Positions 1 through 64,000 of a stretch of DNA of 64,000 bases are shown here, piece after piece; position 1 is the first letter of the stretch, and each line of letters opens with the position of its first letter. This DNA is from Candidatus Hydrogenedentota bacterium (GTDB taxonomy: Bacteria; Hydrogenedentota; Hydrogenedentia; Hydrogenedentales; JAEUWI01): contig JAXMOL010000031.1 of assembly GCA_034669905.1 (NCBI GenBank), forward strand, positions 1 through 64,000, given 5' to 3'. A program made the translations under genes and the position numbers. The notes under the pieces were generated by a model that was not told where the DNA came from, searched no databases, and saw nothing but the letters and a program-made list of their open reading frames with translations.

Positions 1-75
1 GCTGTTAATTCGCCTGCGGCGAATCACAGGCCCACGGTTCGCCGGAGGCGAATTCGAGTCCTGTCCGAGGTGCCA
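1..75 (+). tRNA. 3' part of a tRNA-Asn(GTT)-like gene interrupted by palindromic insertions (5' part lies outside the window; may be a pseudogene)
   Basis: Anticodon-loop-like CTGTTAA (2-8). T-stem ACAGG (26-30) pairs with CCTGT (60-64). T-loop TTCGAGT (53-59). 3' end CCGAGGT-G-CCA (65-75), followed by a terminator. Hairpins at 8-24 and 38-52 interrupt the cloverleaf. Confidence 0.6.
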
Positions 76-83
76 GTAATTCC

Positions 84-115
84 AAGCCGCGTAGTTTCGA
101 CTACGCGGCTTTTTT
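84..115 (+). terminator. Rho-independent terminator after the tRNA-like gene
   Basis: AAGCCGCGTAG/CTACGCGGCTT stem followed by a T run. Confidence 0.8.
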
Positions 116-130
116 GTATCCAATTGGTGG

Positions 131-441
131 CCGAATGCCAGCGGGCCGCTGGCGCGCCATACTTCATCGCTCCGAAGCAACCCCAAAGGGGTGACAGATT
201 GTAGCCTGGGGTGGAGCGAGGCACGAGCGGAACCCCAGGAAAAGGGACAAGATGCTTCATAAACCCCGAAGGGGTGGCACTGACTCATTCCAGAACAACA
301 ACACGGACTATCGCGCAGCCCACTTCTTTGCACCTGCGACGCGCTTCTGCTGTGCATCCGCGTACATGCTCCGCCGGGAATACGGCGCGCCGCACCGTAT
401 GCCACCAACATGGCGACCGAATGCCAGCTGGCCGCTGGCGC
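131..441. repeat. Cluster of REP-like palindromes
   Basis: CCGAATGCCAGC(G/T)GGCCGCTGGCGC at 131-155 and 417-441 (24/25 identical). AACCCC(A/G)AAGGGGTG at 179 and 262 flank a CCTGGGGT...ACCCCAGG hairpin (205-239). Confidence 0.7.
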
Positions 442-450
442 TCTATACGC

Positions 451-486
451 AAAAAGGCGACCTGTCACATGGGACAGGCCGCCTTC
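451..486 (-). terminator. Terminator of the DUF1080 gene
   Basis: Minus strand GAAGGCGGCCTGTC-ccatgt-GACAGGTCGCCTTTTT. Confidence 0.7.
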
Positions 487-502
487 TACAAACGCATTCA
501 GG

Positions 503-1516
503 TTATTTCACCACGGGCCGAAGCACGATATCGCGGTAAGTAACGCCCGTGTGGTCGCCCTGAAGGTAGATGGGGCCGGGACGAAACTCATCCGACCAAA
601 GGGCACCGCCGGTGCAACCGAGCAAGGGCTCATTGTCGATGACGAGCTTCCCGTTAAACTTGACGGTGATGTGACGGTCTACGAGGGTGATGTCCAGACG
701 CTGCCACTCCCCTGCGGGCTTCTCCGCCGCGACGAGGGGTGTAATCCGGCTATAGACGCCGCCCATGTGGTGGTTGTCCAATTCCATCCCATAACTGTCC
801 ATCACCTGGACCTCATAGATACCGCGAAGATAAACACCGCTGTTCCCGTCCTTCGGCACCTTGACGTCGAGGGTAATATTAAAATCTTCGAACTCCGCTT
901 CCGTCCGCAAATTGCCGTAGCGCTTGTGGGGCTTGCCTTCTTCCTGCACCGGGTCATTCACCAGGTGACCATCCTCCGCACGCCACCCATTGACCTGGTC
1001 CGGGTTGGTGAGGGTCCATCCACGAAGATCAATGCCGTTAAAGAGCACGACGGGATCACCGAATTTAACGGCACTCAAATCCGGGGCATCGGGCAGGGCC
1101 GGAATCCGCGTCCCAACAAATGGTTTTACGGTACTCCCCGAGCCATCACGGCTGACTTCTTCGAAGGTCAATTGCAGTCCATCGGCGCCATCCTTTTTCG
1201 CACGAATGGTCTCCGTGAAGCGCTGGGTACGCACGACCTCGCCCGCGTCATTCTTACGCTCCACATCGCGAATACGGGTCACCACGAGGGAGTCGCCCTC
1301 CATATAGACACTCTCCAGGGGAACGACACTGCCGCCACCCCAGAGTATTCGGCCATCGAGGTACCCCTTTTCCTGGGTTACTTCTAGCCAACCCGCACGT
1401 CCGGAAGGAATCGTCAGGGCCCAACGGCCAAGGAAGGGGCTTACCTCTTGCGCCACGACGGAAAGAGACGCCATAGCGGTCAGGACACACAGGAATAGAC
1501 GATGAGTAAGGGGCAT
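503..1516 (-). CDS. Secreted DUF1080 (3-keto-glycoside hydrolase/eliminase-like) protein
   Basis: Signal peptide; LFNGIDLRGW, GNSGVYLRGIYEVQV, KPAGEWQ and GPIYLQGDH motifs. Confidence 0.85.
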   Translation of the reverse strand: MPLTHRLFLCVLTAMASLSVVAQEVSPFLGRWALTIPSGRAGWLEVTQEKGYLDGRILWGGGSVVPLESVYMEGDSLVVTRIRDVERKNDAGEVVRTQRFTETIRAKKDGADGLQLTFEEVSRDGSGSTVKPFVGTRIPALPDAPDLSAVKFGDPVVLFNGIDLRGWTLTNPDQVNGWRAEDGHLVNDPVQEEGKPHKRYGNLRTEAEFEDFNITLDVKVPKDGNSGVYLRGIYEVQVMDSYGMELDNHHMGGVYSRITPLVAAEKPAGEWQRLDITLVDRHITVKFNGKLVIDNEPLLGCTGGALWSDEFRPGPIYLQGDHTGVTYRDIVLRPVVK

Positions 1517-1787
1517 GGGAAATCGCTCCAGATAAAGGGATCACAGGGAAAAACAACCGAAGACCGCGTTATAGCAAAGGCGGGGCCGAAGCGTCAACCA
1601 CACGGTCGCTCATCCCGACCTCACACGATTTCGATAGGCTGCCGATCTTGACCTCAACGACCTCCCTTCGCTATGGTTCCGGGGTGTCGTCGGGGACATT
1701 ACTTTTTCCAATTCGACGGGAGTGGCCCCCCTTTCTGGTCCAGGTCACCCCCACCACCCGCCCCGTTTGTCACAAGGAAGCTGTTCG

Positions 1788-3575
1788 ATGAAGTTCCCTC
1801 CTTTCGTTTCCCGCCTTTTGTTTGCGCTGCTCCTCTCCCTGGCCTGCCACGCCCAAAGCCCCCCTGCACCCGTCGACCTTATCGCCACGGTCATGGACAA
1901 GGCGGTCTCCCGGGTCTATGCGACCATGGACCAAACGACCCGGGCAGCCCTGACGCAGGAAAAGGCACTCGACCTCTTCGATGCGAAGGAACGGAAAATC
2001 CTCGCCACCGCTTATTGGCACTTTGACGTCGACGTCCCTGTGGTCGTGTCGGTGATGCACCATGGAGGGCAGGCCACTCCCCCTTTCTGGCTGTCGGAGT
2101 CCGGCTTTAAGAAAACCACGATGCAGGTGAAAAACGAATACTACACCTACGATGTCTGGCAAAAGCCTTTTGACGCAGGTACCGTTGGCCTCGGGATCAA
2201 CGGATTCGACCGCCACCGCAGCGTGTATTTCGTATCGGTGGCCCCACAAAACCCGGATGCCTCCGTGAAGATTAGTGCCCTCTACCCCAACGAGGCCGTG
2301 GGCACCATGGAACGGGGAGCCATGCTCTACCGGGATTGGGATAGCCTCGTTATCACAGAGTTGCCCGACGAGTTGGTTGGCCAGACGCTGCTCACCACCT
2401 ATCGCGGAAGAGCCCGGGAAGCCCATTTGTCTGGTGCTTTCCGCGAAACCCGGCACCCCTCCTCTCCCACGCCCGACCAAATCGCACTTTCCTGGACCGG
2501 AGATTCGGCCACCACGCAGGACATTCAATGGCGCACCGACACCAGCCAACAATCCGGCCTGGCCCGGTATCGTATACAGGGAAGTGAAACGTGGCAACAC
2601 GTGGAGGCCCCGCACGAAGTCATCCACGATCGCCTCCTGGCAAACGACCGATACATCCACCACTTTACCGCCCACCTGGAATCCCTCGTGCCGGCTACAA
2701 TGTATGAATACCAGGTCGGAACCGGGCAAGACACCGCGTGGAGCACGACCTACACCTTTCAGACGGGCCCCACCGGGACCCAGCCTTTTTCCTTTGGGGT
2801 CGGATCGGACACCCACGCCACGGAAGATGCCGGAAAAACCATTCAGGCAGCCTTCGCCCAGCAGGCTGACATGGCCTTTTTCATCGTGCCCGGGGATGTG
2901 GTAGACAATGGCCTCTATCGCAATGAGTGGGACGACTTCTTCGCCTATGGTGCCGGGGTATTCGAGCGCTATCCACTCATGTATTCGCTTGGTAACCACG
3001 ACGATCAGGACGGACTCGGCGCGGCCATCCCCCTGGCGCTCTTCGCGTACCCGGAAAACGGCCCCAAAACGGAAGTCCCGGAATCCAACTACAGTTTCAC
3101 CTACGGAAACGCCCTCTTTCTCATGCTGGGCGTGGATACCCAGCCCGCGGTGCAGGCGGCGTGGATGGACCGCGTTCTGTCCGAGTCTGACGCCACGTGG
3201 AAATTCGTCGTCCATCATTTCACCATGTACAACCCCTGCCTCTATCATGAATACGGTGTACTCCGAGATGCCTTATTGCCCGTGATAGAACGCCACCAGG
3301 TCGACATGGTGCTCCAGGGACACGTGCACGATTACATGCGGACCCATCCCATGAAGCAGGGCCAGATGGTGGACAATTTCGAGAACGGAACGGTATTCGT
3401 CAACGCCTGTGCCCAGGCCAGCGACGAGCCCGTCTTTCCCGCCCCCGACTATGTGGCGATGTACTTCCGAAATAAGGCCGTTTATCTCAACATACGTATC
3501 GACGGCAACCGGTTGACCTATGAGGCCCGCGGCCAGGATGGCACCCTGTTTGAAGCACTGGACATAAACAAGTAA
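1788..3575 (+). CDS. Secreted purple-acid-phosphatase-like metallophosphoesterase with FN3-like domain
   Basis: DTH, GDVVD, LGNHD and QGHVHDY motifs. Start placed at ATG 1788 after AAGGAAG; signal peptide follows. Confidence 0.85.
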   Translation: MKFPPFVSRLLFALLLSLACHAQSPPAPVDLIATVMDKAVSRVYATMDQTTRAALTQEKALDLFDAKERKILATAYWHFDVDVPVVVSVMHHGGQATPPFWLSESGFKKTTMQVKNEYYTYDVWQKPFDAGTVGLGINGFDRHRSVYFVSVAPQNPDASVKISALYPNEAVGTMERGAMLYRDWDSLVITELPDELVGQTLLTTYRGRAREAHLSGAFRETRHPSSPTPDQIALSWTGDSATTQDIQWRTDTSQQSGLARYRIQGSETWQHVEAPHEVIHDRLLANDRYIHHFTAHLESLVPATMYEYQVGTGQDTAWSTTYTFQTGPTGTQPFSFGVGSDTHATEDAGKTIQAAFAQQADMAFFIVPGDVVDNGLYRNEWDDFFAYGAGVFERYPLMYSLGNHDDQDGLGAAIPLALFAYPENGPKTEVPESNYSFTYGNALFLMLGVDTQPAVQAAWMDRVLSESDATWKFVVHHFTMYNPCLYHEYGVLRDALLPVIERHQVDMVLQGHVHDYMRTHPMKQGQMVDNFENGTVFVNACAQASDEPVFPAPDYVAMYFRNKAVYLNIRIDGNRLTYEARGQDGTLFEALDINK

Positions 3576-3641
3576 TCTGTTTCGGAGCGCGCGAGCCCCG
3601 CGCCCCGTTCGTCCTTGATACCTGAGCAAACCGGAGGCCCC

Positions 3642-4394
3642 ATGAACTTCGAAGATGTCGTTGCCTTTTTCTCGGCGCATCAAAACACGTTGTGGGGCCT
3701 CGCCGTTTGCCTGGACCTGAGCATGACCCTCGTGCTTTTTCGGCTTTTTGGCCGACAGGGGCTCTATGCGGTCATCGTGCTCAATATCATCCTGATGAAT
3801 CTGCAGGGGCCCAAGCTCACGACGATTTTTGGCATGCAGACCAGTCTGGGCATGATTATCTATTCGGGCATCTACTTCGCCACCGACCTCTTGAGTGAGC
3901 GCTATGGTAAACGTGAGGCCCACCGGGCGGTCATGATGGGCTTTGCCACGAGTATTATTGTCTTCGTGATCATGTCGGTGAGCCTCCTGTTTTTGCCCAC
4001 CCAGGACCCGGGCAAGCGGGAATTCGCTGAGGCCGCCCACGATGCCATCGCCCTCCTCTTTACGTTTTCGCCCCGTTTCGTCTTCGGCTCTCTCCTCGCC
4101 TACTTCATCAGTCAACACCTCGACGTGTGGACCTTCCACGCCCTGAAGGAGAAAACCGAAGGACGTATGCTCTGGCTCCGAAACAATCTCTCCACCATGA
4201 GCAGCCAATTGGTCGATACGACCCTCTATTCGGCCATCGTCTGGTGGGGCCTCTTCGACTTCAGCACCGCAGTCGAGTTGGCCGTGGCGAAGTATTTCTT
4301 CAAAGTGCTCATCGCGGCGCTGGACACCCCGTTCATCTACTGGGCGCGGAACTGGGACATGACCCGGCAGGACTGGCACGCGGCGGCGAACTAA
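3642..4394 (+). CDS. Queuosine precursor transporter (YhhQ/Vut_1 family)
   Basis: Membrane protein with TDLLSERYG, SLLAYFISQHLDV and WLRNNLSTMSSQLVDT; GGAGG RBS before ATG 3642. Confidence 0.85.
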   Translation: MNFEDVVAFFSAHQNTLWGLAVCLDLSMTLVLFRLFGRQGLYAVIVLNIILMNLQGPKLTTIFGMQTSLGMIIYSGIYFATDLLSERYGKREAHRAVMMGFATSIIVFVIMSVSLLFLPTQDPGKREFAEAAHDAIALLFTFSPRFVFGSLLAYFISQHLDVWTFHALKEKTEGRMLWLRNNLSTMSSQLVDTTLYSAIVWWGLFDFSTAVELAVAKYFFKVLIAALDTPFIYWARNWDMTRQDWHAAAN

Positions 4395-4482
4395 CCAAAC
4401 ACTAATAGTCCTCACGTAGGATCCCGGCTCAGGTCCACGTCGGCGCGCGGACCTCCTGAATCGCCAACCGAGGACCCCGTTG

Positions 4483-5823
4483 ATGCGTAGTCGCACCGCT
4501 GCCTGGCTGAATACCCACCCTACGACCTGGCTCCCCCTTTGGGCCATCGTCACCTCTTTCGCCACATATTTCTGTATGTATGCCTTTCGCAAACCATTTT
4601 CGGCGGCCAGTTACGAGGAGCTCGTGCTGTTGGGGGGCTATCTCACTCCCAAGACCGCCTTTGTGGTTAGTCAGGTGCTGGGCTATACGTTTTCGAAGTA
4701 TCTCGGAGTGAAGATCTGTGCCGAGATCACGCGCAAACAGCGGCTCTGGGCCCTTCTGGGTGCCATCGTTGTGGCGGAACTTGCCCTGCTGCTTTTCGCC
4801 GTGCTCCCTGGGAGCCTGAAGCTGGGTGCCATCTTTCTCAACGGCCTCCCCCTGGGTATGGTCTGGGGCTTTGTCGTTGCTTATCTCGAAGGCCGCCGCT
4901 CCTCCGAAATGCAGTTAGCCGGTCTCAGTTGCTCCTTCATCGTCGCAAGTGGCGTCGTGAAAGATGCCGGGCGCTGGGTACTCAGCCTGGGAGTTCCTGA
5001 AATCTGGATGCCCGTAACCACCGGCCTCCTCTTTCTGGTGCCCTTTCTCTTTTCCGCCTGGCTCCTCGACATGCTCCCCGAGCCCAATGAAGGTGATGTG
5101 GCGGAACGGGTGGAGCGCCGTCCCATGACGGGGGAAGAACGGATCGCCTTCTGTCGCCGCTTTGCCGTGGGACTGCTCTTCCTGCTCCTCGTCTACTTTG
5201 GCCTGACGGCATTCCGCGATTTTCGCGACAATTTTGGTGTGGAACTCTTCGCGGAACTGGGCTACGGTGAAGCGCCCGGCATTTTTTCACGAAGCGAACT
5301 TTGGGTCGCCCTGGGCGTCTTGGCGGCGCTGGTGCCCATTTCATGGATTCGTGATAACAACCTGGCACTAAAGGCGGTTTTTGGTATGCTTATCTTCGGC
5401 TGCGCCCTCATTGCTACGGGCTCGGCCTTGCTCCAGGCCCGTCAGATCAGCGGGGTCACCTGGATGATCCTCGTGGGTCTGGGGGCCTATATGGCCTATG
5501 TGCCCTTTGGCTCGGTACTCTTCGACCGTGTCGTTGCGGCCACCCGCACGGTGGGCACCGCCGTTTTCGCCATCTATCTCTGCGACTCTGTCGGCTACAC
5601 CGGTTCGGTCGCACTCATGTTTGCCAAAGACCTCTTTCAGGCCGATACCACCTATCTCGCCTTCTTCCTTAAGTTCAGTTATGTGCTCTCCCTGAGCGGC
5701 ATCGTGCTGCTCGCCCTCAGCTACCTTGACTTCGCCCGGGCTGCACGCCGCGCACATGCCCACGGGCGTCCACCCCGCCAGCAGCTGGAAATGGCACCGG
5801 CCGGTGCGGAAACAATCGACTAA
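4483..5823 (+). CDS. DUF5690-family MFS-like membrane protein
   Basis: FATYFCMYAFRKPF, NGLPLGMVWG, YLEGRR and RDFRDNF motifs; about 12 hydrophobic segments. Confidence 0.8.
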   Translation: MRSRTAAWLNTHPTTWLPLWAIVTSFATYFCMYAFRKPFSAASYEELVLLGGYLTPKTAFVVSQVLGYTFSKYLGVKICAEITRKQRLWALLGAIVVAELALLLFAVLPGSLKLGAIFLNGLPLGMVWGFVVAYLEGRRSSEMQLAGLSCSFIVASGVVKDAGRWVLSLGVPEIWMPVTTGLLFLVPFLFSAWLLDMLPEPNEGDVAERVERRPMTGEERIAFCRRFAVGLLFLLLVYFGLTAFRDFRDNFGVELFAELGYGEAPGIFSRSELWVALGVLAALVPISWIRDNNLALKAVFGMLIFGCALIATGSALLQARQISGVTWMILVGLGAYMAYVPFGSVLFDRVVAATRTVGTAVFAIYLCDSVGYTGSVALMFAKDLFQADTTYLAFFLKFSYVLSLSGIVLLALSYLDFARAARRAHAHGRPPRQQLEMAPAGAETID

Positions 5824-5886
5824 GCCCTCCGGGTCAGCCATTCTTTCCGACTGGACTACCCCCCTATCGTCATAGGCTAATTAAAT

Positions 5887-5916
5887 TTGATTCGGCCCTA
5901 TGAGAATTGGTAGACT
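5887..5916 (+). promoter_or_regulatory. Putative sigma70 promoter of the DEAD-box helicase
   Basis: TTGATT-18 nt-TAGACT with an extended TGn in an AT-rich patch. Confidence 0.45.
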
Positions 5917-6106
5917 GCTAATCAGTTCGGAATGAAGCGTACGTATCGCTTCCCCTCTTCCGACGCGGGAATGCTTCCCGCAGTTGCTCAACTTTCTCTC
6001 CGGTTCCACTCCCTTCCGAGTATTCCCACGCGTGTTTAGCTGAGCAAACAACCTCAGCTGCCGTGGTGACTTGCACCTATCGGCCCTTTTACGAAAGGGA
6101 CGCATC

Positions 6107-7369
6107 TTGTCCTTTAAAGAATTTGATATCCCCTCCCCCTGTTTGAATATTCTGCTGGAAAAAGGCATCGAAAATCCGACGCCTATCCAGGAACAAACCT
6201 TTGAGCCTGCCCTGGAGGGTGAAGACATCCTCGGTGTCGCCCAAACGGGTACCGGAAAAACCCTGGCATTCGCCCTGCCCTCCATCTGCGAGCTCTCCCG
6301 GCACAAGCCCGGACCCAGCCGCATGCTGGTCCTCTCCCCGACCCGTGAACTGGCAATCCAGATCCACGAAGTCGTTGAGCCCCTGGCGAAGGCCATGAAA
6401 ATGCGCAGCGCCTGCATCTACGGCGGCGTGGGAATGCAGCCACAGATTAAGGCCCTCCGTCGCGGTGTGGATATTATCATCGCCACGCCAGGCCGCCTGC
6501 TGGACCACCTCAATCAGAAAAACGTGCGCTTCAACAATCTCTCCATTCTGGTGTTTGATGAAGCGGACCGCATGCTGGACATGGGATTCCTGCCCGACAT
6601 CCGACGCATCGTTTCGACCTTGCCCCAGGAACGGCAGACCCTCATGTTCTCGGCCACCTTCGCCCCCGAAATGGCCCGACTCACCAAAGAATTTCAATAC
6701 AAGCCCCGCCGCATTGAAGTCGGTGTGGTTGCTACGCCAGCCGATGCCGTCACCCAGCACCTCTACACGGTGCGGACGGAAGACAAAACCGACCTGCTCT
6801 ATGACGTGCTTGGACAATCCGAGGTGGAGTCGTCCATCGTATTTATTCGCACGAAGTATCGCGCGGACCGGGTGGCCAAGCAATTGAAGCGCAAAGGCTT
6901 TAAGGCCCAGCCCATTCATGGCGGTCGCTCCCAGAATCAGCGCCAACGTGCATTGGAAGACTTCAAGGCCGGCAAGTGCAATATCCTCGTGGCTACCGAT
7001 GTCGCCGCGCGCGGTATCGATATCCAGGGCGTGACCCACGTCATTAATTTCGATATTCCCGGTCAGTACGATGACTACGTGCACCGCATCGGTCGGACGG
7101 CCCGCGCCCAGAAAAAGGGCGATGCCATCACCTTTGCCAGCCCCGACAACTCGAAAGAGCTGAACCAGATCGAAAAGGGCCTGGGCAAGCCCATTCCTGA
7201 AGTCGCCTGGAGTGGCTCCGTCGTCATCCCCCGCAATGTTCGTGCGACCAGCGGTGGTGGCGGAAGAGGCCGGAACAAGGGCTCTGGCAACGGCCATGCC
7301 AACAAGCAGGGCGGGAAGAAGCACTACGGTGGCCAGCGCAACCGTCGTCCCGCTCGGGCAGCCAGCTAA
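6107..7369 (+). CDS. DEAD-box ATP-dependent RNA helicase (RhlE-like)
   Basis: AQTGTGKT, PTRELA, TPGRLLD, DEAD, SAT and HRIGRT motifs; basic Gly-rich tail. Start likely TTG 6107 after GAAAGGGA. Confidence 0.95.
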   Translation: MSFKEFDIPSPCLNILLEKGIENPTPIQEQTFEPALEGEDILGVAQTGTGKTLAFALPSICELSRHKPGPSRMLVLSPTRELAIQIHEVVEPLAKAMKMRSACIYGGVGMQPQIKALRRGVDIIIATPGRLLDHLNQKNVRFNNLSILVFDEADRMLDMGFLPDIRRIVSTLPQERQTLMFSATFAPEMARLTKEFQYKPRRIEVGVVATPADAVTQHLYTVRTEDKTDLLYDVLGQSEVESSIVFIRTKYRADRVAKQLKRKGFKAQPIHGGRSQNQRQRALEDFKAGKCNILVATDVAARGIDIQGVTHVINFDIPGQYDDYVHRIGRTARAQKKGDAITFASPDNSKELNQIEKGLGKPIPEVAWSGSVVIPRNVRATSGGGGRGRNKGSGNGHANKQGGKKHYGGQRNRRPARAAS

Positions 7370-7407
7370 GCGCTCCCCCGCCCCGGAAAACTACCGTTAA
7401 ATACCAT

Positions 7408-7451
7408 ACGGCCCGGAAACTTCCCCTTTGGAAAGTTTCCGGGCCGTTTTT
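7408..7451 (+). terminator. Rho-independent terminator
   Basis: ACGGCCCGGAAACTT/AAGTTTCCGGGCCGT 15-bp stem plus TTTT. Confidence 0.85.
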
Positions 7452-7470
7452 CTATTGGAGTCGCCGGTCC

Positions 7471-9942
7471 TTACGGAGCGCTATAGGATGCCCCTGAGAG
7501 CGCATAGACCTGCTGGGCATAGGCCCAATCGGTCTGCCCCGGCGCGAGGCCTTTCCGCCCGAATCCGACCAGTTCCGTGACCGTAAGGGGCGTCGGTGCT
7601 ACCAGGGCGGCGACCTGCGGGATATCAATCACTTTCAGCACACCCGGTACGCACAGCGAAAGAGGCTGGGGCTGGTCGTTTTCCAGGTAGTAGCGATAGC
7701 TCGCCAGAACGCCATCCGCCTGAACGGCCAGAAACCCGGGCTCCAAGGCAGCCGCATACAGGGCCATCAACGCCCCCGCGTCTACGCCATGTACCGAGAT
7801 AGCCGCACCATCCACGTCTCTTCGCGACGCCAGAAAACGCCGATACTGCAGCAGATCCCAGACCTGTTGGCCAAAGAGTGGACGTCCCAGCACAATCGAA
7901 TCGCTGGTCAGGTGATTTTCATGGCGAACCGATTCGCCCGTACCCCGGGGATCCAATACGAGCACCGGGCCCGCTTGAGCCGCTTCGGCTGCATAACCAC
8001 TTCGGATCGCCTGCCGTTTATCCTCGTGTCCACCGAGGAAAATGGTAGCGGGTGCCGCACCTTCCTGATTTACCGGGCGGGCAAAGACGGCGCCCACCTC
8101 CATGCTGGCTTCGACTTCAATGGCCAGTACTTCGACATGCAGACCGTCCTGCTCAAATTGGCGTACGGTGCGTGTGAGCGGCGTAAAGTCGGCCGGCTTT
8201 CCACCGAGCACTTCCCAAACTTCGTCACGCCATTGGGGCGCGCGGGCTTCCCATGCTTCCCGGGAAGCGGGCACATCGCTGTAGGCCCCAATCATGGTGT
8301 CTGCGAGCTTCTGATTCAGGGTAACCACCGTCTCGGCCCCTTCGGGCATAGTGCCATCCTTAAAGCAGAGCAAATCAGGCGACTTCGGGTCCTCCGCCTT
8401 GAAGCCCTCCTCCGCGATGGGTTCGCCCGCTCCCTTTCCGAGCAGCCACTGGTTCATCCAGCCCCACCCGGCTTCACGCAAGGGTTTCCCCCACCCGTGC
8501 CCTTCATCCGAGAGGACACTCTTCACCTTTTCCGCGCTCTCCACCATGCCATAGATTTGCTTCGCCCGCTCAATGGTTTCGCGGTGGCCCGCGACGGGAA
8601 AGATCTTGTCTTTCGCACCATTGCCCGCCAGGAAGGGGCGGGGCGCATTCAGCCCGATGATTTCAAACTCTTCCATCTCATGCGCGATGCCGGGGATGTG
8701 GTTACAGATGCAGTGGTTGCCTCCTTCGGCCAGCCAAAGGTCATAGGAGCAGACGAAGGAAAAAGACGTTCCCGCCTGAATCCGTTCGTCGAGGGGCATG
8801 GTGTAGAACACGTTCTCACCGCCACCCGAGTTACCCGCCAAACCGAGGCGATTGACATCCACTTCTTCCCGGGTCGTCAGATAGTCAAAGGACCGTATGG
8901 TATCCCATACGATGTAGCCCTCATTGGTCTGTCCCACTAACAATGAACCGTAGCCCAAGGTATGACTGAACCCCGGAAGCCTCCGCTCCCCCTGTCCGAT
9001 GGGGTCATAGGCGAGGACGATAATGCCCTCTTTTACCATGCCCAACTGGCCCATCTGGTAGAGGTCATAGTTCTTCGCATCCTCCATCGCGTGCCCCGGA
9101 ACCACCACGACCGCAGGGGCCTTGGGTTCCCGCTCTTTGGGAATATAAAGGTTGGCGGTGACATAGAAATTGGGACGGCTCTCAAAGACGATATTCTCCA
9201 CGAAATAGAAGTCACGTTCCGCGCGCCCGGTGACCTGTGCATTCAGCGGCGTCTTCTCCGGCCAGGGGGCCAAGCCCAATCCATCCTGCAAGTCAGCCCG
9301 TAATCCGGGGGCGCGCTCCTGCCAATCGGCAAGACTTTCCGGATCCTTACGCGCGGACAACGCCTTTCGGCTGGCATCAATATTGAAGCGCAACGGGTCT
9401 GCGTTCGCCGGCAAGCCGTCCGGATAGACCATCCAACGACGTTGCTCCCGGATAGCCGTGTCGGGGTCCAACTCCAGGTCGCGGGTCAATAGAATGCTGT
9501 CCACCGACTCGTGCCCATCAGCCGCATCGTGCACCTTCACCGCCACCGTACCCGCTTTCAGGGAGACTTCACCCGCCTTCTGCCAGGACCACAAACGTTC
9601 ACTCCCGGTGTGGGTGGGCGGAAAGGTTGTTTCTCCTACCTGAATGGCATAGGCGCGGTTGGAATTCTCCGAGGTATAGCCCCGCGTCCAAACCGCGTAG
9701 GTTCCCTCTTCCGTAATCTTCGCTCGCCCGTCCATCGTGGAAGTGGCGATAGCCGGATCCTTCGCGTTCGAGGTACGAAATCCCGAGCCGAGGAATCCAC
9801 TGATATTATCCTGCTTTTGCCATGGGCCTTTAAAACCCTCGACTTCCAGTTGGATGGGGTCGGCATAGCTGGATACCGCAAGCCCCCCGACTCCGACACA
9901 GACTAAACCTGCACAAAAAATGTTTTTGATCATGAATTTCAC
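7471..9942 (-). CDS. Secreted alpha/beta-hydrolase (acetylxylan esterase-like) with an N-terminal beta-sandwich module and a second degenerate hydrolase domain
   Basis: Signal peptide; GNSGGG nucleophile elbow; YDPIGQGER; second domain with LDPRGTGE but GVDAGA in place of GxSxG. Confidence 0.8.
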   Translation of the reverse strand: MKFMIKNIFCAGLVCVGVGGLAVSSYADPIQLEVEGFKGPWQKQDNISGFLGSGFRTSNAKDPAIATSTMDGRAKITEEGTYAVWTRGYTSENSNRAYAIQVGETTFPPTHTGSERLWSWQKAGEVSLKAGTVAVKVHDAADGHESVDSILLTRDLELDPDTAIREQRRWMVYPDGLPANADPLRFNIDASRKALSARKDPESLADWQERAPGLRADLQDGLGLAPWPEKTPLNAQVTGRAERDFYFVENIVFESRPNFYVTANLYIPKEREPKAPAVVVVPGHAMEDAKNYDLYQMGQLGMVKEGIIVLAYDPIGQGERRLPGFSHTLGYGSLLVGQTNEGYIVWDTIRSFDYLTTREEVDVNRLGLAGNSGGGENVFYTMPLDERIQAGTSFSFVCSYDLWLAEGGNHCICNHIPGIAHEMEEFEIIGLNAPRPFLAGNGAKDKIFPVAGHRETIERAKQIYGMVESAEKVKSVLSDEGHGWGKPLREAGWGWMNQWLLGKGAGEPIAEEGFKAEDPKSPDLLCFKDGTMPEGAETVVTLNQKLADTMIGAYSDVPASREAWEARAPQWRDEVWEVLGGKPADFTPLTRTVRQFEQDGLHVEVLAIEVEASMEVGAVFARPVNQEGAAPATIFLGGHEDKRQAIRSGYAAEAAQAGPVLVLDPRGTGESVRHENHLTSDSIVLGRPLFGQQVWDLLQYRRFLASRRDVDGAAISVHGVDAGALMALYAAALEPGFLAVQADGVLASYRYYLENDQPQPLSLCVPGVLKVIDIPQVAALVAPTPLTVTELVGFGRKGLAPGQTDWAYAQQVYALSGASYSAP

Positions 9943-10078
9943 TTCCTATTGGTTGGAATCGTGAATATACCCATTTGAGGTCGCTCCATACAAGGGCTCA
10001 CCGGCATCCCTGCGCCATTTGCTTGACGGATTTCGTTGGAAGCGTTAGGATAGGGACAGCTATTCTGAAGTCGAGTGC

Positions 10079-13018
10079 ATGAGACAAACATCATGCTGCG
10101 GCACATTAATCGCGGGCACGGGGCATAGCACCACTCCACCGATCCACACTTCTCAGGGAATGTATGGACCGTGTGGCGCGGTGCCTTACCTTCCGGATCA
10201 TCTTGAGGCTATTGCTATGCACGTATATGCAACCACTCAGTCCAAAAACACCGGTGGGCCTTTCCTTCGGACACTTGCGCGATCCATGATCACCCTTGTA
10301 ACCGTATTAGCAATCTGCTTCTCCACCCACCGCGCGGAAGCCACACTGATAGAAAAAAACGGGGTCATTGAAACGAAACTGGATGCCTTGCTCGCAGCGT
10401 GGCCCACGAAAGCCTCTGACTTTGACGGCACCGAAGCCCTGCTCCAGGATCTCGCCGCCGAACTGACCCGCGTGTTTCAGCCGACGAAGGAAGTGCATCT
10501 GCGATTTAACCTCATAAACTCCCCCCGTACGAGGACCCTATCGAATCGCCATTTGCAACCATCCGTCATTGCGGGGCTGGAACTCCGGGAATTCTTTCAG
10601 GATGAGAATCAGGAAACCCATTACGAGTCCCCCCAAGCGTATCTTCCCTACACCCCGAAGTATTTTGGCATTCACTGCCGCACCCCTATCCCCGGACGGC
10701 GGGCTTATTGGTCAGACTTCATTGTCGTTGATATCGAACGACAACGCTGTCACGCGACACGATTTGACGAGCATAGTGAACTACATCAAATCGCGGTCAT
10801 GTTTTGGAGCTCCAGCACATGGCATGCACTGGAGTTCACCTACCAGCCCGGCGGAAGGCCGCAGAAACTCGAGGTCTGGCGCGACAAAGCACAGGCCGCG
10901 TTCCGAGCAACATGGGACCACCTGGGCGAGCTAACCTTACAAGGTTTCGACGAGCAGCAGACTGCTGAGACAGGCCTGGTTCCGTGCAGCATTTCCGTTT
11001 CCTTTTCCGACCCACGAAAGGGCGACACAGGCGCTCGCGCTGCTTCACCAGGCAGATTCGAGAGTCCATATGCTGCCATAACCATGCTTCCGAAAGGTCA
11101 GGCCACCCGAATTGATGCGCCTCCCTTGGAATCGTATGAATTCGCAGGCTGGACTGGTGACGGCGACGGTGCACTTCCAACCACCTATGTCACCCCCATC
11201 GAGCCCATTCATCTTATTGCCCACTATGTGTGGCCCAACCCACACAGTGGTTCCCCGTATCGAAACCTCAGCAATACGCTGAATGCGCGGGTCCAGCAAG
11301 ACTCGGGGCTCGCCCCGGAATCCCGCACGAGCTATGACTTGATGGACATCCAGAGCCTGGATCTCTCCGACTCCATCTTCGAGGACGAGGAGCACCTGCA
11401 ATTCTTTTACTCATTACGTGAATTGAATGTCTCCCGTATCCCCATGTTACAAGCCTTCCCCCTTAGCCACCACTTCGCCATCGAACAACGCCTCAAAGCC
11501 CAAACCTGGCAATTCAGTCCAGGCCTGCTATCTAAAGTTTCTCTCGCACTCCATACTGCCCAATCTCCGCCCATCCAAAAACTCGTGGCCAACAACACCG
11601 CAATAGCAAACCTGAAAGCCCTCGCCTTTCTCCCCGATCTACGACATTTGGAGCTACGTCATTGCGGTCTTACAAACCTTCAATTCCTCTCCGGACTCGA
11701 GGGATTGGAGACATTGGAACTGAGCGACAATCTTATCCAGGACATATCCCAACTGAGCACGCTGCCCGCCCCCCCGCGAAAGACGGTGCTTGCTCGAAAC
11801 CATATTACGACACTGGAAGCGTTGGAGAAGCGCCCAACCTGGCCCGGGGGCACAGAGCTCGATGTGACCGAGAACAAATTGAGCCCCATTGCCATGCAAC
11901 AGACAATTCCAACGCTGAAAGAGAGGCAGTTGAATGTACACTTCTCCCACGTTGCCTTTCCCAACGACGCCAGCGACCATCAGGACGATAGCGACGGCGA
12001 TGGGTATAGCGATGAAGACGAGTGGCGCTATGCCACTATCATGGCTACGGACATAAACGCCCGTTATGAGCTTTACCGTAAAGCGGTCGCCAATGCGACC
12101 ATTCCGTCGGAGCATTTAAAGCGACTCCCCAATGCGAAACATAACCCCGATGGCTCAATCTCGCTCGATACCATTCCCACGGTAGAAATGCGTATACGGG
12201 TCGATGGGCGTGGCGAAGTCTATCCGGGGCCGGGAACCCACCGCGTTGCCATACAAGCCCCTGATGACACCGGGAATCTAACGACGAATCGTATCTTGCT
12301 GGATCCGCAAGCACAAGAGGGGTGGGCGGCAGAGCCCTTCATCACCACAATTGCCCCGATTCCATACCGGAATCTCGCGCCGGGCTCATTGGTATATCCT
12401 GTAGCACTGAATCCCGAACGCACGATGAACTTCCGATTCAGACGGCATTATAAGGCCGTGGAAGTGGATTTGGCCGGGGCGTTGTCCACCTTCCTTCAAG
12501 AGCACTTTCCCGACGAGGATATGCTTACCTTCGACAAGAACGGATTAATCGACCACGTGAAGAAGCCAGACGAGCCCACCGAGAATGGCATGCCAGATCT
12601 CGTTGAGTTGCTCGTACTCCAACGTCTGCTTCGTACTCCCACGTACGACGAATCACCTCGCTATGGACTTCGATTCGCGGACGTTGTAGAACGGTGGGAG
12701 CGAAATCACGCTATCGCCCGAAGGGCTATTGGCGTCCGGGACAGCGAAGCCCCACATCTCGCTCTTCTCCTCGCCGCCCAAGCCACGATGGGAGATTGGA
12801 AACCCACACGCGCCACCATTGCACTCCTACGCAACACCACAGGACACGAGATTCTACCCGGCCAATTTCCAGAGGGATTCATTCGAAACTTCCCGCCAGA
12901 CATGCATTTTAGAAAACAACTGGACAAAAATGGTGTCCGATGGAATCGACTGCTCCGTGGACGAACCGTCACCCAGGAGATAATCGACGCATTCCTGGAG
13001 GGCACCTTCTCCAACTGA
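10079..13018 (+). CDS. Large leucine-rich-repeat protein, probably exported (start uncertain, likely downstream of 10079)
   Basis: LRRs (LRHLELRHCGLTNL, LETLELSDNLIQDI); B-repeat-like YEFAGWTGD; DSDGDGYSDEDE Ca-binding-like motif; signal-peptide-like stretch near residues 70-88. Confidence 0.65.
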   Translation: MRQTSCCGTLIAGTGHSTTPPIHTSQGMYGPCGAVPYLPDHLEAIAMHVYATTQSKNTGGPFLRTLARSMITLVTVLAICFSTHRAEATLIEKNGVIETKLDALLAAWPTKASDFDGTEALLQDLAAELTRVFQPTKEVHLRFNLINSPRTRTLSNRHLQPSVIAGLELREFFQDENQETHYESPQAYLPYTPKYFGIHCRTPIPGRRAYWSDFIVVDIERQRCHATRFDEHSELHQIAVMFWSSSTWHALEFTYQPGGRPQKLEVWRDKAQAAFRATWDHLGELTLQGFDEQQTAETGLVPCSISVSFSDPRKGDTGARAASPGRFESPYAAITMLPKGQATRIDAPPLESYEFAGWTGDGDGALPTTYVTPIEPIHLIAHYVWPNPHSGSPYRNLSNTLNARVQQDSGLAPESRTSYDLMDIQSLDLSDSIFEDEEHLQFFYSLRELNVSRIPMLQAFPLSHHFAIEQRLKAQTWQFSPGLLSKVSLALHTAQSPPIQKLVANNTAIANLKALAFLPDLRHLELRHCGLTNLQFLSGLEGLETLELSDNLIQDISQLSTLPAPPRKTVLARNHITTLEALEKRPTWPGGTELDVTENKLSPIAMQQTIPTLKERQLNVHFSHVAFPNDASDHQDDSDGDGYSDEDEWRYATIMATDINARYELYRKAVANATIPSEHLKRLPNAKHNPDGSISLDTIPTVEMRIRVDGRGEVYPGPGTHRVAIQAPDDTGNLTTNRILLDPQAQEGWAAEPFITTIAPIPYRNLAPGSLVYPVALNPERTMNFRFRRHYKAVEVDLAGALSTFLQEHFPDEDMLTFDKNGLIDHVKKPDEPTENGMPDLVELLVLQRLLRTPTYDESPRYGLRFADVVERWERNHAIARRAIGVRDSEAPHLALLLAAQATMGDWKPTRATIALLRNTTGHEILPGQFPEGFIRNFPPDMHFRKQLDKNGVRWNRLLRGRTVTQEIIDAFLEGTFSN

Positions 13019-13039
13019 CGCGTATTAAGCCGTGCGAGA

Positions 13040-15793
13040 TCACGGGGAGACACTCGGAATTGCAAAGGGGGCCGGGCTTGTTTCGATACAATCGGCCCAC
13101 TGCCGGACCGTTTCCGCGAAGGCTTCGCGCATATCCCCATCCTCCGTATGCGCTTTCCAATCCGTTGGAAAATTTGCAGGTCGTTGAATCCCACAATGGG
13201 CTTCCAACTTCCCAAACAGGGGTTCTAACAAACGGAAGCGCGATTCCGTGGGGTCATCCGCCACCCGTCTCAGCCAATACATATCCCGCAGTGCCGGAAA
13301 GTCTCGAAATCCGTCGCTTGGGAATGCTTCCGGGTACTGTATTCGATAATCATCGACGTACCTCGCCGCCGATTTAGCGTCAGACATCTTGTGATGGAGC
13401 TGTACCATCCTGTCGAAGGCGAGCCGCCGCAATCCTTGATTCGAACTATTCAAACTCAACTCGGCAAAGGTACGCGTATCTCCCTCAAACTCCGAACGCT
13501 TCCAAATGTACTTACGATTCAACACAAAGAGCGCCTCGTTGCGCGCTTCCTCATCTTCAGAGGTCGCTATCAATTTCAACTCTTCGTAAAAGTTGGGCCA
13601 CAGGGCATCGCCCAGATGGTCTATAGCCAAGGATTTTGCCTTCAATGGCTTATCTCGTAGCGCAGCTCTCACCTCATTTTCCACGCGTTTCTTTAGTTCC
13701 GCGTCTTCGGTGGCGCGATAGATTTTCGCAAGCCCCCGGATACCTTCAGCCTCCACATCGAATTCACTGGACTTTGCTGCCTCCGCGAAAAAGGGGATGA
13801 GCGTCACATCGCGGTAGTCGCGGAGCAACCGATAAAGGCTCGAAAAGTATCGTCTCTTATAGAGGCCTGTGGCCCCTTCGGGCGGTAGCGGGGTCTCGCG
13901 AAGAAAGGCCACGATGACGGGGATAGCTTCTTCACGGACCATGCCCAACTCCTTAATTATCGAACTCCGGTCGCTGGGGCCCTTACTGAGAACTGCATCT
14001 CGGACCAGTTTTTCGAGCCGTGACCTACGTGGGTCTTGAGGAAGTGTACCCACGACAAATTCAACAACAGGGGCGCGAACGCGACCGTACCATTGAACGG
14101 AATCACTTCCGCGATAGGCCAGCGCAAGGCTGTAGGCTCCCTCTAACGTCTCATCAATCGCTACAGTCCGCACTAACGATGCACCAGGCTCCAGTAGAAC
14201 GGGCCGGTTGTCCTCGGTGTGATATTCCGCTCGAAATTCCCCTACGTCTCGTATTTTGTCACGGTCGACCAGCGTCCCGACAACATTCCCATAGGCGATG
14301 GTGGGCGGATCGGTCCATACAGGGGCTTCACTTATATTCTGCAAGGTCAATTCGACGAGGACCGTTTCACCCGGCTCAATACGATTGGGTTGCGTCTCTG
14401 CCTGAAACGACCATGTAGCGTCGCGGGCCTCCCGCCCCGCCCCGTAGACATGGTCAGCGAGGCCAGAAGTTTTGAATACGCACGATGGAATTCCCTCATC
14501 AACTCGGACGAAAGGCCTATTCTGTTGGGGGCTAAAGGGCTGATGGCTCAACTCGGAGCGACGACTGAAATCCATAGAGTGGATTCTTCGAAAAGACCGG
14601 TAGGAGCCCGCATAGATATCATGCAACGCATAGCTCGTGTCTCGCAGAATTACCGCCTCACCCGAAGGGCTCATCACATATCGTTGCGGCGCCGTGTCGT
14701 ATATAGATCCAAGGCTGTGATCACCGCGCGCGACTTGAATCGTACCGTTTCCTTTCGTAATGGAAAAATGGCCTTCCTCGAAGCGTGCCAGGCGGCCGGT
14801 CTGGTACCCATCGGCCAGACGCTGGGTCATTGAGTCCAAATCAACAAAGACATCGGCGAATCCACTGGCCGGGTGCCCAAACTCGGATCGGGTGCCCGTG
14901 GCGGGCGTAGTCAAGGGGAGAACCGCTACGGAGCGGTCTTCTCTATCCACGACAAACAGGCTCAGTTCGGATTTATTTTCATCGGAAGGATAACGCGTCC
15001 CATCAAGTGTTAACGCCATCGCAATACAGGCGAACTGTTCATCCCCTTGCCACGCAAATGACGGGTCGAAAGCGGGAAGACGCTGGTAGTTCAGGGAGAC
15101 GGATGATGCGTCCGGGATGGAGCTAATCCGCCATGTACCCGAGGGGGCGGGTACCGTGAGCTGAAAATCCAGGGGGATATGATCCTCTTCACGAAGATCG
15201 ACAATGCGACATGCCAATGCCGCGTCCGATTCCGAAGCGTCCTTTGAGGCCTGAAGAAGGCGCAAGAATCCATTATGGGAACGGCTCTTCAGAATCCAGT
15301 CTTTCTCTGCGCCGTCATCCAGCCTTCCCGAACGTCGGGAGCGTTTGCGCAGATCAATTATCTCCCACGCCCCACTTTCCCCCTCCGGCTCGTGATAGAC
15401 AAGTCCATCCTCTACACGCGCATTGGACGCAAGGGGAGTATCAAGCGCCACGACATTGGCTGTGCCCAATTCCACACCTATCAACCGATTCTTTTCGTAC
15501 CTAAAATACAGGGTTCCGTTGAACAATCCGACGACGCGTGTCGCGCCCTCCGGGGCGGTCACATGCACGATTTCGGTCGGCTCTGAAACGCCCCCCTCTG
15601 CCAGGTCTATCAGATAGAACACTTCCGTATCGTGGCGCATTTCACTGTAGATTACTATGGTGTCATCGGGCGTTTCACACCAACTGACTTGCGCCGAGAC
15701 CGAGAAAAATAAGACCACAAGCAACCCGACCAGATCAGCCGCCCGGCGGGTACACCCCAAACTCATTTGCCCTGTCATATTAAGCTCCCTCAT
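13040..15793 (-). CDS. Hypothetical exported protein with a C-terminal HEAT-like helical region
   Basis: 917-aa ORF with signal-like N-terminus, Ig-like middle (IEPGETVLVELTLQN) and helical repeats (EEARNEALFVL). Confidence 0.6.
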   Translation of the reverse strand: MRELNMTGQMSLGCTRRAADLVGLLVVLFFSVSAQVSWCETPDDTIVIYSEMRHDTEVFYLIDLAEGGVSEPTEIVHVTAPEGATRVVGLFNGTLYFRYEKNRLIGVELGTANVVALDTPLASNARVEDGLVYHEPEGESGAWEIIDLRKRSRRSGRLDDGAEKDWILKSRSHNGFLRLLQASKDASESDAALACRIVDLREEDHIPLDFQLTVPAPSGTWRISSIPDASSVSLNYQRLPAFDPSFAWQGDEQFACIAMALTLDGTRYPSDENKSELSLFVVDREDRSVAVLPLTTPATGTRSEFGHPASGFADVFVDLDSMTQRLADGYQTGRLARFEEGHFSITKGNGTIQVARGDHSLGSIYDTAPQRYVMSPSGEAVILRDTSYALHDIYAGSYRSFRRIHSMDFSRRSELSHQPFSPQQNRPFVRVDEGIPSCVFKTSGLADHVYGAGREARDATWSFQAETQPNRIEPGETVLVELTLQNISEAPVWTDPPTIAYGNVVGTLVDRDKIRDVGEFRAEYHTEDNRPVLLEPGASLVRTVAIDETLEGAYSLALAYRGSDSVQWYGRVRAPVVEFVVGTLPQDPRRSRLEKLVRDAVLSKGPSDRSSIIKELGMVREEAIPVIVAFLRETPLPPEGATGLYKRRYFSSLYRLLRDYRDVTLIPFFAEAAKSSEFDVEAEGIRGLAKIYRATEDAELKKRVENEVRAALRDKPLKAKSLAIDHLGDALWPNFYEELKLIATSEDEEARNEALFVLNRKYIWKRSEFEGDTRTFAELSLNSSNQGLRRLAFDRMVQLHHKMSDAKSAARYVDDYRIQYPEAFPSDGFRDFPALRDMYWLRRVADDPTESRFRLLEPLFGKLEAHCGIQRPANFPTDWKAHTEDGDMREAFAETVRQWADCIETSPAPFAIPSVSP

Positions 15794-15869
15794 TGTGATT
15801 ACCCCAAAGCCACCGCTAATCTCAACTAAGTATACCGCACCCTGACTGTGTCACCAAGCAGACAACACG

Positions 15870-16994
15870 TCACTTCACGCGCTTGGAAAACGCCACGACC
15901 TGACGGACGATTTCCTCGCGGTCATCGGTAATATGGAGCAGGTCGTGATACTCCTTTCCTTCCGACAGCTGGGCGATCAGGGGATAGATGGGTTTGGTGT
16001 GGGTCCAGTAGACCTTTCCAAAAAAAATCATGGGACTCGCATGGCCAAAGGTCTTGTAGTGATTCTGGGTAGCGTCCTGGAAAATTTCCTGGATGGTACC
16101 GGCGCTGCCCGGTGAAAAGACCACGCCGTTACGCGCGATGCCAAGGAGACCCTCTTCCCGCACACTGTTGGCAAAATACTTGGCGATGTGCAGGGCAAAA
16201 CAGGTGGGCGGCTCGTGACCGTAGAGCCAGGTGGGTATGCCGAGGCTATCGCACCACGTGCGCGACGTCACCGGGTACTTTTCCATGACTTCGAAGGCGG
16301 CATCCAGCCAGGCATCCTGGGGCACGTAGGTAGGTGCCTTGGAGAGTATTCGCACCGCATCTTGCAATTCGCTATCGGAACGTTCGGCCAACCACGCACC
16401 AAGATGGGTCGCTTCCATGGCGCCCGGCCCACCACCACTGGCTGGCAGAAAACCCTTGTGAATGATATCTCGAGAGAGACGTGCCACCTCAAGGTACATG
16501 GGATGGTCACGTCCCATATTGTGCCCCCCCATGATGGCCACCACCCGCTTTCCCACCAGGTATTCTTGCAACGCATCCGATATGGCATGATCATGGAGTC
16601 GCCGTGCGAGGGTGATACGCACATCCATATTGTCATCTTTTCCTTCATCCACATACTGTTGATAGGTCGCGCCATCCACCGTGGTGACATAGGTCTCTGG
16701 ACGCCCAATTTCGTAGCCTCCCAGTAGTTCCTCCGGCGAATAGAGATGCGCGCGAAAGGGGTTGAAGGGCAGGCCCGGCAGGTTCGGAAAGATGAGTGGC
16801 TCCTCAAAGAGCGCCTGAACGGAGGGCGGCAAGGTACATCCGAGCAACAGGTTATCTCGAAGTATCACCCCGGAAAGCTCGCGCACCAGCCCGGTGAAGT
16901 CAACCGACTGAAAGGCAGCGCCGCTTAAATCCCTGGTGAGCTTGAGGTGGAGCTGAAGTTCCAGTGCGCTCTCGATTTCAATTCTTCCGGGCAT
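15870..16994 (-). CDS. LOG/SLOG-family Rossmann-fold nucleotide-binding protein
   Basis: MGGH, SGGGPGAMEA, REEGLL and PGSAGTIQEIFQD motifs. Confidence 0.85.
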   Translation of the reverse strand: MPGRIEIESALELQLHLKLTRDLSGAAFQSVDFTGLVRELSGVILRDNLLLGCTLPPSVQALFEEPLIFPNLPGLPFNPFRAHLYSPEELLGGYEIGRPETYVTTVDGATYQQYVDEGKDDNMDVRITLARRLHDHAISDALQEYLVGKRVVAIMGGHNMGRDHPMYLEVARLSRDIIHKGFLPASGGGPGAMEATHLGAWLAERSDSELQDAVRILSKAPTYVPQDAWLDAAFEVMEKYPVTSRTWCDSLGIPTWLYGHEPPTCFALHIAKYFANSVREEGLLGIARNGVVFSPGSAGTIQEIFQDATQNHYKTFGHASPMIFFGKVYWTHTKPIYPLIAQLSEGKEYHDLLHITDDREEIVRQVVAFSKRVK

Positions 16995-17268
16995 AACTTC
17001 TTCCTGAAGGGTCGGAGACCATGGGGGTGGTCCATCTGGAATTGCAATTCTATCGCAGCCGAGGGCGTCCATCTTTCCCGATAGGCCCTTCCGGTTGCAA
17101 GTTCGCCTAACCATCCTAAGCTTGCAACGGCGCGCCGTCGTGCTCTACCGTGACGGGAGAAGTCGGTCTTCGTTGTACCGGGACAGACCGGGTGTTTTCT
17201 TTTCCTGCACCTTCAGCATGAAGCTACCCCGCCTCTACCCCGTTAGATTCATCACGTTGGAGCACGCC

Positions 17269-18120
17269 ATGGGCAAGAAAAAAGAAAAAAAGAAAAAAGA
17301 CGGAATACTAAAAAAAGGCGATGGTGCCGGAGAGAATACGCGCAAAACCCTTCGCAACAAGGACTACCAGAAAGCCCTTGGCCAGCTCCAAATCGAACTC
17401 GTCAAGTTACAGGAATGGATTAAGGCGGAAGGGCTGAAAGTGGTCGTGCTCTTCGAGGGGCGCGACGCTGCGGGCAAAGGGGGGGCCATCAAGCGAATCA
17501 CCGAGAGCCTGAACCCCCGTGTCTGCCGGGTTGTCGCCCTGGGTACGCCCACCGAGCGAGAGAAAAGTCAGTGGTATTTTCAGCGCTACGTCGCCCACCT
17601 CCCCGCCGCAGGAGAGATGGTGCTCTTTGATCGCAGCTGGTATAACCGTGCGGGGGTAGAGCGCGTCATGGGCTTCTGCACGAAAGCAGAGCTCGAAGAG
17701 TTCTACCGTTCCTGCCCTGAGTTTGAGCGCATGCTGGTTCGCTCGGGAATTATCCTCATCAAATACTGGTTCTCCGTCGATGACACCATTCAGGAAGAGC
17801 GCTTTCGGGCGCGCCTGACGGACCCTACCAAACGGTGGAAGCTCAGCCCCATGGACCTGGCCTCCCGTTCCAAATGGCTGGACTACTCCAAGGCGAAGGA
17901 CGACATGTTTAATCATACCGACATCAAACAGGCGCCGTGGTACGTGGTTAATGCCGATGACAAGAAGCGCGCCCGGCTGAACTGTATTGCCCACCTGCTA
18001 AGTAAAATCACCTACAAAGACCTGACGCCAGAGCCGGTTGAGTTAGAACCCCGCGTGATCGATACGGGCTATGTGCGGCCACCGATTTCGGATCAAACTT
18101 TCGTTCCGGAAGTGTACTAA
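17269..18120 (+). CDS. ppk2: Polyphosphate kinase 2
   Basis: FEGRDAAGKGG, FDRSWYNRAGVERVMGF and KRWKLSPMD motifs. Confidence 0.95.
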   Translation: MGKKKEKKKKDGILKKGDGAGENTRKTLRNKDYQKALGQLQIELVKLQEWIKAEGLKVVVLFEGRDAAGKGGAIKRITESLNPRVCRVVALGTPTEREKSQWYFQRYVAHLPAAGEMVLFDRSWYNRAGVERVMGFCTKAELEEFYRSCPEFERMLVRSGIILIKYWFSVDDTIQEERFRARLTDPTKRWKLSPMDLASRSKWLDYSKAKDDMFNHTDIKQAPWYVVNADDKKRARLNCIAHLLSKITYKDLTPEPVELEPRVIDTGYVRPPISDQTFVPEVY

Positions 18121-20954
18121 GACCGGGGGCACTGCGCATCAATCACATGCTCGATGGCTTCGCGAAGGCGAATACCGGATACGGGCTTGTCAAGAAACAC
18201 CTTAATCATTTGGCTGTTGTTCTCAATTTCTTCACCGAGTGTGGCGCCGTACCCCGAACACAGGATCACGGGCACGTCTTCGCGCAATTCCGTTATCAGT
18301 CGGGCGAGTTCAATCCCGTTCAACGTGGGCATACTCAAATCCGTAATAACCACATCGACCGCCAGGGGGTCTTCGCGAAAGGCATCCGCTGCCGCCATAC
18401 TGTCCGAGTAGCCCGTCACCTCAAAGCCAAAGCACTTCAAAATTCGGCTCATACTATCCACAATGGGCGCTTCATCGTCGACAAAGAGAATTCGGGCGCG
18501 GGGTTTCCGTCCACGCTCGCCCTGGAGAATGATGGGCTCTTCCGATGAATCCTTGTCGGAGGGAAGGGACACCGACACCAGCGCGTCGTCTCGCTCCGCC
18601 CCGGGCTGGGTCGGGAAATAGATCCGGAAGGTAGTCCCCTGCCCGACAACACTCTCCACCTGTATCGCGCCCCGGTGCTGCTCCACCAGTCCATGTACCA
18701 TGGCCAATCCCAGGCCACTGCCGCTCCCTTGGTCACGGGTCGTAAAATAGGGTTCAAAGATGCGCTCCCGAACACGCTCGCTCATCCCGATGCCCGTATC
18801 TTCCACGCTCAGGCACATATACTCCCCGGGCATCAATCCAGACGTGGAGTCGGCCTTCTCGCTATCAACGCACACCAGGTGGAGTCCTACGCGGAGCGTC
18901 CCGCCCTCGCTCCCCATGGCATGACACGCATTGGAAGCCAGGTTCATAATAATCTGGTGGAGTTGCGTCGGATTCGCGACGATTGCACGTTGCTCGGAAC
19001 CAAAATCTGTCTCTACGTGGATGGCTGGCGAGAGGGAACCTTGTAAGAGACCCAGTACTTCATCCACGATGGGACGTACCTTGAGCGACTGCCGGGTCTG
19101 GTCCGTTTTCTGCCCAAAGGCTAGAATATGCGCCACCAATTCAGTGGCTCGGCGGCCCGATTGCTCAATCTCTTTCAGGCAATGCGAAACTTCGTGTTGA
19201 TCCGCCAGGTTCTGACGCGCCAGGCTGGCGTAGCCCAGGAGCGATTGTAGAATGTTGTTAAAATCATGGGCAATCCCCCCTGCCAGACGCCCGATAGCCT
19301 CCATCTTATGGGTCTGGCGCAATTGGTTCTGGAGCTCCGTCTCATGGGTCACGTCGCGCTGGATCACCACGAAGCTCGTCAAATGCCCGTCGTCGTCATA
19401 CAGGGGTGAAAGTGTTGCCTCCACTTGGATGGATTCGGTCCCCCCCTGGGGCAGGGTATAGGCCCCTTGCCACCGGCTCCCTTTTTTCAAGGCGCGGCGC
19501 ACGGCCTCCATCATGTCAAGTTCCCCACTTCCAAATGGAAAGATTGTATCGATGGAATGGCCTATGCAGTCTTCAGAGATGTGTCGGTTGATAGTGTGAA
19601 ACGCTGGATTCGTATATTGAATAGCACCTTGGGCGCCTGTAATCGCCATCCCCTCTTCGGCCTGCTCAATGGCGGCAGAAAGGCGACTCCGCGCTTGTTC
19701 TGCCTCCTTCCGCTCCGTGATATCGGACACGGTAATTCGGAGCAAGGACAGCGCGCCCTCGGCGTCGTTCATGCCCTCCAGGGAAACCAACCCCCAATAC
19801 AGCGTCCCATCTGAGCGCCGCATGCGCAGTTCATCAACCGCAATGCTACGGCCTTTTCCGATCTGTCCTATCTGCTGACGCACCCACGTCCGGTCCGCTT
19901 CCGTGATAAAAAACTCAAAGAGGCTTTTCCGATATAAGATTTCCTTGGAATAGCCCGTCATCGACTCCGCCACCTGGTTCGACGCCTCAATAACGCCGTT
20001 GGGCCAGGCAGAAAAATAGGCGACCGGAGCGTGGTCAAAGAGATGCTGATACTGGGCCTGACTGGTGCGGAGCGCACGCTTCCGTCGCCCCAACACATGC
20101 TCCAAACCGGCCAGTAACACCCCCACAAAAATTGCAATCGGAAGCAGGAAGTGGTGCTTCTCGAAGGGGTGGTGGGCGTAGAACTCCGCCGATGGCGTAA
20201 GGTAGAGTTGCCAGGGCTGATCCAGAACCTCGATTTCAACCGCCTTGGCTTCCGATGCGACGGAATGAGATGGGTCCCCATCGACCGGGTAAATTCGCTC
20301 GCCGCCTGGCTCTCGGATGGCGACTTCAAACTTCTGACCCAATTCAATTCGGCCGAGGCAGGTTTCCACCAACTCGTTTACCCGAAAAACCGCGTTGATG
20401 AATCCCGCGTGCCGTCCATCCTCCTCGAAAATCGGCCAGTAGGTCGCGAACCCCTTTCCCCCCTGAATCAGGTCGATAAACGCCGGCGTCCGAGTGGGCT
20501 GCCGGGTTTCGACCGCCCGTGCCACAGCCTCGCGCACCTCGGCCAGGGGATAGTCATGCAGATTGACATCCTGGACCAATTCATTGCCCTCAAGTGGGAC
20601 TACCACCCGAATGACCCAATCGGGGTCAATCCAATTGATGGCCTGATAGCCGGGAAACATCTGGACAATCTGTCCCGCGTCCCGTTCGTAGCGCCCCGGA
20701 TTGTCGGCGTAATCCCCTTCCCATTTCGCAGCAAAGTAGGCGGACAAGTTCATGCGGTCGCCGATCCAATCAGACAATCGACGACCCGCCTGTTCCGCGG
20801 TGACGTCGATTTCCAGCTGCATCTGGGCGCGATGGCTATGCTCTTCAATCGCCCACAGGGCCCCACCGATCCCCGTGGAGATCAGGAACGCCAGCGCCGG
20901 CCGTATCGTCTGGCGCCAGGAGGATGGATCGTTTTCGTGAATCGATGTGGTCAC
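18117..20954 (-). CDS. Hybrid sensor histidine kinase (CHASE-like, 2x PAS, HisKA, HATPase, REC)
   Basis: Two TM segments; AGGIAHDFNNIL H-box; NLASNA, DTGIGM and GSGLGL boxes; receiver FVDDE...TDLSMP...KP. Confidence 0.92.
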   Translation of the reverse strand: MTTSIHENDPSSWRQTIRPALAFLISTGIGGALWAIEEHSHRAQMQLEIDVTAEQAGRRLSDWIGDRMNLSAYFAAKWEGDYADNPGRYERDAGQIVQMFPGYQAINWIDPDWVIRVVVPLEGNELVQDVNLHDYPLAEVREAVARAVETRQPTRTPAFIDLIQGGKGFATYWPIFEEDGRHAGFINAVFRVNELVETCLGRIELGQKFEVAIREPGGERIYPVDGDPSHSVASEAKAVEIEVLDQPWQLYLTPSAEFYAHHPFEKHHFLLPIAIFVGVLLAGLEHVLGRRKRALRTSQAQYQHLFDHAPVAYFSAWPNGVIEASNQVAESMTGYSKEILYRKSLFEFFITEADRTWVRQQIGQIGKGRSIAVDELRMRRSDGTLYWGLVSLEGMNDAEGALSLLRITVSDITERKEAEQARSRLSAAIEQAEEGMAITGAQGAIQYTNPAFHTINRHISEDCIGHSIDTIFPFGSGELDMMEAVRRALKKGSRWQGAYTLPQGGTESIQVEATLSPLYDDDGHLTSFVVIQRDVTHETELQNQLRQTHKMEAIGRLAGGIAHDFNNILQSLLGYASLARQNLADQHEVSHCLKEIEQSGRRATELVAHILAFGQKTDQTRQSLKVRPIVDEVLGLLQGSLSPAIHVETDFGSEQRAIVANPTQLHQIIMNLASNACHAMGSEGGTLRVGLHLVCVDSEKADSTSGLMPGEYMCLSVEDTGIGMSERVRERIFEPYFTTRDQGSGSGLGLAMVHGLVEQHRGAIQVESVVGQGTTFRIYFPTQPGAERDDALVSVSLPSDKDSSEEPIILQGERGRKPRARILFVDDEAPIVDSMSRILKCFGFEVTGYSDSMAAADAFREDPLAVDVVITDLSMPTLNGIELARLITELREDVPVILCSGYGATLGEEIENNSQMIKVFLDKPVSGIRLREAIEHVIDAQCPRS

Positions 20955-21171
20955 GTCGGCAGCAACTCCTGGACTAAAACCCTCATGGACAGGATAGCCC
21001 GTCTACATCTGGGAGCACCAGGCACAGCAGGGGCCAATCAGGGGAAAAACAGTCATTGCACCGAAATGCCCCCGTCATCAGCTAGTATCCTAGCGCATTT
21101 ACAGGTAAAGAATCACTTACAATTTTAACCCCTGTTCCGGGGCCAAAACCTCCCGGGAGAGCACCACTTTC

Positions 21172-23718
21172 CTATCGGATTTCTGCGCAGCGCTCCAGGA
21201 AATAGTTGCCACTCAGGTCCCGATCGCTGAAGGACAGGTAGTAAAGCCAGTCCGCCGCCTCATAGAGGATGACCTCCCCCACATCTGCCTGGTAGGAGAG
21301 CACCTTACAGATCAGGGCCTCGCGTGCTGCCCGCGCCACATCGTAATCTTTGCGCCGCAGGGTGTATTGGGCTTCGAAAAAGAAACTGCGGGCTCCGCGG
21401 AAGGAAGAGCCCCGATTGTCGGATAAATCGGCGATATTGGCTTCAAAATGGACCGTGAACGGGGCCATATCAGGCACGTCGCGAATACCGAAGAGCACCG
21501 GCTCGGTCTGCAGTCCCGTCAGGTCTACCATGGCCATGCCCTCTCCGATACTCGGGATATGATTAATGGTGGACCACACGCCGCCATAGCCCCGTCCGTA
21601 TACCGTGCCGTCGGGGCGCGGCAGGGCTTCCAGGGCATCCTTCACCTGGAGCGTAGCCGACGCACTCAGGGGGAACACGGCCCGGGTCCGCACGCCGGGG
21701 AAGGCCGACTCTAAATCGAAGAGCAAACTGCGCACCCCATCCGCCACGGCCTTGTTGCGCGCGTAGCGCCAGCGGAAAGGCGAGTCGGGCTGTTGACACT
21801 CCGCGTCCCACTCGCCGGGCTGCCAGGTGGTGATGCGTTCGACCCGCTCGGGGTCGGCCGCCCATTCGCGCAGCACCGGGTCATGGGCCACGGAGATAGG
21901 TGCATAGGCCCGGTCGATGCCCAGGTGCGTATAGCCCTTATGGGCCTGCCGATAGTGGACCCGGGTCTTGAGACCCTCATCGCCATCGCCCTGATAGGCA
22001 GAAAGCTGGACGTGGGACCGGGTATTGATGAAGAGTTCATCGAAGGCGGGCAGGTCGAGAAGGGTCTTCATCTCCTTGACGACATTCTCGCGCATCTTCG
22101 GTTGGTTGAGATCGAGCATCTCGACGGACCACGGCTCCCCCAGATCGATGACCAGGAGACGGCCCTTAAGTGCGGTGCGTGCTTCGCCCTTTTGATAGAG
22201 GTGAAGGTAGCCCGATTCGGTGGCGTTAAACTCCGTGGCCTGATTGACGGTGTTCGGGATTCCCGGGACGCGGGTCATTTCGGAGGTCGCGGGATCATCA
22301 TCCAGCACCCAATAGACGTTCTCACGGCCAATGGCGTTTCCCGCCTGGGCGAAGAGCTTCACGGGCTCCAGCGTGGGAAAGTCCAGGGCCTCTTCGGCAT
22401 CTGCGGGATTGCTGAGGATGAGGTAGCGCACGTCGCTGGCCACGTCAATACCGTCAATGTGCAGGGTGTCCCCCTCCAGGCTCAGGGACAAGGTATCCAG
22501 GGTGGACAACTGGGCGTTGGCCGTATCGGCAAATCCGGCAAACTTCACCAGGTCAAAACTACCGTCGGCCTGGCGCTGGAGCACCAGGGAGTCGGCCACG
22601 AGGGGTGGGTATTGGGACGCGACGATTTGAAGATTGTCCCCTTCGGCCTGAAAGCGCTCCAGGAAAGCCGCCCCGTTGGTAACACCCGGCACGGAAATGC
22701 GCCCAATTCGCCCTTTTTCCGCCATGCCCATTTTATCGAGGATGGTGCGGTAGTGGGCAAAGGAAGTCTCTTCGGTCTGGTAGTTGATGGTGGGCGTGGC
22801 CATGGGCAGGAAGCCCCACAGAAAGCTTCCATCCTGATCGAAGGTCGGTAACTCGTAATATTTGGTCAGGGCGGGCTCAAAAGGACGAAAGCTCGCCGTG
22901 AGCCGGATGCCATGGTCCATGGCACTCTGGGAGAGTATGGGGCCAAAATCGCGCATGAGCCGATAGGCATTGAGCTGGCGGATCCAGTCCCAGGAAAGGT
23001 GCAAGCCCCAATGGCCTTTCTCGGCCCCCTTCTTCCGTTCGTCGATTAACTGGAGGAAGTTGGGACTCTCGTTCAAGGCCTTGGCCTGCGCTTCATAGCG
23101 TGCCCAGTCTTCCGGCGCGTAGTTTTCCGGATCCGTGATGTAGGGCATGGGACTGAGCCACAGAATAAGCCTATCCACGCCATGGAGCTGGCAGCGGCGG
23201 AAGTACTGGTCGAAGGCATCCTTCGTCACCGGCAGCCAACTGCCATCCCCCGTGTTGTTGAAGATGCGGATGAGGTCATCGCCAAAGTCGGCCAGGTAGG
23301 ACAAGGGACGGGCGGGCGGCGCGGGGAGAATGGACAGGGTCTGGGTTTCGGTCACACCGTCGGGCAGGGAAAGGGTGATTTCGAGTTGGAAAAGGTACTC
23401 CGGCGCATCGGGCTCGGATACGATGCGGAGCTGACCACCTTCCGTCATATCGAGCCGCAACCCGGGCAGCGCAATGGTGTCGCCTTCCGCCAGGGTTGCC
23501 GCATCATCTTTGGCGATGAAGGTCACGCCACTCCCCGCAGGCAAGGGCCGCGCGAATATGGGCCAGGTGCGGGTGTTTCCTTCCGCGTAGGGAAAGGGCA
23601 CTTCCGTGTTACGCGGTGCGAGGTAGGACTCGGCGGCGAAGGCGGGTGGCGTGGAAAGGACATAAACGACGGAAAGGACGAAAAGGACCATGTAGTACAG
23701 GGGAAAAGTCTTGGGCAT
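21172..23718 (-). CDS. Conserved-looking secreted hypothetical protein (possible TIM-barrel glycosidase-like)
   Basis: 848-aa ORF with signal peptide and host-like GC-rich codon style. Confidence 0.65.
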   Translation of the reverse strand: MPKTFPLYYMVLFVLSVVYVLSTPPAFAAESYLAPRNTEVPFPYAEGNTRTWPIFARPLPAGSGVTFIAKDDAATLAEGDTIALPGLRLDMTEGGQLRIVSEPDAPEYLFQLEITLSLPDGVTETQTLSILPAPPARPLSYLADFGDDLIRIFNNTGDGSWLPVTKDAFDQYFRRCQLHGVDRLILWLSPMPYITDPENYAPEDWARYEAQAKALNESPNFLQLIDERKKGAEKGHWGLHLSWDWIRQLNAYRLMRDFGPILSQSAMDHGIRLTASFRPFEPALTKYYELPTFDQDGSFLWGFLPMATPTINYQTEETSFAHYRTILDKMGMAEKGRIGRISVPGVTNGAAFLERFQAEGDNLQIVASQYPPLVADSLVLQRQADGSFDLVKFAGFADTANAQLSTLDTLSLSLEGDTLHIDGIDVASDVRYLILSNPADAEEALDFPTLEPVKLFAQAGNAIGRENVYWVLDDDPATSEMTRVPGIPNTVNQATEFNATESGYLHLYQKGEARTALKGRLLVIDLGEPWSVEMLDLNQPKMRENVVKEMKTLLDLPAFDELFINTRSHVQLSAYQGDGDEGLKTRVHYRQAHKGYTHLGIDRAYAPISVAHDPVLREWAADPERVERITTWQPGEWDAECQQPDSPFRWRYARNKAVADGVRSLLFDLESAFPGVRTRAVFPLSASATLQVKDALEALPRPDGTVYGRGYGGVWSTINHIPSIGEGMAMVDLTGLQTEPVLFGIRDVPDMAPFTVHFEANIADLSDNRGSSFRGARSFFFEAQYTLRRKDYDVARAAREALICKVLSYQADVGEVILYEAADWLYYLSFSDRDLSGNYFLERCAEIR

Positions 23719-23959
23719 GAAAATTAATCCTTGGGTTCACTGTCTACCATGCGGGCTTGGAGGTCGGGCGTGGGTCTGCGCCTGGCGCAACGTCACCAAA
23801 ATGGAATTTCGGTTCTCTTCCAACGCATCTCCCCCCCCTGGACTCATGAACTAAGCGTAACAAAGGAGTCGCCCCATAAGCACTACCATTTTGGAATAGG
23901 ATCGCCAATTTGAATCTCGTCAATACGGAGGGTTCAAAGGGCGATTTCCGTCCCAATGT

Positions 23960-24042
23960 ATCCGTGTTATCCGATTTATCCGTGGTCCATCGTTTAATTG
24001 GGGCCAACATTATTCGTGTATATTCGTGTTCATTCGTGGTTC
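23960..24042. repeat. Two periodic 3-unit repeats (ATCCGTG.. and ATTCGTG..GGTT types)
   Basis: ATCCGTGTTATCCGATTTATCCGTGGTC (23960-23987) and ATTCGTGTATATTCGTGTTCATTCGTGGTTC (24012-24042); same families as 33797-34044 and 56445-56472. Confidence 0.7.
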
Positions 24043-24076
24043 TGAATATTGGGTTGTGGCGAATGGTTGCGATTGC

Positions 24077-25297
24077 CTATCGTTCCCCGCCAGGACGAAT
24101 AGACTTGCGAAATCCCACCACCCGATGAAAAGTCTCATAGTTGGCGTCGTGGAAGTTGTGCGCATTGCCCCAGGCGGTGCGGCTGACAAAAATTATATCG
24201 TCGCCTTCAATCAGCCACTCCGGATACTGGAAGCCCACCTTCTCCCCATCGGGGTGTTCCAACAACACGCGCCCGACGGTCCAGTTCACCAAGTCGGGCG
24301 AGGAGGAGAGTACCAGTTTGTTGCGTACTATCCCCTCTTCGCGCCGGTCGTTGACCACGGACCAGTACCGCTGGCTCACGGCGTCGTAGCGAATGGAGAA
24401 CTTGCTCGTGCCGCCGGGGAAATCAACGAAACCCTTCTCCGGGTCAAAGGTCAGGGTGGTGCCATCGTCGGATACCTGGATGATGGCAGCCGATTCGCTG
24501 CGATAGGCGGCGCGGAGCATGAGCTGGACCTGGCCCTCGGGCGTCGCCACCACATTCCCCTCCAGCCAGCCCAGGCCGGGTAGGTAATCGTTCAGCAAGA
24601 GGTCGTTGCTCACCGTCCAGCTTGCGGCGTCGAGCAAGTCGGCATCCACCGGCGCGGACATGACGAAGGCCCGATACTCCCGGCTGTCTCCCCCCGCCAT
24701 ATCGGGGTCGGACTTTTCCATGGCCCGCCAGAGGCGTCCCTTGTGGACGAGGATAGGCGTGGCCCCGGAACTGAAGTTTCCGCCTGTAGCTATACGACCG
24801 GTCTTCTGGTCTGCCGGGAAGGACCAGGTCGCTCCCCCATCCTCCGAGCGCCGAATACCCACGAAGGCATCGGGCCCCACGATGCAGCCACCGAGGATAT
24901 AGACCGCGTCCTTATGGACGAATAGGGACGACTCGTACTGCCCCTTGAAATCGACGTCCACCGGATTCCAGGAATCCCCCCGGTCCGACGAGCGGAACAG
25001 GTAGGTCTTCAGGAGACGGTGGCCGGGCCCGAAGGCATCATGAGAAGCGAGATAGTCGCCGTTGGGCAGGATGGCGAGGCTCGGATTGCCGATGTAGTCC
25101 TGGGATTCGGCGGGGTAGTGATCGATGACCACACCGGGCGGCGGAATCGGCAACTCAAGATCATCGGCGCAAATCGGCCACGAAAGCAGCGACAGACCAC
25201 AAACGGAAATTATCGCTCCTAACAACGCCCTAACGAAAAGAGTTTGAATGAGGCCGCCGGAACTCTTGGGCGGATTTCTAGCGAAACAATGCTGCAT
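24077..25297 (-). CDS. BNR/Asp-box sialidase-like beta-propeller protein (start uncertain)
   Basis: Asp boxes SSDRGDSW, SEDGGATW, SDDGTT and SSPDLVNW; GFQYPEW. Confidence 0.8.
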   Translation of the reverse strand: MQHCFARNPPKSSGGLIQTLFVRALLGAIISVCGLSLLSWPICADDLELPIPPPGVVIDHYPAESQDYIGNPSLAILPNGDYLASHDAFGPGHRLLKTYLFRSSDRGDSWNPVDVDFKGQYESSLFVHKDAVYILGGCIVGPDAFVGIRRSEDGGATWSFPADQKTGRIATGGNFSSGATPILVHKGRLWRAMEKSDPDMAGGDSREYRAFVMSAPVDADLLDAASWTVSNDLLLNDYLPGLGWLEGNVVATPEGQVQLMLRAAYRSESAAIIQVSDDGTTLTFDPEKGFVDFPGGTSKFSIRYDAVSQRYWSVVNDRREEGIVRNKLVLSSSPDLVNWTVGRVLLEHPDGEKVGFQYPEWLIEGDDIIFVSRTAWGNAHNFHDANYETFHRVVGFRKSIRPGGER

Positions 25298-25298
25298 T

Positions 25299-26954
25299 CT
25301 AGGATTTTCGATTCACGTGCGCAGAGATCTTGGTCTTGGTCCTTGCCTCTTTAAAAAAGCGATTGAATGAAAAGGTCTCGTCTCGTTCTTGCTCCGCTTG
25401 GACAACTTCAGAAACAGATTTCACTGCCGCCTTGAGCAAAGTCTTCACACTGTCAAAGTCTTGGGCGTTCATTTTCTTCTTTACACATATTTCGCTGATA
25501 GCATATAGCACGTGATAGGCCCCATCTACTAGAAAGAAATTCTTTTTGTTGAAATTCTCCTGCCTCCGTATGGACGCACGCACCTTTAGCTTCTCTGCTT
25601 CAACAATTTCCAAGAGCCTGTATGCGACGAGTAGTTGCTCCGCAGTGATATCGTCAGAGAACACTTGGTCGTAGAGATCGGAGAACACCCGTCCGCGATC
25701 TTTTTTAGCTACCTCTGGCATGCCCAAACCATAAGCCAAGAACGCTTGCCCTGCGACCAGCGCGTCTATTCTTTCAGATCGGGGAAAATCCCTGAATTGC
25801 TTTGACTTTCGCTCGTAGTGGAAGCCCATACTCATAAACGATTCCGCGAGCTTTTTTTGAACATCATCGTTCGAACGTAGGTCACGAGATTTAATCGGGG
25901 TTTGACTATTTGTAGATTCCGCAATTGAAATGCCTACGGGCTTGGACTTCGTTTCGATGATCCTAACTAGAACAAGAACATCCTCCAGCTTATCAGATTC
26001 CTGTTGATTGGCTTCGAACAAAGCATGGGAGGTCTGTCCACCATTAACGATTTGAACGTTTTCAAGCTCCACCGTGGGGGCTCTTTTGCCCGCTGGGAAT
26101 GAAAAAGAGTCACATGTGATCGTGATCCCGTTGTTCAAGTACCAGAAGAGCACGTTCTGATCAGATAGCGCTGTCTCCATGATACGCCTGTTTATTCGAT
26201 TCGTCCGATTTAGATAGACTCTGACATTATCATTGAAGATCTCTTCTCGCACCCGAGTAACATCGTCTGGATCAGTAATCAGTTCCACAATCTTAGACGC
26301 CTCGACCGTGCATATTAGCCCTCGCACATGACCGTCGCTGCGCTCAAAGTAGTTTCTGTCTACCACTAGCAGGCGGCTATCTATTTTTGGGGTCTTTTTT
26401 TCGACAAACAACCGGGCTATCGTATCAATAGAGTGATGGTGAACGTTAAAATAGTTAAATTTGCCCAGTGCATTTTCGGCACGCGTCTTCTGCTCATCAC
26501 ACATTCCAGCAAGATTTCCGCAAAAGTGTACTTCTATACTCGGCTTTGGTCTTTCTAAAGCATCCCAAATTTCTTTCACTTTGTTCCAAAGAAGCGGGTT
26601 ACAGTTGTCTTCCAGCGTCTTATCTTCATCCAAAACATCGGTAAAAAATGAAACCAATTTGTCAATCTCGTTGCTTGGAAAGTTCTTCTTTGTACCTAAA
26701 AATGTATTTACATATTTGAACTGAAATACATGGATTGAATTGCTTCCATCTCTGTCATCGACAAATACCGCGTCTACCCCCCGATCATTGCCTCCATCTG
26801 TTATCGCGTCTTGTGCTTCCTCTTCACTCACATCTAAAATTGTCGCAACCATAAGCACCGAGAACGCCTTCTGAGGGGTATCTAGCCCCAAGTCGCGATC
26901 GACATAGCCCTTTACCTTCAAATGAAGAACATTCCAATCCAACTTATTAGCCAT
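25299..26954 (-). CDS. AIPR-family (abortive infection phage resistance) protein
   Basis: N-terminal DGGNDRGVDA...FQFKY nuclease-like motif; FNDNVRVYL, FWYLNNGITI, QIVNGGQTS and TNSQTPIKSRDLRSND; visibly AT-rich; GAGG RBS before ATG 26954. Confidence 0.9.
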   Translation of the reverse strand: MANKLDWNVLHLKVKGYVDRDLGLDTPQKAFSVLMVATILDVSEEEAQDAITDGGNDRGVDAVFVDDRDGSNSIHVFQFKYVNTFLGTKKNFPSNEIDKLVSFFTDVLDEDKTLEDNCNPLLWNKVKEIWDALERPKPSIEVHFCGNLAGMCDEQKTRAENALGKFNYFNVHHHSIDTIARLFVEKKTPKIDSRLLVVDRNYFERSDGHVRGLICTVEASKIVELITDPDDVTRVREEIFNDNVRVYLNRTNRINRRIMETALSDQNVLFWYLNNGITITCDSFSFPAGKRAPTVELENVQIVNGGQTSHALFEANQQESDKLEDVLVLVRIIETKSKPVGISIAESTNSQTPIKSRDLRSNDDVQKKLAESFMSMGFHYERKSKQFRDFPRSERIDALVAGQAFLAYGLGMPEVAKKDRGRVFSDLYDQVFSDDITAEQLLVAYRLLEIVEAEKLKVRASIRRQENFNKKNFFLVDGAYHVLYAISEICVKKKMNAQDFDSVKTLLKAAVKSVSEVVQAEQERDETFSFNRFFKEARTKTKISAHVNRKS

Positions 26955-27032
26955 TCTTGCCACCTCAAAATTGTCTATTTTCTATTGAAAATTGTTCGCC
27001 TGTGAAAGCCCTAGCCAAAAGGCGGATCCAGG

Positions 27033-28253
27033 TCAGAATCCCAATTGCTCTTTCATCCAGCCCCGCACCGCCATCTGCGCCGCATCTACACTGCCGCCGC
27101 CCGCTTCAATGAGCACGAAGTCCTGGGCGCGGATGAGGCGCTTCTGCCATTCGTCCCGGGTCGCGTCTTCCCCTTCGAGGGAAGCGGCGAGGGAGGGCGG
27201 CACGGCGACCACATCCCATTCCTGAAAGCCGAAGCTGAGGGAATAACTCAGTATCCAGCCGAATTCGTGAAGGAAGGCTTCGGGGCTCTCGGAGGTGGCG
27301 CTCGCGGGCACGGCGATGAAGACCAGGTTGTATTTCTTGTCGCGGACACCTTTGGCGGCCGTCTCAATTTCCGCGATGCTTTGGCCTTCCACAATCCACG
27401 GCACCATGGTCACCGGAGAATCAGGCGCCAAATCGGTGAGCAGCTCGTTGATAATGGTGTCGTAGGGCGGCATGGCGAGTATCTTGAGGGGTTGCTTGGT
27501 GGCGATGCGGTCTCGGGTGTGAAACAAGGCCTGCCGGGGCGCAGGCACGTAAGCAAGCTCAATATCCTTGCCCGTCGCCGTCGTGACGATAGTCTCCGCG
27601 ATTTGTTTGTGGCCCCCCATGTTGGGGTGAATTTCATCGCTCATGAGCATGGCCCATTCAAAGGAACTCTCGGCGCGTACCGCCTCGAAGGCCCCGTAAC
27701 AATCGGCCAGGGGGGCCTTCATCTCGGCGGCTACCTCGCGCACGACGGCGACATAGGTCAACAAGGTCTCGGTCGGACGGCTCGGCGTATCGGTGACGTT
27801 GTTGGGCGTACACAACATGACCTCGGCCCCGACAGCCCGGCACTTTTCGACAATCGTCTTGAGGTTGGCGCGGTAGTCGTCCAACGGTACGCGCGTCATG
27901 TCGTTGAGGCCAAACATGACCGTTACCAGGTCGGGCCTCCGGGCAATCACATCCTTATCGATTCGGGCCAGGGCATTCACCGTGGTGTGGCCGCTGATAC
28001 CCGCATTCATGGCAGTGATGTCCGACTCGGGCCAGGCCATCTCAAGGCCGATTTCGACCATGTCGGTGTAGGCCCGCTGACCACCCGTGTGGTAATAGAC
28101 GCCCGTGACGCTGTCGCCGAAGCAAACGACATTGACGGGCTCGTTGGCCGCTATCTTCGCCGCAAGTTTGGGAAAGGCCGCCTCGGCGTGGGCGAAGGTG
28201 GTGAATGATAGGACATAAAGGACGGAAAGGACATATGGGACGTATTTTTTCAT
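27033..28253 (-). CDS. Secreted SGNH/GDSL hydrolase
   Basis: FGDSVT, NAGISG, MFGLND and DEIHPN blocks; signal peptide. Confidence 0.9.
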   Translation of the reverse strand: MKKYVPYVLSVLYVLSFTTFAHAEAAFPKLAAKIAANEPVNVVCFGDSVTGVYYHTGGQRAYTDMVEIGLEMAWPESDITAMNAGISGHTTVNALARIDKDVIARRPDLVTVMFGLNDMTRVPLDDYRANLKTIVEKCRAVGAEVMLCTPNNVTDTPSRPTETLLTYVAVVREVAAEMKAPLADCYGAFEAVRAESSFEWAMLMSDEIHPNMGGHKQIAETIVTTATGKDIELAYVPAPRQALFHTRDRIATKQPLKILAMPPYDTIINELLTDLAPDSPVTMVPWIVEGQSIAEIETAAKGVRDKKYNLVFIAVPASATSESPEAFLHEFGWILSYSLSFGFQEWDVVAVPPSLAASLEGEDATRDEWQKRLIRAQDFVLIEAGGGSVDAAQMAVRGWMKEQLGF

Positions 28254-28312
28254 GTCGTGCTGATCTTTCTGTATATCGCTTGGACACCGCCTCAGCGGCA
28301 TCCGGTGATGTC

Positions 28313-28487
28313 GGGTGCCACCCTCAAACGGAGGAGCGCAGCGGGGGAAGTTTGTGGGTGCGCTGGCTTCACGCCTGAAACCGTGCTACGTTGTTTTTAT
28401 GTTGTGGTCGAGAGGTGTCTCCGTTCCCGTACAGTCTTATCACCCACAAGCGGGCCGGCTTAGCCGCCCCGCTTGAGGGTGGCACCC
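28313..28487. repeat. REPIN-like inverted REP doublet
   Basis: GGGTGCCACCCTCAAACGG...TTGTGGGTG (28313-28360) inverted with CACCCACAA...CCGCTTGAGGGTGGCACCC (28441-28487); outer arms match 18/19. Confidence 0.75.
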
Positions 28488-28543
28488 ATGGTTTCGCTTT
28501 TTGGCCAAGTCGCCATTGAGCAAGCGCCATTCGGACAGGCCCT

Positions 28544-31375
28544 CTACTCGGCCGTCCCGGGATACCACATGGACATGGGGTCGGGACCGTCGCCTGTGTC
28601 GATGATGTCCACCACTTCCAGGGTCTCCGTATCCACCACATGCAGTCCATCGAGATTCTCGCAACCCACGTAGGCGAATTTCTCATCGGGACTCAGCTCG
28701 ACACCAATCGCCAGGGCTCCCACCTTCACCCGCTTAATCTCTTTGCGGTTGGGCACGTCGAGGACAATCAACACGCCCTCCTGCGTCCAGCTGGGAATGT
28801 AGGCGCGTTGTCCATCTTTGGTGAACTTTATGCGGACCGGCATGCCGGGCAGGTCGAAGCGTTCCACCACCGTGTGGGTGGCGAGGTCGATGATGGACAT
28901 GGATTCGCCGGACTGATTGGCAACCCAGAGCTGCTTCCCATCAGGAGTAAAGGCCATGCCCTCGGCACCCTCTTCGCAGGGAATCTGGGTAATCAGCTCG
29001 CCCGACTTGCGGTCGATGACGGACACATTCTCACTCGTGATATTGGCCGTATAGAGCCGTTTGTTGTCGTTGGACACCAACACCATGTGGCTAATCTTCC
29101 CGTGGGTGGGAATGGCCCGGGTCATTTCGTGGGTCGCCGTATCGACTTCCACCACCCAGCCCGTCTGCCCCGCCGTGAAATAGGCGTTCTTCCCGTCGGG
29201 TGCCATGGTGGCCCCGTGGATGCGGGTGTGCTCACCCGTCATAATCTGCTTGATGTGTTTCCGCGCGACCAGGTCCACCACCGAAATGGAGTTGCCCGGC
29301 GCCGCATAGTTGGAGAGGTACATGAAGCGCTGGTCGGGCGTGATGGTCAGTTCATGGGGATTGTGGCCCACGGTGATGGTCTGCTCCACCTCCAGGGTCT
29401 TCGGGTCAATATAGCTGACCGTGTCGCTGTGCTTGTTCGCCACGATGAGCATGGGCTTGGCCACGCGGGAGGCGGGACCACCCAGCTCGGGGAATAGGGA
29501 AAAGTCGGGCTCCACACCGCGCTCACGGGAGGTGAAGAAATTGAACATCATGATACCGTCGACACCGTCGGTCCAGAGCTTCTTCGCAATCTTGCGGTAG
29601 GCATCTGCTTCTTTCTCCACTTCGATGGAGGCGTACATAGGCAACGTATCCGGGAAAAGACCACGGTACTCGGCCACGGGCAGGTCAAAGTTGTTGTGGA
29701 GGTAGTGGGAAATGGTCACACTATCGAGCAGGCCGTCTTTCGCCCATTGGACGGGGTCCAGACCAATCCCCAGGTTCTCTTCCGGCCTGGCCATGACCCG
29801 CGCGGTCAGATGAATGGGTGCGCCGCGCTTTTCCCCCACTTCCTTCGTCATGGCGCGCACTTCCGCCATCCAGGCATTCATGGTGGCGATGTTTTCTTTT
29901 TCCTTGCCAAAGGGGAAGTAAACCGGGAAGCGCTGAAAGTCGATATCAAGGCCATCGATGGGATAGCGCTCGCAGATTTCGCGCAACTGGGCCAGCTTCC
30001 GCGCCCGCACTTCCGGCACGGCAAAATTCAGTCCACCCGGCAACCAGGCCGCCACCACGGGACTGGTCCGGGGTCCGAGGATGTCGAGGTAATTCTGGGG
30101 CACCTCATCCCCCATGGTGGCCACCCGCCACTCGGGGTGTTCCAGCCAGAACTCGGAGAGGAGCATGTTGGCGGGCTTCTCCACCCAGTGCACTTCATTC
30201 AACCGGAAGCTGACAAAAGCCTCCAGCCCTTTTTCTTTCGCCCGGTCAATCATGAGGCCGAGGGGATCGTGCCCCGCCTCAATGAGGCCCCGCAGATTGG
30301 CCACGGTCCGTTCCTGGGATTTCTCCGGCGTGTTCTCCCGGTCGGCGATGCGCTCCGCTTCTTCCGGGTTCGGGTGGCTGCCATAAAGGGCGCAGTGTTC
30401 ACCCTGAAAGTTGAAGTCCATGCCGACGTGGGGCGACACGCTGAAGGTCGTTATGCCCGTGTCCGCCACTTCGTCCACATAGCTGTAGACATCTTCCGGC
30501 GTCATGGGGTAGCCCTTGTAGATGAGCCAGTTGTTGCCATCCGTGTTGTAAATGAAACGCTTTTCCCGCCCCGTGTCGACAGCCGCCTGTTTTTCTTCCA
30601 GCGACGTTAACACCACCTTGCGGACGAAGAGCTCGGCCCCTTCCGATTGAATCTGGAGGCGTCCCTTCGTCGGCTTGCAGTCCAGGGCGCGATTGACCAC
30701 CACGCCGTTGAGCAACACCGTAATCTTGCTGCCGTCGGCGATGACCTCAAGACGGTTCCACTCGCCCAGGGGCTTTTCGACATCCTGGGCACCACGGAAG
30801 TCTTTGACGTCGGCCCAGTCAGGGTCACGGCCCCACCAGTTGATACGGCCACTGTTCATGGTGAAGGGCTCGCCGTCCGGACTGAATACCGGCGTTTTCC
30901 CGTGCCTCTCTTCCGCGACCGGCGCGGTGATTTCGTAGGTGGGCGACTTGTCCCCCACCACGAGAAGGTCACCGGTGCCGCCTTCAATCATCTGCACCTC
31001 GAGGCAATACATCCACGTATCGTTATAGCCGCCATCCTCGCCAAAGGAGTGAATCAAGAGGCCCGAATCCCGCGCGCGATCGGCACGGGAACCGTAGGTG
31101 ATCTCACCCCACTTGAACTCCATCAGCAGGTGGTAATCAGCGTATTCTTCCTTCGACGTGACACAGCCCCACTCTTCGCCCGAGATGCGGAGCACGCCCT
31201 CGTCCATGGTGAACACGTTCTTCGGATCGACATCTCTGCCCCGGCCCTGAAGCCACGTGTACCAATGGTCGAGACTCCCGTTCTCCAGGAGGTCGACGGT
31301 GGCGGGCGCGCTCATGGCGGGCAAGGCACCGAGCAGGAGTAGGGCAGAAAGCATGGATAGCAGCAACTTTTTCAT
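28544..31375 (-). CDS. Secreted three-domain fusion: DUF1080 + GHL10-like TIM barrel + YVTN/YncE beta-propeller
   Basis: DUF1080 (RDSGLLIH, GRLQIQSEGAE); FIYNTDG...SFRLNEVH...IDGLDIDFQR; YVTN repeats (ANKHSDTVSYID, LYTANITSENVSVID). Confidence 0.85.
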   Translation of the reverse strand: MKKLLLSMLSALLLLGALPAMSAPATVDLLENGSLDHWYTWLQGRGRDVDPKNVFTMDEGVLRISGEEWGCVTSKEEYADYHLLMEFKWGEITYGSRADRARDSGLLIHSFGEDGGYNDTWMYCLEVQMIEGGTGDLLVVGDKSPTYEITAPVAEERHGKTPVFSPDGEPFTMNSGRINWWGRDPDWADVKDFRGAQDVEKPLGEWNRLEVIADGSKITVLLNGVVVNRALDCKPTKGRLQIQSEGAELFVRKVVLTSLEEKQAAVDTGREKRFIYNTDGNNWLIYKGYPMTPEDVYSYVDEVADTGITTFSVSPHVGMDFNFQGEHCALYGSHPNPEEAERIADRENTPEKSQERTVANLRGLIEAGHDPLGLMIDRAKEKGLEAFVSFRLNEVHWVEKPANMLLSEFWLEHPEWRVATMGDEVPQNYLDILGPRTSPVVAAWLPGGLNFAVPEVRARKLAQLREICERYPIDGLDIDFQRFPVYFPFGKEKENIATMNAWMAEVRAMTKEVGEKRGAPIHLTARVMARPEENLGIGLDPVQWAKDGLLDSVTISHYLHNNFDLPVAEYRGLFPDTLPMYASIEVEKEADAYRKIAKKLWTDGVDGIMMFNFFTSRERGVEPDFSLFPELGGPASRVAKPMLIVANKHSDTVSYIDPKTLEVEQTITVGHNPHELTITPDQRFMYLSNYAAPGNSISVVDLVARKHIKQIMTGEHTRIHGATMAPDGKNAYFTAGQTGWVVEVDTATHEMTRAIPTHGKISHMVLVSNDNKRLYTANITSENVSVIDRKSGELITQIPCEEGAEGMAFTPDGKQLWVANQSGESMSIIDLATHTVVERFDLPGMPVRIKFTKDGQRAYIPSWTQEGVLIVLDVPNRKEIKRVKVGALAIGVELSPDEKFAYVGCENLDGLHVVDTETLEVVDIIDTGDGPDPMSMWYPGTAE

Positions 31376-31427
31376 CGTCATAGTACCGATCTGGTTAAAT
31401 TGCAATGATGTCCCAATGTCGCCGCGT

Positions 31428-32225
31428 CTATTTCTTCTGCGACGCGGACAAGGGGCTGAGTTTCACGGTGCGCACGAAGAGCTCGGCCCCTTCCGACTGA
31501 ATCTGGAGCCGGCCCTTGGTGGGTTTACAATCCAGGGCTGCGTTCACGACCACACCATTCAAGAGCACGGTAATTTTTCCCCCATCGGCGATGACTTCCA
31601 GCAGGTTCCATTCACCCACGGGCTTTTCGACGTCCTGGGCACCGCGAAAATCCTTGGTGTCCGTCCAGGCAGCGTCACGGCCCCACCAGTTGATACGGCC
31701 ACTGTTCATCGTGATGGGCTCACCATCGGCCTGGTACACCGGGGAATTCCCCTGTTTCTCTTTGGCCACAGGCGCCGTAATTTCGTAGGTAGGGGATTTG
31801 TCGCCCACGACCAACAGGTCGCCGGTGCCGCCCTCAATCATCTGTACTTCCAGGCAATACATCCACGTGCCGCTATAGCCACCGTCTTCGCCAAAGGAAT
31901 GAATGAGCAGGCCCGAATCCCGCGCGCGGTCTTTCCGGCTACCGTGGGTAATTTCGCCCCACTTGAATTCCATGGTCAGGTGATAATCGGAATATTCTTC
32001 CTGCGACGTAACACAACCCCACTCCTCACCAGAAATACGGAGGATGCCGTCTTCCATGGTGAAGACGTTCTTGGGGTCGATGTCTTTGCCCCGCCCCTTC
32101 ACCCAGGTATACCAGTGGTCGAGTTTCCCCCCTTCCAGCAGGTCAATGGGTTCGGTGACCGTCTGCGCTGGGGCAGTAAAGCAAAGGGGGGTTAAGAGCA
32201 TGGACAATGCAAGCAAGGTTCTCAT
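31428..32225 (-). CDS. Secreted DUF1080 protein, close paralog of the N-terminal domain of the downstream gene
   Basis: Long identical stretches with 28544-31375, e.g. TWMYCLEVQMIEGGTGDLLVVGDKSPTYEITAPVA. Confidence 0.88.
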   Translation of the reverse strand: MRTLLALSMLLTPLCFTAPAQTVTEPIDLLEGGKLDHWYTWVKGRGKDIDPKNVFTMEDGILRISGEEWGCVTSQEEYSDYHLTMEFKWGEITHGSRKDRARDSGLLIHSFGEDGGYSGTWMYCLEVQMIEGGTGDLLVVGDKSPTYEITAPVAKEKQGNSPVYQADGEPITMNSGRINWWGRDAAWTDTKDFRGAQDVEKPVGEWNLLEVIADGGKITVLLNGVVVNAALDCKPTKGRLQIQSEGAELFVRTVKLSPLSASQKK

Positions 32226-32282
32226 AATAGCTACCTGTTGGTTGAATCTGTGAAAAGTAAAACGCACCAATGCGTTGAAGAC

Positions 32283-33599
32283 TTACCCTAAGGGACCGTA
32301 TTGGGATTCGGCAAATTCAAGCAGCCCACAGGCCGCCAGTTTTTCAAGAGGAACGAGGCAAGTCACTTGGACCACCCCCGGGTGACGTCCGATTTCGATA
32401 CCGCCGTTGATGGTCGCGCGGTTTTTCACTTCCGCCACCGACATATCGAGCAGTGCGGCCGCCCGTTCAAGTCCGTTGTCCGTAGCGGCGTTCAGGTCCG
32501 CGCCAGTGCCGACCACGGAAATAGGTGCCGTCTCTTCGATGGCATCAAGTCCATAGCTCTTGGCCAGTGCCAACGCCTTTGCACGTTCCCGGGCGGTGAA
32601 GGGCTTGGCGAGAAAGGGCAAATCTTCGGCGACCGGGAAGAGCACGGGGCCATCAATCCCCAGGCCTTTCAGCACATGAACCTGGAGAGTCACCGTGCCC
32701 GACACGTCGCAGGTATGGCCCGCAATTTCGCCGTCACCCTGAAGGGCGTGCATATCCCCCATATAGATGCCACCGCCCGGCACTTTCACCGGACAAATCA
32801 GGATAGCGCCCGCACGAACGGCGTCGATATCCATGTGCCCATCCGTGCGGTGAACAAGTTGTTCTTCCGTAATGGCCAGGTCGTGGGGCGCGCCAATGAG
32901 AAACTGGCCGAAGTCCCCGGCGTTATGGCTGTCGGGAAAGGGAATGGAGGGCGTCGTGCCGAGTTGCCCCATGAAAGGACGGAGCCGTGCCATCATCCCC
33001 ACCAGGTCGTGTTGGGCCAGGGTGAGCACCGAGTTCTGCACGGAATTCACCGGCATGGCTGCGTAGCGTTTGGCATCCCGCGCAATCTTCTCGGCAGCAT
33101 CTTCCGTCAGGGTCACGCCCACTTCGTGGTTTTCATCAAAGGCGATGGTGTAGCCGTTGCCGATGGTGAAGGGCGTTGTTTCCGCGCCGCAGTGGGCGCA
33201 TTGAATCGCGCCACAGCCCGTGCCCACCAGTTTCGTTTCGGGGTTGAGGGTGCCACATTCGGGACAGCGGGGTGCCACGAAGGGGTCGCCGTCAAAGCGG
33301 CCCGCCATGGCCACATCGGTGCCGGAAGCGGTCGCCATGGACGTGACGGTGATGTCCCGGATAACAATCGCGATGGCATCCCCCACTTCGGCCCCTTCGA
33401 CCGCCACGGGAATGGTCACTTCGTGACCGCCACGGAGGCAGGGCGTCAGCATGGGCCCCCAGCATCCCGGTGCCGTGTTGGCCACAATATGGCCTCCATC
33501 CCGCACCGGCCCCAACATGGGTTTCGCCGGGTCCAGGACGCCGTCGGTGTATTGATCGACGAGCACGGTTTCGCGGGCAGTCTCAGGAGGTGTGGTCAT
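32283..33599 (-). CDS. Acetamidase/formamidase family protein
   Basis: GGHEVTIPVAVEGAEVGD, DGHMDID and GDMHALQGDGEIAG motifs; CxxC...CxxC insert. Confidence 0.88.
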   Translation of the reverse strand: MTTPPETARETVLVDQYTDGVLDPAKPMLGPVRDGGHIVANTAPGCWGPMLTPCLRGGHEVTIPVAVEGAEVGDAIAIVIRDITVTSMATASGTDVAMAGRFDGDPFVAPRCPECGTLNPETKLVGTGCGAIQCAHCGAETTPFTIGNGYTIAFDENHEVGVTLTEDAAEKIARDAKRYAAMPVNSVQNSVLTLAQHDLVGMMARLRPFMGQLGTTPSIPFPDSHNAGDFGQFLIGAPHDLAITEEQLVHRTDGHMDIDAVRAGAILICPVKVPGGGIYMGDMHALQGDGEIAGHTCDVSGTVTLQVHVLKGLGIDGPVLFPVAEDLPFLAKPFTARERAKALALAKSYGLDAIEETAPISVVGTGADLNAATDNGLERAAALLDMSVAEVKNRATINGGIEIGRHPGVVQVTCLVPLEKLAACGLLEFAESQYGPLG

Positions 33600-33721
33600 G
33601 ATAATGCGCCTTTATCTGGTTAACACCCAAGTTGTTATAACCAATTATAGGAGCCAGGTAGCCGGAAATCAACGGATTAGAATCGAAGCACAAAGTCGGG
33701 CCAGCGTGTGGAGGATCTATT

Positions 33722-34044
33722 TAACCTCAAAGAACGCAGAAAGCACAAAAAAGTGCAGGCCTCACGACAAGATGAAATTATCGGGGACAAGAACTGTTGA
33801 ACCACGAATAGACACGAATTTACACGAATTGAACGAAGACCTTGAGCCTCAACGCAGGCAAGGAGTGCCAACCGCTGTCGCTACCACACATAGTTAGACG
33901 GACTACCGAAGTCGCCGCCGTCACCCACGGCATGGGCAAGGTGCTCGCGTACAGTCATCCTTTGTGCTCTTTGCGTTCTTTGTGGTTAGAAAATTCTTTC
34001 CAACGATATTCGTTCGTGTTAATTCGTGTCCATTCGTGGTTCAA
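33722..34044. repeat. Two interleaved inverted-repeat pairs of periodic AACCAC.. repeats
   Basis: Pair A: 33722-33749 / 33961-33988 (25/28). Pair B: 33797-33828 / 34013-34044 (30/32). Confidence 0.85.
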
Positions 34045-34047
34045 ATC

Positions 34048-37047
34048 CTAGTCCGACACCACGTCCTTCGCCAACAGCCCCGGGGAGCGGGTCACGATCG
34101 TTAATTCGTGCTGCCCGGTAAGGCCACTGAGGTCGATGATACCCGTTGCTGAATTAAAGGGCACGTCTACCCCGGCCGCCGTCACGGACACCATCTGAAA
34201 GGGTTCCGGCAGGCGAATCTTGAGCTTCGTTTCCTCCATGACGTCCCGCGTGGGCAAGTCCACCGAAACATCCACACGCTGCTCGGCCAGCCGGGAAGCG
34301 ATGCGGTAGCTCACAGGACCAAAGCAGGTCGGCGCGGCATCCACCACGATTTCCTTGCCGTGCTCCAACCATTCCCGCGGGGTCGCGTGGGCCAGGTAAA
34401 GACTCTCGGGCAAACCGGTTTCGTGATTGAAAGAATCGCGGACCAGCATGAGGCGCAGATTCAAAAGCAACGCACAGTTGTTGGCACTCGTCGGGCCCCC
34501 ATAGGTGGAGCGATAATATTCACCGGGACGCTCGCCCAGCGTACTCCCTTCGCCCGTAACGAAGGTATTGCGTGTCATGCCGTGGGCCAGCTTGCCGTAG
34601 AAGGTCAAGACCTGCCGCTCGGCCATGTCCTGGGCCGCAATCATCCGCAGGTAAGCCGGCAGATACACATTGTCCACCCCCGTGGTGTAATAGCCCGGCA
34701 GGCCATCGCGCCGAAAGGAGCCAATGGGCGTCGGGTAATAATTGAAGCGCAACATTCCCAGGAAGGTCGCACCGTGGCCGTGCATGTAGTCGGCGATCCG
34801 GCCCAACTCTGGGCCGTCCATGGGCCAATAGCCCGTGGCAAAGGCATAGGGAATAACCAGGTTCCAGTAGCTTCCGATGCGGGTTTCGGTAATCGACGTG
34901 TAGGGCAACTCGCCGGTGTAGAGGGCACGGGGCACGAAGAGGGACCCATCTTTCATCTCAGTGACGGCCTCGGTCATCCCTTTGTCGATGGCGGCCTTGA
35001 GCTGGTCCGCGAGGGGACGATACCGGTCATACAGGTCCGTGCGGCCAATCGCTTTCCACACTTCCGCCATATCACGGATGCCCTGCCACCCGACGGTCTG
35101 GTGGAAAATGTAGTGGGCCACTTCCGGGATGTCGCCACACTGGCGCTGCTTTGTGAGGAGGCCGTATTCATCTTCGGCCATCTGCTGCTTGAAGATTTCG
35201 CAAATCTCGACGAAGGCCTCGGTGTGCTTCGCAATGAAATCGGCGTCACGGGTGAGGAAATAGTAGTGCGCGCCGTGGGTGAGCTTTTCGCCCCGCTCCC
35301 AATTAATGTAGTAGCCTTCGCCCTTGGTCATGTCGAGCAGGGCACCCAGCCCATCGCGATAGGCCTGGGGATGACCAAACTCGCCGAGGGTTTGCACCGC
35401 GTCACTGCTCTCCGGTTGGTAGAAGCTGTCGTGATAGACCACGGAGCCCAGGCTATAGCGCCAGCGCAGGATGAGGTTCTGCATGAGCAGGTTCCGCTGC
35501 ACATCCATGACGTGGGCTTCGGGCACCTGGAAACGCATCACGGGGGCCAATTCTTTTGTCCAGTAAGCCACCATGGATTCCCGGGCCGATTCATAGCCTG
35601 CTGCGGAAACTTGAATCCCGTCATTGAGCGGCGCTTCCGGCGACCAACACACATAGAGCGTGTGGGTGCCCGGCGCTACGGTCCAGGCAATGCCGTCCTC
35701 CGATTTATCGACGCGCTGAAAGCCGTCGGACACGTCAACACGGCAGCGACTCCCGGCGTCATCCCCGAAATCGAGATACAATTCGGCGGTATCATTCTCT
35801 TCGAGTACCGAAACTTCCATGCGCACAAAGGCCAATACGCCCTCGTGGCCCGGAACTTCGGCGGCGAAACTGGTCTGCTGATAGCGATTTCCGCTGCGAT
35901 CCGTGTAGCCCGTTTCCAATATGGGCAGGTAGTTCTCCGCGAGGTAAGGGCCGTTCAAGCGCTCCAGCACACTCCCGTAAACCTCTTTGTTTGATCCCAC
36001 ACGCCACGCAAGGAAATCTTCACTCTGATAGACATTCGCCGCAATACGGCTGCCATCGGCCAGGGGCACCAGGTAAGGCGGCTCACCCCCACTCTTGCCG
36101 AAGAGGAGATTGTGCACCCCCATTTCCGTATAGGCGTGTCCCGTGGAAAAAAAGAGGGGGTGGAGTATGTCCTTCATGTTTTCATAGGTGGCACCCCCCT
36201 GGGCAATAAGGGCCTCGCCCCAGACATCCCGATTTGATTCCAGGGCTTCATTGAGCCGTGTCGCATAGGGGGTCAGCCCACCAGCTTCCCCGCCCTGGGG
36301 GTAGGCCGACACCTCAGCCTCAAACGACGCGGCAAGCGTGGCGACATCCAGGGCCGCGTCGTAGAGCCGTACTTCGCTGATGTAGCCTTCATAGCAATAG
36401 GCTTCCGTCTTGGGGAGATTCCCATAGGCTCCCAGAAGCAGGGGCGTGTCGTAGGCATCAATGGCCCCCGTAGCAGGAACCGCCTCCCCCGCCGGACCGC
36501 CGTTGCAATAGAGACGCAGGGCCGCGCCATCATAGGTCGCTGTCGCGCGGTTCCACCCTGATTCCAACGCAACATCCTTTACTACCAGGGAGACGAGCTT
36601 TCCGCCCAGACTCACGTAAAAGGCCAGGGTTCTGGGATACTCCACGTCATCGGAAAGAAAAAGTCCATACTGATACATGGCTCCCTCGTGGGACGGAGCC
36701 GATTTCACAACGAGGGGTTTCTGATTGAAGACCTGGCCGTCGGGCAACTTAAACCAAACCGTCAGGGACAGGTGCTCAGGGTTCAGCACCGGCGCGTTGG
36801 GGACTTCTACATAGCTGTCTTTTCCCCCAAACCACGCACTGGGATGGTCGATGAGATCTTCCACCCGCCAGAGGATATCCACACCATGAAGGCCCCCGGC
36901 CAACTCGGGTGTCACCTTGTTGGGCAGTCTGTCCCCTACTTCCGCCGTCGCCGCCCAATGGGCCACGGGGTCCGTCGCCAGCGCCCCCACCGCAAACATC
37001 ATTGCCCCGATAAATACCAGGCCCTTGAAACACGTCACCAAATACAC
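34048..37047 (-). CDS. Secreted LamG-like jellyroll + (alpha/alpha)6 glycosidase-like protein
   Basis: LamG motifs (WNRATATYDGAALRLYCNG, YEGYISEVRLYDAAL); C-terminal ATPREWLEHG...APTCFG. Likely GTG start at 37047 after GAGGGAG. Confidence 0.7.
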   Translation of the reverse strand: MYLVTCFKGLVFIGAMMFAVGALATDPVAHWAATAEVGDRLPNKVTPELAGGLHGVDILWRVEDLIDHPSAWFGGKDSYVEVPNAPVLNPEHLSLTVWFKLPDGQVFNQKPLVVKSAPSHEGAMYQYGLFLSDDVEYPRTLAFYVSLGGKLVSLVVKDVALESGWNRATATYDGAALRLYCNGGPAGEAVPATGAIDAYDTPLLLGAYGNLPKTEAYCYEGYISEVRLYDAALDVATLAASFEAEVSAYPQGGEAGGLTPYATRLNEALESNRDVWGEALIAQGGATYENMKDILHPLFFSTGHAYTEMGVHNLLFGKSGGEPPYLVPLADGSRIAANVYQSEDFLAWRVGSNKEVYGSVLERLNGPYLAENYLPILETGYTDRSGNRYQQTSFAAEVPGHEGVLAFVRMEVSVLEENDTAELYLDFGDDAGSRCRVDVSDGFQRVDKSEDGIAWTVAPGTHTLYVCWSPEAPLNDGIQVSAAGYESARESMVAYWTKELAPVMRFQVPEAHVMDVQRNLLMQNLILRWRYSLGSVVYHDSFYQPESSDAVQTLGEFGHPQAYRDGLGALLDMTKGEGYYINWERGEKLTHGAHYYFLTRDADFIAKHTEAFVEICEIFKQQMAEDEYGLLTKQRQCGDIPEVAHYIFHQTVGWQGIRDMAEVWKAIGRTDLYDRYRPLADQLKAAIDKGMTEAVTEMKDGSLFVPRALYTGELPYTSITETRIGSYWNLVIPYAFATGYWPMDGPELGRIADYMHGHGATFLGMLRFNYYPTPIGSFRRDGLPGYYTTGVDNVYLPAYLRMIAAQDMAERQVLTFYGKLAHGMTRNTFVTGEGSTLGERPGEYYRSTYGGPTSANNCALLLNLRLMLVRDSFNHETGLPESLYLAHATPREWLEHGKEIVVDAAPTCFGPVSYRIASRLAEQRVDVSVDLPTRDVMEETKLKIRLPEPFQMVSVTAAGVDVPFNSATGIIDLSGLTGQHELTIVTRSPGLLAKDVVSD

Positions 37048-37069
37048 GTCACACACTCCCTCGATAGCA

Positions 37070-37903
37070 CTACGAGCAGGGGCGAAGCAACAACACATCA
37101 TCCGCCTCATCTGCCCTGATGTATTCACTGTAGTCGAGCAGGGGCAAGGATTCCAATTCTACGTCGCCCAGTGTAACGCGTTCGCCCGTTTTCAAGGCGC
37201 TGCCCTGTCGCAAGTGGGTCAACACCTGAAAGAGGAGGGACGTCATCTGTGCTTCCGGGCGGTCTGCCCCATCCACCAGCGCCACATTTTGACTGCCGAG
37301 TTCCCGCGCCCCCCGAGACACATAATAGGTCACGTCGTGGATATGCAGGGGACAAACGTTGATAAGGCGCTCGTGGCAGGCCTCAGGCGACCCGTCCACT
37401 ACTTCACGTAACACTTCCGATAAGGACGTGGTGTCAAAACACTGCTGTGCATTGCCATGGACGACGCCCAAGAGCCCCAGCGGCGCAAACATCTCGGCAA
37501 GACGAAACATGTCCAAGGTGGCCGCCACCCCATCCCCCCGATACGTGTCATACCAGCAGCTGAGGTGAAAGGTATGGGCCTGAAGCGATTCCAGCGTCCG
37601 ATCGGGGCGTCGGGTGGTATGAATATACCGGTCCAGGCGGCCCAATGGGCTATTCATTCCCACGGCCTTGATACTACCGTTGGGCAGGCCGACCTTCATC
37701 ACGACGCCATCATCCAGGGTCATCTCGTGCAAGGGGCCGTCGGGCCAGCCACTGATGGAGACCCCATTGGTTTCCATCACCGACGTACTGCGGCAGGAAT
37801 CCCGAAAGGCGTCATAGGCGGAAAACAACATGGTGATCTGCGGATACTTCATCCCAATCTCCCCGGTCACGCGATTCACGGGTTTCGGTGGCCTGGTCCG
37901 CAT
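37070..37903 (-). CDS. Hypothetical protein (C-terminus reminiscent of DUF4261)
   Basis: 277-aa ORF with GGAGAG RBS, co-oriented with neighbours. Confidence 0.5.
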   Translation of the reverse strand: MRTRPPKPVNRVTGEIGMKYPQITMLFSAYDAFRDSCRSTSVMETNGVSISGWPDGPLHEMTLDDGVVMKVGLPNGSIKAVGMNSPLGRLDRYIHTTRRPDRTLESLQAHTFHLSCWYDTYRGDGVAATLDMFRLAEMFAPLGLLGVVHGNAQQCFDTTSLSEVLREVVDGSPEACHERLINVCPLHIHDVTYYVSRGARELGSQNVALVDGADRPEAQMTSLLFQVLTHLRQGSALKTGERVTLGDVELESLPLLDYSEYIRADEADDVLLLRPCS

Positions 37904-37985
37904 CGCGGCTCTCTCCAGTCCTCACAATCACTTTTTACACTATTCGCTCCCCGTTTGCAACACCAGCGCCCCGGTCACCTCCAAC

Positions 37986-39308
37986 CTACCCGGAGACGGC
38001 GGGTGAATCCAGCACCCGATGAAAATCTCGTGTCCCCTCAGCCTGCAACCGGGCATCTTGCTGACGGGCTGCCGGGGGAAGCTTTTCCCGCGCCGCCCCC
38101 ATCTTCTGTATGGCCAGGTGGGCGTCGAAAAGGTGGGTTCGGGGGGGCCGTTCACCCAGCGATTTCATGATGGTACTCAAGGGAAACACCAAGTCGTCCT
38201 GGAGCTCCATTAACAGGCGAACGTGTTCCACATAGGGACCAATGACCGGGCCAACTCCCGAGCGCACCTGGGCCGTCGCCATGATGTAGAGGTGCTTGTA
38301 ATCGGGGACCAGCGCCCCACCATACAGCTGGGCCACGGGCCCCTTGGTCTCGAAGAGTCCCTCCGCCAGAAAGGGCACGCTTACATGGTAGCCGGTGGCA
38401 CACACGACCACATCAAATCTATCGGAGGTGCCGTCCGTAAAATGGACCATCCGCCCATCAAAACGGGCAATGTCAGGACGGGCCTTCAGGGCTCCCCGCC
38501 GCAAATGCCGCAACACTTCGCTGCTGATAGTCGGGTGGCGCTCAAACAGATCATGGTCGGGCGTGGCAAGCCCATAGCGCTGATAGTTACCCACGCGCAA
38601 GCGCAGGAGCGCCTTGAGCACACGCCGTTGCCAGGGAATCGAAAGCCAGGGTGCGATGTATTCGACGGTGGGAATGCCGAAGATTTTTTTGGGCATGATC
38701 CAATAGCCCCGTCGCATACTCAAGTGGGCACGACGTCCTACCCGGGCTGCATTACACGCGAGGTCGCACGCGGAATTACCACCACCAATCACCAATACCC
38801 GTTTGCCCGCAAACTGGGTGGGAGACGTAAAACCGCTGGCATGGAGAAAGTCCCCCGTGAATTCACCGGGGTAGGTCGGCCACCTCGGATCCCAGTGGTG
38901 CCCGTTACAGACAAAGACCCCCTTATAAATAACAGGATGTCCCGCTTCAAACTTGACGGTCCAACGTTCCCCTTCGGCAGGCGCCACATGTACCACACGC
39001 CGGAGAAACTGAATCTCATCTGCCAGCCCGAAGTGTTCGGCATAGGCGCGCAGGTAGTCCCGCATGTCGTCTCGTGTCGGAAAGACGCCGACCTTGCGCG
39101 ACATGGGAAACTCCGCAAACGCGGTCGTCTTGCGGGAGGTGACGAGTTCAATGCCCCGGTGGGCACCGTGCGACCACACGCCCCCAATTGCATCGGTGGC
39201 CTCAACATGGTCGTAGGGTACGCTGGCCTCTTTCAGTTGTCTGGCCATGGCGAGTCCAGTCGGCCCCGCCCCAATAATAAGCATGCGGTCTTCAGAAGGT
39301 ACTACCAT
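37986..39308 (-). CDS. Flavin-containing monooxygenase (FMO-like)
   Basis: GAGPTG, FTGDFLHAS (FMO motif), GGGNSA and VCATGY. Confidence 0.9.
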   Translation of the reverse strand: MVVPSEDRMLIIGAGPTGLAMARQLKEASVPYDHVEATDAIGGVWSHGAHRGIELVTSRKTTAFAEFPMSRKVGVFPTRDDMRDYLRAYAEHFGLADEIQFLRRVVHVAPAEGERWTVKFEAGHPVIYKGVFVCNGHHWDPRWPTYPGEFTGDFLHASGFTSPTQFAGKRVLVIGGGNSACDLACNAARVGRRAHLSMRRGYWIMPKKIFGIPTVEYIAPWLSIPWQRRVLKALLRLRVGNYQRYGLATPDHDLFERHPTISSEVLRHLRRGALKARPDIARFDGRMVHFTDGTSDRFDVVVCATGYHVSVPFLAEGLFETKGPVAQLYGGALVPDYKHLYIMATAQVRSGVGPVIGPYVEHVRLLMELQDDLVFPLSTIMKSLGERPPRTHLFDAHLAIQKMGAAREKLPPAARQQDARLQAEGTRDFHRVLDSPAVSG

Positions 39309-39503
39309 TAAAATTCAGTCAATTCTGTGGGAAGTTGGAGTGACATAGAAAGGGGAATCTCGTGAGTATACCTGTTTAATGTGGGCCCTGTTAAGGGCAA
39401 GGCCCCTGCGTCGGCTCCGTCTGCCCATCGCATTCTTGCGAAGCCCGTGCACTTCGCCTATGATGGGGCTGCGTAGAGAGCGCGCCGCAGTCTAACCAGG
39501 AGT

Positions 39504-40916
39504 ATGGATGTGAGTGAATTAAGCTTCCTCGAAGGAGTCAACCGTTACTATGATATGGCCGAGCAGAGCCTCGATTTGCCGCCCGGCCTGGGGGCTAAAA
39601 TCAAAGCCTGCAACTCCGTCTATATGGTGCGCTTCCCCATCGGTTTTCGCGATGGATACAAGGTCTTCACCGGGTGGCGCGTGGTCCACAGCGAGCACTT
39701 CCTCCCCGTTAAGGGGGGCATCCGCTATTCGGAAGTCGTCGATCAGGAGGAAGTCGAAGCCCTCGCGGCCCTCATGTCCTACAAATGCGCCATCGTCGAT
39801 GTCCCCTTCGGCGGGGCCAAAGGCGCGCTCAAGATAAATCCCGCCGACTACGACGACTCCTCCATGGAGCGTATAACGCGGCGCTTCGCCCGGGAATTGG
39901 CCAATAAGGGCTACATCAGCCCCAGCCTCAACGTACCGGCCCCCGACATGGGGACGGGAGAACGGGAAATGGCCTGGATGGCCGATGAATACCGTCGTAT
40001 GGCGCCCACAGATATCAACGCCATGGCCTGTGTCACCGGAAAACCCGTCAATCAAGGGGGCATACTCGGCCGCAGCGAAGCAACCGGACGGGGCGTCCAA
40101 CTCGGACTTCGGGAGTTCTTCCGCCACAGTGAAGACGTCAACCGGGCGGGCCTGGACAATGGTCTGGCCGGTAAGCGCATCATCATCCAGGGCCTGGGTA
40201 AGGTGGGCTACCCAGCGGCCAAGTTTCTCCACGAAGAGGACGACGCCCGAATAATCGCCATCCTGGAATACAACGGCGCCCTCCTCAACCCCGATGGTAT
40301 CGACGTGGAAGCTGCCAAACAGTGGCAATTGGAACATCGAACCTTTGAAGGCTTCGGCGGCGGTACCTTTGTGCCAGATAGCACGCCCCTGCTCGAAGAA
40401 GATTGTGACATCCTGATTCCGGCGGCCATGGAAGGGCAAATCACGACGGCAAACGCGCCCCGTATCAAGGCCAACCTGATTGCAGAAGCCGCCAACGGCC
40501 CCGTGACCTATGGTGCCCATCAAATCCTGCGGGAACGCGGGATTGTCATCATCCCCGACATTTATCTCAATGCCGGTGGTGTGGTCGTATCCTATTTCGA
40601 GTGGATCAAGAATCTCTCTCACATCCGCCTGGGACGACTCGGACGCCGGGCCGACGAGGCCCGGGGCGATCATATCGTAAATGCCCTGGAGACCATGTCG
40701 GGCAAATCCGTCCCCAACGAATTGGCGAATCGCATTCGCCATGGCGCGGGTGAGCTTGACCTCGTGCGTTCCGGACTCGATGATACGATGCGGGAAGCCT
40801 ATCAGCAGATGCGGGAAGTGTATTTGAGCCGGAAGGATATTCCTGATTTGCGCACCGCCGGCTTCGCCATTGCCATCGAAAAAATATCGCGGGCCAATAT
40901 CATGATGGGAGTCTGA
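39504..40916 (+). CDS. gdhA: Glu/Leu/Phe/Val dehydrogenase, most likely glutamate dehydrogenase
   Basis: KGGIRY, VPFGGAKG, VPAPDMGT, VTGKP, AEAANGP and NAGGVVVSYFEW. Confidence 0.9.
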   Translation: MDVSELSFLEGVNRYYDMAEQSLDLPPGLGAKIKACNSVYMVRFPIGFRDGYKVFTGWRVVHSEHFLPVKGGIRYSEVVDQEEVEALAALMSYKCAIVDVPFGGAKGALKINPADYDDSSMERITRRFARELANKGYISPSLNVPAPDMGTGEREMAWMADEYRRMAPTDINAMACVTGKPVNQGGILGRSEATGRGVQLGLREFFRHSEDVNRAGLDNGLAGKRIIIQGLGKVGYPAAKFLHEEDDARIIAILEYNGALLNPDGIDVEAAKQWQLEHRTFEGFGGGTFVPDSTPLLEEDCDILIPAAMEGQITTANAPRIKANLIAEAANGPVTYGAHQILRERGIVIIPDIYLNAGGVVVSYFEWIKNLSHIRLGRLGRRADEARGDHIVNALETMSGKSVPNELANRIRHGAGELDLVRSGLDDTMREAYQQMREVYLSRKDIPDLRTAGFAIAIEKISRANIMMGV

Positions 40917-41001
40917 GTTTCCCCCATCGCGCGCACCATCCCCTCATTTGTTCGTGGTACCATAGGGTCCTTATACCACGACTTTCGGAGAATACCTCGT
41001 C

Positions 41002-42165
41002 ATGAATGCCGAACTACTGATGATCGGCAGCGAACTGCTGCTGGGTCAGATACACGACACCAATTCCACCTACATTTCACAGGTCCTGGCTGAGCACGGC
41101 ATCGGGTGCTACCAGAAGACCACCATTGGCGACAATAAAGCCCGTATTATGGCCTCTTTGGACGCCGGACTCGATCGAAGCGATGTTATCCTCTGCAGTG
41201 GTGGCCTCGGCCCGACAGAAGACGATATAACACGAGAGTCGATTGCGGAGCTCCTCGGACTTCCCATGGAGTTTCGGGAATCGCTGTATGAAACCATATT
41301 GACGCGTTACTCAAACGCCCGCCGCACCATCACCGAGAACAATAAGAAGCAGGCAACGTTGCCCAAAGGGGCTATCGCCATTGAAAACCCCAACGGCACG
41401 GCGCCCGGGGTCATCGTCGAGAGCGAGCGAGGCGTCATCATCTGCATGCCTGGCGTGCCCCACGAACTCAAGGCCATGCTGCACGACAGTGTGCTCCCCT
41501 ATCTGAAGAAGAAATTCAAGATCTCCGGCACGGTCGTTTCTCATGTGTTGAAAGTGTGTGGCATGGGTGAGTCGGCCGTCGACGATCTCATCGGCGATCT
41601 AATGATTGACGCCATCAACCCGACCGTTGGCCTGCTGGCCTCGCCCGAGTTTGTGCGGATTCGCATCACGGCGAAAGCCGACGACGAAGCCCACGCGCGC
41701 ACCCTCATTGAGCCCGTGGCTGCCGAAGTGGCGAGACGCCTCGATGGTCGGATTATGGGTGAAGAGCAGGATGTACTCGAAGGCAAAGTCGCCGCACTGC
41801 TCAGGGCGCGCGATTGGCGTCTCGGTATCGCGGAGTCCCTCACTGGTGGCCTGATCGCCCAACGGTTACTACAGGCCGATCACGAAGTCATCGCGGAAGG
41901 GCGTATTGTGCCCCCCGGACGGGCGCACCGCGACGGCGACATCGCACTTGACGAAGCCATCGAGAAACTGCTACACTCTGGGGCTAACTGCACGCTCGTC
42001 TGCCATCTTTCATCGGATGACGGCGTGGCAATGGTAATTTTTGACACGCCCGAAAGACGCTATACTTGGGATATACCGGTCTTGGGCAGTGGAAACCGAG
42101 CACAAGTTCGATTAGCGGTGGGCGTTTTAGAGTCCATCAGACGTGAGCTTACAAAGAGCAGTTAA
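41002..42165 (+). CDS. cinA: CinA-family protein (MocF-like N-domain; C-terminal PncC domain appears degenerate)
   Basis: IGSELLLG...DTN, SGGLGPTEDDIT, NPNGTAPG, MPGVPHE and AESLTGG. Confidence 0.88.
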   Translation: MNAELLMIGSELLLGQIHDTNSTYISQVLAEHGIGCYQKTTIGDNKARIMASLDAGLDRSDVILCSGGLGPTEDDITRESIAELLGLPMEFRESLYETILTRYSNARRTITENNKKQATLPKGAIAIENPNGTAPGVIVESERGVIICMPGVPHELKAMLHDSVLPYLKKKFKISGTVVSHVLKVCGMGESAVDDLIGDLMIDAINPTVGLLASPEFVRIRITAKADDEAHARTLIEPVAAEVARRLDGRIMGEEQDVLEGKVAALLRARDWRLGIAESLTGGLIAQRLLQADHEVIAEGRIVPPGRAHRDGDIALDEAIEKLLHSGANCTLVCHLSSDDGVAMVIFDTPERRYTWDIPVLGSGNRAQVRLAVGVLESIRRELTKSS

Positions 42166-42359
42166 TCTATCTCTTCTATAAGACGACTGGGCGACGCTGT
42201 CCAGCAGGTTGATAATCCTGTGACAGCCCGGTGCGTGTACCCCCTCCACGCACCGCTGCAACCCTTTTGCAATGCGCCCCCTGATTCAGCCGATGTTTCG
42301 ATTATCCTGTTGTGTGTGTGAGATACAGGATTTTCGGCCACACGGAGTGACCAGTATCC

Positions 42360-42722
42360 ATGTTTGAATTGATTGCCCTCATGATCCTGTCGCAGCAACC
42401 GCTGCAGCCGGTCGCCGAGGGGGTTGCCTCCTACTATACCGTAGCGAGCAGCAGCGCCCTTACCGCCTCTGGAGAGCCCCTCCGGGACGACCTCCTTACC
42501 TGTGCCATGCTGGACGGCGAATTCGGCCACTACTACCTCGTTTTGGCGGAAAACGGCAAATCGGTCATCTGCAAACTGAACGACCGTGGCCCCTATGTAA
42601 AAGATCGGGTCATTGACCTCTCCTTTGCCGCCATGCGCCGCCTCGATAGCGAAGCGGGCCTGATGAAAGTGCAGATTTATCACTTGGGCCCCAACCCCCC
42701 GCCCTTTGAAACACTCAACTAA
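42360..42722 (+). CDS. RlpA-like double-psi beta-barrel (septal ring lytic transglycosylase family)
   Basis: GVASYY, TASGE and NDRGPYVKDRVIDLSFAA. Confidence 0.85.
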   Translation: MFELIALMILSQQPLQPVAEGVASYYTVASSSALTASGEPLRDDLLTCAMLDGEFGHYYLVLAENGKSVICKLNDRGPYVKDRVIDLSFAAMRRLDSEAGLMKVQIYHLGPNPPPFETLN

Positions 42723-42736
42723 GATACCGCCTGCTG

Positions 42737-42764
42737 AAATCCCCTCTTCGGAGGGGATTTTTTT
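42737..42764 (+). terminator. Rho-independent terminator
   Basis: AAATCCCCTC-TTCG-GAGGGGATTT followed by a T run. Confidence 0.85.
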
Positions 42765-42892
42765 GTGTCGCCCTAGCAGGTCGGCGGTGCTCCACGAGAC
42801 ACCGGCGCCTTGCGCCCATGCCCCGTCTTCGCTACACTGAGCGTCTGTATATTGTTGACCCCTGACCTGTACTCAACCAGAGGAATTTACCC

Positions 42893-43570
42893 GTGCGTAT
42901 CCCCTTCCACGTAGCACTGCTTTTCTTGACCACAATTACCCCCGTTGCCCTGGCCAACGACGCCAAAGAAACCACACCAACGTTGCCCTTGCTCTTCGAA
43001 ACCGACTTTTCCGGGGACCTCGCTGCCTGGACCATGACCGATCCCAAGGCCTGGAAAATTGCGGAAGACGAAGGCGATAAGCGCCTCTCCCTATTCGGAA
43101 AAAGCGACTATGAAGCCCCGGTCCGCTCTCCCCACAATATTGCGCGGGTTAAAGATGTAGACGTGACGGATTTCGTGCTCGACGTGGACGCCCGTCAGAC
43201 CGGGCGCGAGTATGGGCACCGTGATCTCTGCTTCTTTTTCGGTTATCAGGATCCCTCTCACTTCTACTATGTGCACCTGGCCACCAAGGCCGATGACCAC
43301 GCCAACTCGATCTTTCTCGTGAATGGCGCGCCCCGGGTGAGCATCGCGCAGAAGCGCACCGACGGCACCGATTGGAAAGAGGGATACCACCACATTCGCA
43401 TCGCCCGGGACACCAAGGCCGGCACGATCAAGGTCTACTTCAACAACATGGATGAGCCCGTGATGGAAACGGTCGACAAGACGTTCCTCAATGGCACGGT
43501 TGGTGTGGGGTCCTTCGACGATACGGGCAATTTCGACAACTTCAAAATCCACGGCGTCGCCACCAAGTAG
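42893..43570 (+). CDS. Secreted concanavalin-like (DUF1080-related) protein
   Basis: Signal peptide; beta-rich fold ending GTVGVGSFDDTGNFDNFKI. Confidence 0.7.
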   Translation: MRIPFHVALLFLTTITPVALANDAKETTPTLPLLFETDFSGDLAAWTMTDPKAWKIAEDEGDKRLSLFGKSDYEAPVRSPHNIARVKDVDVTDFVLDVDARQTGREYGHRDLCFFFGYQDPSHFYYVHLATKADDHANSIFLVNGAPRVSIAQKRTDGTDWKEGYHHIRIARDTKAGTIKVYFNNMDEPVMETVDKTFLNGTVGVGSFDDTGNFDNFKIHGVATK

Positions 43571-43657
43571 TACGTCTTACGGTGGTCAACACACCGCCGC
43601 CACGACAAGACGAACAGACCCCGTGCAACGGTCGCTACCCGACCCCATCCCCCTTAC

Positions 43658-43698
43658 GGTTCGAGGTCCTGATAGACTCAGGCCTCGAACCTTTTTTT
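43658..43698 (+). terminator. Rho-independent terminator
   Basis: GGTTCGAGG..CCTCGAACC stem plus T run. Confidence 0.7.
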
Positions 43699-44029
43699 AT
43701 TCATGGGCCAACGATGGGGGCGTATCGCTGTTTCTCAAGCTAATTGAGACCGGACGTGCCGCGCGATCCCGAGGCACGAGGGTTCGTGCGCTTGGGGTAG
43801 CCGCGATGGGGAATGCCTGGGCCCCTGGTAGATCCAGCACGACGACATACGCACGAACCCGTCAGGACTCGTTGATACTCGCCTTTTGGGGATCGCGCGG
43901 CACGCTTGTTACCCAAAGCCACTTTTCCCAGATGACATTCCCCACTATGTGCCCCGGAACCTTGTTGCCGCCTGATAGCGCAGTACCGCGCTGAGTGCGA
44001 TCTCTCAGGGGGCCATCTGGGTGTAGCAA

Positions 44030-44998
44030 CTATCGTGTGGGACGGGCATCAAGAAAAGCACGGACACTATCCGGAAAGTCGGTGAAGACGCCATCGACAC
44101 CGTAGGTGTTATAAAACGCGGCCAGCTCGTCTTCTGTGTTCTCGTATGCTTCCGGCACATCGTCTTTACGAATCGTATAGGGATGTACCGCCAGCCCCGC
44201 TTCGTGGGCCCATCCGACAAAGGCAGGATTCTTCTCAATGATAGACTTGCTGGGGCCAACGCCATCCACCACCTTCGACACCGTGGCCAACCCCTCTTTG
44301 GTCCGCTGCCCCGCCTGCCGTTTGTCGTTAGATATCAGCAGGATAAGCGGGACCTCCGTCTTCAGTTTCCGCAAGCGTTCCAGCGCATCAAATTCAAAGC
44401 ACTGGATAAATACACGGGCATCGGCACCGGTATAGCCATAGCGTGTCAATACGTCCAGCACCTTTGCCTCCGGATCGAATCCAGCCTTACGGTGAAAGGC
44501 CACCCCCTTCAGCTCGGGATAGATTCCCACATTTCGTCCCAAGGTCGTATTGAGACCTTGAATCAACTCAATGGCCTCTTCAAAGGTCGGCACTTCAAAA
44601 TGGGCCTTGCCAACCGGAAATCGATTTCCCAACCGCTCATGAACAGAGAGGGTCTTTATCTCTGCCAGGGTAAAATCGGCCGCATACCAACGCCCGTCCT
44701 CCCGCTTTCGGTCGGGGAACACGGACTCCACGTCGGTCGTTCCTTCCAGGTGAATGTCGTGCAGCGCCACAAAGTGGCCGTCTTTGGTAAGCACCAGATC
44801 CTGCTCAATGTAATCCGCGCCCATTCCATAGGCCAGCGAATAGGCTTCGAGGGTGTGTTCTGGCAGATAACCACTGGCGCCGCGGTGGGCGATCACGATA
44901 GGGTCCGCTACACCTGCCCCCCCTCCGACGAGAACGGCGCAAAGGAGCAGCAAGCGAGAAACAAGAGTGAGGTGCATCATGAGGGAAAAATTCTCCAT
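44030..44998 (-). CDS. glpQ: Glycerophosphodiester phosphodiesterase
   Basis: IAHRGASGYLPEHT, ADYIEQDLVLTKD, YPELK and GVFTDFPD. Confidence 0.92.
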   Translation of the reverse strand: MENFSLMMHLTLVSRLLLLCAVLVGGGAGVADPIVIAHRGASGYLPEHTLEAYSLAYGMGADYIEQDLVLTKDGHFVALHDIHLEGTTDVESVFPDRKREDGRWYAADFTLAEIKTLSVHERLGNRFPVGKAHFEVPTFEEAIELIQGLNTTLGRNVGIYPELKGVAFHRKAGFDPEAKVLDVLTRYGYTGADARVFIQCFEFDALERLRKLKTEVPLILLISNDKRQAGQRTKEGLATVSKVVDGVGPSKSIIEKNPAFVGWAHEAGLAVHPYTIRKDDVPEAYENTEDELAAFYNTYGVDGVFTDFPDSVRAFLDARPTR

Positions 44999-45059
44999 AA
45001 GACGGCCCGCCTGTCGGCAGGCAAATCAACGTATAGGGTAGTTGGGGGTGCGGAAAAAA

Positions 45060-48000
45060 TTATTTTACGGAGGTCAGCATCCAGCCATAGTCGTAGCCCG
45101 TGCCTTCCGCCGCCTCCTCCAGCGTGTCAGCGGCATCCCGTGCCAATACCAGCCGCTCCCAGTCCAGGGCATCATCGGCCAACTGCCGCACGAACAACGA
45201 CCGTATCACCCCATCCAACATCATGGTGAGGCGCTCGGGATTCAACCATTCACGACCCTGCCAGGTATTGACCCCGAGGAAAAACTCGACATCGGAATCG
45301 CGGAAGATCGTGTGAATCAAGGGCCCCCAAATCTCGTTCTCCAAGGCCTCTATATGGTGGGCATGGGTCACGCAAATGCGCACCAGACTGGCATCGAGCG
45401 CCGCAGCTTCCCCATCGGCACCCAACTCCTGAAAGGCCTGCGCGATATGCTTGCGCAAAAACCATTCCCGTATCCAGGCGCCACTGGTCGCGGCAATCTT
45501 GTGGGCAGGAACACCGTGCTCTCCCCCGTCGCCCGGCAATACACTCCCCAGATGTCGCACCATCGCCCAGGCCAGAAGAACCCGATAGGCCGCCAGGTCT
45601 TCCTGATCTTCCAGGGGGAACTGGGCGGACAGCGCCTTCCGAAACGCGGGGTACGCCTTGGCCTTTTTAAGCACCGCGGCACCTGCGTAAATGGCATCCA
45701 GATCCGATTGAATATGAGAGACGAAGACCGCTTGATCCACGTCAACCGCCAGCCGTTTGCTGAGGGCCGCCACAAATTGCGTGGTCTTCTCCTCAAACTC
45801 GGGCACCTTGCTCAGCGCACCGCGCTGGGTATGAATCGCGCGAAGGAGCGCGGCATCCATCCACTCCCCAAAGGGTCCCAGGAGGGGTGCGAGATGCAGT
45901 TCCTGGTAGGCATCGTCCATGGACGGCACGCCCTGGCCCGCAAGATTCGCGTGGAGTTTTCCCCAGCTCAGATCCATGTCGTACACGGCCCGCCAATCGA
46001 GGAGGGCCACATACTGATAGGGTCCCAGCGAAAGATACAGTCCCTCACGATTTATCCGGGCACCATGCTCCAGATACTCGAGCCCCGTCCGACTATCGCG
46101 GTAGATGTAGTAGCAATTATCGTCGAAACGCAGGTCCAATGCCTCGCCCAGCGAAATCTGACGCAAGGATACGTCATCCACGGTCCCCACATTCCGCGCC
46201 GTAGACCAGTTCACCCGTCCCGACGTTTGTCCATGGGCGTTCTGGTATACCACCAGCGCGCGGGCGTCACCGACCCGATTGCTGTAAGCGAATACGTTTT
46301 CATCCACATAGCCATCGGACGTGACAAAATCGAAAAAGGCAAAGTCCGTAGACCCACTAAAGAGGTGGCGTTTCCGCATGAGGGGAAATATTTCTCGCTC
46401 ATGGCGTTGAATCAGTCCCTCATCGGGCGATTCGTCATAGTAGGCCCGCCGGTATTCCATACCGTATTTTTCGGTATAGCCTTCCACCTGACCATGACCG
46501 ATCATCGGCAGCCCCGGCATGGTGACCATCAACACCGCCACCCCGAAATACTTGTCGTCTTTGCCGAACTGCGCCTCCGCCGTATCTTCATCGGGATTAT
46601 TCATAAAGTTAACGAAGCGCTGCAGGATTTCCGGACTGAATTCCAGCACATTCTTAATGGTCTGGCGGTACCCCTGGTTGTCCTCCATTTTCAACATGTT
46701 CATGAAGGCACTATTGTACACCCGGTGCATGCCGAGCGTACGGACAAAATAGCCCTCCATTAACCAGAACGCCTCGGCCAGCAAGAGGGTGTCGGGCACC
46801 TCCTCCGCTACCCGGTCCACCACTTCACGCCAGAATTCGACGGGAAAGACGGCATCAAATTCAGGCCGGGACATGCCATGCTCGGCGCGAGAGGGGATCG
46901 CTCCCGCATCGGCCGGCATTGGAAACCACAGTCGCTGGTAGTGCTTCTTCGCCAGGGTCATGGCCGCATCGAATCGGATGATGGGGAACATACGGGCCAC
47001 GTGAAGTATCGTCTGAATGACCGCCTCCCGCACTTCGGGAATCAGGTAATTCAACTGGGCCGTGTCATTCCACGGCATGCTCGTGCCATCGTTGCCGTGA
47101 TAAATGTAACGGGTATAGCCACTCCAGTTGTCAACACGCTTGAAGACGACGGCGGCATCCCGGTGCTCCCAATAGCCGTCTTCGATAAATATGCTCACCC
47201 GATCATCCGGCGACAGGTTCGCGCCGGTAAAGGTATAGCCGGGAAAGGGCGACTCGTGACTTTGAATAAACCAATCGGGATGCTCCACCACCCAGCGGGA
47301 GTAGATGCCCACGTGATTGGGCACCATGTCGCTGGCAAGCCGGATACCCCGATCCCAGGCGCGACGGGCCAGGTTCTCATAGGCGGGGACGCCACCGAGA
47401 TCGCCCGCAATCACATAGTCAAAAAGCGAATAGGCCGAGGCCGCTGCTTCCGCGTTGCCCATCATCTGCTTAATGGTGCGAGAGGATTCTGAACGCTCCC
47501 AGATCCCAATGAGCCACAGGCCGCTGACGCCCCACTGTGCCAACTTGTCCAGTTCTTCATCCGGCACGGCATCCAGGGTATGGATGGGCTGCCCGTATTG
47601 ACGCGACAATTGATCCAGCCACACATAGACCGTTTTCGCAAGCAACACCACATTGGGCATCCAGAACTTGTCCACCGAAAACGCCTCGGGCTCGTCCTGT
47701 CCGTGGAGGACCTCACCGTCCCCTCCGGCGCCCCTGCCAAAACGCAGTACCCGCGCAGGGCCAGGGCCCATCCCGCGAAACTGGTGCTCCTCTTTCAATA
47801 CACCGGTCGCCACCACCAACTGTCGCAGCAGGAATGCGGGCAGGAACGGTGCCCAGACTTCCCGGATGTGCGCCAACTGCCCTTCGAGCGAGTCGGGCGA
47901 GGCCACGATGGGCGCATAAAGAAACGTAACGAGATCGCGGCCCGTTCCCGGGAAGGGAGGCTGCTCCTTTAAGTAGGTATGAAAACTTTCAACCTGGGTG

Positions 48001-48569
48001 AGATAGGAACTGTGCGTACGAATCTCCCGATCGTCGAATAGCGGCTGGAGGGCCTTCATCGCGGGATTACTCATACTCAGGCGCAGCAGAAGCACCTCAC
48101 AGATACTTCCGTCCCGTCGCGGCCACAGGGGAGATGCGCGGTCCAGATAGCCGTCGGAGCTTTCCTGCCCGGTGCAAACGGTATCCGCGGGATAGAGCGC
48201 CAGAAACTGCTGGAGGGGATGTTCGGCCACATCCGGCCCATACTGCTCCAGACTCCAGTATTGGGCATCCCGCAACACGCGGGCATTGACCTCCTCCGTG
48301 TATCGGTGAATAAGGTATCGCATGGCGGAAAGCAACAACGATGCGCCCATCAGGGTACCCGGTTGCACCGCCAGGGTATCGGGGGCTTCAAAATCCAGAT
48401 GCTGATTCACCTGGTCGGCCACATCACGAAACCCGCGCACGGCCCCTTCCGTTTCCAACCGGGCGGCCAGATCTACAGGCAGCGAAAAACGTTCGCGCGC
48501 TTCCGCAGAGAGGGGAATTCCCAATCCGAAATATTCATTCACCTCATGGGCGCTCAGTATTTCTTCCAT
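45060..48569 (-). CDS. GH13 alpha-amylase-family protein
   Basis: DMVPNH, IIRFDAA (nucleophile), LLAEAF (acid/base) and MNNPDE. Confidence 0.88.
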   Translation of the reverse strand: MEEILSAHEVNEYFGLGIPLSAEARERFSLPVDLAARLETEGAVRGFRDVADQVNQHLDFEAPDTLAVQPGTLMGASLLLSAMRYLIHRYTEEVNARVLRDAQYWSLEQYGPDVAEHPLQQFLALYPADTVCTGQESSDGYLDRASPLWPRRDGSICEVLLLRLSMSNPAMKALQPLFDDREIRTHSSYLTQVESFHTYLKEQPPFPGTGRDLVTFLYAPIVASPDSLEGQLAHIREVWAPFLPAFLLRQLVVATGVLKEEHQFRGMGPGPARVLRFGRGAGGDGEVLHGQDEPEAFSVDKFWMPNVVLLAKTVYVWLDQLSRQYGQPIHTLDAVPDEELDKLAQWGVSGLWLIGIWERSESSRTIKQMMGNAEAAASAYSLFDYVIAGDLGGVPAYENLARRAWDRGIRLASDMVPNHVGIYSRWVVEHPDWFIQSHESPFPGYTFTGANLSPDDRVSIFIEDGYWEHRDAAVVFKRVDNWSGYTRYIYHGNDGTSMPWNDTAQLNYLIPEVREAVIQTILHVARMFPIIRFDAAMTLAKKHYQRLWFPMPADAGAIPSRAEHGMSRPEFDAVFPVEFWREVVDRVAEEVPDTLLLAEAFWLMEGYFVRTLGMHRVYNSAFMNMLKMEDNQGYRQTIKNVLEFSPEILQRFVNFMNNPDEDTAEAQFGKDDKYFGVAVLMVTMPGLPMIGHGQVEGYTEKYGMEYRRAYYDESPDEGLIQRHEREIFPLMRKRHLFSGSTDFAFFDFVTSDGYVDENVFAYSNRVGDARALVVYQNAHGQTSGRVNWSTARNVGTVDDVSLRQISLGEALDLRFDDNCYYIYRDSRTGLEYLEHGARINREGLYLSLGPYQYVALLDWRAVYDMDLSWGKLHANLAGQGVPSMDDAYQELHLAPLLGPFGEWMDAALLRAIHTQRGALSKVPEFEEKTTQFVAALSKRLAVDVDQAVFVSHIQSDLDAIYAGAAVLKKAKAYPAFRKALSAQFPLEDQEDLAAYRVLLAWAMVRHLGSVLPGDGGEHGVPAHKIAATSGAWIREWFLRKHIAQAFQELGADGEAAALDASLVRICVTHAHHIEALENEIWGPLIHTIFRDSDVEFFLGVNTWQGREWLNPERLTMMLDGVIRSLFVRQLADDALDWERLVLARDAADTLEEAAEGTGYDYGWMLTSVK

Positions 48570-48794
48570 GCAGTCTCTTTCGTTATTTACGTTGCATCCC
48601 CCGAAGCTGCCATCCGCTGAATAGTAACCGATTCCGGACGATGGGCGCTATTTTGTTCACTCTTCCCGAACAGGCTATACTTAGGCACACCACGGGCCGA
48701 ATGGCACCTCAAAACGGCTGCTGCCAGCGTTCGCCCCCTGAAATTACCCGATTTGCTTATGTTCGTATTATTCCGTTTGGGAGTTCAAGTTTAC

Positions 48795-49379
48795 ATGTCT
48801 GCCGCCGAATCCACCAATGCTCCAATCACCGTCGTATCTGGCCTCCCCCGCTCCGGGACGTCTATGATGATGAAAATGCTCGCGGCGGGCGGCATGGACG
48901 TGCTCACCGACCAGATTCGCACGGCCGACGAAGACAACCCCAAGGGCTACTTCGAATTTGAGCGGGTCAAACAGATCACCACGGACCAGGCCTGGCTACC
49001 CGATGCCCAGGGAAAGGTCGTCAAGATCATTTCCTTCCTGCTGCTGAAGGCCCCCCTGACCTACCACTACAAAGTAATTTTCATGAAGCGGGCCCTGCCC
49101 GAAGTCCTGGCCTCCCAGCAACAAATGCTCCTCCGCCGCGGCGATCACACCCCCCAGGATGACGTGCGCATGGCGGAGCTCTATCAAAAACACCTCGAGG
49201 GCGCCTGCCGCTGGCTCGACGCGCAGCCCCAGATCGACGTCCTCTACGTCGACCACCGCGAGACCGTCGAGTCGCCCTTGACCGTCGCAGAAAAGGTCGC
49301 CGCGTTCCTCGACAACAACATGGATCCCGCCGTGATGGCCGCCGTGGTCGATCGCGGACTCCATCGTCAACGGGCCTGA
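48795..49379 (+). CDS. Sulfotransferase-family protein
   Basis: VSGLPRSGTSMMM PAPS-binding loop; DEDNPKGYFE. Confidence 0.85.
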   Translation: MSAAESTNAPITVVSGLPRSGTSMMMKMLAAGGMDVLTDQIRTADEDNPKGYFEFERVKQITTDQAWLPDAQGKVVKIISFLLLKAPLTYHYKVIFMKRALPEVLASQQQMLLRRGDHTPQDDVRMAELYQKHLEGACRWLDAQPQIDVLYVDHRETVESPLTVAEKVAAFLDNNMDPAVMAAVVDRGLHRQRA

Positions 49380-50065
49380 TTCAAGCCGCACATCCCTCCC
49401 TCACACGCTCGCCGTAGCGTCTCTCACCAAAGCATCACCACGCCATAACCCCCCTCTAACATCACCGCGCTAGACTTTGGCGCGTAAGGGATTGTTCCCC
49501 TACGCAGACACGTGGATCGTGCAAAAACCGTTGAAGGCCACGCGCCCGGCGGGTGCACGATTACGACAGCATTTCGCCAAAGGGGCGACTCCATCACGTT
49601 CCCTTTCCAACAACCCGAGGCCTCAGACCCGTCCGGGCTCCCCCGAAAGAACCGCGAAATAGCGGGTACCTACGGGAAACGGATGGCGTCTAACACGCGC
49701 AAAAGGCCTTCGCTACCGTGTCAATTGCAGACAAGAACGTCAATTCCTGCCATTGGCAGACTTCACACATTGAAGTAAGCTGATAAGCAATATCGTGGGC
49801 ACCCGCATGATGAAACGGCTTCGGTTCATAGCCCTTCAAGGTGCAGGCCCGTCCCCAGAGCTTAGGAAAAGACACCTGAACAATGGAGGAACGCCTATGC
49901 CGTGAACACGACCAGTCACATGGGCATTTCGTGCCCATCCATGACGGTGAACTACAAAATTGCTCCCATGCAGGGGAGTCTACGGCGCGGGCTACGTGCA
50001 GCCTGTGCCTTCAGTACCATCCCGTTACGATTCCGTAACCTACACTGAACAGAGGGATTTTTACC

Positions 50066-51097
50066 ATGACCACAACTAAAGTAATTTATAGTCGCAAGGG
50101 CTTTACACTGATAGAGCTCCTGGTTGTTATCGCTATCATCGGCATTCTTGCCGCCATCCTCCTCCCCGCACTGGCGCGCGCACGCGAAGCCGCCCGTCGT
50201 GCGAGTTGCCAGAATAACCTCAAGCAGTGGGGGCTGGTCGTCAAGATGTACGCCAACGAGAGCAGCGGCGAGCGCCTTCCCCGCATGCTGAATCAGGAGT
50301 ACATTCGTGATGACTCCTGCCAGACCCGTCCCGGCCGTCTGCGCGGTGGTATCTGGATGCCCCACGTATACCCTGAGTACATGTCGGACCTCCAACTCAT
50401 TGTGTGCCCTTCCGCCGTTAATGCCAGCGAGCTCCCGGACAAGTGGAATTGCCCCGATGGTGCGTACTGCAACCCGTGCGCCACGCACCCCAACTTCGGC
50501 GGGCTGGAAGTGGGTGCAATTGGTAATGCCGAACAGCAAAGCTATATGTACTACGGCTACCTCATCGATGACGACAGCACCTGGGCGGCCTACCGCAATA
50601 CCATCGCGACCTATGTGGCAGACAACACGGCCAACGGAAGCAGCAAAGTGGTCTACACAGACCCCAGCATCCAGGCCGATGCGGAGATCGTGGACGGAAT
50701 CCTCAACAGTGATTATGACTACACCGACTCCAGCATCGGGGGTCAGGCTGCAGTACAGGCCATCGTGGACGGCGGCATCGCTGCCAGTGGTGTGAGCACG
50801 AGTGTCGTTGTTTCGGGCTCCGCAGGCGGTGACACCATCCTTCGCCTTCGAGAAGGCATCGAGCGCTTCCTCATCACCGACATCAACAACGCGGCAGCGA
50901 GCGCCGAAGGACAGAGCACCATCCCGATCATGTGGGACCGCTTCGTCATCAGCGATCAGTCCAAGTACACGGAGCGCTTCAATCACATCCCGGGTGGCGC
51001 CAATGTCCTCTACCTGGACGGGCACGTCAGCTTTCTCAAGTGGCCCCAGGAAGAATTCCCCCTGACTCCCGTGCACGGAATCTTCGGACGTCTCTAA
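50066..51097 (+). CDS. DUF1559 / prepilin-type N-terminal cleavage-methylation protein with H-X9-DG motif
   Basis: [58 protein letters not shown]. Confidence 0.93.
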
Positions 51098-51114
51098 TCC
51101 CATAACGCGTAAAA

Positions 51115-51154
51115 CGCGTCGGCCGGAACATACGCCGGCCGGCGCGTATTTTTT
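51115..51154 (+). terminator. Rho-independent terminator
   Basis: ACGCGTCGGCCGG...CCGGCCGGCGCGT plus ATTTTTT. Confidence 0.65.
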
Positions 51155-51319
51155 GGGGGAGGGACGTCACAATAACATCCCGGTTGGGGCCAGAGGCCCC
51201 GGCATCTTAACTCTCCGAACGAAACAGACAAAGGGAGACCGGGCACGAATCCGCCTCGTTGACTGGGGGCAGCCCTCGCAAGCGCCCACGAAAGCGGCGG
51301 TCGAACCAGACCGTCCGTC

Positions 51320-51670
51320 TCACCCCGTCGCTTCCGCCTCTTCTTCCACCGGGGCCAGGGTTACCAGAATCTTTGCCCGGTGATGGTGCCCGTCACGACA
51401 GCACCCCCGCGACTTTTCGTGGCTGCAGTGGCAACGGACCTGGGCGATAAAGCCGAAACTGCTTTCCCCGTGGTAATACACCGTGGCCATGGGAAATTGC
51501 TTGCAGAAATCCTCGATGACGTGGCCGGCATCGTTCGCGGTGCAGATCCGTTCCGTCTGCCGGTCCCGATAGTGCTGTTGCACTACCAACTTCTGGTTAG
51601 GGAAATCGGTGTGGAGTCCGCTCGCAATGTAGGCGGCCGCCTTCCACGATTCACGAAATTTTTCATGCAT
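51320..51670 (-). CDS. Small hypothetical protein with a Cys/His cluster
   Basis: GGGAGAGGA RBS before ATG 51670; 116 aa; RCHCSHEKSRGCCRDGHHH. Confidence 0.55.
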   Translation of the reverse strand: MHEKFRESWKAAAYIASGLHTDFPNQKLVVQQHYRDRQTERICTANDAGHVIEDFCKQFPMATVYYHGESSFGFIAQVRCHCSHEKSRGCCRDGHHHRAKILVTLAPVEEEAEATG

Positions 51671-51987
51671 GGATCCTCTCCCGCATTCGTTTCGCCCGAA
51701 CCCGTCATCCCAAGCCTTGTTTGTTTCTATGATCACCATTGTGACACGAATGTTCCCCCTTTGGCGGCAAAAAACGCCCGAATCACTGCCTTCGTGGCAA
51801 CATGGAACACTGCCGCCGATTCGGGACTGGTTTACTCTTTACGAAGCGCCGGAAAAGGGCCAAAATCGACACGAAAACCTTGCACCGCCACGGCCCGCTG
51901 GGCTATAGTCTCACGACCTGCTGCCACACAGTCGGCGGACACCACAACGACCGTGACGTCCCCCGCTGAGGCGCGATGGATGCCAAC

Positions 51988-52074
51988 GGGCGAGTGGTGG
52001 AATTGGCAGACACGACGGACTTAAAATCCGTTTCTCGCAAGAGAGTGCGGGTTCGATTCCCGCCTCGCCCACCA
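51988..52074 (+). tRNA. tRNA-Leu (anticodon TAA)
   Basis: GGGCGAG/CTCGCCC acceptor stem plus ACCA; D-loop GGAATTGGCAGAC; ACGGA-CTTAAAA-TCCGT; long variable arm; GCGGG-TTCGATT-CCCGC. Confidence 0.97.
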
Positions 52075-52082
52075 TACTAAAC

Positions 52083-52118
52083 AAAGGCGATTCTGAGAAT
52101 ACGAGGATCGCCTTTTTT
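52083..52118 (+). terminator. Terminator after tRNA-Leu
   Basis: AAAGGCGATTCT...AGGATCGCCTTTTTT. Confidence 0.7.
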
Positions 52119-52258
52119 GTTCCATGACCCAACTTAAGCACGCATTAAGCACGGGTGACTCTGATTTCGGTCAGCTCCAAGAGAATTGAAGCGTCGAAAG
52201 GCGTGGGGCAATCCTTGCAAAAAACAGAATACTGTTTAGTTACGCGCCGAGATACTAT

Positions 52259-52514
52259 GGGAAAACCAAGGGACGGACTACGCATTTTCACCCTTCACCC
52301 CCATCGTTTCTTGGTCTACCTGGCTTCTTCGGACGCATCATCAGGCCCAGTAGTGCTTCAAGCTGGCCACGGAATTATTCCTCGTTCCCATGCTCTGCGG
52401 AATATGGTGCCGAAAGCCCGGCACCACGACTCTGGCCAGTCGGCTCATGGATTCAGCCTATACTGGATGGCAGGATTTCGCACGCTATTCCGTAGTCTGT
52501 CCCTTAGTTCTCCC
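52259..52514 (-). mobile_element. Miniature TIR element, copy 1 (internally deleted RAYT-like Y1 transposase)
   Basis: 24-bp imperfect TIRs (21/24). Minus strand encodes MSRLARVVVPGFRHHI and, in another frame, LEALLGLMMRPKKPGRPRNDGGEG*. Confidence 0.8.
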
Positions 52515-52562
52515 AAATTAACGATTGAAAGAAGTAACGCTGCACTCGATGCTCTAAACTTC

Positions 52563-52946
52563 CTAAGGTCTCTCGTCCTGACGCCGAAGTCTTCCTGTCG
52601 GAGAAAACCCCATTCGGACTCGCAGTTCACGTTTTAAGATTACTAGTCCTTCACGATTAACTCCGAGTCCATGTTCTATCCGGGCGCGATTTTTCTCAGA
52701 GAATGGATAACCAATGAGAACACACCCCAATAGTGATATATATTTAATAACAAGGCTGTCAGGCAATTCAATCTGATCTCTCGCATCCTCAACTAAGAAT
52801 TCACCTAAGGCTAAACTGAGTTCCTCGGGCCAAACCCCCATAATAGCGTGAAACTCATCTCGAATCATGAGACGTTCGCTCTCTACAAACAGGGCTAACG
52901 CGTCCTGGTAGAGCCTCCATTCTTTTTCGCTGAGTTTCGTCGTCAA
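52563..52946 (-). CDS. Probable immunity protein
   Basis: AT-rich 127-aa ORF overlapping the upstream toxin fragment by 4 nt; EFHAIMG...LIGYP pattern. Confidence 0.65.
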   Translation of the reverse strand: MTTKLSEKEWRLYQDALALFVESERLMIRDEFHAIMGVWPEELSLALGEFLVEDARDQIELPDSLVIKYISLLGCVLIGYPFSEKNRARIEHGLGVNREGLVILKRELRVRMGFSPTGRLRRQDERP

Positions 52947-53209
52947 AACAGTTCCTCTAGGTACTCTTCGCCAATACTTGGCCTAAACATCGTCCCCATG
53001 TCTTGGTGGTTTGGATCAAAGAGCACGAGAGTGTTGTCATGTCTTCGATAGAAAAACCTTCTACCTTGATCTAAATCTCCAGCGATGTCGTGACCACCGT
53101 CTTCCATAACGCCTCTCACGTGCTCCATAAAATTTTCACGATTCCCCCAACACGTTTAGAAAAATCCTTTCGATGCTCATTGAATGCATGACCTTTTCCG
53201 ATACTCTCT
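52943..53209 (-). pseudogene. Orphan toxin C-terminal fragment (BECR-like RNase motifs), 5'-truncated and frameshifted
   Basis: ESIGKGHAFNEHRKDF in one frame, then NRENFMEHVRGVM...GRRFFY...TLVLFDPNHQDMGTMFRPSIGEEY in another; begins at the edge of element copy 2. Confidence 0.6.
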
Positions 53210-53346
53210 GAAAACCAAGGGACGGACTACGCATTTTCACCCTTCACCCCCATCGTTTCCTGGTCTACCTGGCTTCTTCGGACGCATCACCAGGCCCAGT
53301 AGTGCTTCAAGCTGGCCACGGAGAACTCAGGGACAGACTACGAATA
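53210..53346. mobile_element. Miniature element copy 2 (partial) fused to an inverted opposite TIR
   Basis: 53210-53322 is nearly identical to 52261-52373. It is followed by GGAGAACTCAGGGACAGACTACGAATA (53320-53346), the other end in inverted orientation. Confidence 0.8.
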
Positions 53347-53364
53347 AAAGTTGGCGCACACCTT

Positions 53365-53618
53365 GAAAACCAAGGGACGGACTACGCATTTTCACCCTTC
53401 ACCCCCATCGTTTCCTGGTCTACCTGGCTTCTTCGGACGCATCACTAGGCCCAGTAGTGTTTGAAGTTGGCCACGGAATTTTACCTCGTTCCCATGCTCT
53501 GCGTAATACGGTGCGGAAAGCCCGGCACCACGACTCTGGCCAGTCGGCTCATGGATTCAGCCTATACTGGATGGCAGGATTTCGCAAGCTATTCCGTAGT
53601 CTGTCCCTTAGTTCTCCC
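53365..53618 (-). mobile_element. Miniature TIR element, copy 3
   Basis: Near-identical to copy 1; minus strand MSRLARVVVPGFPHRITQSMGTR*. Confidence 0.8.
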
Positions 53619-53687
53619 GGAAAGCAACTCCGAAGCAATCAAATCGTCATCTCGCTCTGTAGCATAAAAACTGAATTGTATAGTCAT
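53619..53687 (-). pseudogene. 5' stub of a gene cut off by element copy 3
   Basis: ATG 53687 reads MTIQFSFYATERDDDLIASELLS straight into the TIR; lies 18 nt after the DUF5958-like stop. Confidence 0.45.
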
Positions 53688-53705
53688 TCGTAGTACCTAT
53701 ATCTA

Positions 53706-54185
53706 TCAGGATGGACAGGCTTCATCATCGAATTCCGAAGCTATGTCAGACACTGTTTGAGGATCAGACAGGTCTCTGTGCCACCAGTATCTCGTCGGGT
53801 CCGAACATCGCCCCCGCTGCCTTCTGTTGCCGATACAGAAGAGGCCAAGAAGCAGAAGGTATGATTTCCTTCTTTCGCTTACTGGCAATCCCAGAACATG
53901 ACGAATTTGCGCCCTTAACACAGAACTCCCTTTAGGCTCCTTAACAGCGGCCTTAAGCAAGAGCACGCACGGCGTAAATGTTGGTCGCAGCTCGGACCAA
54001 GCTATCGCGTCTTCAACGTCGCAACCCACTACCCCAGACTGGGCGGTTAGATATGCTAGCTCCTGAATTATTGCAGTCTGAGTTTCGTCGTGCTGAGAAT
54101 CAAACCAATCAATTGCCTCCGCTTTAGACAGGACACATTGCGCGACTTGATTCAAAGTAATATCTATCATGAGAGTCTTCATCAT
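53706..54185 (-). CDS. DUF5958-like protein (probable orphan immunity)
   Basis: LRPTFTPCVLL, LPVSERRKSYLLLLGLF and WWHRDLSD; AGGGA RBS. Confidence 0.7.
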   Translation of the reverse strand: MMKTLMIDITLNQVAQCVLSKAEAIDWFDSQHDETQTAIIQELAYLTAQSGVVGCDVEDAIAWSELRPTFTPCVLLLKAAVKEPKGSSVLRAQIRHVLGLPVSERRKSYLLLLGLFCIGNRRQRGRCSDPTRYWWHRDLSDPQTVSDIASEFDDEACPS

Positions 54186-54216
54186 ATCCCTACATGGTCT
54201 GTCTCTTTGTTCTCCC

Positions 54217-54597
54217 TTAATTAACTTCCTTCACAATTCGATACGAATTGGCGCAGATTGTAAGGCTACTATTTGTTGAGTTGGTGCGAATACGGAACTC
54301 GTGCAATTGGTCAAGCGATTCTAACAAATGCTTCCAGACTCCCCGGACCCTTAACAGATGTTCTGAATCCGTCAGACACTCAGCAGCTAATACACTCTCA
54401 GGCGCTACAATTCCGAAATTCATTCTCGTTTCTAAAAAATAGCAATTCTCGAATACCACGTGATTCTCGCTCCCGTCGGGCCATTCGATGAGCAGTGCTA
54501 CAGTATCATTCTTTCCGGGTGAGGACCGGTCAACTTTCAGAGCAAGCAATATTGCATCGTGCCACGGAAGCGCATTGAACGATTCTTTACATTTCAT
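54217..54597 (-). CDS. Cognate immunity protein of the Rhs toxin
   Basis: Start overlaps the Rhs stop (TAATG); AT-rich; FNALPWHDA motif. Confidence 0.75.
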   Translation of the reverse strand: MKCKESFNALPWHDAILLALKVDRSSPGKNDTVALLIEWPDGSENHVVFENCYFLETRMNFGIVAPESVLAAECLTDSEHLLRVRGVWKHLLESLDQLHEFRIRTNSTNSSLTICANSYRIVKEVN

Positions 54598-55913
54598 TAT
54601 CTGAATCCTGGGTCTGAATCACTTCGTTTAGGGCTAAAGTGTTCTCTACCTCCGTTCAAGTGATAGTGTGAATACTCTGGTCCACTCTTCCCGGTCGGCG
54701 TAGCCGGGTCTATTCTCAATCTCTCAGCAAACTTTCCATCTACAACTTCCCCGTAGCTACCGGGGCGATACGGATTATCAACATAGCTTTCAGGAATACT
54801 ATACTTAGCGTCTGGAAGTAGCGCCACACCTTGAGGTGTAACGTGTATTACATCTGGAACATCTGGCCCCTGCCCGGACCTTGGCGTTCCCGGTCCAGTG
54901 CCCGCGCTGCGACCGCTCGGAAGTATATCGCCAGCTTCGTATGTTCTTCCAGTACCGACGCTCTCGGTCGGCGCTTTGGCAATCACGGGAACTTCGTCAG
55001 CGTGCGTCGTCGCATTGGTGACATTTTCCACCACATCATCACCAATCCGTATGGAATCCGAAATTTCGTCGCCATTCTTCAATGCGGTCCGGCCCGCTTT
55101 GGCCACAAAGTCTCCACCTCGAACAAACTGGCCGGCCCCCGGAATTGCAGAGCCGCCATCGATTAGAGCACCAGTAAAATCTAGCCTCACAACGCTGATC
55201 GCGAAGGAGAGCATGTCCGGAACGATTCCCACGCCTGGCAGCAAACCCGCAGAACCAAGACCCAACTGAAGCCCATCAAGCCAAGCAGCCCAAGATTGAT
55301 TACCACCACAAAGCCCAAACGGGTCGACCACACTCCAGGGGTTACTCGCGGCATAGGTGTAGCCATTGCCCAAGTTCGCCGCATCGCCCCAGAGGCCGAT
55401 GGGGTCGCGGCTTACGAATCGGCCGAGGGCCGGGTCCATGAAGCGGTTGCGGAAGTAGTAGTAGCCCGATTCCGGATCCCAGCGGCGACCGGTGAAGAGG
55501 TAGGGATTTCCGAATGGGGATTCGGACACCTCCAGCAGGGCACCGGTGGCTTGCCCTGGGTTCGCCGGAGGCGAATAGAACTCGGGCTGGCCGTAGTCGC
55601 CGTAATCGTAGGCCTCCACGACGGTACCCGTGTTGTCGGTGAGCTTGACGACGTTGTGTTGGTCGTCGCCGTGATAATAGTAATCCGACGTGCCCCGGCG
55701 CATGGTGAGGACTTCGTCGATATAGTTGCCGTAGACATAGCTCGCGGACAGACTGGCACCCCCGCTGCTGGAGATTTCCCATTCCTCCGCCACGCGAGAA
55801 CCGTCATAGACAAAACGCGTGGCCGTGCCATCGGCATGCCGCTTTTCGATACGGCGGCCCAGGGCGTCGTAGGCGTATTCCGTCGTGAAATGGCCGATGT
55901 TAACATCGTCCAC
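54597..55913 (-). CDS. Orphan, 5'-truncated Rhs core + pre-toxin (PT-TG-like) linker + C-terminal toxin
   Basis: YD repeats (YAYDALGRR, YDYGDYG); core end YYYFRNRFMDPALGRFVSRDPIG...NPWSVVDPFGL; then GLLPGVGIVPD...SAIPGAG and a tip with RIDP...SHYH. GC drops after DPFGL. Confidence 0.88.
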   Translation of the reverse strand: MDDVNIGHFTTEYAYDALGRRIEKRHADGTATRFVYDGSRVAEEWEISSSGGASLSASYVYGNYIDEVLTMRRGTSDYYYHGDDQHNVVKLTDNTGTVVEAYDYGDYGQPEFYSPPANPGQATGALLEVSESPFGNPYLFTGRRWDPESGYYYFRNRFMDPALGRFVSRDPIGLWGDAANLGNGYTYAASNPWSVVDPFGLCGGNQSWAAWLDGLQLGLGSAGLLPGVGIVPDMLSFAISVVRLDFTGALIDGGSAIPGAGQFVRGGDFVAKAGRTALKNGDEISDSIRIGDDVVENVTNATTHADEVPVIAKAPTESVGTGRTYEAGDILPSGRSAGTGPGTPRSGQGPDVPDVIHVTPQGVALLPDAKYSIPESYVDNPYRPGSYGEVVDGKFAERLRIDPATPTGKSGPEYSHYHLNGGREHFSPKRSDSDPGFR

Positions 55914-56320
55914 ATAACAGTCGCCCGTGGTCTCAAGGATGAGGGGCCAAGGGAGAGCGTCGGTGTCTCCGCATGGTTGGGGTTGCTAAGCCTACGGCCG
56001 CCGGGACAGGAACGCGCGTTGGCGAGCGTTCCCACAGGGACTGCCTTCGCGCTGAAGGGTGCGTCGGGTAGCGAGTGGCCGGGGATGTAACGGCCCGTTC
56101 AACGGATGAATGGCAATCGTAGATGCGCGAGGCTGTCCCGGCAGTATGGGGAGACGGGATGTTGGGTAGGCTCTCCCCCTTTCTTGGGTCCGGTGCGGTT
56201 GTTTTCTCCCGTGCCCTTTGCCTCGGACAGGTTGAAAACGCGCCGTGGCGGCAGTGTCCAAGCTCCTTGTTCAGGGAGACGCCGGGGAATCGAAGTCATT
56301 TTGCCCATCCCTACCATTAT

Positions 56321-56344
56321 CGCAGACAGGAATGTTTGCGCCCC
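56321..56344. repeat. REP-like palindrome
   Basis: CGCAGACA-GGAA-TGTTTGCG-CCCC. Confidence 0.55.
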
Positions 56345-56490
56345 TGAAGGGTGTCTACTTCTGAGTGCACGTACACGCTGCGGCACGCCGTCGTGTCCAC
56401 GACCCGGGCCGAAATCAACAGCAGTTCCCTCCCCCCTATCCCCCATCCGTGAGCTCCGTTCAATCCGTGGTCACCCCTCCGCCCTCCTGC

Positions 56491-56537
56491 TTGACAGGGC
56501 GCACGGTCATTCTCTAGCATAGCACAATCGTTTGTGC
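56491..56537 (+). promoter_or_regulatory. sigma70 promoter with an adjacent LacI-type operator
   Basis: TTGACA (56491)-18 nt-TAGCAT (56515), then GCACAATCGTTTGTGC (56522-56537), a palindrome with central CG. Confidence 0.65.
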
Positions 56538-56650
56538 ACTTCGTGTGTAGAAGACCATAGACGTATTGGCAGGATGGGCAGGGCGGCAGGCAGTGTCGTC
56601 TCAATCGCCCCGTTGGGCGCGCGGCCCGTTGCAATGAGGAATCCCATTTC

Positions 56651-58027
56651 ATGAGCTTCTCCCGTTTCTTTTCTTCGGCGTATCGCGGTCTTTTCCCGGT
56701 GCTGGTCGCTGTCGTGGGGACGACGTCCATTTTCCCCGTGGCGAACGCATCCCCGTCAGCCGCCGAGCAGCGCACCAAGCCCCGGGTTATCGTCACCACG
56801 GACGGAGAGACAGACGACCGGTGTTCCATGAACCGCTTCCTCCTCTACACCAATGAGGTGGAGGTCCTGGGCCTTATCCACTCCAGTTCCAAGCACCATT
56901 GGAAGGGAGACCGCGAACACGCCCCCAAGAAATGGGAACCGGTGGTCTGGCTGGATGAAATGCTGGACAACTACGCGGCCGTCTACCCCAACCTGCGCCT
57001 CCACGAGGATGACTACCCCACCCCCGACTACTTGCGCGAACAGGTCTTCGTGGGCAACATCGCCTATGAAGGGGAAATGACCCTGGAAACCCCCGGCTCC
57101 AATCGCATTGTGGAGGTCCTACTCGACGAAAACCCGGCCCCCGTGTGGCTCCAGGCCTGGGGCGGTCCGAACACCATCGCCCGCGCCTTGAAGACCATCG
57201 AAGCAAAGCATCCGGAAAAAATGGCGGCCGTCGCGAAGAAGGCGCGCATCTTTCTCATCTCCGAGCAGGACAAAACCTACAAATCCTACATTCGCGGTGC
57301 GTGGCCCACGATTCAAGTGATACGCAGTGGCTATGAATCCTACGGGATCATCGCCTACCGGTGGGACCAACAACAGTCGGCCGAGGTCCAGCCCTATTTC
57401 GAGACGGAATGGATGGGCACCCACATCACCTCCGGGCATGGTCCCCTCTGCGCGGCCTATGAGACCAGGAAAGGCCGCTTTCGTTCTGAGGGGGACTCCC
57501 CCGCCTTTCTCCATGTCCTTCACACCGGCCTGCGCAGCGAGGAAGATCCGCGTTATGGGGGCTGGGGCGGCCGTTTCGCCTTCAGCAACGGCATGTGGCG
57601 CTCGGTGGACGAAGCCAACTCGGACCCCCACAGCATTGGCCGCTGGGCCATCGAATTTCAGAATGACTGGGCCGCCCGGGCCGACTGGTGCGTAGCGCCC
57701 GTCGAAGAAGCCAATCACCATCCCGTCATCGCCCTGTCCGGCCCCCTGGACCGGAGCGTCAAGGCGGGTGACGCCATCACGCTCGATGCCCACGGCACGA
57801 CGGACCCGGATGGCAATGGGCTGACCTTCCAATGGTGGCACTACGCGGAAGCCTCGACCTACACCCAAGCCGTTTCCCTGAATACGCCCACGTCGGCCAC
57901 GACAACCGTCACCATACCCGACGACGCCGTCCCGGGCGACACCATCCATATCGTTTGCACCGTGCGCGACGACGGCACGCCTCCCCTTGCCCGTCACGCC
58001 CGCCACCTGTTCACCGTATCCAAGTAA
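56651..58027 (+). CDS. Secreted DUF1593 nucleoside-hydrolase-like protein with C-terminal Ig-like domain
   Basis: RVIVTTDGETDD, WGGPNT, SEGDSPAFL, GGWGGRF and FQNDWAARADW. Confidence 0.88.
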   Translation: MSFSRFFSSAYRGLFPVLVAVVGTTSIFPVANASPSAAEQRTKPRVIVTTDGETDDRCSMNRFLLYTNEVEVLGLIHSSSKHHWKGDREHAPKKWEPVVWLDEMLDNYAAVYPNLRLHEDDYPTPDYLREQVFVGNIAYEGEMTLETPGSNRIVEVLLDENPAPVWLQAWGGPNTIARALKTIEAKHPEKMAAVAKKARIFLISEQDKTYKSYIRGAWPTIQVIRSGYESYGIIAYRWDQQQSAEVQPYFETEWMGTHITSGHGPLCAAYETRKGRFRSEGDSPAFLHVLHTGLRSEEDPRYGGWGGRFAFSNGMWRSVDEANSDPHSIGRWAIEFQNDWAARADWCVAPVEEANHHPVIALSGPLDRSVKAGDAITLDAHGTTDPDGNGLTFQWWHYAEASTYTQAVSLNTPTSATTTVTIPDDAVPGDTIHIVCTVRDDGTPPLARHARHLFTVSK

Positions 58028-58047
58028 GACCAACCTGAGGAACCCCC

Positions 58048-59070
58048 ATGCTGTCCCTACTTATCGCTGGAATCGCCGGACTGGGCGTCATTGAAAACGC
58101 CCCGGAACCCATCCCGCCCCTTCCCATCATCTACGACACCGACATGGGCAATGACGTGGACGACGGGTATGCCCTGGGCATGATCCACGCCCTCGCCTCC
58201 CGGGGCGAATGTGAACTGCTGGCCGTCACCGTCACCAAAGACCACGAGCTGGCCGGACCCTTTGTGGATGTGCTGAACACCTTCTATGGCCACGGCGACA
58301 TCCCCATCGGCGTGGTGCGTAACGGTCCCGAACCCCACGAAGGCAAGTTTCTGGGCCTGGCCGCCGAAAAGCAGGGGGACGCCTATCGCTATCCCCACGA
58401 CCTCCTTTCCGGTAAGGACGCGCCCGACGCCACCACCCTCCTGCGCAAGACGCTGGCGTCCCAGGCAGACGGCTCCGTGGTCATCGTGCAGGTAGGCTTC
58501 TCCACCAATCTCGCCCGTCTCCTGGATAGCCCGGCAGACGACATCTCTCCCCTCACCGGTCGGGAGCTGGCCGAAAAGAAGGTCAAGGTCATCTCGGTCA
58601 TGGCCGGTGCCTTCGAGCCCCACAACGACAAGCCCCATCGAGAATACAATGTGGCCCTCGACGTGCCCGCAGCCCAGCGCCTCACTACCGACTGGCCCAC
58701 ACCCATTATCTACAGTGGCTTTGAAGTGGGCCTCAAGACCCGCCTGCCCAAGGAGGCCATCATGCACGACTTCGACTACGTGCCCGACCACCCCATGGCC
58801 GCAGCCAACCGCTTGTACAACAACAAATACAATAGCCAGCCCTCCTGGGACCTGACCAGCGTCTTGTGGGCCGTGCGCCCCGACCGGGGATATTTTGGTC
58901 TCTCCGAGAAGGGGCGTGTATCCTACGATGCGCAAGGCTTTACGACCTGGACGCCCGACCCCGAAGGCACCCACCAGTATCTCACGGTGGATGCCCTGCA
59001 GGCGGAGCGGGTGAAAGAAAACATGACGACACTGGCCAGTGAAGCGCCCCACTGCGCAACACAACGATAG
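58048..59070 (+). CDS. Inosine-uridine-preferring nucleoside hydrolase family protein
   Basis: IIYDTDMGNDVDD, VMAG, EYNV and SWDL. Confidence 0.88.
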   Translation: MLSLLIAGIAGLGVIENAPEPIPPLPIIYDTDMGNDVDDGYALGMIHALASRGECELLAVTVTKDHELAGPFVDVLNTFYGHGDIPIGVVRNGPEPHEGKFLGLAAEKQGDAYRYPHDLLSGKDAPDATTLLRKTLASQADGSVVIVQVGFSTNLARLLDSPADDISPLTGRELAEKKVKVISVMAGAFEPHNDKPHREYNVALDVPAAQRLTTDWPTPIIYSGFEVGLKTRLPKEAIMHDFDYVPDHPMAAANRLYNNKYNSQPSWDLTSVLWAVRPDRGYFGLSEKGRVSYDAQGFTTWTPDPEGTHQYLTVDALQAERVKENMTTLASEAPHCATQR

Positions 59071-59081
59071 AGGGAGTCCCC

Positions 59082-62000
59082 ATGAAACGCATTGTATCGA
59101 TAGCCCCCCTGCTGGTGCTCGCACTGGCCCCCTTCGCCCAGGGCGAATCCGTCACCCTGCTCGACGATGACTTCAGCAGCTACCCTGCGGGATTATTTTC
59201 CTCCACGGTGGGTGCCCACACGGAATACCACTACCTCCCCGAAGCGGCGGCCAAGGGCAACTGGTCCGTAACCACCTTTCGCTCCAGCATCCCCTCCCAA
59301 CGGGCCTGGCGCATTGTGGAGTCCGACGGTGAAGCCGCCATGGGCCAGTTCTACAAGAACAAGTACACCTTCTACCACCCCATGCTCATGTCCGGCGACC
59401 GGGCCTGGCAGGATTACACCGCCACCGTCACCATGACGCCCCAAAGCGACGAGGGGCAACGGGGCCTGGTCTTCCGCTACCGCAACGACCGGTGTTATTA
59501 CTTTCTTGGGGTCGACGGGCAGCGCGCGGTGCTGAAACTCGTGCAGCATGCCACCGACTTTCACAAGCCCTACGAAAAAATCCTGGCGGAAGCCCCGCTG
59601 GATTGGGCCGTCGACAAGGCCCTCGAGATTTCCGTGATCGTAACGGGAAATCGCCTCCAGGGCCAGGTAGGCGGTGTCTCCCTCCAGGCAGAAGACGACG
59701 TCTTCCCCGATGGGCAGATTGCCATTACGGCGGACCAGGCCACCCTCTTTCACGACGTGACGGTGACCTGCGCCCCCGAAGAAGCCCAACGCATCCAGTC
59801 GGTTATCGCCGCACGGGAAGCGGAAGAAGCAGCCCTCCAGGCCAATAACCCCACCATGAAGCGGTGGAAGCGCCTCGACCTGAAAGACTTTGGCGTAGGG
59901 CGGAACGCCCGCTTCGGCGACCTGAATGGTGACGGGCAAATCGATGTGCTCCTCACGCAGGTCTTACACCATGGCCCTAAGGACCGGAACAGCGAAGTGG
60001 CCTGCATGACGGCCATGACCTTCGACGGTGAAATGCTCTGGCAACTCGGCGAGCCCGACCCCTGGAAAAACCACCTGACCAACGATGTGGCGGTCCAAAT
60101 CCACGACCTCGATGGCGATGGGAAGAACGAAGTCATCTACTGCAAAGACATGGTGATCACCGTGGCTGACGGCGCGACGGGCGAAACGAAGTTTTCCGCG
60201 CCCACCCCCGAGATGCCGGCAAACACCAAGGTGCCCTATGACAAGTTCCCCCGCATCCTCGGCGACAGCCTCTTCTTCTGCGACCTCCGGGGCACGGGAC
60301 GCGATGCCGATATCATCATCAAAGACCGCTACCTCAGTGTCTGGGCCCTCAACGACAAACTGGAAGTGATGTGGCATGCCCAGTGCAACACGGGCCACTA
60401 CCCCTATGCCTACGACGTCGATGGCGACGGCAAAGACGAAGTCATGATGGGCTACACCCTCTTCGACGATGACGGCACCAAGCTCTGGACCAATGAAGAC
60501 AAAGTGAAAGACCACGCAGACGGCGTCGCCATTGTGCCCTACAAGGTGGGCGAGGCCCCCCGCCTCCTCTGTGCCGCCAGTGACGAGGGTATGTTCTTCG
60601 CCGATATGGACGGCAAAATCCTCAAGCATCATTACCTCGGCCACGTGCAGAACCCGGCCATCGCGGACTTTCGTCCCGACCTCCCCGGCCTGGAGTCGAT
60701 CTCCATCAACTTCTGGGGCAACCAGGGCATCGTCCATTTCTACGATGCCGAAGGCGATATCTACCACGACTTCGAGCCCGCCCAACACGGCAGCATGTGT
60801 CTTCCCGTCAACTGGACCGGAAAGCCCGGCGAGTTCTGGATCCTTTCCGCCAACGTCGACGAAGGCGGCGTCTTCGACGGTTGGGGGCGGCGTGTAGTCA
60901 GGTTCCCCGCTGATGGGCATCCCGACATGGCCAACGCCGTGATGGACATCACCGGCGATGCGCGGGAAGAAATCGTGGTGTGGGATGCCTCCGAGATGTG
61001 GGTCTACACCCAGTCCGACAGCCCCCTCCCCTCGGTGGAATTCGTCACCGAGAAGAACCCGCTCTACAACTACTCGAATTACCAGACGACCGTATCGATT
61101 CCCGTCTCGGGCGAAACCGCCCGCTACACGCCCATCAACACGAAACTGTTTCACGACAGTATCTCCCACTGGGAAAAGAAATATGGCCGCGACCGTAACG
61201 ATGCCCGTTTCGCCCCCCACGAAATCGTCGCCATTGCCGACAACATCCTCCGCTATCAAAACGAAGACGGCGGATGGCCCAAGGATCTGGACTGGCTCGC
61301 AAACATCGACGAGGCCACCGTGCGTCAGTTGCGGGGAGAATCGCTGAATCGCAGTACCCTCGATAACCACGGCACCTTTCCGCAGGTGGAATACCTCGCC
61401 AAGGCCCATCATGCGACGGGGGAAGCCCGCTTCCGTGTGGGTGCCGAAAAAGGCCTGGACTACATCTTCGCCGAACAACGCCCCACCGGCGGCTGGCGCG
61501 GTGCCGATGTGGATGCCATCACTTTCAACGACGACGTCATGACGGGCGTCATGGAATTGCTGCTGGATATCCGGTCGGAGGCCACCCACTTCGCCTGGCT
61601 CGATGAGACCCGACGTGCCCATGCGGCCAAATCCCTCGAAAAGGCCATCGAATGCACCCTGGCCTCTCAGATTGTCGTGGACGGGAAAAAGACCGCGTGG
61701 TGCCAACAGCACGACCACGAGACCTTCGCCCCCGTAGATGCGCGCAACTATGAGCTGGCTTCTATCAGCTCCCGGGAGAGCGCTGATGTGGTGCGATTCC
61801 TCATGTCCCTGCCGGAACCCGACGCCCGGGTGGAAGAAGCCATCACGGCCGCGGTGGCCTGGTTGGAAGCGTCCCAACTCGCTGGTCTTCGGATTAAGAA
61901 CGTGCCCATTGAGCCGGTGCGTTTTGAAAACCATACCACCCGCATCGACCGCGTGCTGGTAACCGACCCGGAAGCCCCACCACTCTGGGCCCGCTTTTAC

Positions 62001-62198
62001 GACATCGACAGCAACGAACCCCTCTTCTGTCGGCGAGACGGCACCCGTGTCGCTACCTACGACGAAGTGGAACTGGAACGGCGCACCGGCTACGCCTGGT
62101 ATGGCGACTGGCCCGACGACCTGCTCAACCGCGACTTCCCCGCATGGCAGGCCCGGCACGCCCACAAAGGGGCATCGGAACATTTCGCGTCCCGCTGA
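59082..62198 (+). CDS. Secreted fusion: lectin-like domain + FG-GAP/PL11-like beta-propeller + PL10 pectate lyase
   Basis: GDLNGDG, DLDGDGKNE and DVDGDGKDE repeats; PL10 motifs YQNEDGGWPK, STLDN, ITFNDD, WCQQHD, ARNYEL, WARFYD and ERRTGYAWYG. Confidence 0.88.
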   Translation: MKRIVSIAPLLVLALAPFAQGESVTLLDDDFSSYPAGLFSSTVGAHTEYHYLPEAAAKGNWSVTTFRSSIPSQRAWRIVESDGEAAMGQFYKNKYTFYHPMLMSGDRAWQDYTATVTMTPQSDEGQRGLVFRYRNDRCYYFLGVDGQRAVLKLVQHATDFHKPYEKILAEAPLDWAVDKALEISVIVTGNRLQGQVGGVSLQAEDDVFPDGQIAITADQATLFHDVTVTCAPEEAQRIQSVIAAREAEEAALQANNPTMKRWKRLDLKDFGVGRNARFGDLNGDGQIDVLLTQVLHHGPKDRNSEVACMTAMTFDGEMLWQLGEPDPWKNHLTNDVAVQIHDLDGDGKNEVIYCKDMVITVADGATGETKFSAPTPEMPANTKVPYDKFPRILGDSLFFCDLRGTGRDADIIIKDRYLSVWALNDKLEVMWHAQCNTGHYPYAYDVDGDGKDEVMMGYTLFDDDGTKLWTNEDKVKDHADGVAIVPYKVGEAPRLLCAASDEGMFFADMDGKILKHHYLGHVQNPAIADFRPDLPGLESISINFWGNQGIVHFYDAEGDIYHDFEPAQHGSMCLPVNWTGKPGEFWILSANVDEGGVFDGWGRRVVRFPADGHPDMANAVMDITGDAREEIVVWDASEMWVYTQSDSPLPSVEFVTEKNPLYNYSNYQTTVSIPVSGETARYTPINTKLFHDSISHWEKKYGRDRNDARFAPHEIVAIADNILRYQNEDGGWPKDLDWLANIDEATVRQLRGESLNRSTLDNHGTFPQVEYLAKAHHATGEARFRVGAEKGLDYIFAEQRPTGGWRGADVDAITFNDDVMTGVMELLLDIRSEATHFAWLDETRRAHAAKSLEKAIECTLASQIVVDGKKTAWCQQHDHETFAPVDARNYELASISSRESADVVRFLMSLPEPDARVEEAITAAVAWLEASQLAGLRIKNVPIEPVRFENHTTRIDRVLVTDPEAPPLWARFYDIDSNEPLFCRRDGTRVATYDEVELERRTGYAWYGDWPDDLLNRDFPAWQARHAHKGASEHFASR

Positions 62199-62232
62199 GG
62201 CGGACGCGGCATAGAAAACAGTTTCAAATAGG

Positions 62233-62277
62233 AAGGGCGACCCCGGTCCACACGGACCCGGGTCGCCCCTATTTTTT
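62233..62277 (+). terminator. Rho-independent terminator
   Basis: GGGCGACCC..GGTCC-ACAC-GGACC..GGGTCGCCC plus T run. Confidence 0.75.
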
Positions 62278-62712
62278 GGGCGCGCGGACAATTAAAGGGG
62301 GAAGGCGAGTCACGGCGGGTATATCGTGCCACCCGATCCCACGCGACCGCTGGTCGTGTCGTAGATTCGCCGCAGGAGAATTCGGGTGCCTTGAGCCTTA
62401 TCGAACACGTATTTCGTGGATGACGATACCGTGGCCTTTTAAGGTCATCGTGCCACGCGATGGCGAGCCCTGCGAGCTTTCGTGTGCATGGAGTACGATT
62501 GACGAAGAGCCAGACTGGAAAACGCTATTCGGGCGTCCGCCTATCCCCCTGGAACGAGACGCCCTCGCTCAACGTGTGTGTTAAGGATAAGTTCACTTCT
62601 CCTCCACGCACACGAAACCTCGTTTTACTCGGCATCGCGTGGCACGGGATCAGATCCCACTGATCGAAACAGACGTTACAATCCATAGTGGGCTTCAGCG
62701 CCCCCACTCCCG

Positions 62713-63750
62713 CTACATATACACTTCCACCCCGGTGCGACTCGACTCATAGGCGGCCTGCGCGATGGCCACGGCCTGGCGCCCATCCCATCCAGTGCCC
62801 TCCATGTCTCCCCCATGAACCCCATCCACCAGGCGTTGCAACGCCGTCGCATAGGTCTTCAGCCGGACGGGATCCAGAAAGCCCTTCCCGGCCCAGTCGA
62901 TTTTCTCCTGCTCCGCCAGGACCTCCCACGCGCCCCCCGCTTTCGCGACACGGAGTTCTCCGTACCAATCGGAATCGATGAGCCCCTTCTCCAGCGTTAC
63001 CTGGGTCGAACCGCCCGTGCGTGGGATCCCGGGGCTCGGCACTTCAAAGGAACAAAAGATGGTGCAGACGGTGCCGTCTTCCAGCGTTACTATAAGGTCG
63101 GCGGTAGAATCGACGTCGTAATCAGGGTCAAAAGAGCGGACCTTCGCGAACACTTTCGTAACTTCCTGGCCGGTAAGCCAACGGAGTTGGTCGATATTGT
63201 GAATACCATGACCAATCAGGATGCCCACATTCTCCTTCTCTAACTGCCAGGCGGGCGTGCTCTTCATGCCATCGGGCACGACCTGGGTATTGTGAATGTG
63301 ACGCACTTTTCCAAGCGTCCCCCCGTCTATCAGGCGCTTCATCTCTGTATTGCAGATACGGTCTCGCTGGGTGTAGGTAATGTCGCAACGTAACCGTCCC
63401 GCCTTGCAGGCCTTGAGGATGGCATCACATTCGGCGACGGTGCAGGCCATGGGCTTGTCAATAAGCAGGTGCTTGCCCGCATTGGCGGCGGCCAAGGCCT
63501 GAAAGCCATGGAGAGAGTGGGGCGTCGCAATGCAGATGATATCCACGTCTTCGCGGGACAGGAGCGCCTCCTCCGATTCTTCAAAGGCCACGTCGTATTC
63601 TTCGGCAAGGCCCTGGGCACGGCTTCCCACCGCCACGGCCTTCAGCGTCGCCCCGGTGACCTGCGTGGCAATGGTACGGGCATAGGTCTGCCCCATGAAT
63701 CCCGCGCCGATAATTCCGATTCCAAGTGTCTTCCCGTCCTGTGCTACCAT
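62713..63750 (-). CDS. Gfo/Idh/MocA-family oxidoreductase
   Basis: IGIIGAGFMG, ATPHSLH, GKHLLIDKPMA and GHGIHNID. Confidence 0.92.
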   Translation of the reverse strand: MVAQDGKTLGIGIIGAGFMGQTYARTIATQVTGATLKAVAVGSRAQGLAEEYDVAFEESEEALLSREDVDIICIATPHSLHGFQALAAANAGKHLLIDKPMACTVAECDAILKACKAGRLRCDITYTQRDRICNTEMKRLIDGGTLGKVRHIHNTQVVPDGMKSTPAWQLEKENVGILIGHGIHNIDQLRWLTGQEVTKVFAKVRSFDPDYDVDSTADLIVTLEDGTVCTIFCSFEVPSPGIPRTGGSTQVTLEKGLIDSDWYGELRVAKAGGAWEVLAEQEKIDWAGKGFLDPVRLKTYATALQRLVDGVHGGDMEGTGWDGRQAVAIAQAAYESSRTGVEVYM

Positions 63751-63843
63751 GCTGATTCCCTTTTAAATGCGGCTTGTTGGTCGAAGGCGTATACTAGCCC
63801 AGACGGCCACCCCACGCAAAACCGGACGCCCAAGGAACCTCTT

Positions 63844-64000
63844 ATGTCACGCCTTGCCATCGCCCTCGTTATCGTAGTAACGGGACTCGCCACCGCCCTT
63901 CCCGCCTCGGCCTGGCCAGGCTTCACCTGGGAAATCTGGCAGTCTACCACCCACGTGGAAGCACCGGGCATCGTGCGCCCCCAGGCCGGAAGAAGCGACC
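63844..64000 (+). CDS. 5' end of a secreted protein (runs off the window)
   Basis: AAGGA RBS, ATG 63844, MSRLAIALVIVVTGLATALPASA signal peptide; frame open to the end. Confidence 0.6.
   Translation, partial: MSRLAIALVIVVTGLATALPASAWPGFTWEIWQSTTHVEAPGIVRPQAGRSD

What the first reader, a model, noticed from the sequence alone, without database searches (positions are those of the whole stretch)
52259..55913. Rhs toxin/immunity array punctuated by co-oriented miniature RAYT-like elements: candidate cassette-shuffling system
Seen, reading the minus strand: orphan Rhs core+toxin, immunity, DUF5958-like gene, gene stub, element 3, inverted TIR/partial element 2, toxin-tip fragment, immunity, element 1, tRNA-Leu. 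All element copies share the orientation of the toxin genes, and no copy was noticed elsewhere in the 64 kb. Their ends coincide with gene breakpoints: the stub ends at 53619 and the toxin fragment starts at 53209. Established: Rhs loci accumulate orphan CT/immunity pairs, usually explained by recombination between core repeats. Inference: here a TIR-bearing Y1/HUH-transposase element may capture, delimit or delete toxin/immunity cassettes, giving an integron-like array driven in trans by an autonomous transposase.
Basis: partly seen in the sequence, partly recalled or inferred. Interest (0 to 1): 0.85.

Follow-up and report, generated by a model that had tools for sequence, protein, structure and literature searches.

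The report
Transposon ends splicing toxin-immunity arrays
Shrunken copies of a little-studied tyrosine-transposase element sit between the modules of a predicted bacterial toxin/immunity array, and in relatives the same element ends mark the exact points where such modules differ, so the enzyme likely helps bacteria swap these predicted weapons and defences.

Summary
The repeats are 252-bp internally deleted TIRtrons (HUH/Y1 'TIRYT' transposase elements, Di Nocera 2013), not REP-type RAYTs. Their ends lie 9 nt outside a GGGAC core and cut the flanking gene stub and toxin tip.

Evidence for a link to Rhs arrays:
- All 3 Rhs-core loci of this genome carry these ends.
- In a same-genus genome, homology at two orthologous loci stops exactly at the ends, around different cargo.
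- In a blind test, 14 of 40 Rhs loci of relatives carried such an end, against 2 of 40 control windows.
- An Acidobacteriota contig has three intact elements alternating with Rhs modules.

Evidence against a dedicated integron:
- 72 of 78 intact elements have no Rhs core nearby.
- Enrichment over other transposases is only about 3.6-fold.
- Cut points are imprecise.
- No intact cognate transposase was found in this assembly.
- No circles were shown.

Best reading: TIRYT end-joining supplies the non-homologous junction that, with core recombination, turns over toxin/immunity modules. The scan had noted TIRtrons on other DNA, but no Rhs link. I found none in print either; prochlorosins are the nearest precedent. 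Catalysis is untested.

The parts
55944..56270 (-). Dispersed repeat of a second family. Parts of it flank the intact Y1 gene on contig C30. Its end abuts the 5' cut of the orphan Rhs gene.
   Evidence: homology to the C24 Rhs cores begins at 55942
54597..55941 (-). Orphan Rhs module: core end (87-88% DNA identity to two C24 cores) plus predicted C-terminal toxin; ORF 54597-55913, 438 aa
   Evidence: TIGR03696 61.8 bits; RHS_repeat; the tip is found at the end of 13 other proteins, several Rhs-labelled; GC 0.61 core, 0.54 tip
54217..54597 (-). Predicted immunity gene A, 126 aa; its start overlaps the toxin stop codon
   Evidence: Position and GC 0.45; no Pfam or NCBIfam family; unnamed Atlas clusters at 0.93-0.95. 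Function inferred.
53706..54185 (-). DUF5958 gene, 159 aa, possibly an orphan immunity gene (inferred)
   Evidence: PF19383, E 9.6e-27
53617..53687 (-). Gene stub cut at the left end of element 3; its stop codon lies inside the TIR
   Evidence: no homolog among the sequences held
53365..53616 (-). Miniature TIRtron, element 3: left TIR, first ~18 transposase codons, REP remnant, last ~25 codons, right TIR
53485..53503 (-). REP remnant at the internal deletion junction of element 3
   Evidence: Matches a REP-like family with 26 sites in the genome; same junction in three G007 copies
53321..53364 (+). 44-bp end of a sister element (the 'AATAAA' end type also at C11 and C91), trapped between element 3 and element 2
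53210..53320 (-). Element 2: 3' half of a miniature, cut internally where the sister end was joined
52943..53209 (-). Orphan predicted toxin-tip fragment; begins at the element 2 end and has a frameshift near 53150
   Evidence: 41 hits, among them the C-termini of HINT, Rhs and TPS proteins
52563..52946 (-). Predicted immunity gene B, 127 aa; its start overlaps the tip stop codon
   Evidence: Position and GC 0.46; no family. Function inferred.
52261..52512 (-). Miniature TIRtron, element 1 (REP remnant at 52381-52399); left end 51 bp after the immunity B stop
51988..52074 (+). tRNA-Leu(TAA) next to the island; the orthologous G007 locus lacks the Rhs module and miniatures

Best explanation
The repeats are non-autonomous, internally deleted TIRtrons whose ends, likely cut and rejoined by a TIRYT (HUH/Y1) transposase acting in trans about 9 nt outside the GGGAC core, coincide with the junctions of the Rhs toxin/immunity modules and likely supply the non-homologous second junction when modules are gained, swapped or trimmed.

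Shown: the identity of the element, the position of its ends, the absence of target-site duplications, ends that cut genes, cargo replacement exactly at the ends between genomes, and enrichment at Rhs loci.

Inferred: an incoming toxin-immunity module recombines by homology at the Rhs core, and a resident TIR end is joined to the incoming DNA somewhere after the immunity gene. This would leave truncated stubs such as the one at 53617-53687. The same ends also attack neighbouring DNA, giving adjacent deletions and short duplications such as element 2. Selection for intact immunity genes would then explain why ends pile up just after them. The activity is opportunistic and general; it is not confined to Rhs.
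For: Ends. Left/right identity falls to background 10 nt outside the core in 120 elements, with no target-site duplication. Local ends stop at position 9.

Ortholog swap. C3 versus G007:C647 share the miniature (93%) and the far flank (95%), but hold 5.5 kb versus 0.8 kb of unrelated cargo, with both breaks at TIR ends. C11 versus G007:C517 homology starts at the TIR end.

Joins to nearby sequence. TIR ends are joined at position 8-10 to copies of nearby sequence at C3, C29, G007:C8, G007:C279 and in window element 2.

Enrichment. 3 of 3 TIGR03696 loci in this genome carry these ends. Blind test: 14 of 40 Rhs loci versus 2 of 40 control windows, p=0.0007; 10 versus 2 at the strictest score, p=0.013. 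In 11 of 11 loci at score 16 or more the TIR reads on the Rhs strand.

Repeated units. TIR-plus-core units repeat with 86-95% identity inside and 37-52% outside the end.

Intact elements. 6 of 78 lie near an Rhs core versus 0.68 expected; 9 of 80 in metagenomes. L129 has three 96-98% identical intact elements alternating with Rhs modules.
Against: 72 of 78 intact elements have no Rhs core within 8 kb, and their neighbours are mostly housekeeping genes.

Against other transposases in the same 46 genomes the excess is modest: 10 of 105, versus 2 of 59 other Y1 (p=0.13) and 2 of 93 IS110 (p=0.03); pooled p=0.018. Seven of the 10 loci are from Acidobacteriota-labelled genomes.

The blind-test controls were arbitrary chromosome windows, not other variable islands. 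26 of 40 Rhs loci had no detectable end, and none had a transposase remnant. Hits at score 16 or more came from 7 of 17 related genomes, which are not independent.

No intact cognate transposase was found in this 95.7%-complete assembly. No biochemical or read-level evidence of activity exists.
Confidence: 0.6

Rival explanations
1. Passive debris. TIRtrons insert at random, survive in dispensable islands beside tRNA genes and Rhs arrays, and are copied along with orphan modules by homologous recombination. The ends take no active part in module turnover.
For: Most intact elements lie among housekeeping genes. IS200 copies also sit next to Rhs cores (2 of 59; L066). Cognate ends occur at three non-Rhs loci here and beside HEPN, Fic and peptidase genes in G005. 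TIR-plus-core units look duplicated as blocks.
Against: Homology between orthologs breaks at the TIR ends to within a base, on both sides at one locus. Duplicated TIR-core units have unrelated DNA immediately outside the end, so each outer junction was made anew. Solo ends read on the Rhs strand in 11 of 11 loci.
Confidence: 0.26
2. Dedicated integron-like system. Outward-facing TIR pairs define toxin/immunity cassettes that a domesticated TIRYT excises as circles and reinserts at TIR sites.
For: Ends punctuate successive modules in L262, L265, L266 and L129. Cargo between two outward ends is wholly replaced at C3/C647. At G007:C8 a TIR end is joined to a 98% copy of an upstream site, as a circle junction would be. 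At C29 one segment is duplicated at two TIR ends.
Against: Outer junctions are imprecise: 15-112 bp after a stop codon in most array modules, but sometimes inside genes. No TIR-to-TIR cassette joint was seen. Whole elements show no strand bias near Rhs (8 of 15). Most elements are elsewhere, and the enzyme gene is not fixed beside the arrays.
Confidence: 0.12
3. Assembly artefact: the repeats were duplicated or misjoined by the assembler.
For: Short-read metagenome assembly; no contig or read spans the whole array; one unitig is an el1/el3 hybrid.
Against: The copies differ at 12 of 252 positions. Three junctions are bridged by error-free unitigs. The same miniature and the same layout occur in other genomes.
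Confidence: 0.02

Closest known systems
TIRtrons / TIRYT (Di Nocera et al. 2013, PMC3733652; seen: passages and section 16)
   Same: RAYT-like Y1 gene between non-palindromic terminal inverted repeats with a GGGGWSAS-type motif; solo and clustered TIR copies elsewhere in the genome.
   Different: That paper's main text has no 'Rhs' or 'toxin'. It places no cut site and describes no role in cargo exchange. The local TIR has A at the first motif position.
TnpA-Y1 subclass 2.1 / RAYT group 1 (Quentin et al. 2018, PMC6006769, passages and section 20; Bertels et al. 2017, PMC5581495, passages)
   Same: Long RAYT-like protein with a C-terminal extension, inverted repeats instead of REP hairpins, and several copies per genome.
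   Different: No Pfam HTH domain was detected in 6 of 6 proteins, so the exact subgroup is unassigned. Neither main text mentions Rhs.
Prochlorosin-TnpA-REP association in picocyanobacteria (Laurenceau et al., bioRxiv 10.1101/2020.03.09.984088; whole text read)
   Same: Subclass 2.1 transposase genes and fragments interspersed with genes that have a constant N-terminus and a variable C-terminus; a diversifying role was proposed.
   Different: They found no inverted repeats and no junction evidence, and added a note that causality is unresolved. Here the TIR ends are the breakpoints and the cargo is toxin-immunity modules.
Orphan Rhs toxin/immunity arrays renewed by recombination; polyimmunity loci beside XerC/D recombinases (Zhang et al. 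2012, PMC3482391; passages)
   Same: Toxin-immunity order, orphan core repeats, displaced tips and strings of immunity genes.
   Different: The junction after the immunity gene is here marked by a HUH-transposase end, not by a second core repeat or a tyrosine-recombinase site.
Integrons, and IS91/ISCR one-ended transposition (recalled, from no call)
   Same: Arrays of small accessory modules punctuated by a repeated site (integrons); a HUH enzyme moving DNA next to one end (ISCR).
   Different: No integrase, no hairpin attC-type site and no precise cassette limits. The enzyme is a Y1 of the IS200/RAYT fold with two equivalent ends.

Membership tests
TIRtron / TIRYT | Y1 transposase with HUH motif and catalytic tyrosine (in the full-length parent) | tested here: met
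   H60, H62 and Y119 invariant in 6 of 6; Y1_Tnp in 6 of 6; best fold match 4ER8, E 8.5e-9
TIRtron / TIRYT | Gene flanked by terminal inverted repeats with a GGGGWSAS-like motif | tested here: met
   AGGGACAG core at both ends of the miniatures and of intact relatives; paired TIRs in 120 elements
TIRtron / TIRYT | Window repeats derive from such an element | tested here: met
   Miniature 5' part 75-77% and 3' part 67-68% identical to the ends of the intact G005 element; 80-82% to the C11 left end
TnpA-Y1 subclass 2.1 | C-terminal helix-turn-helix domain (Bac_DnaA_C, HTH_23, HTH_28) | tested here: inconclusive
   No Pfam HTH hit at E<=1 in 6 proteins; the model has three C-terminal helices at residues 166-206
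REPtron / RAYT-REP | Transposase flanked by palindromic REP hairpins; NF047646 above cut-off | tested here: not met
   Ends are non-palindromic TIRs; 71.3 bits against a cut-off of 80. A REP remnant lies only inside the miniature.
MITE (non-autonomous TIR element) | Short TIR-bounded unit without coding capacity, in several copies | tested here: met
   252 bp with broken frames; 2.5 copies here and three in G007 with the same internal junction
MITE (non-autonomous TIR element) | Target-site duplication | tested here: not met
   None in the window; no excess over shuffled pairs in 120 intact elements at end offsets 5-13
Integron | Tyrosine-recombinase integrase and precise att-bounded cassettes | tested here: not met
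   No integrase among the ORFs of the island; outer junctions vary and cut genes
Integron | Circular cassette intermediates | not testable with these tools
   Only contigs were available; no TIR joint was listed
Orphan Rhs toxin/immunity array | Truncated Rhs core with variable C-terminal tip followed by a small coupled gene | tested here: met
Orphan Rhs toxin/immunity array | Toxicity of the tips and neutralisation by the downstream genes | not testable with these tools
   No family match for either small gene

The most novel reading that the evidence does not exclude
TIRYT transposases and their solo ends form a widespread, unrecognised capture system for interbacterial toxin and immunity genes. 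One TIR end fused to an Rhs core repeat acts as a reusable landing pad, which the enzyme joins to incoming DNA so that arrays grow module by module. That would be a HUH-driven counterpart of integrons, present at about a third of Rhs loci in this order and recurring in Acidobacteriota.
Probability: 0.27. Interest if true: 0.85.

Novelty: new variant of a known kind. Interest (0 to 1): 0.62.

Why it matters
Two open questions meet here. First, TIRYT/RAYT group 1 transposases have no known activity or role; this work places their likely cut site (7-9 nt outside the GGGAC core, no target duplication) and supplies natural substrates and products. Second, swapping an Rhs toxin-immunity module needs a second junction behind the immunity gene, where incoming DNA may share no homology; a transposase-made join would supply it. 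The claim can be tested directly with a 229-aa enzyme and 25-nt oligonucleotides. A HUH enzyme that joins either strand of a non-hairpin end without duplicating the target would also be mechanistically unusual.

Tried and rejected
Target-site duplication. One 5-bp match at L129 suggested it, but 120 elements showed no excess over shuffled pairs. Rejected.

A fixed target dinucleotide (TC). Seen at two of five junctions with a known parent, one shared base at two, none at one. Not established.

An intact cognate transposase in this genome. The four intact TIRYT-like genes (C25, C30, C54, C58) carry other ends; the cognate C11 copy is interrupted. Not found in this assembly.

Circles or strain variants in reads. 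Only contigs from one study were available. An el1/el3 hybrid unitig in run X2 could be graph collapse across 72 identical bases, so it was not used. No RNA holder was listed.

Promoter/terminator scan. Counts no higher than shuffles. The fold of the miniature had no control and was not used.

Transposase remnants at the 40 blind Rhs loci. The profile search found none.

A recalled statement that Aravind-group papers link Y1 transposases to toxin loci. Not found in PMC3482391 (first 300,000 characters) or PMC3113570.

The one paper holding both 'RAYT' and 'Rhs' treats them separately.

Atlas and family searches did not name the two predicted immunity genes. Of the array genes in relatives, few had a family.

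No complex prediction was run.
Full report
OBSERVATION. The minus strand carries, in order, an orphan Rhs gene (54597-55913), a 126-aa gene, a DUF5958 gene, a 26-codon stub, element 3, an inverted end, half an element, a toxin-tip fragment, a 127-aa gene, element 1 and, on the plus strand, tRNA-Leu. Elements 1 (52261-52512) and 3 (53365-53616) differ at 12 of 252 nt; element 2 (53210-53320) is their 3' half. The small genes have GC 0.44-0.50 against 0.59 for the genome. The Rhs tip recurs at the end of 13 other proteins, several labelled Rhs. The fragment at 52943-53209 matches 41 proteins, among them the C-termini of HINT, Rhs and TPS proteins (13 of the 41 were scanned). Toxin and immunity functions are inferred from this context. 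Contigs of four runs from one study bridge three junctions without mismatch, but none spans the array.

HOST. The genome is 7.44 Mb in 102 contigs, 95.7% complete. The two closest transposases among named genomes are labelled Hydrogenedentota, as is an earlier scan note on this genome, so that phylum is likely.

WHAT THE ELEMENT IS. Each miniature holds a left TIR, the first ~18 codons of a Y1 transposase, a 19-nt remnant of a REP-like repeat (26 sites in the genome), the last ~25 codons and a right TIR. Intact parents with the same TIR occur in relatives, for example P0001 in G005. They have invariant H60, H62 and Y119, match Y1_Tnp, and fold closest to E. coli TnpA-REP, 4ER8, but score below the REP-RAYT cut-off. 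This is the TIRtron/TIRYT class of Di Nocera et al. (PMC3733652), equated with subclass 2.1 by Quentin et al. (PMC6006769). The C-terminal HTH of that subclass was not detected. In this genome the only long cognate copy (C11) is interrupted by an insertion of about 90 bp, and four intact TIRYT-like genes carry other ends. The same miniature, with the same internal junction, occurs three times in G007 at 77-86% identity, each time among Rhs remnants. It is therefore an old unit that spreads as such.

WHERE THE ENDS ARE. In 69 local ends, conservation stops 9-10 nt outside the core. In 120 intact elements from many phyla, left/right identity falls from 0.72 at position 6 to 0.45 at position 9 and to background at 10, and target-site duplications are no more frequent than in shuffled pairs. 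In the window these ends cut the stub and the tip. Element 3's right end is joined 44 bp inside a sister end, which is itself joined into the middle of another miniature. That looks like two successive end-to-neighbour joins (inference). The orphan Rhs gene's 5' cut abuts a repeat of a second family.

ENDS ARE BREAKPOINTS BETWEEN GENOMES. G007 belongs to the same genus. At C3 versus C647 the miniature (93%) and the far flank (95%) are shared, while 5.5 kb (with an Rhs module) versus 0.8 kb of unrelated DNA lies between two outward-facing ends; both breaks fall at the ends. At C11 versus C517, 5.6 kb of homology starts at the TIR end. At C19 versus C635, G007 has another toxin tip, a miniature and the displaced URI2 tip, though that last junction is a REP remnant. 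G007's tRNA-Leu locus lacks the window's Rhs module and miniatures. TIR ends are also joined at position 8-10 to copies of nearby sequence at five places, including a 98% copy of the 3' part of a large conserved gene (valS-like by my recall) at G007:C8.

ENRICHMENT, FOR. All 3 TIGR03696 loci of this genome carry cognate ends, although non-Rhs TIR loci plus 5 kb cover 0.44% of it. A fourth, tail-only locus (C19) has none. Of 78 intact elements from named genomes, 6 have an Rhs core within 8 kb against 0.68 expected (simulated p 3e-5); 9 of 80 metagenome loci do, two of them weakly. For a blind test I trained a weight matrix on 220 ends from other phyla. Result: 14 versus 2 at score 14, 11 versus 2 at 16, 10 versus 2 at 18 (p 0.0007 and 0.013 at scores 14 and 18). 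In all 11 loci at score 16 or more the TIR reads on the Rhs strand. In L262, L265 and L266 an end follows successive modules and is usually fused on its inner side to the next core repeat. Three such unit pairs are 86-95% alike inside the end and 37-52% outside. L129, labelled Acidobacteriota, has three intact co-oriented elements, 96-98% identical, alternating with Rhs modules, one with an HNH tip.

ENRICHMENT, AGAINST. 72 of 78 intact elements have no Rhs core nearby, and the 250 nearest ORFs are mostly housekeeping or unnamed. In the 46 Rhs-bearing genomes, 10 of 105 TIRYT loci lie within 5 kb of a core, against 2 of 59 other Y1 loci (p 0.13) and 2 of 93 IS110 loci (p 0.03); pooled p 0.018. 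The TIRYT set was the top 116 rows of the 150 listed out of 270 matches, and 7 of the 10 loci come from Acidobacteriota-labelled genomes. Only 8 of 15 Rhs-proximal intact elements share the Rhs strand. 26 of 40 blind Rhs loci had no end, hits at score 16 or more came from 7 genomes, and the controls were not other islands. Cognate ends also flank non-Rhs accessory genes. Outer junctions are imprecise: 15-112 bp after a stop codon in most array modules, but inside the gene in L232, L240, L245 and the window's stub.

MECHANISM. Shown: ends at a measured distance from the core, no duplication, joins to unrelated or nearby DNA, and breakpoints at ends. From established HUH chemistry (recalled), cleavage leaves a 3'-OH on one side and a 5'-phosphotyrosine on the other, so each TIR could donate its 3' end on the GTCCC strand. 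I infer that a TIRYT acting in trans joins a resident end to DNA behind an incoming immunity gene while homologous recombination fixes the core side, and that the same reaction on neighbouring DNA trims and duplicates modules. Selection for intact immunity genes would concentrate surviving joins just behind them. I give this 0.6, passive debris 0.26, a precise circle-based cassette system 0.12, and artefact 0.02.

WHAT IS KNOWN. 'TIRYT' occurs in two distinct works of the library, and neither main text has 'Rhs'; nor does Bertels et al. 2017 (passages). Searches listed no paper linking this family to Rhs or immunity arrays (listings only, except where named); subscription journals and supplements were not covered. 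Zhang et al. 2012 explain module exchange by recombination and note XerC/D genes beside polyimmunity loci (passages). The nearest precedent is Laurenceau et al. (whole text): subclass 2.1 genes beside prochlorosin genes, with no inverted repeats found and causality left open. Earlier scan notes describe TIRtrons in three other genomes; none of the notes returned by the two word look-ups ties TIRYT to Rhs.

VERDICT. A real feature made of two known parts, TIRtrons and orphan Rhs arrays, with a link between them that I could not find described and that rests on base-precise junctions and a blind enrichment test. It works like a loose, one-ended capture device rather than an integron. New variant of a known kind; interest 0.62.

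Noticed in passing
G000:C11:135979-136069 (L002:7980-8070): The cognate transposase gene is interrupted by a ~90-bp repeat with its own GGGACAG-type ends. G004:C363 has it at the same site, and it is dispersed in G005, G016, G034 and G051.
   Followed up: partly
window 55944-56270: A long composite repeat of a second family, with parts on about 15 contigs and on both sides of the intact C30 Y1 gene. Its end abuts the 5' cut of the orphan Rhs gene, and G007 has two copies at the orthologous tRNA-Leu locus.
   Followed up: partly
L034:1-10201 (G005:C23): An intact TIRtron followed by three pairs of a gene fragment (two with InlB B-repeat domains) and a lower-GC or signal-peptide-like gene, punctuated by TIRs and closed by a second element start. 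This looks like a non-Rhs array of the same build.
   Followed up: no
L004:6596-9627 (G000:C29): A 159-bp segment is duplicated, one copy starting at a TIR end and the other ending near another, as if a gene had been circularly permuted around the ends.
   Followed up: partly
L136, L101, L105, L147, L285: Single small genes without a Pfam family (SdpI in L285) lie between consecutive TIR ends; they may be orphan immunity genes captured alone.
   Followed up: partly
L003:14077-15763 (G000:C24): A phage-type integrase and an HTH_17 gene lie just upstream of the three-module Rhs array whose far end carries a REP doublet and a TIRtron right end.
   Followed up: no
G000:C11:136432-136520; L034:751-830; L115; L129:10000-10100: TIR ends are often followed by tandem partial copies of themselves, as if the end had been joined repeatedly into its own sequence.
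   Followed up: partly
L007:4900-5900 (G000:C2), L044:179-599: A second miniature type with a different interior, including tandem partial copies on C2 and one beside an Rhs module in G007.
   Followed up: no
window 56651-59070: Next to the island lie a Sde182-type nucleoside-hydrolase-like gene and an inosine-uridine nucleoside hydrolase gene; the gene at 50066-51097 is a prepilin-type DUF1559 protein. Ordinary for this genome.
   Followed up: no
L066:7658-10200 (G025): In a single-contig genome, a full-length Rhs gene is followed by a DDE_3 transposase, an IS200 gene, a low-GC gene and the genome's only match to the cognate TIR pattern.
   Followed up: partly
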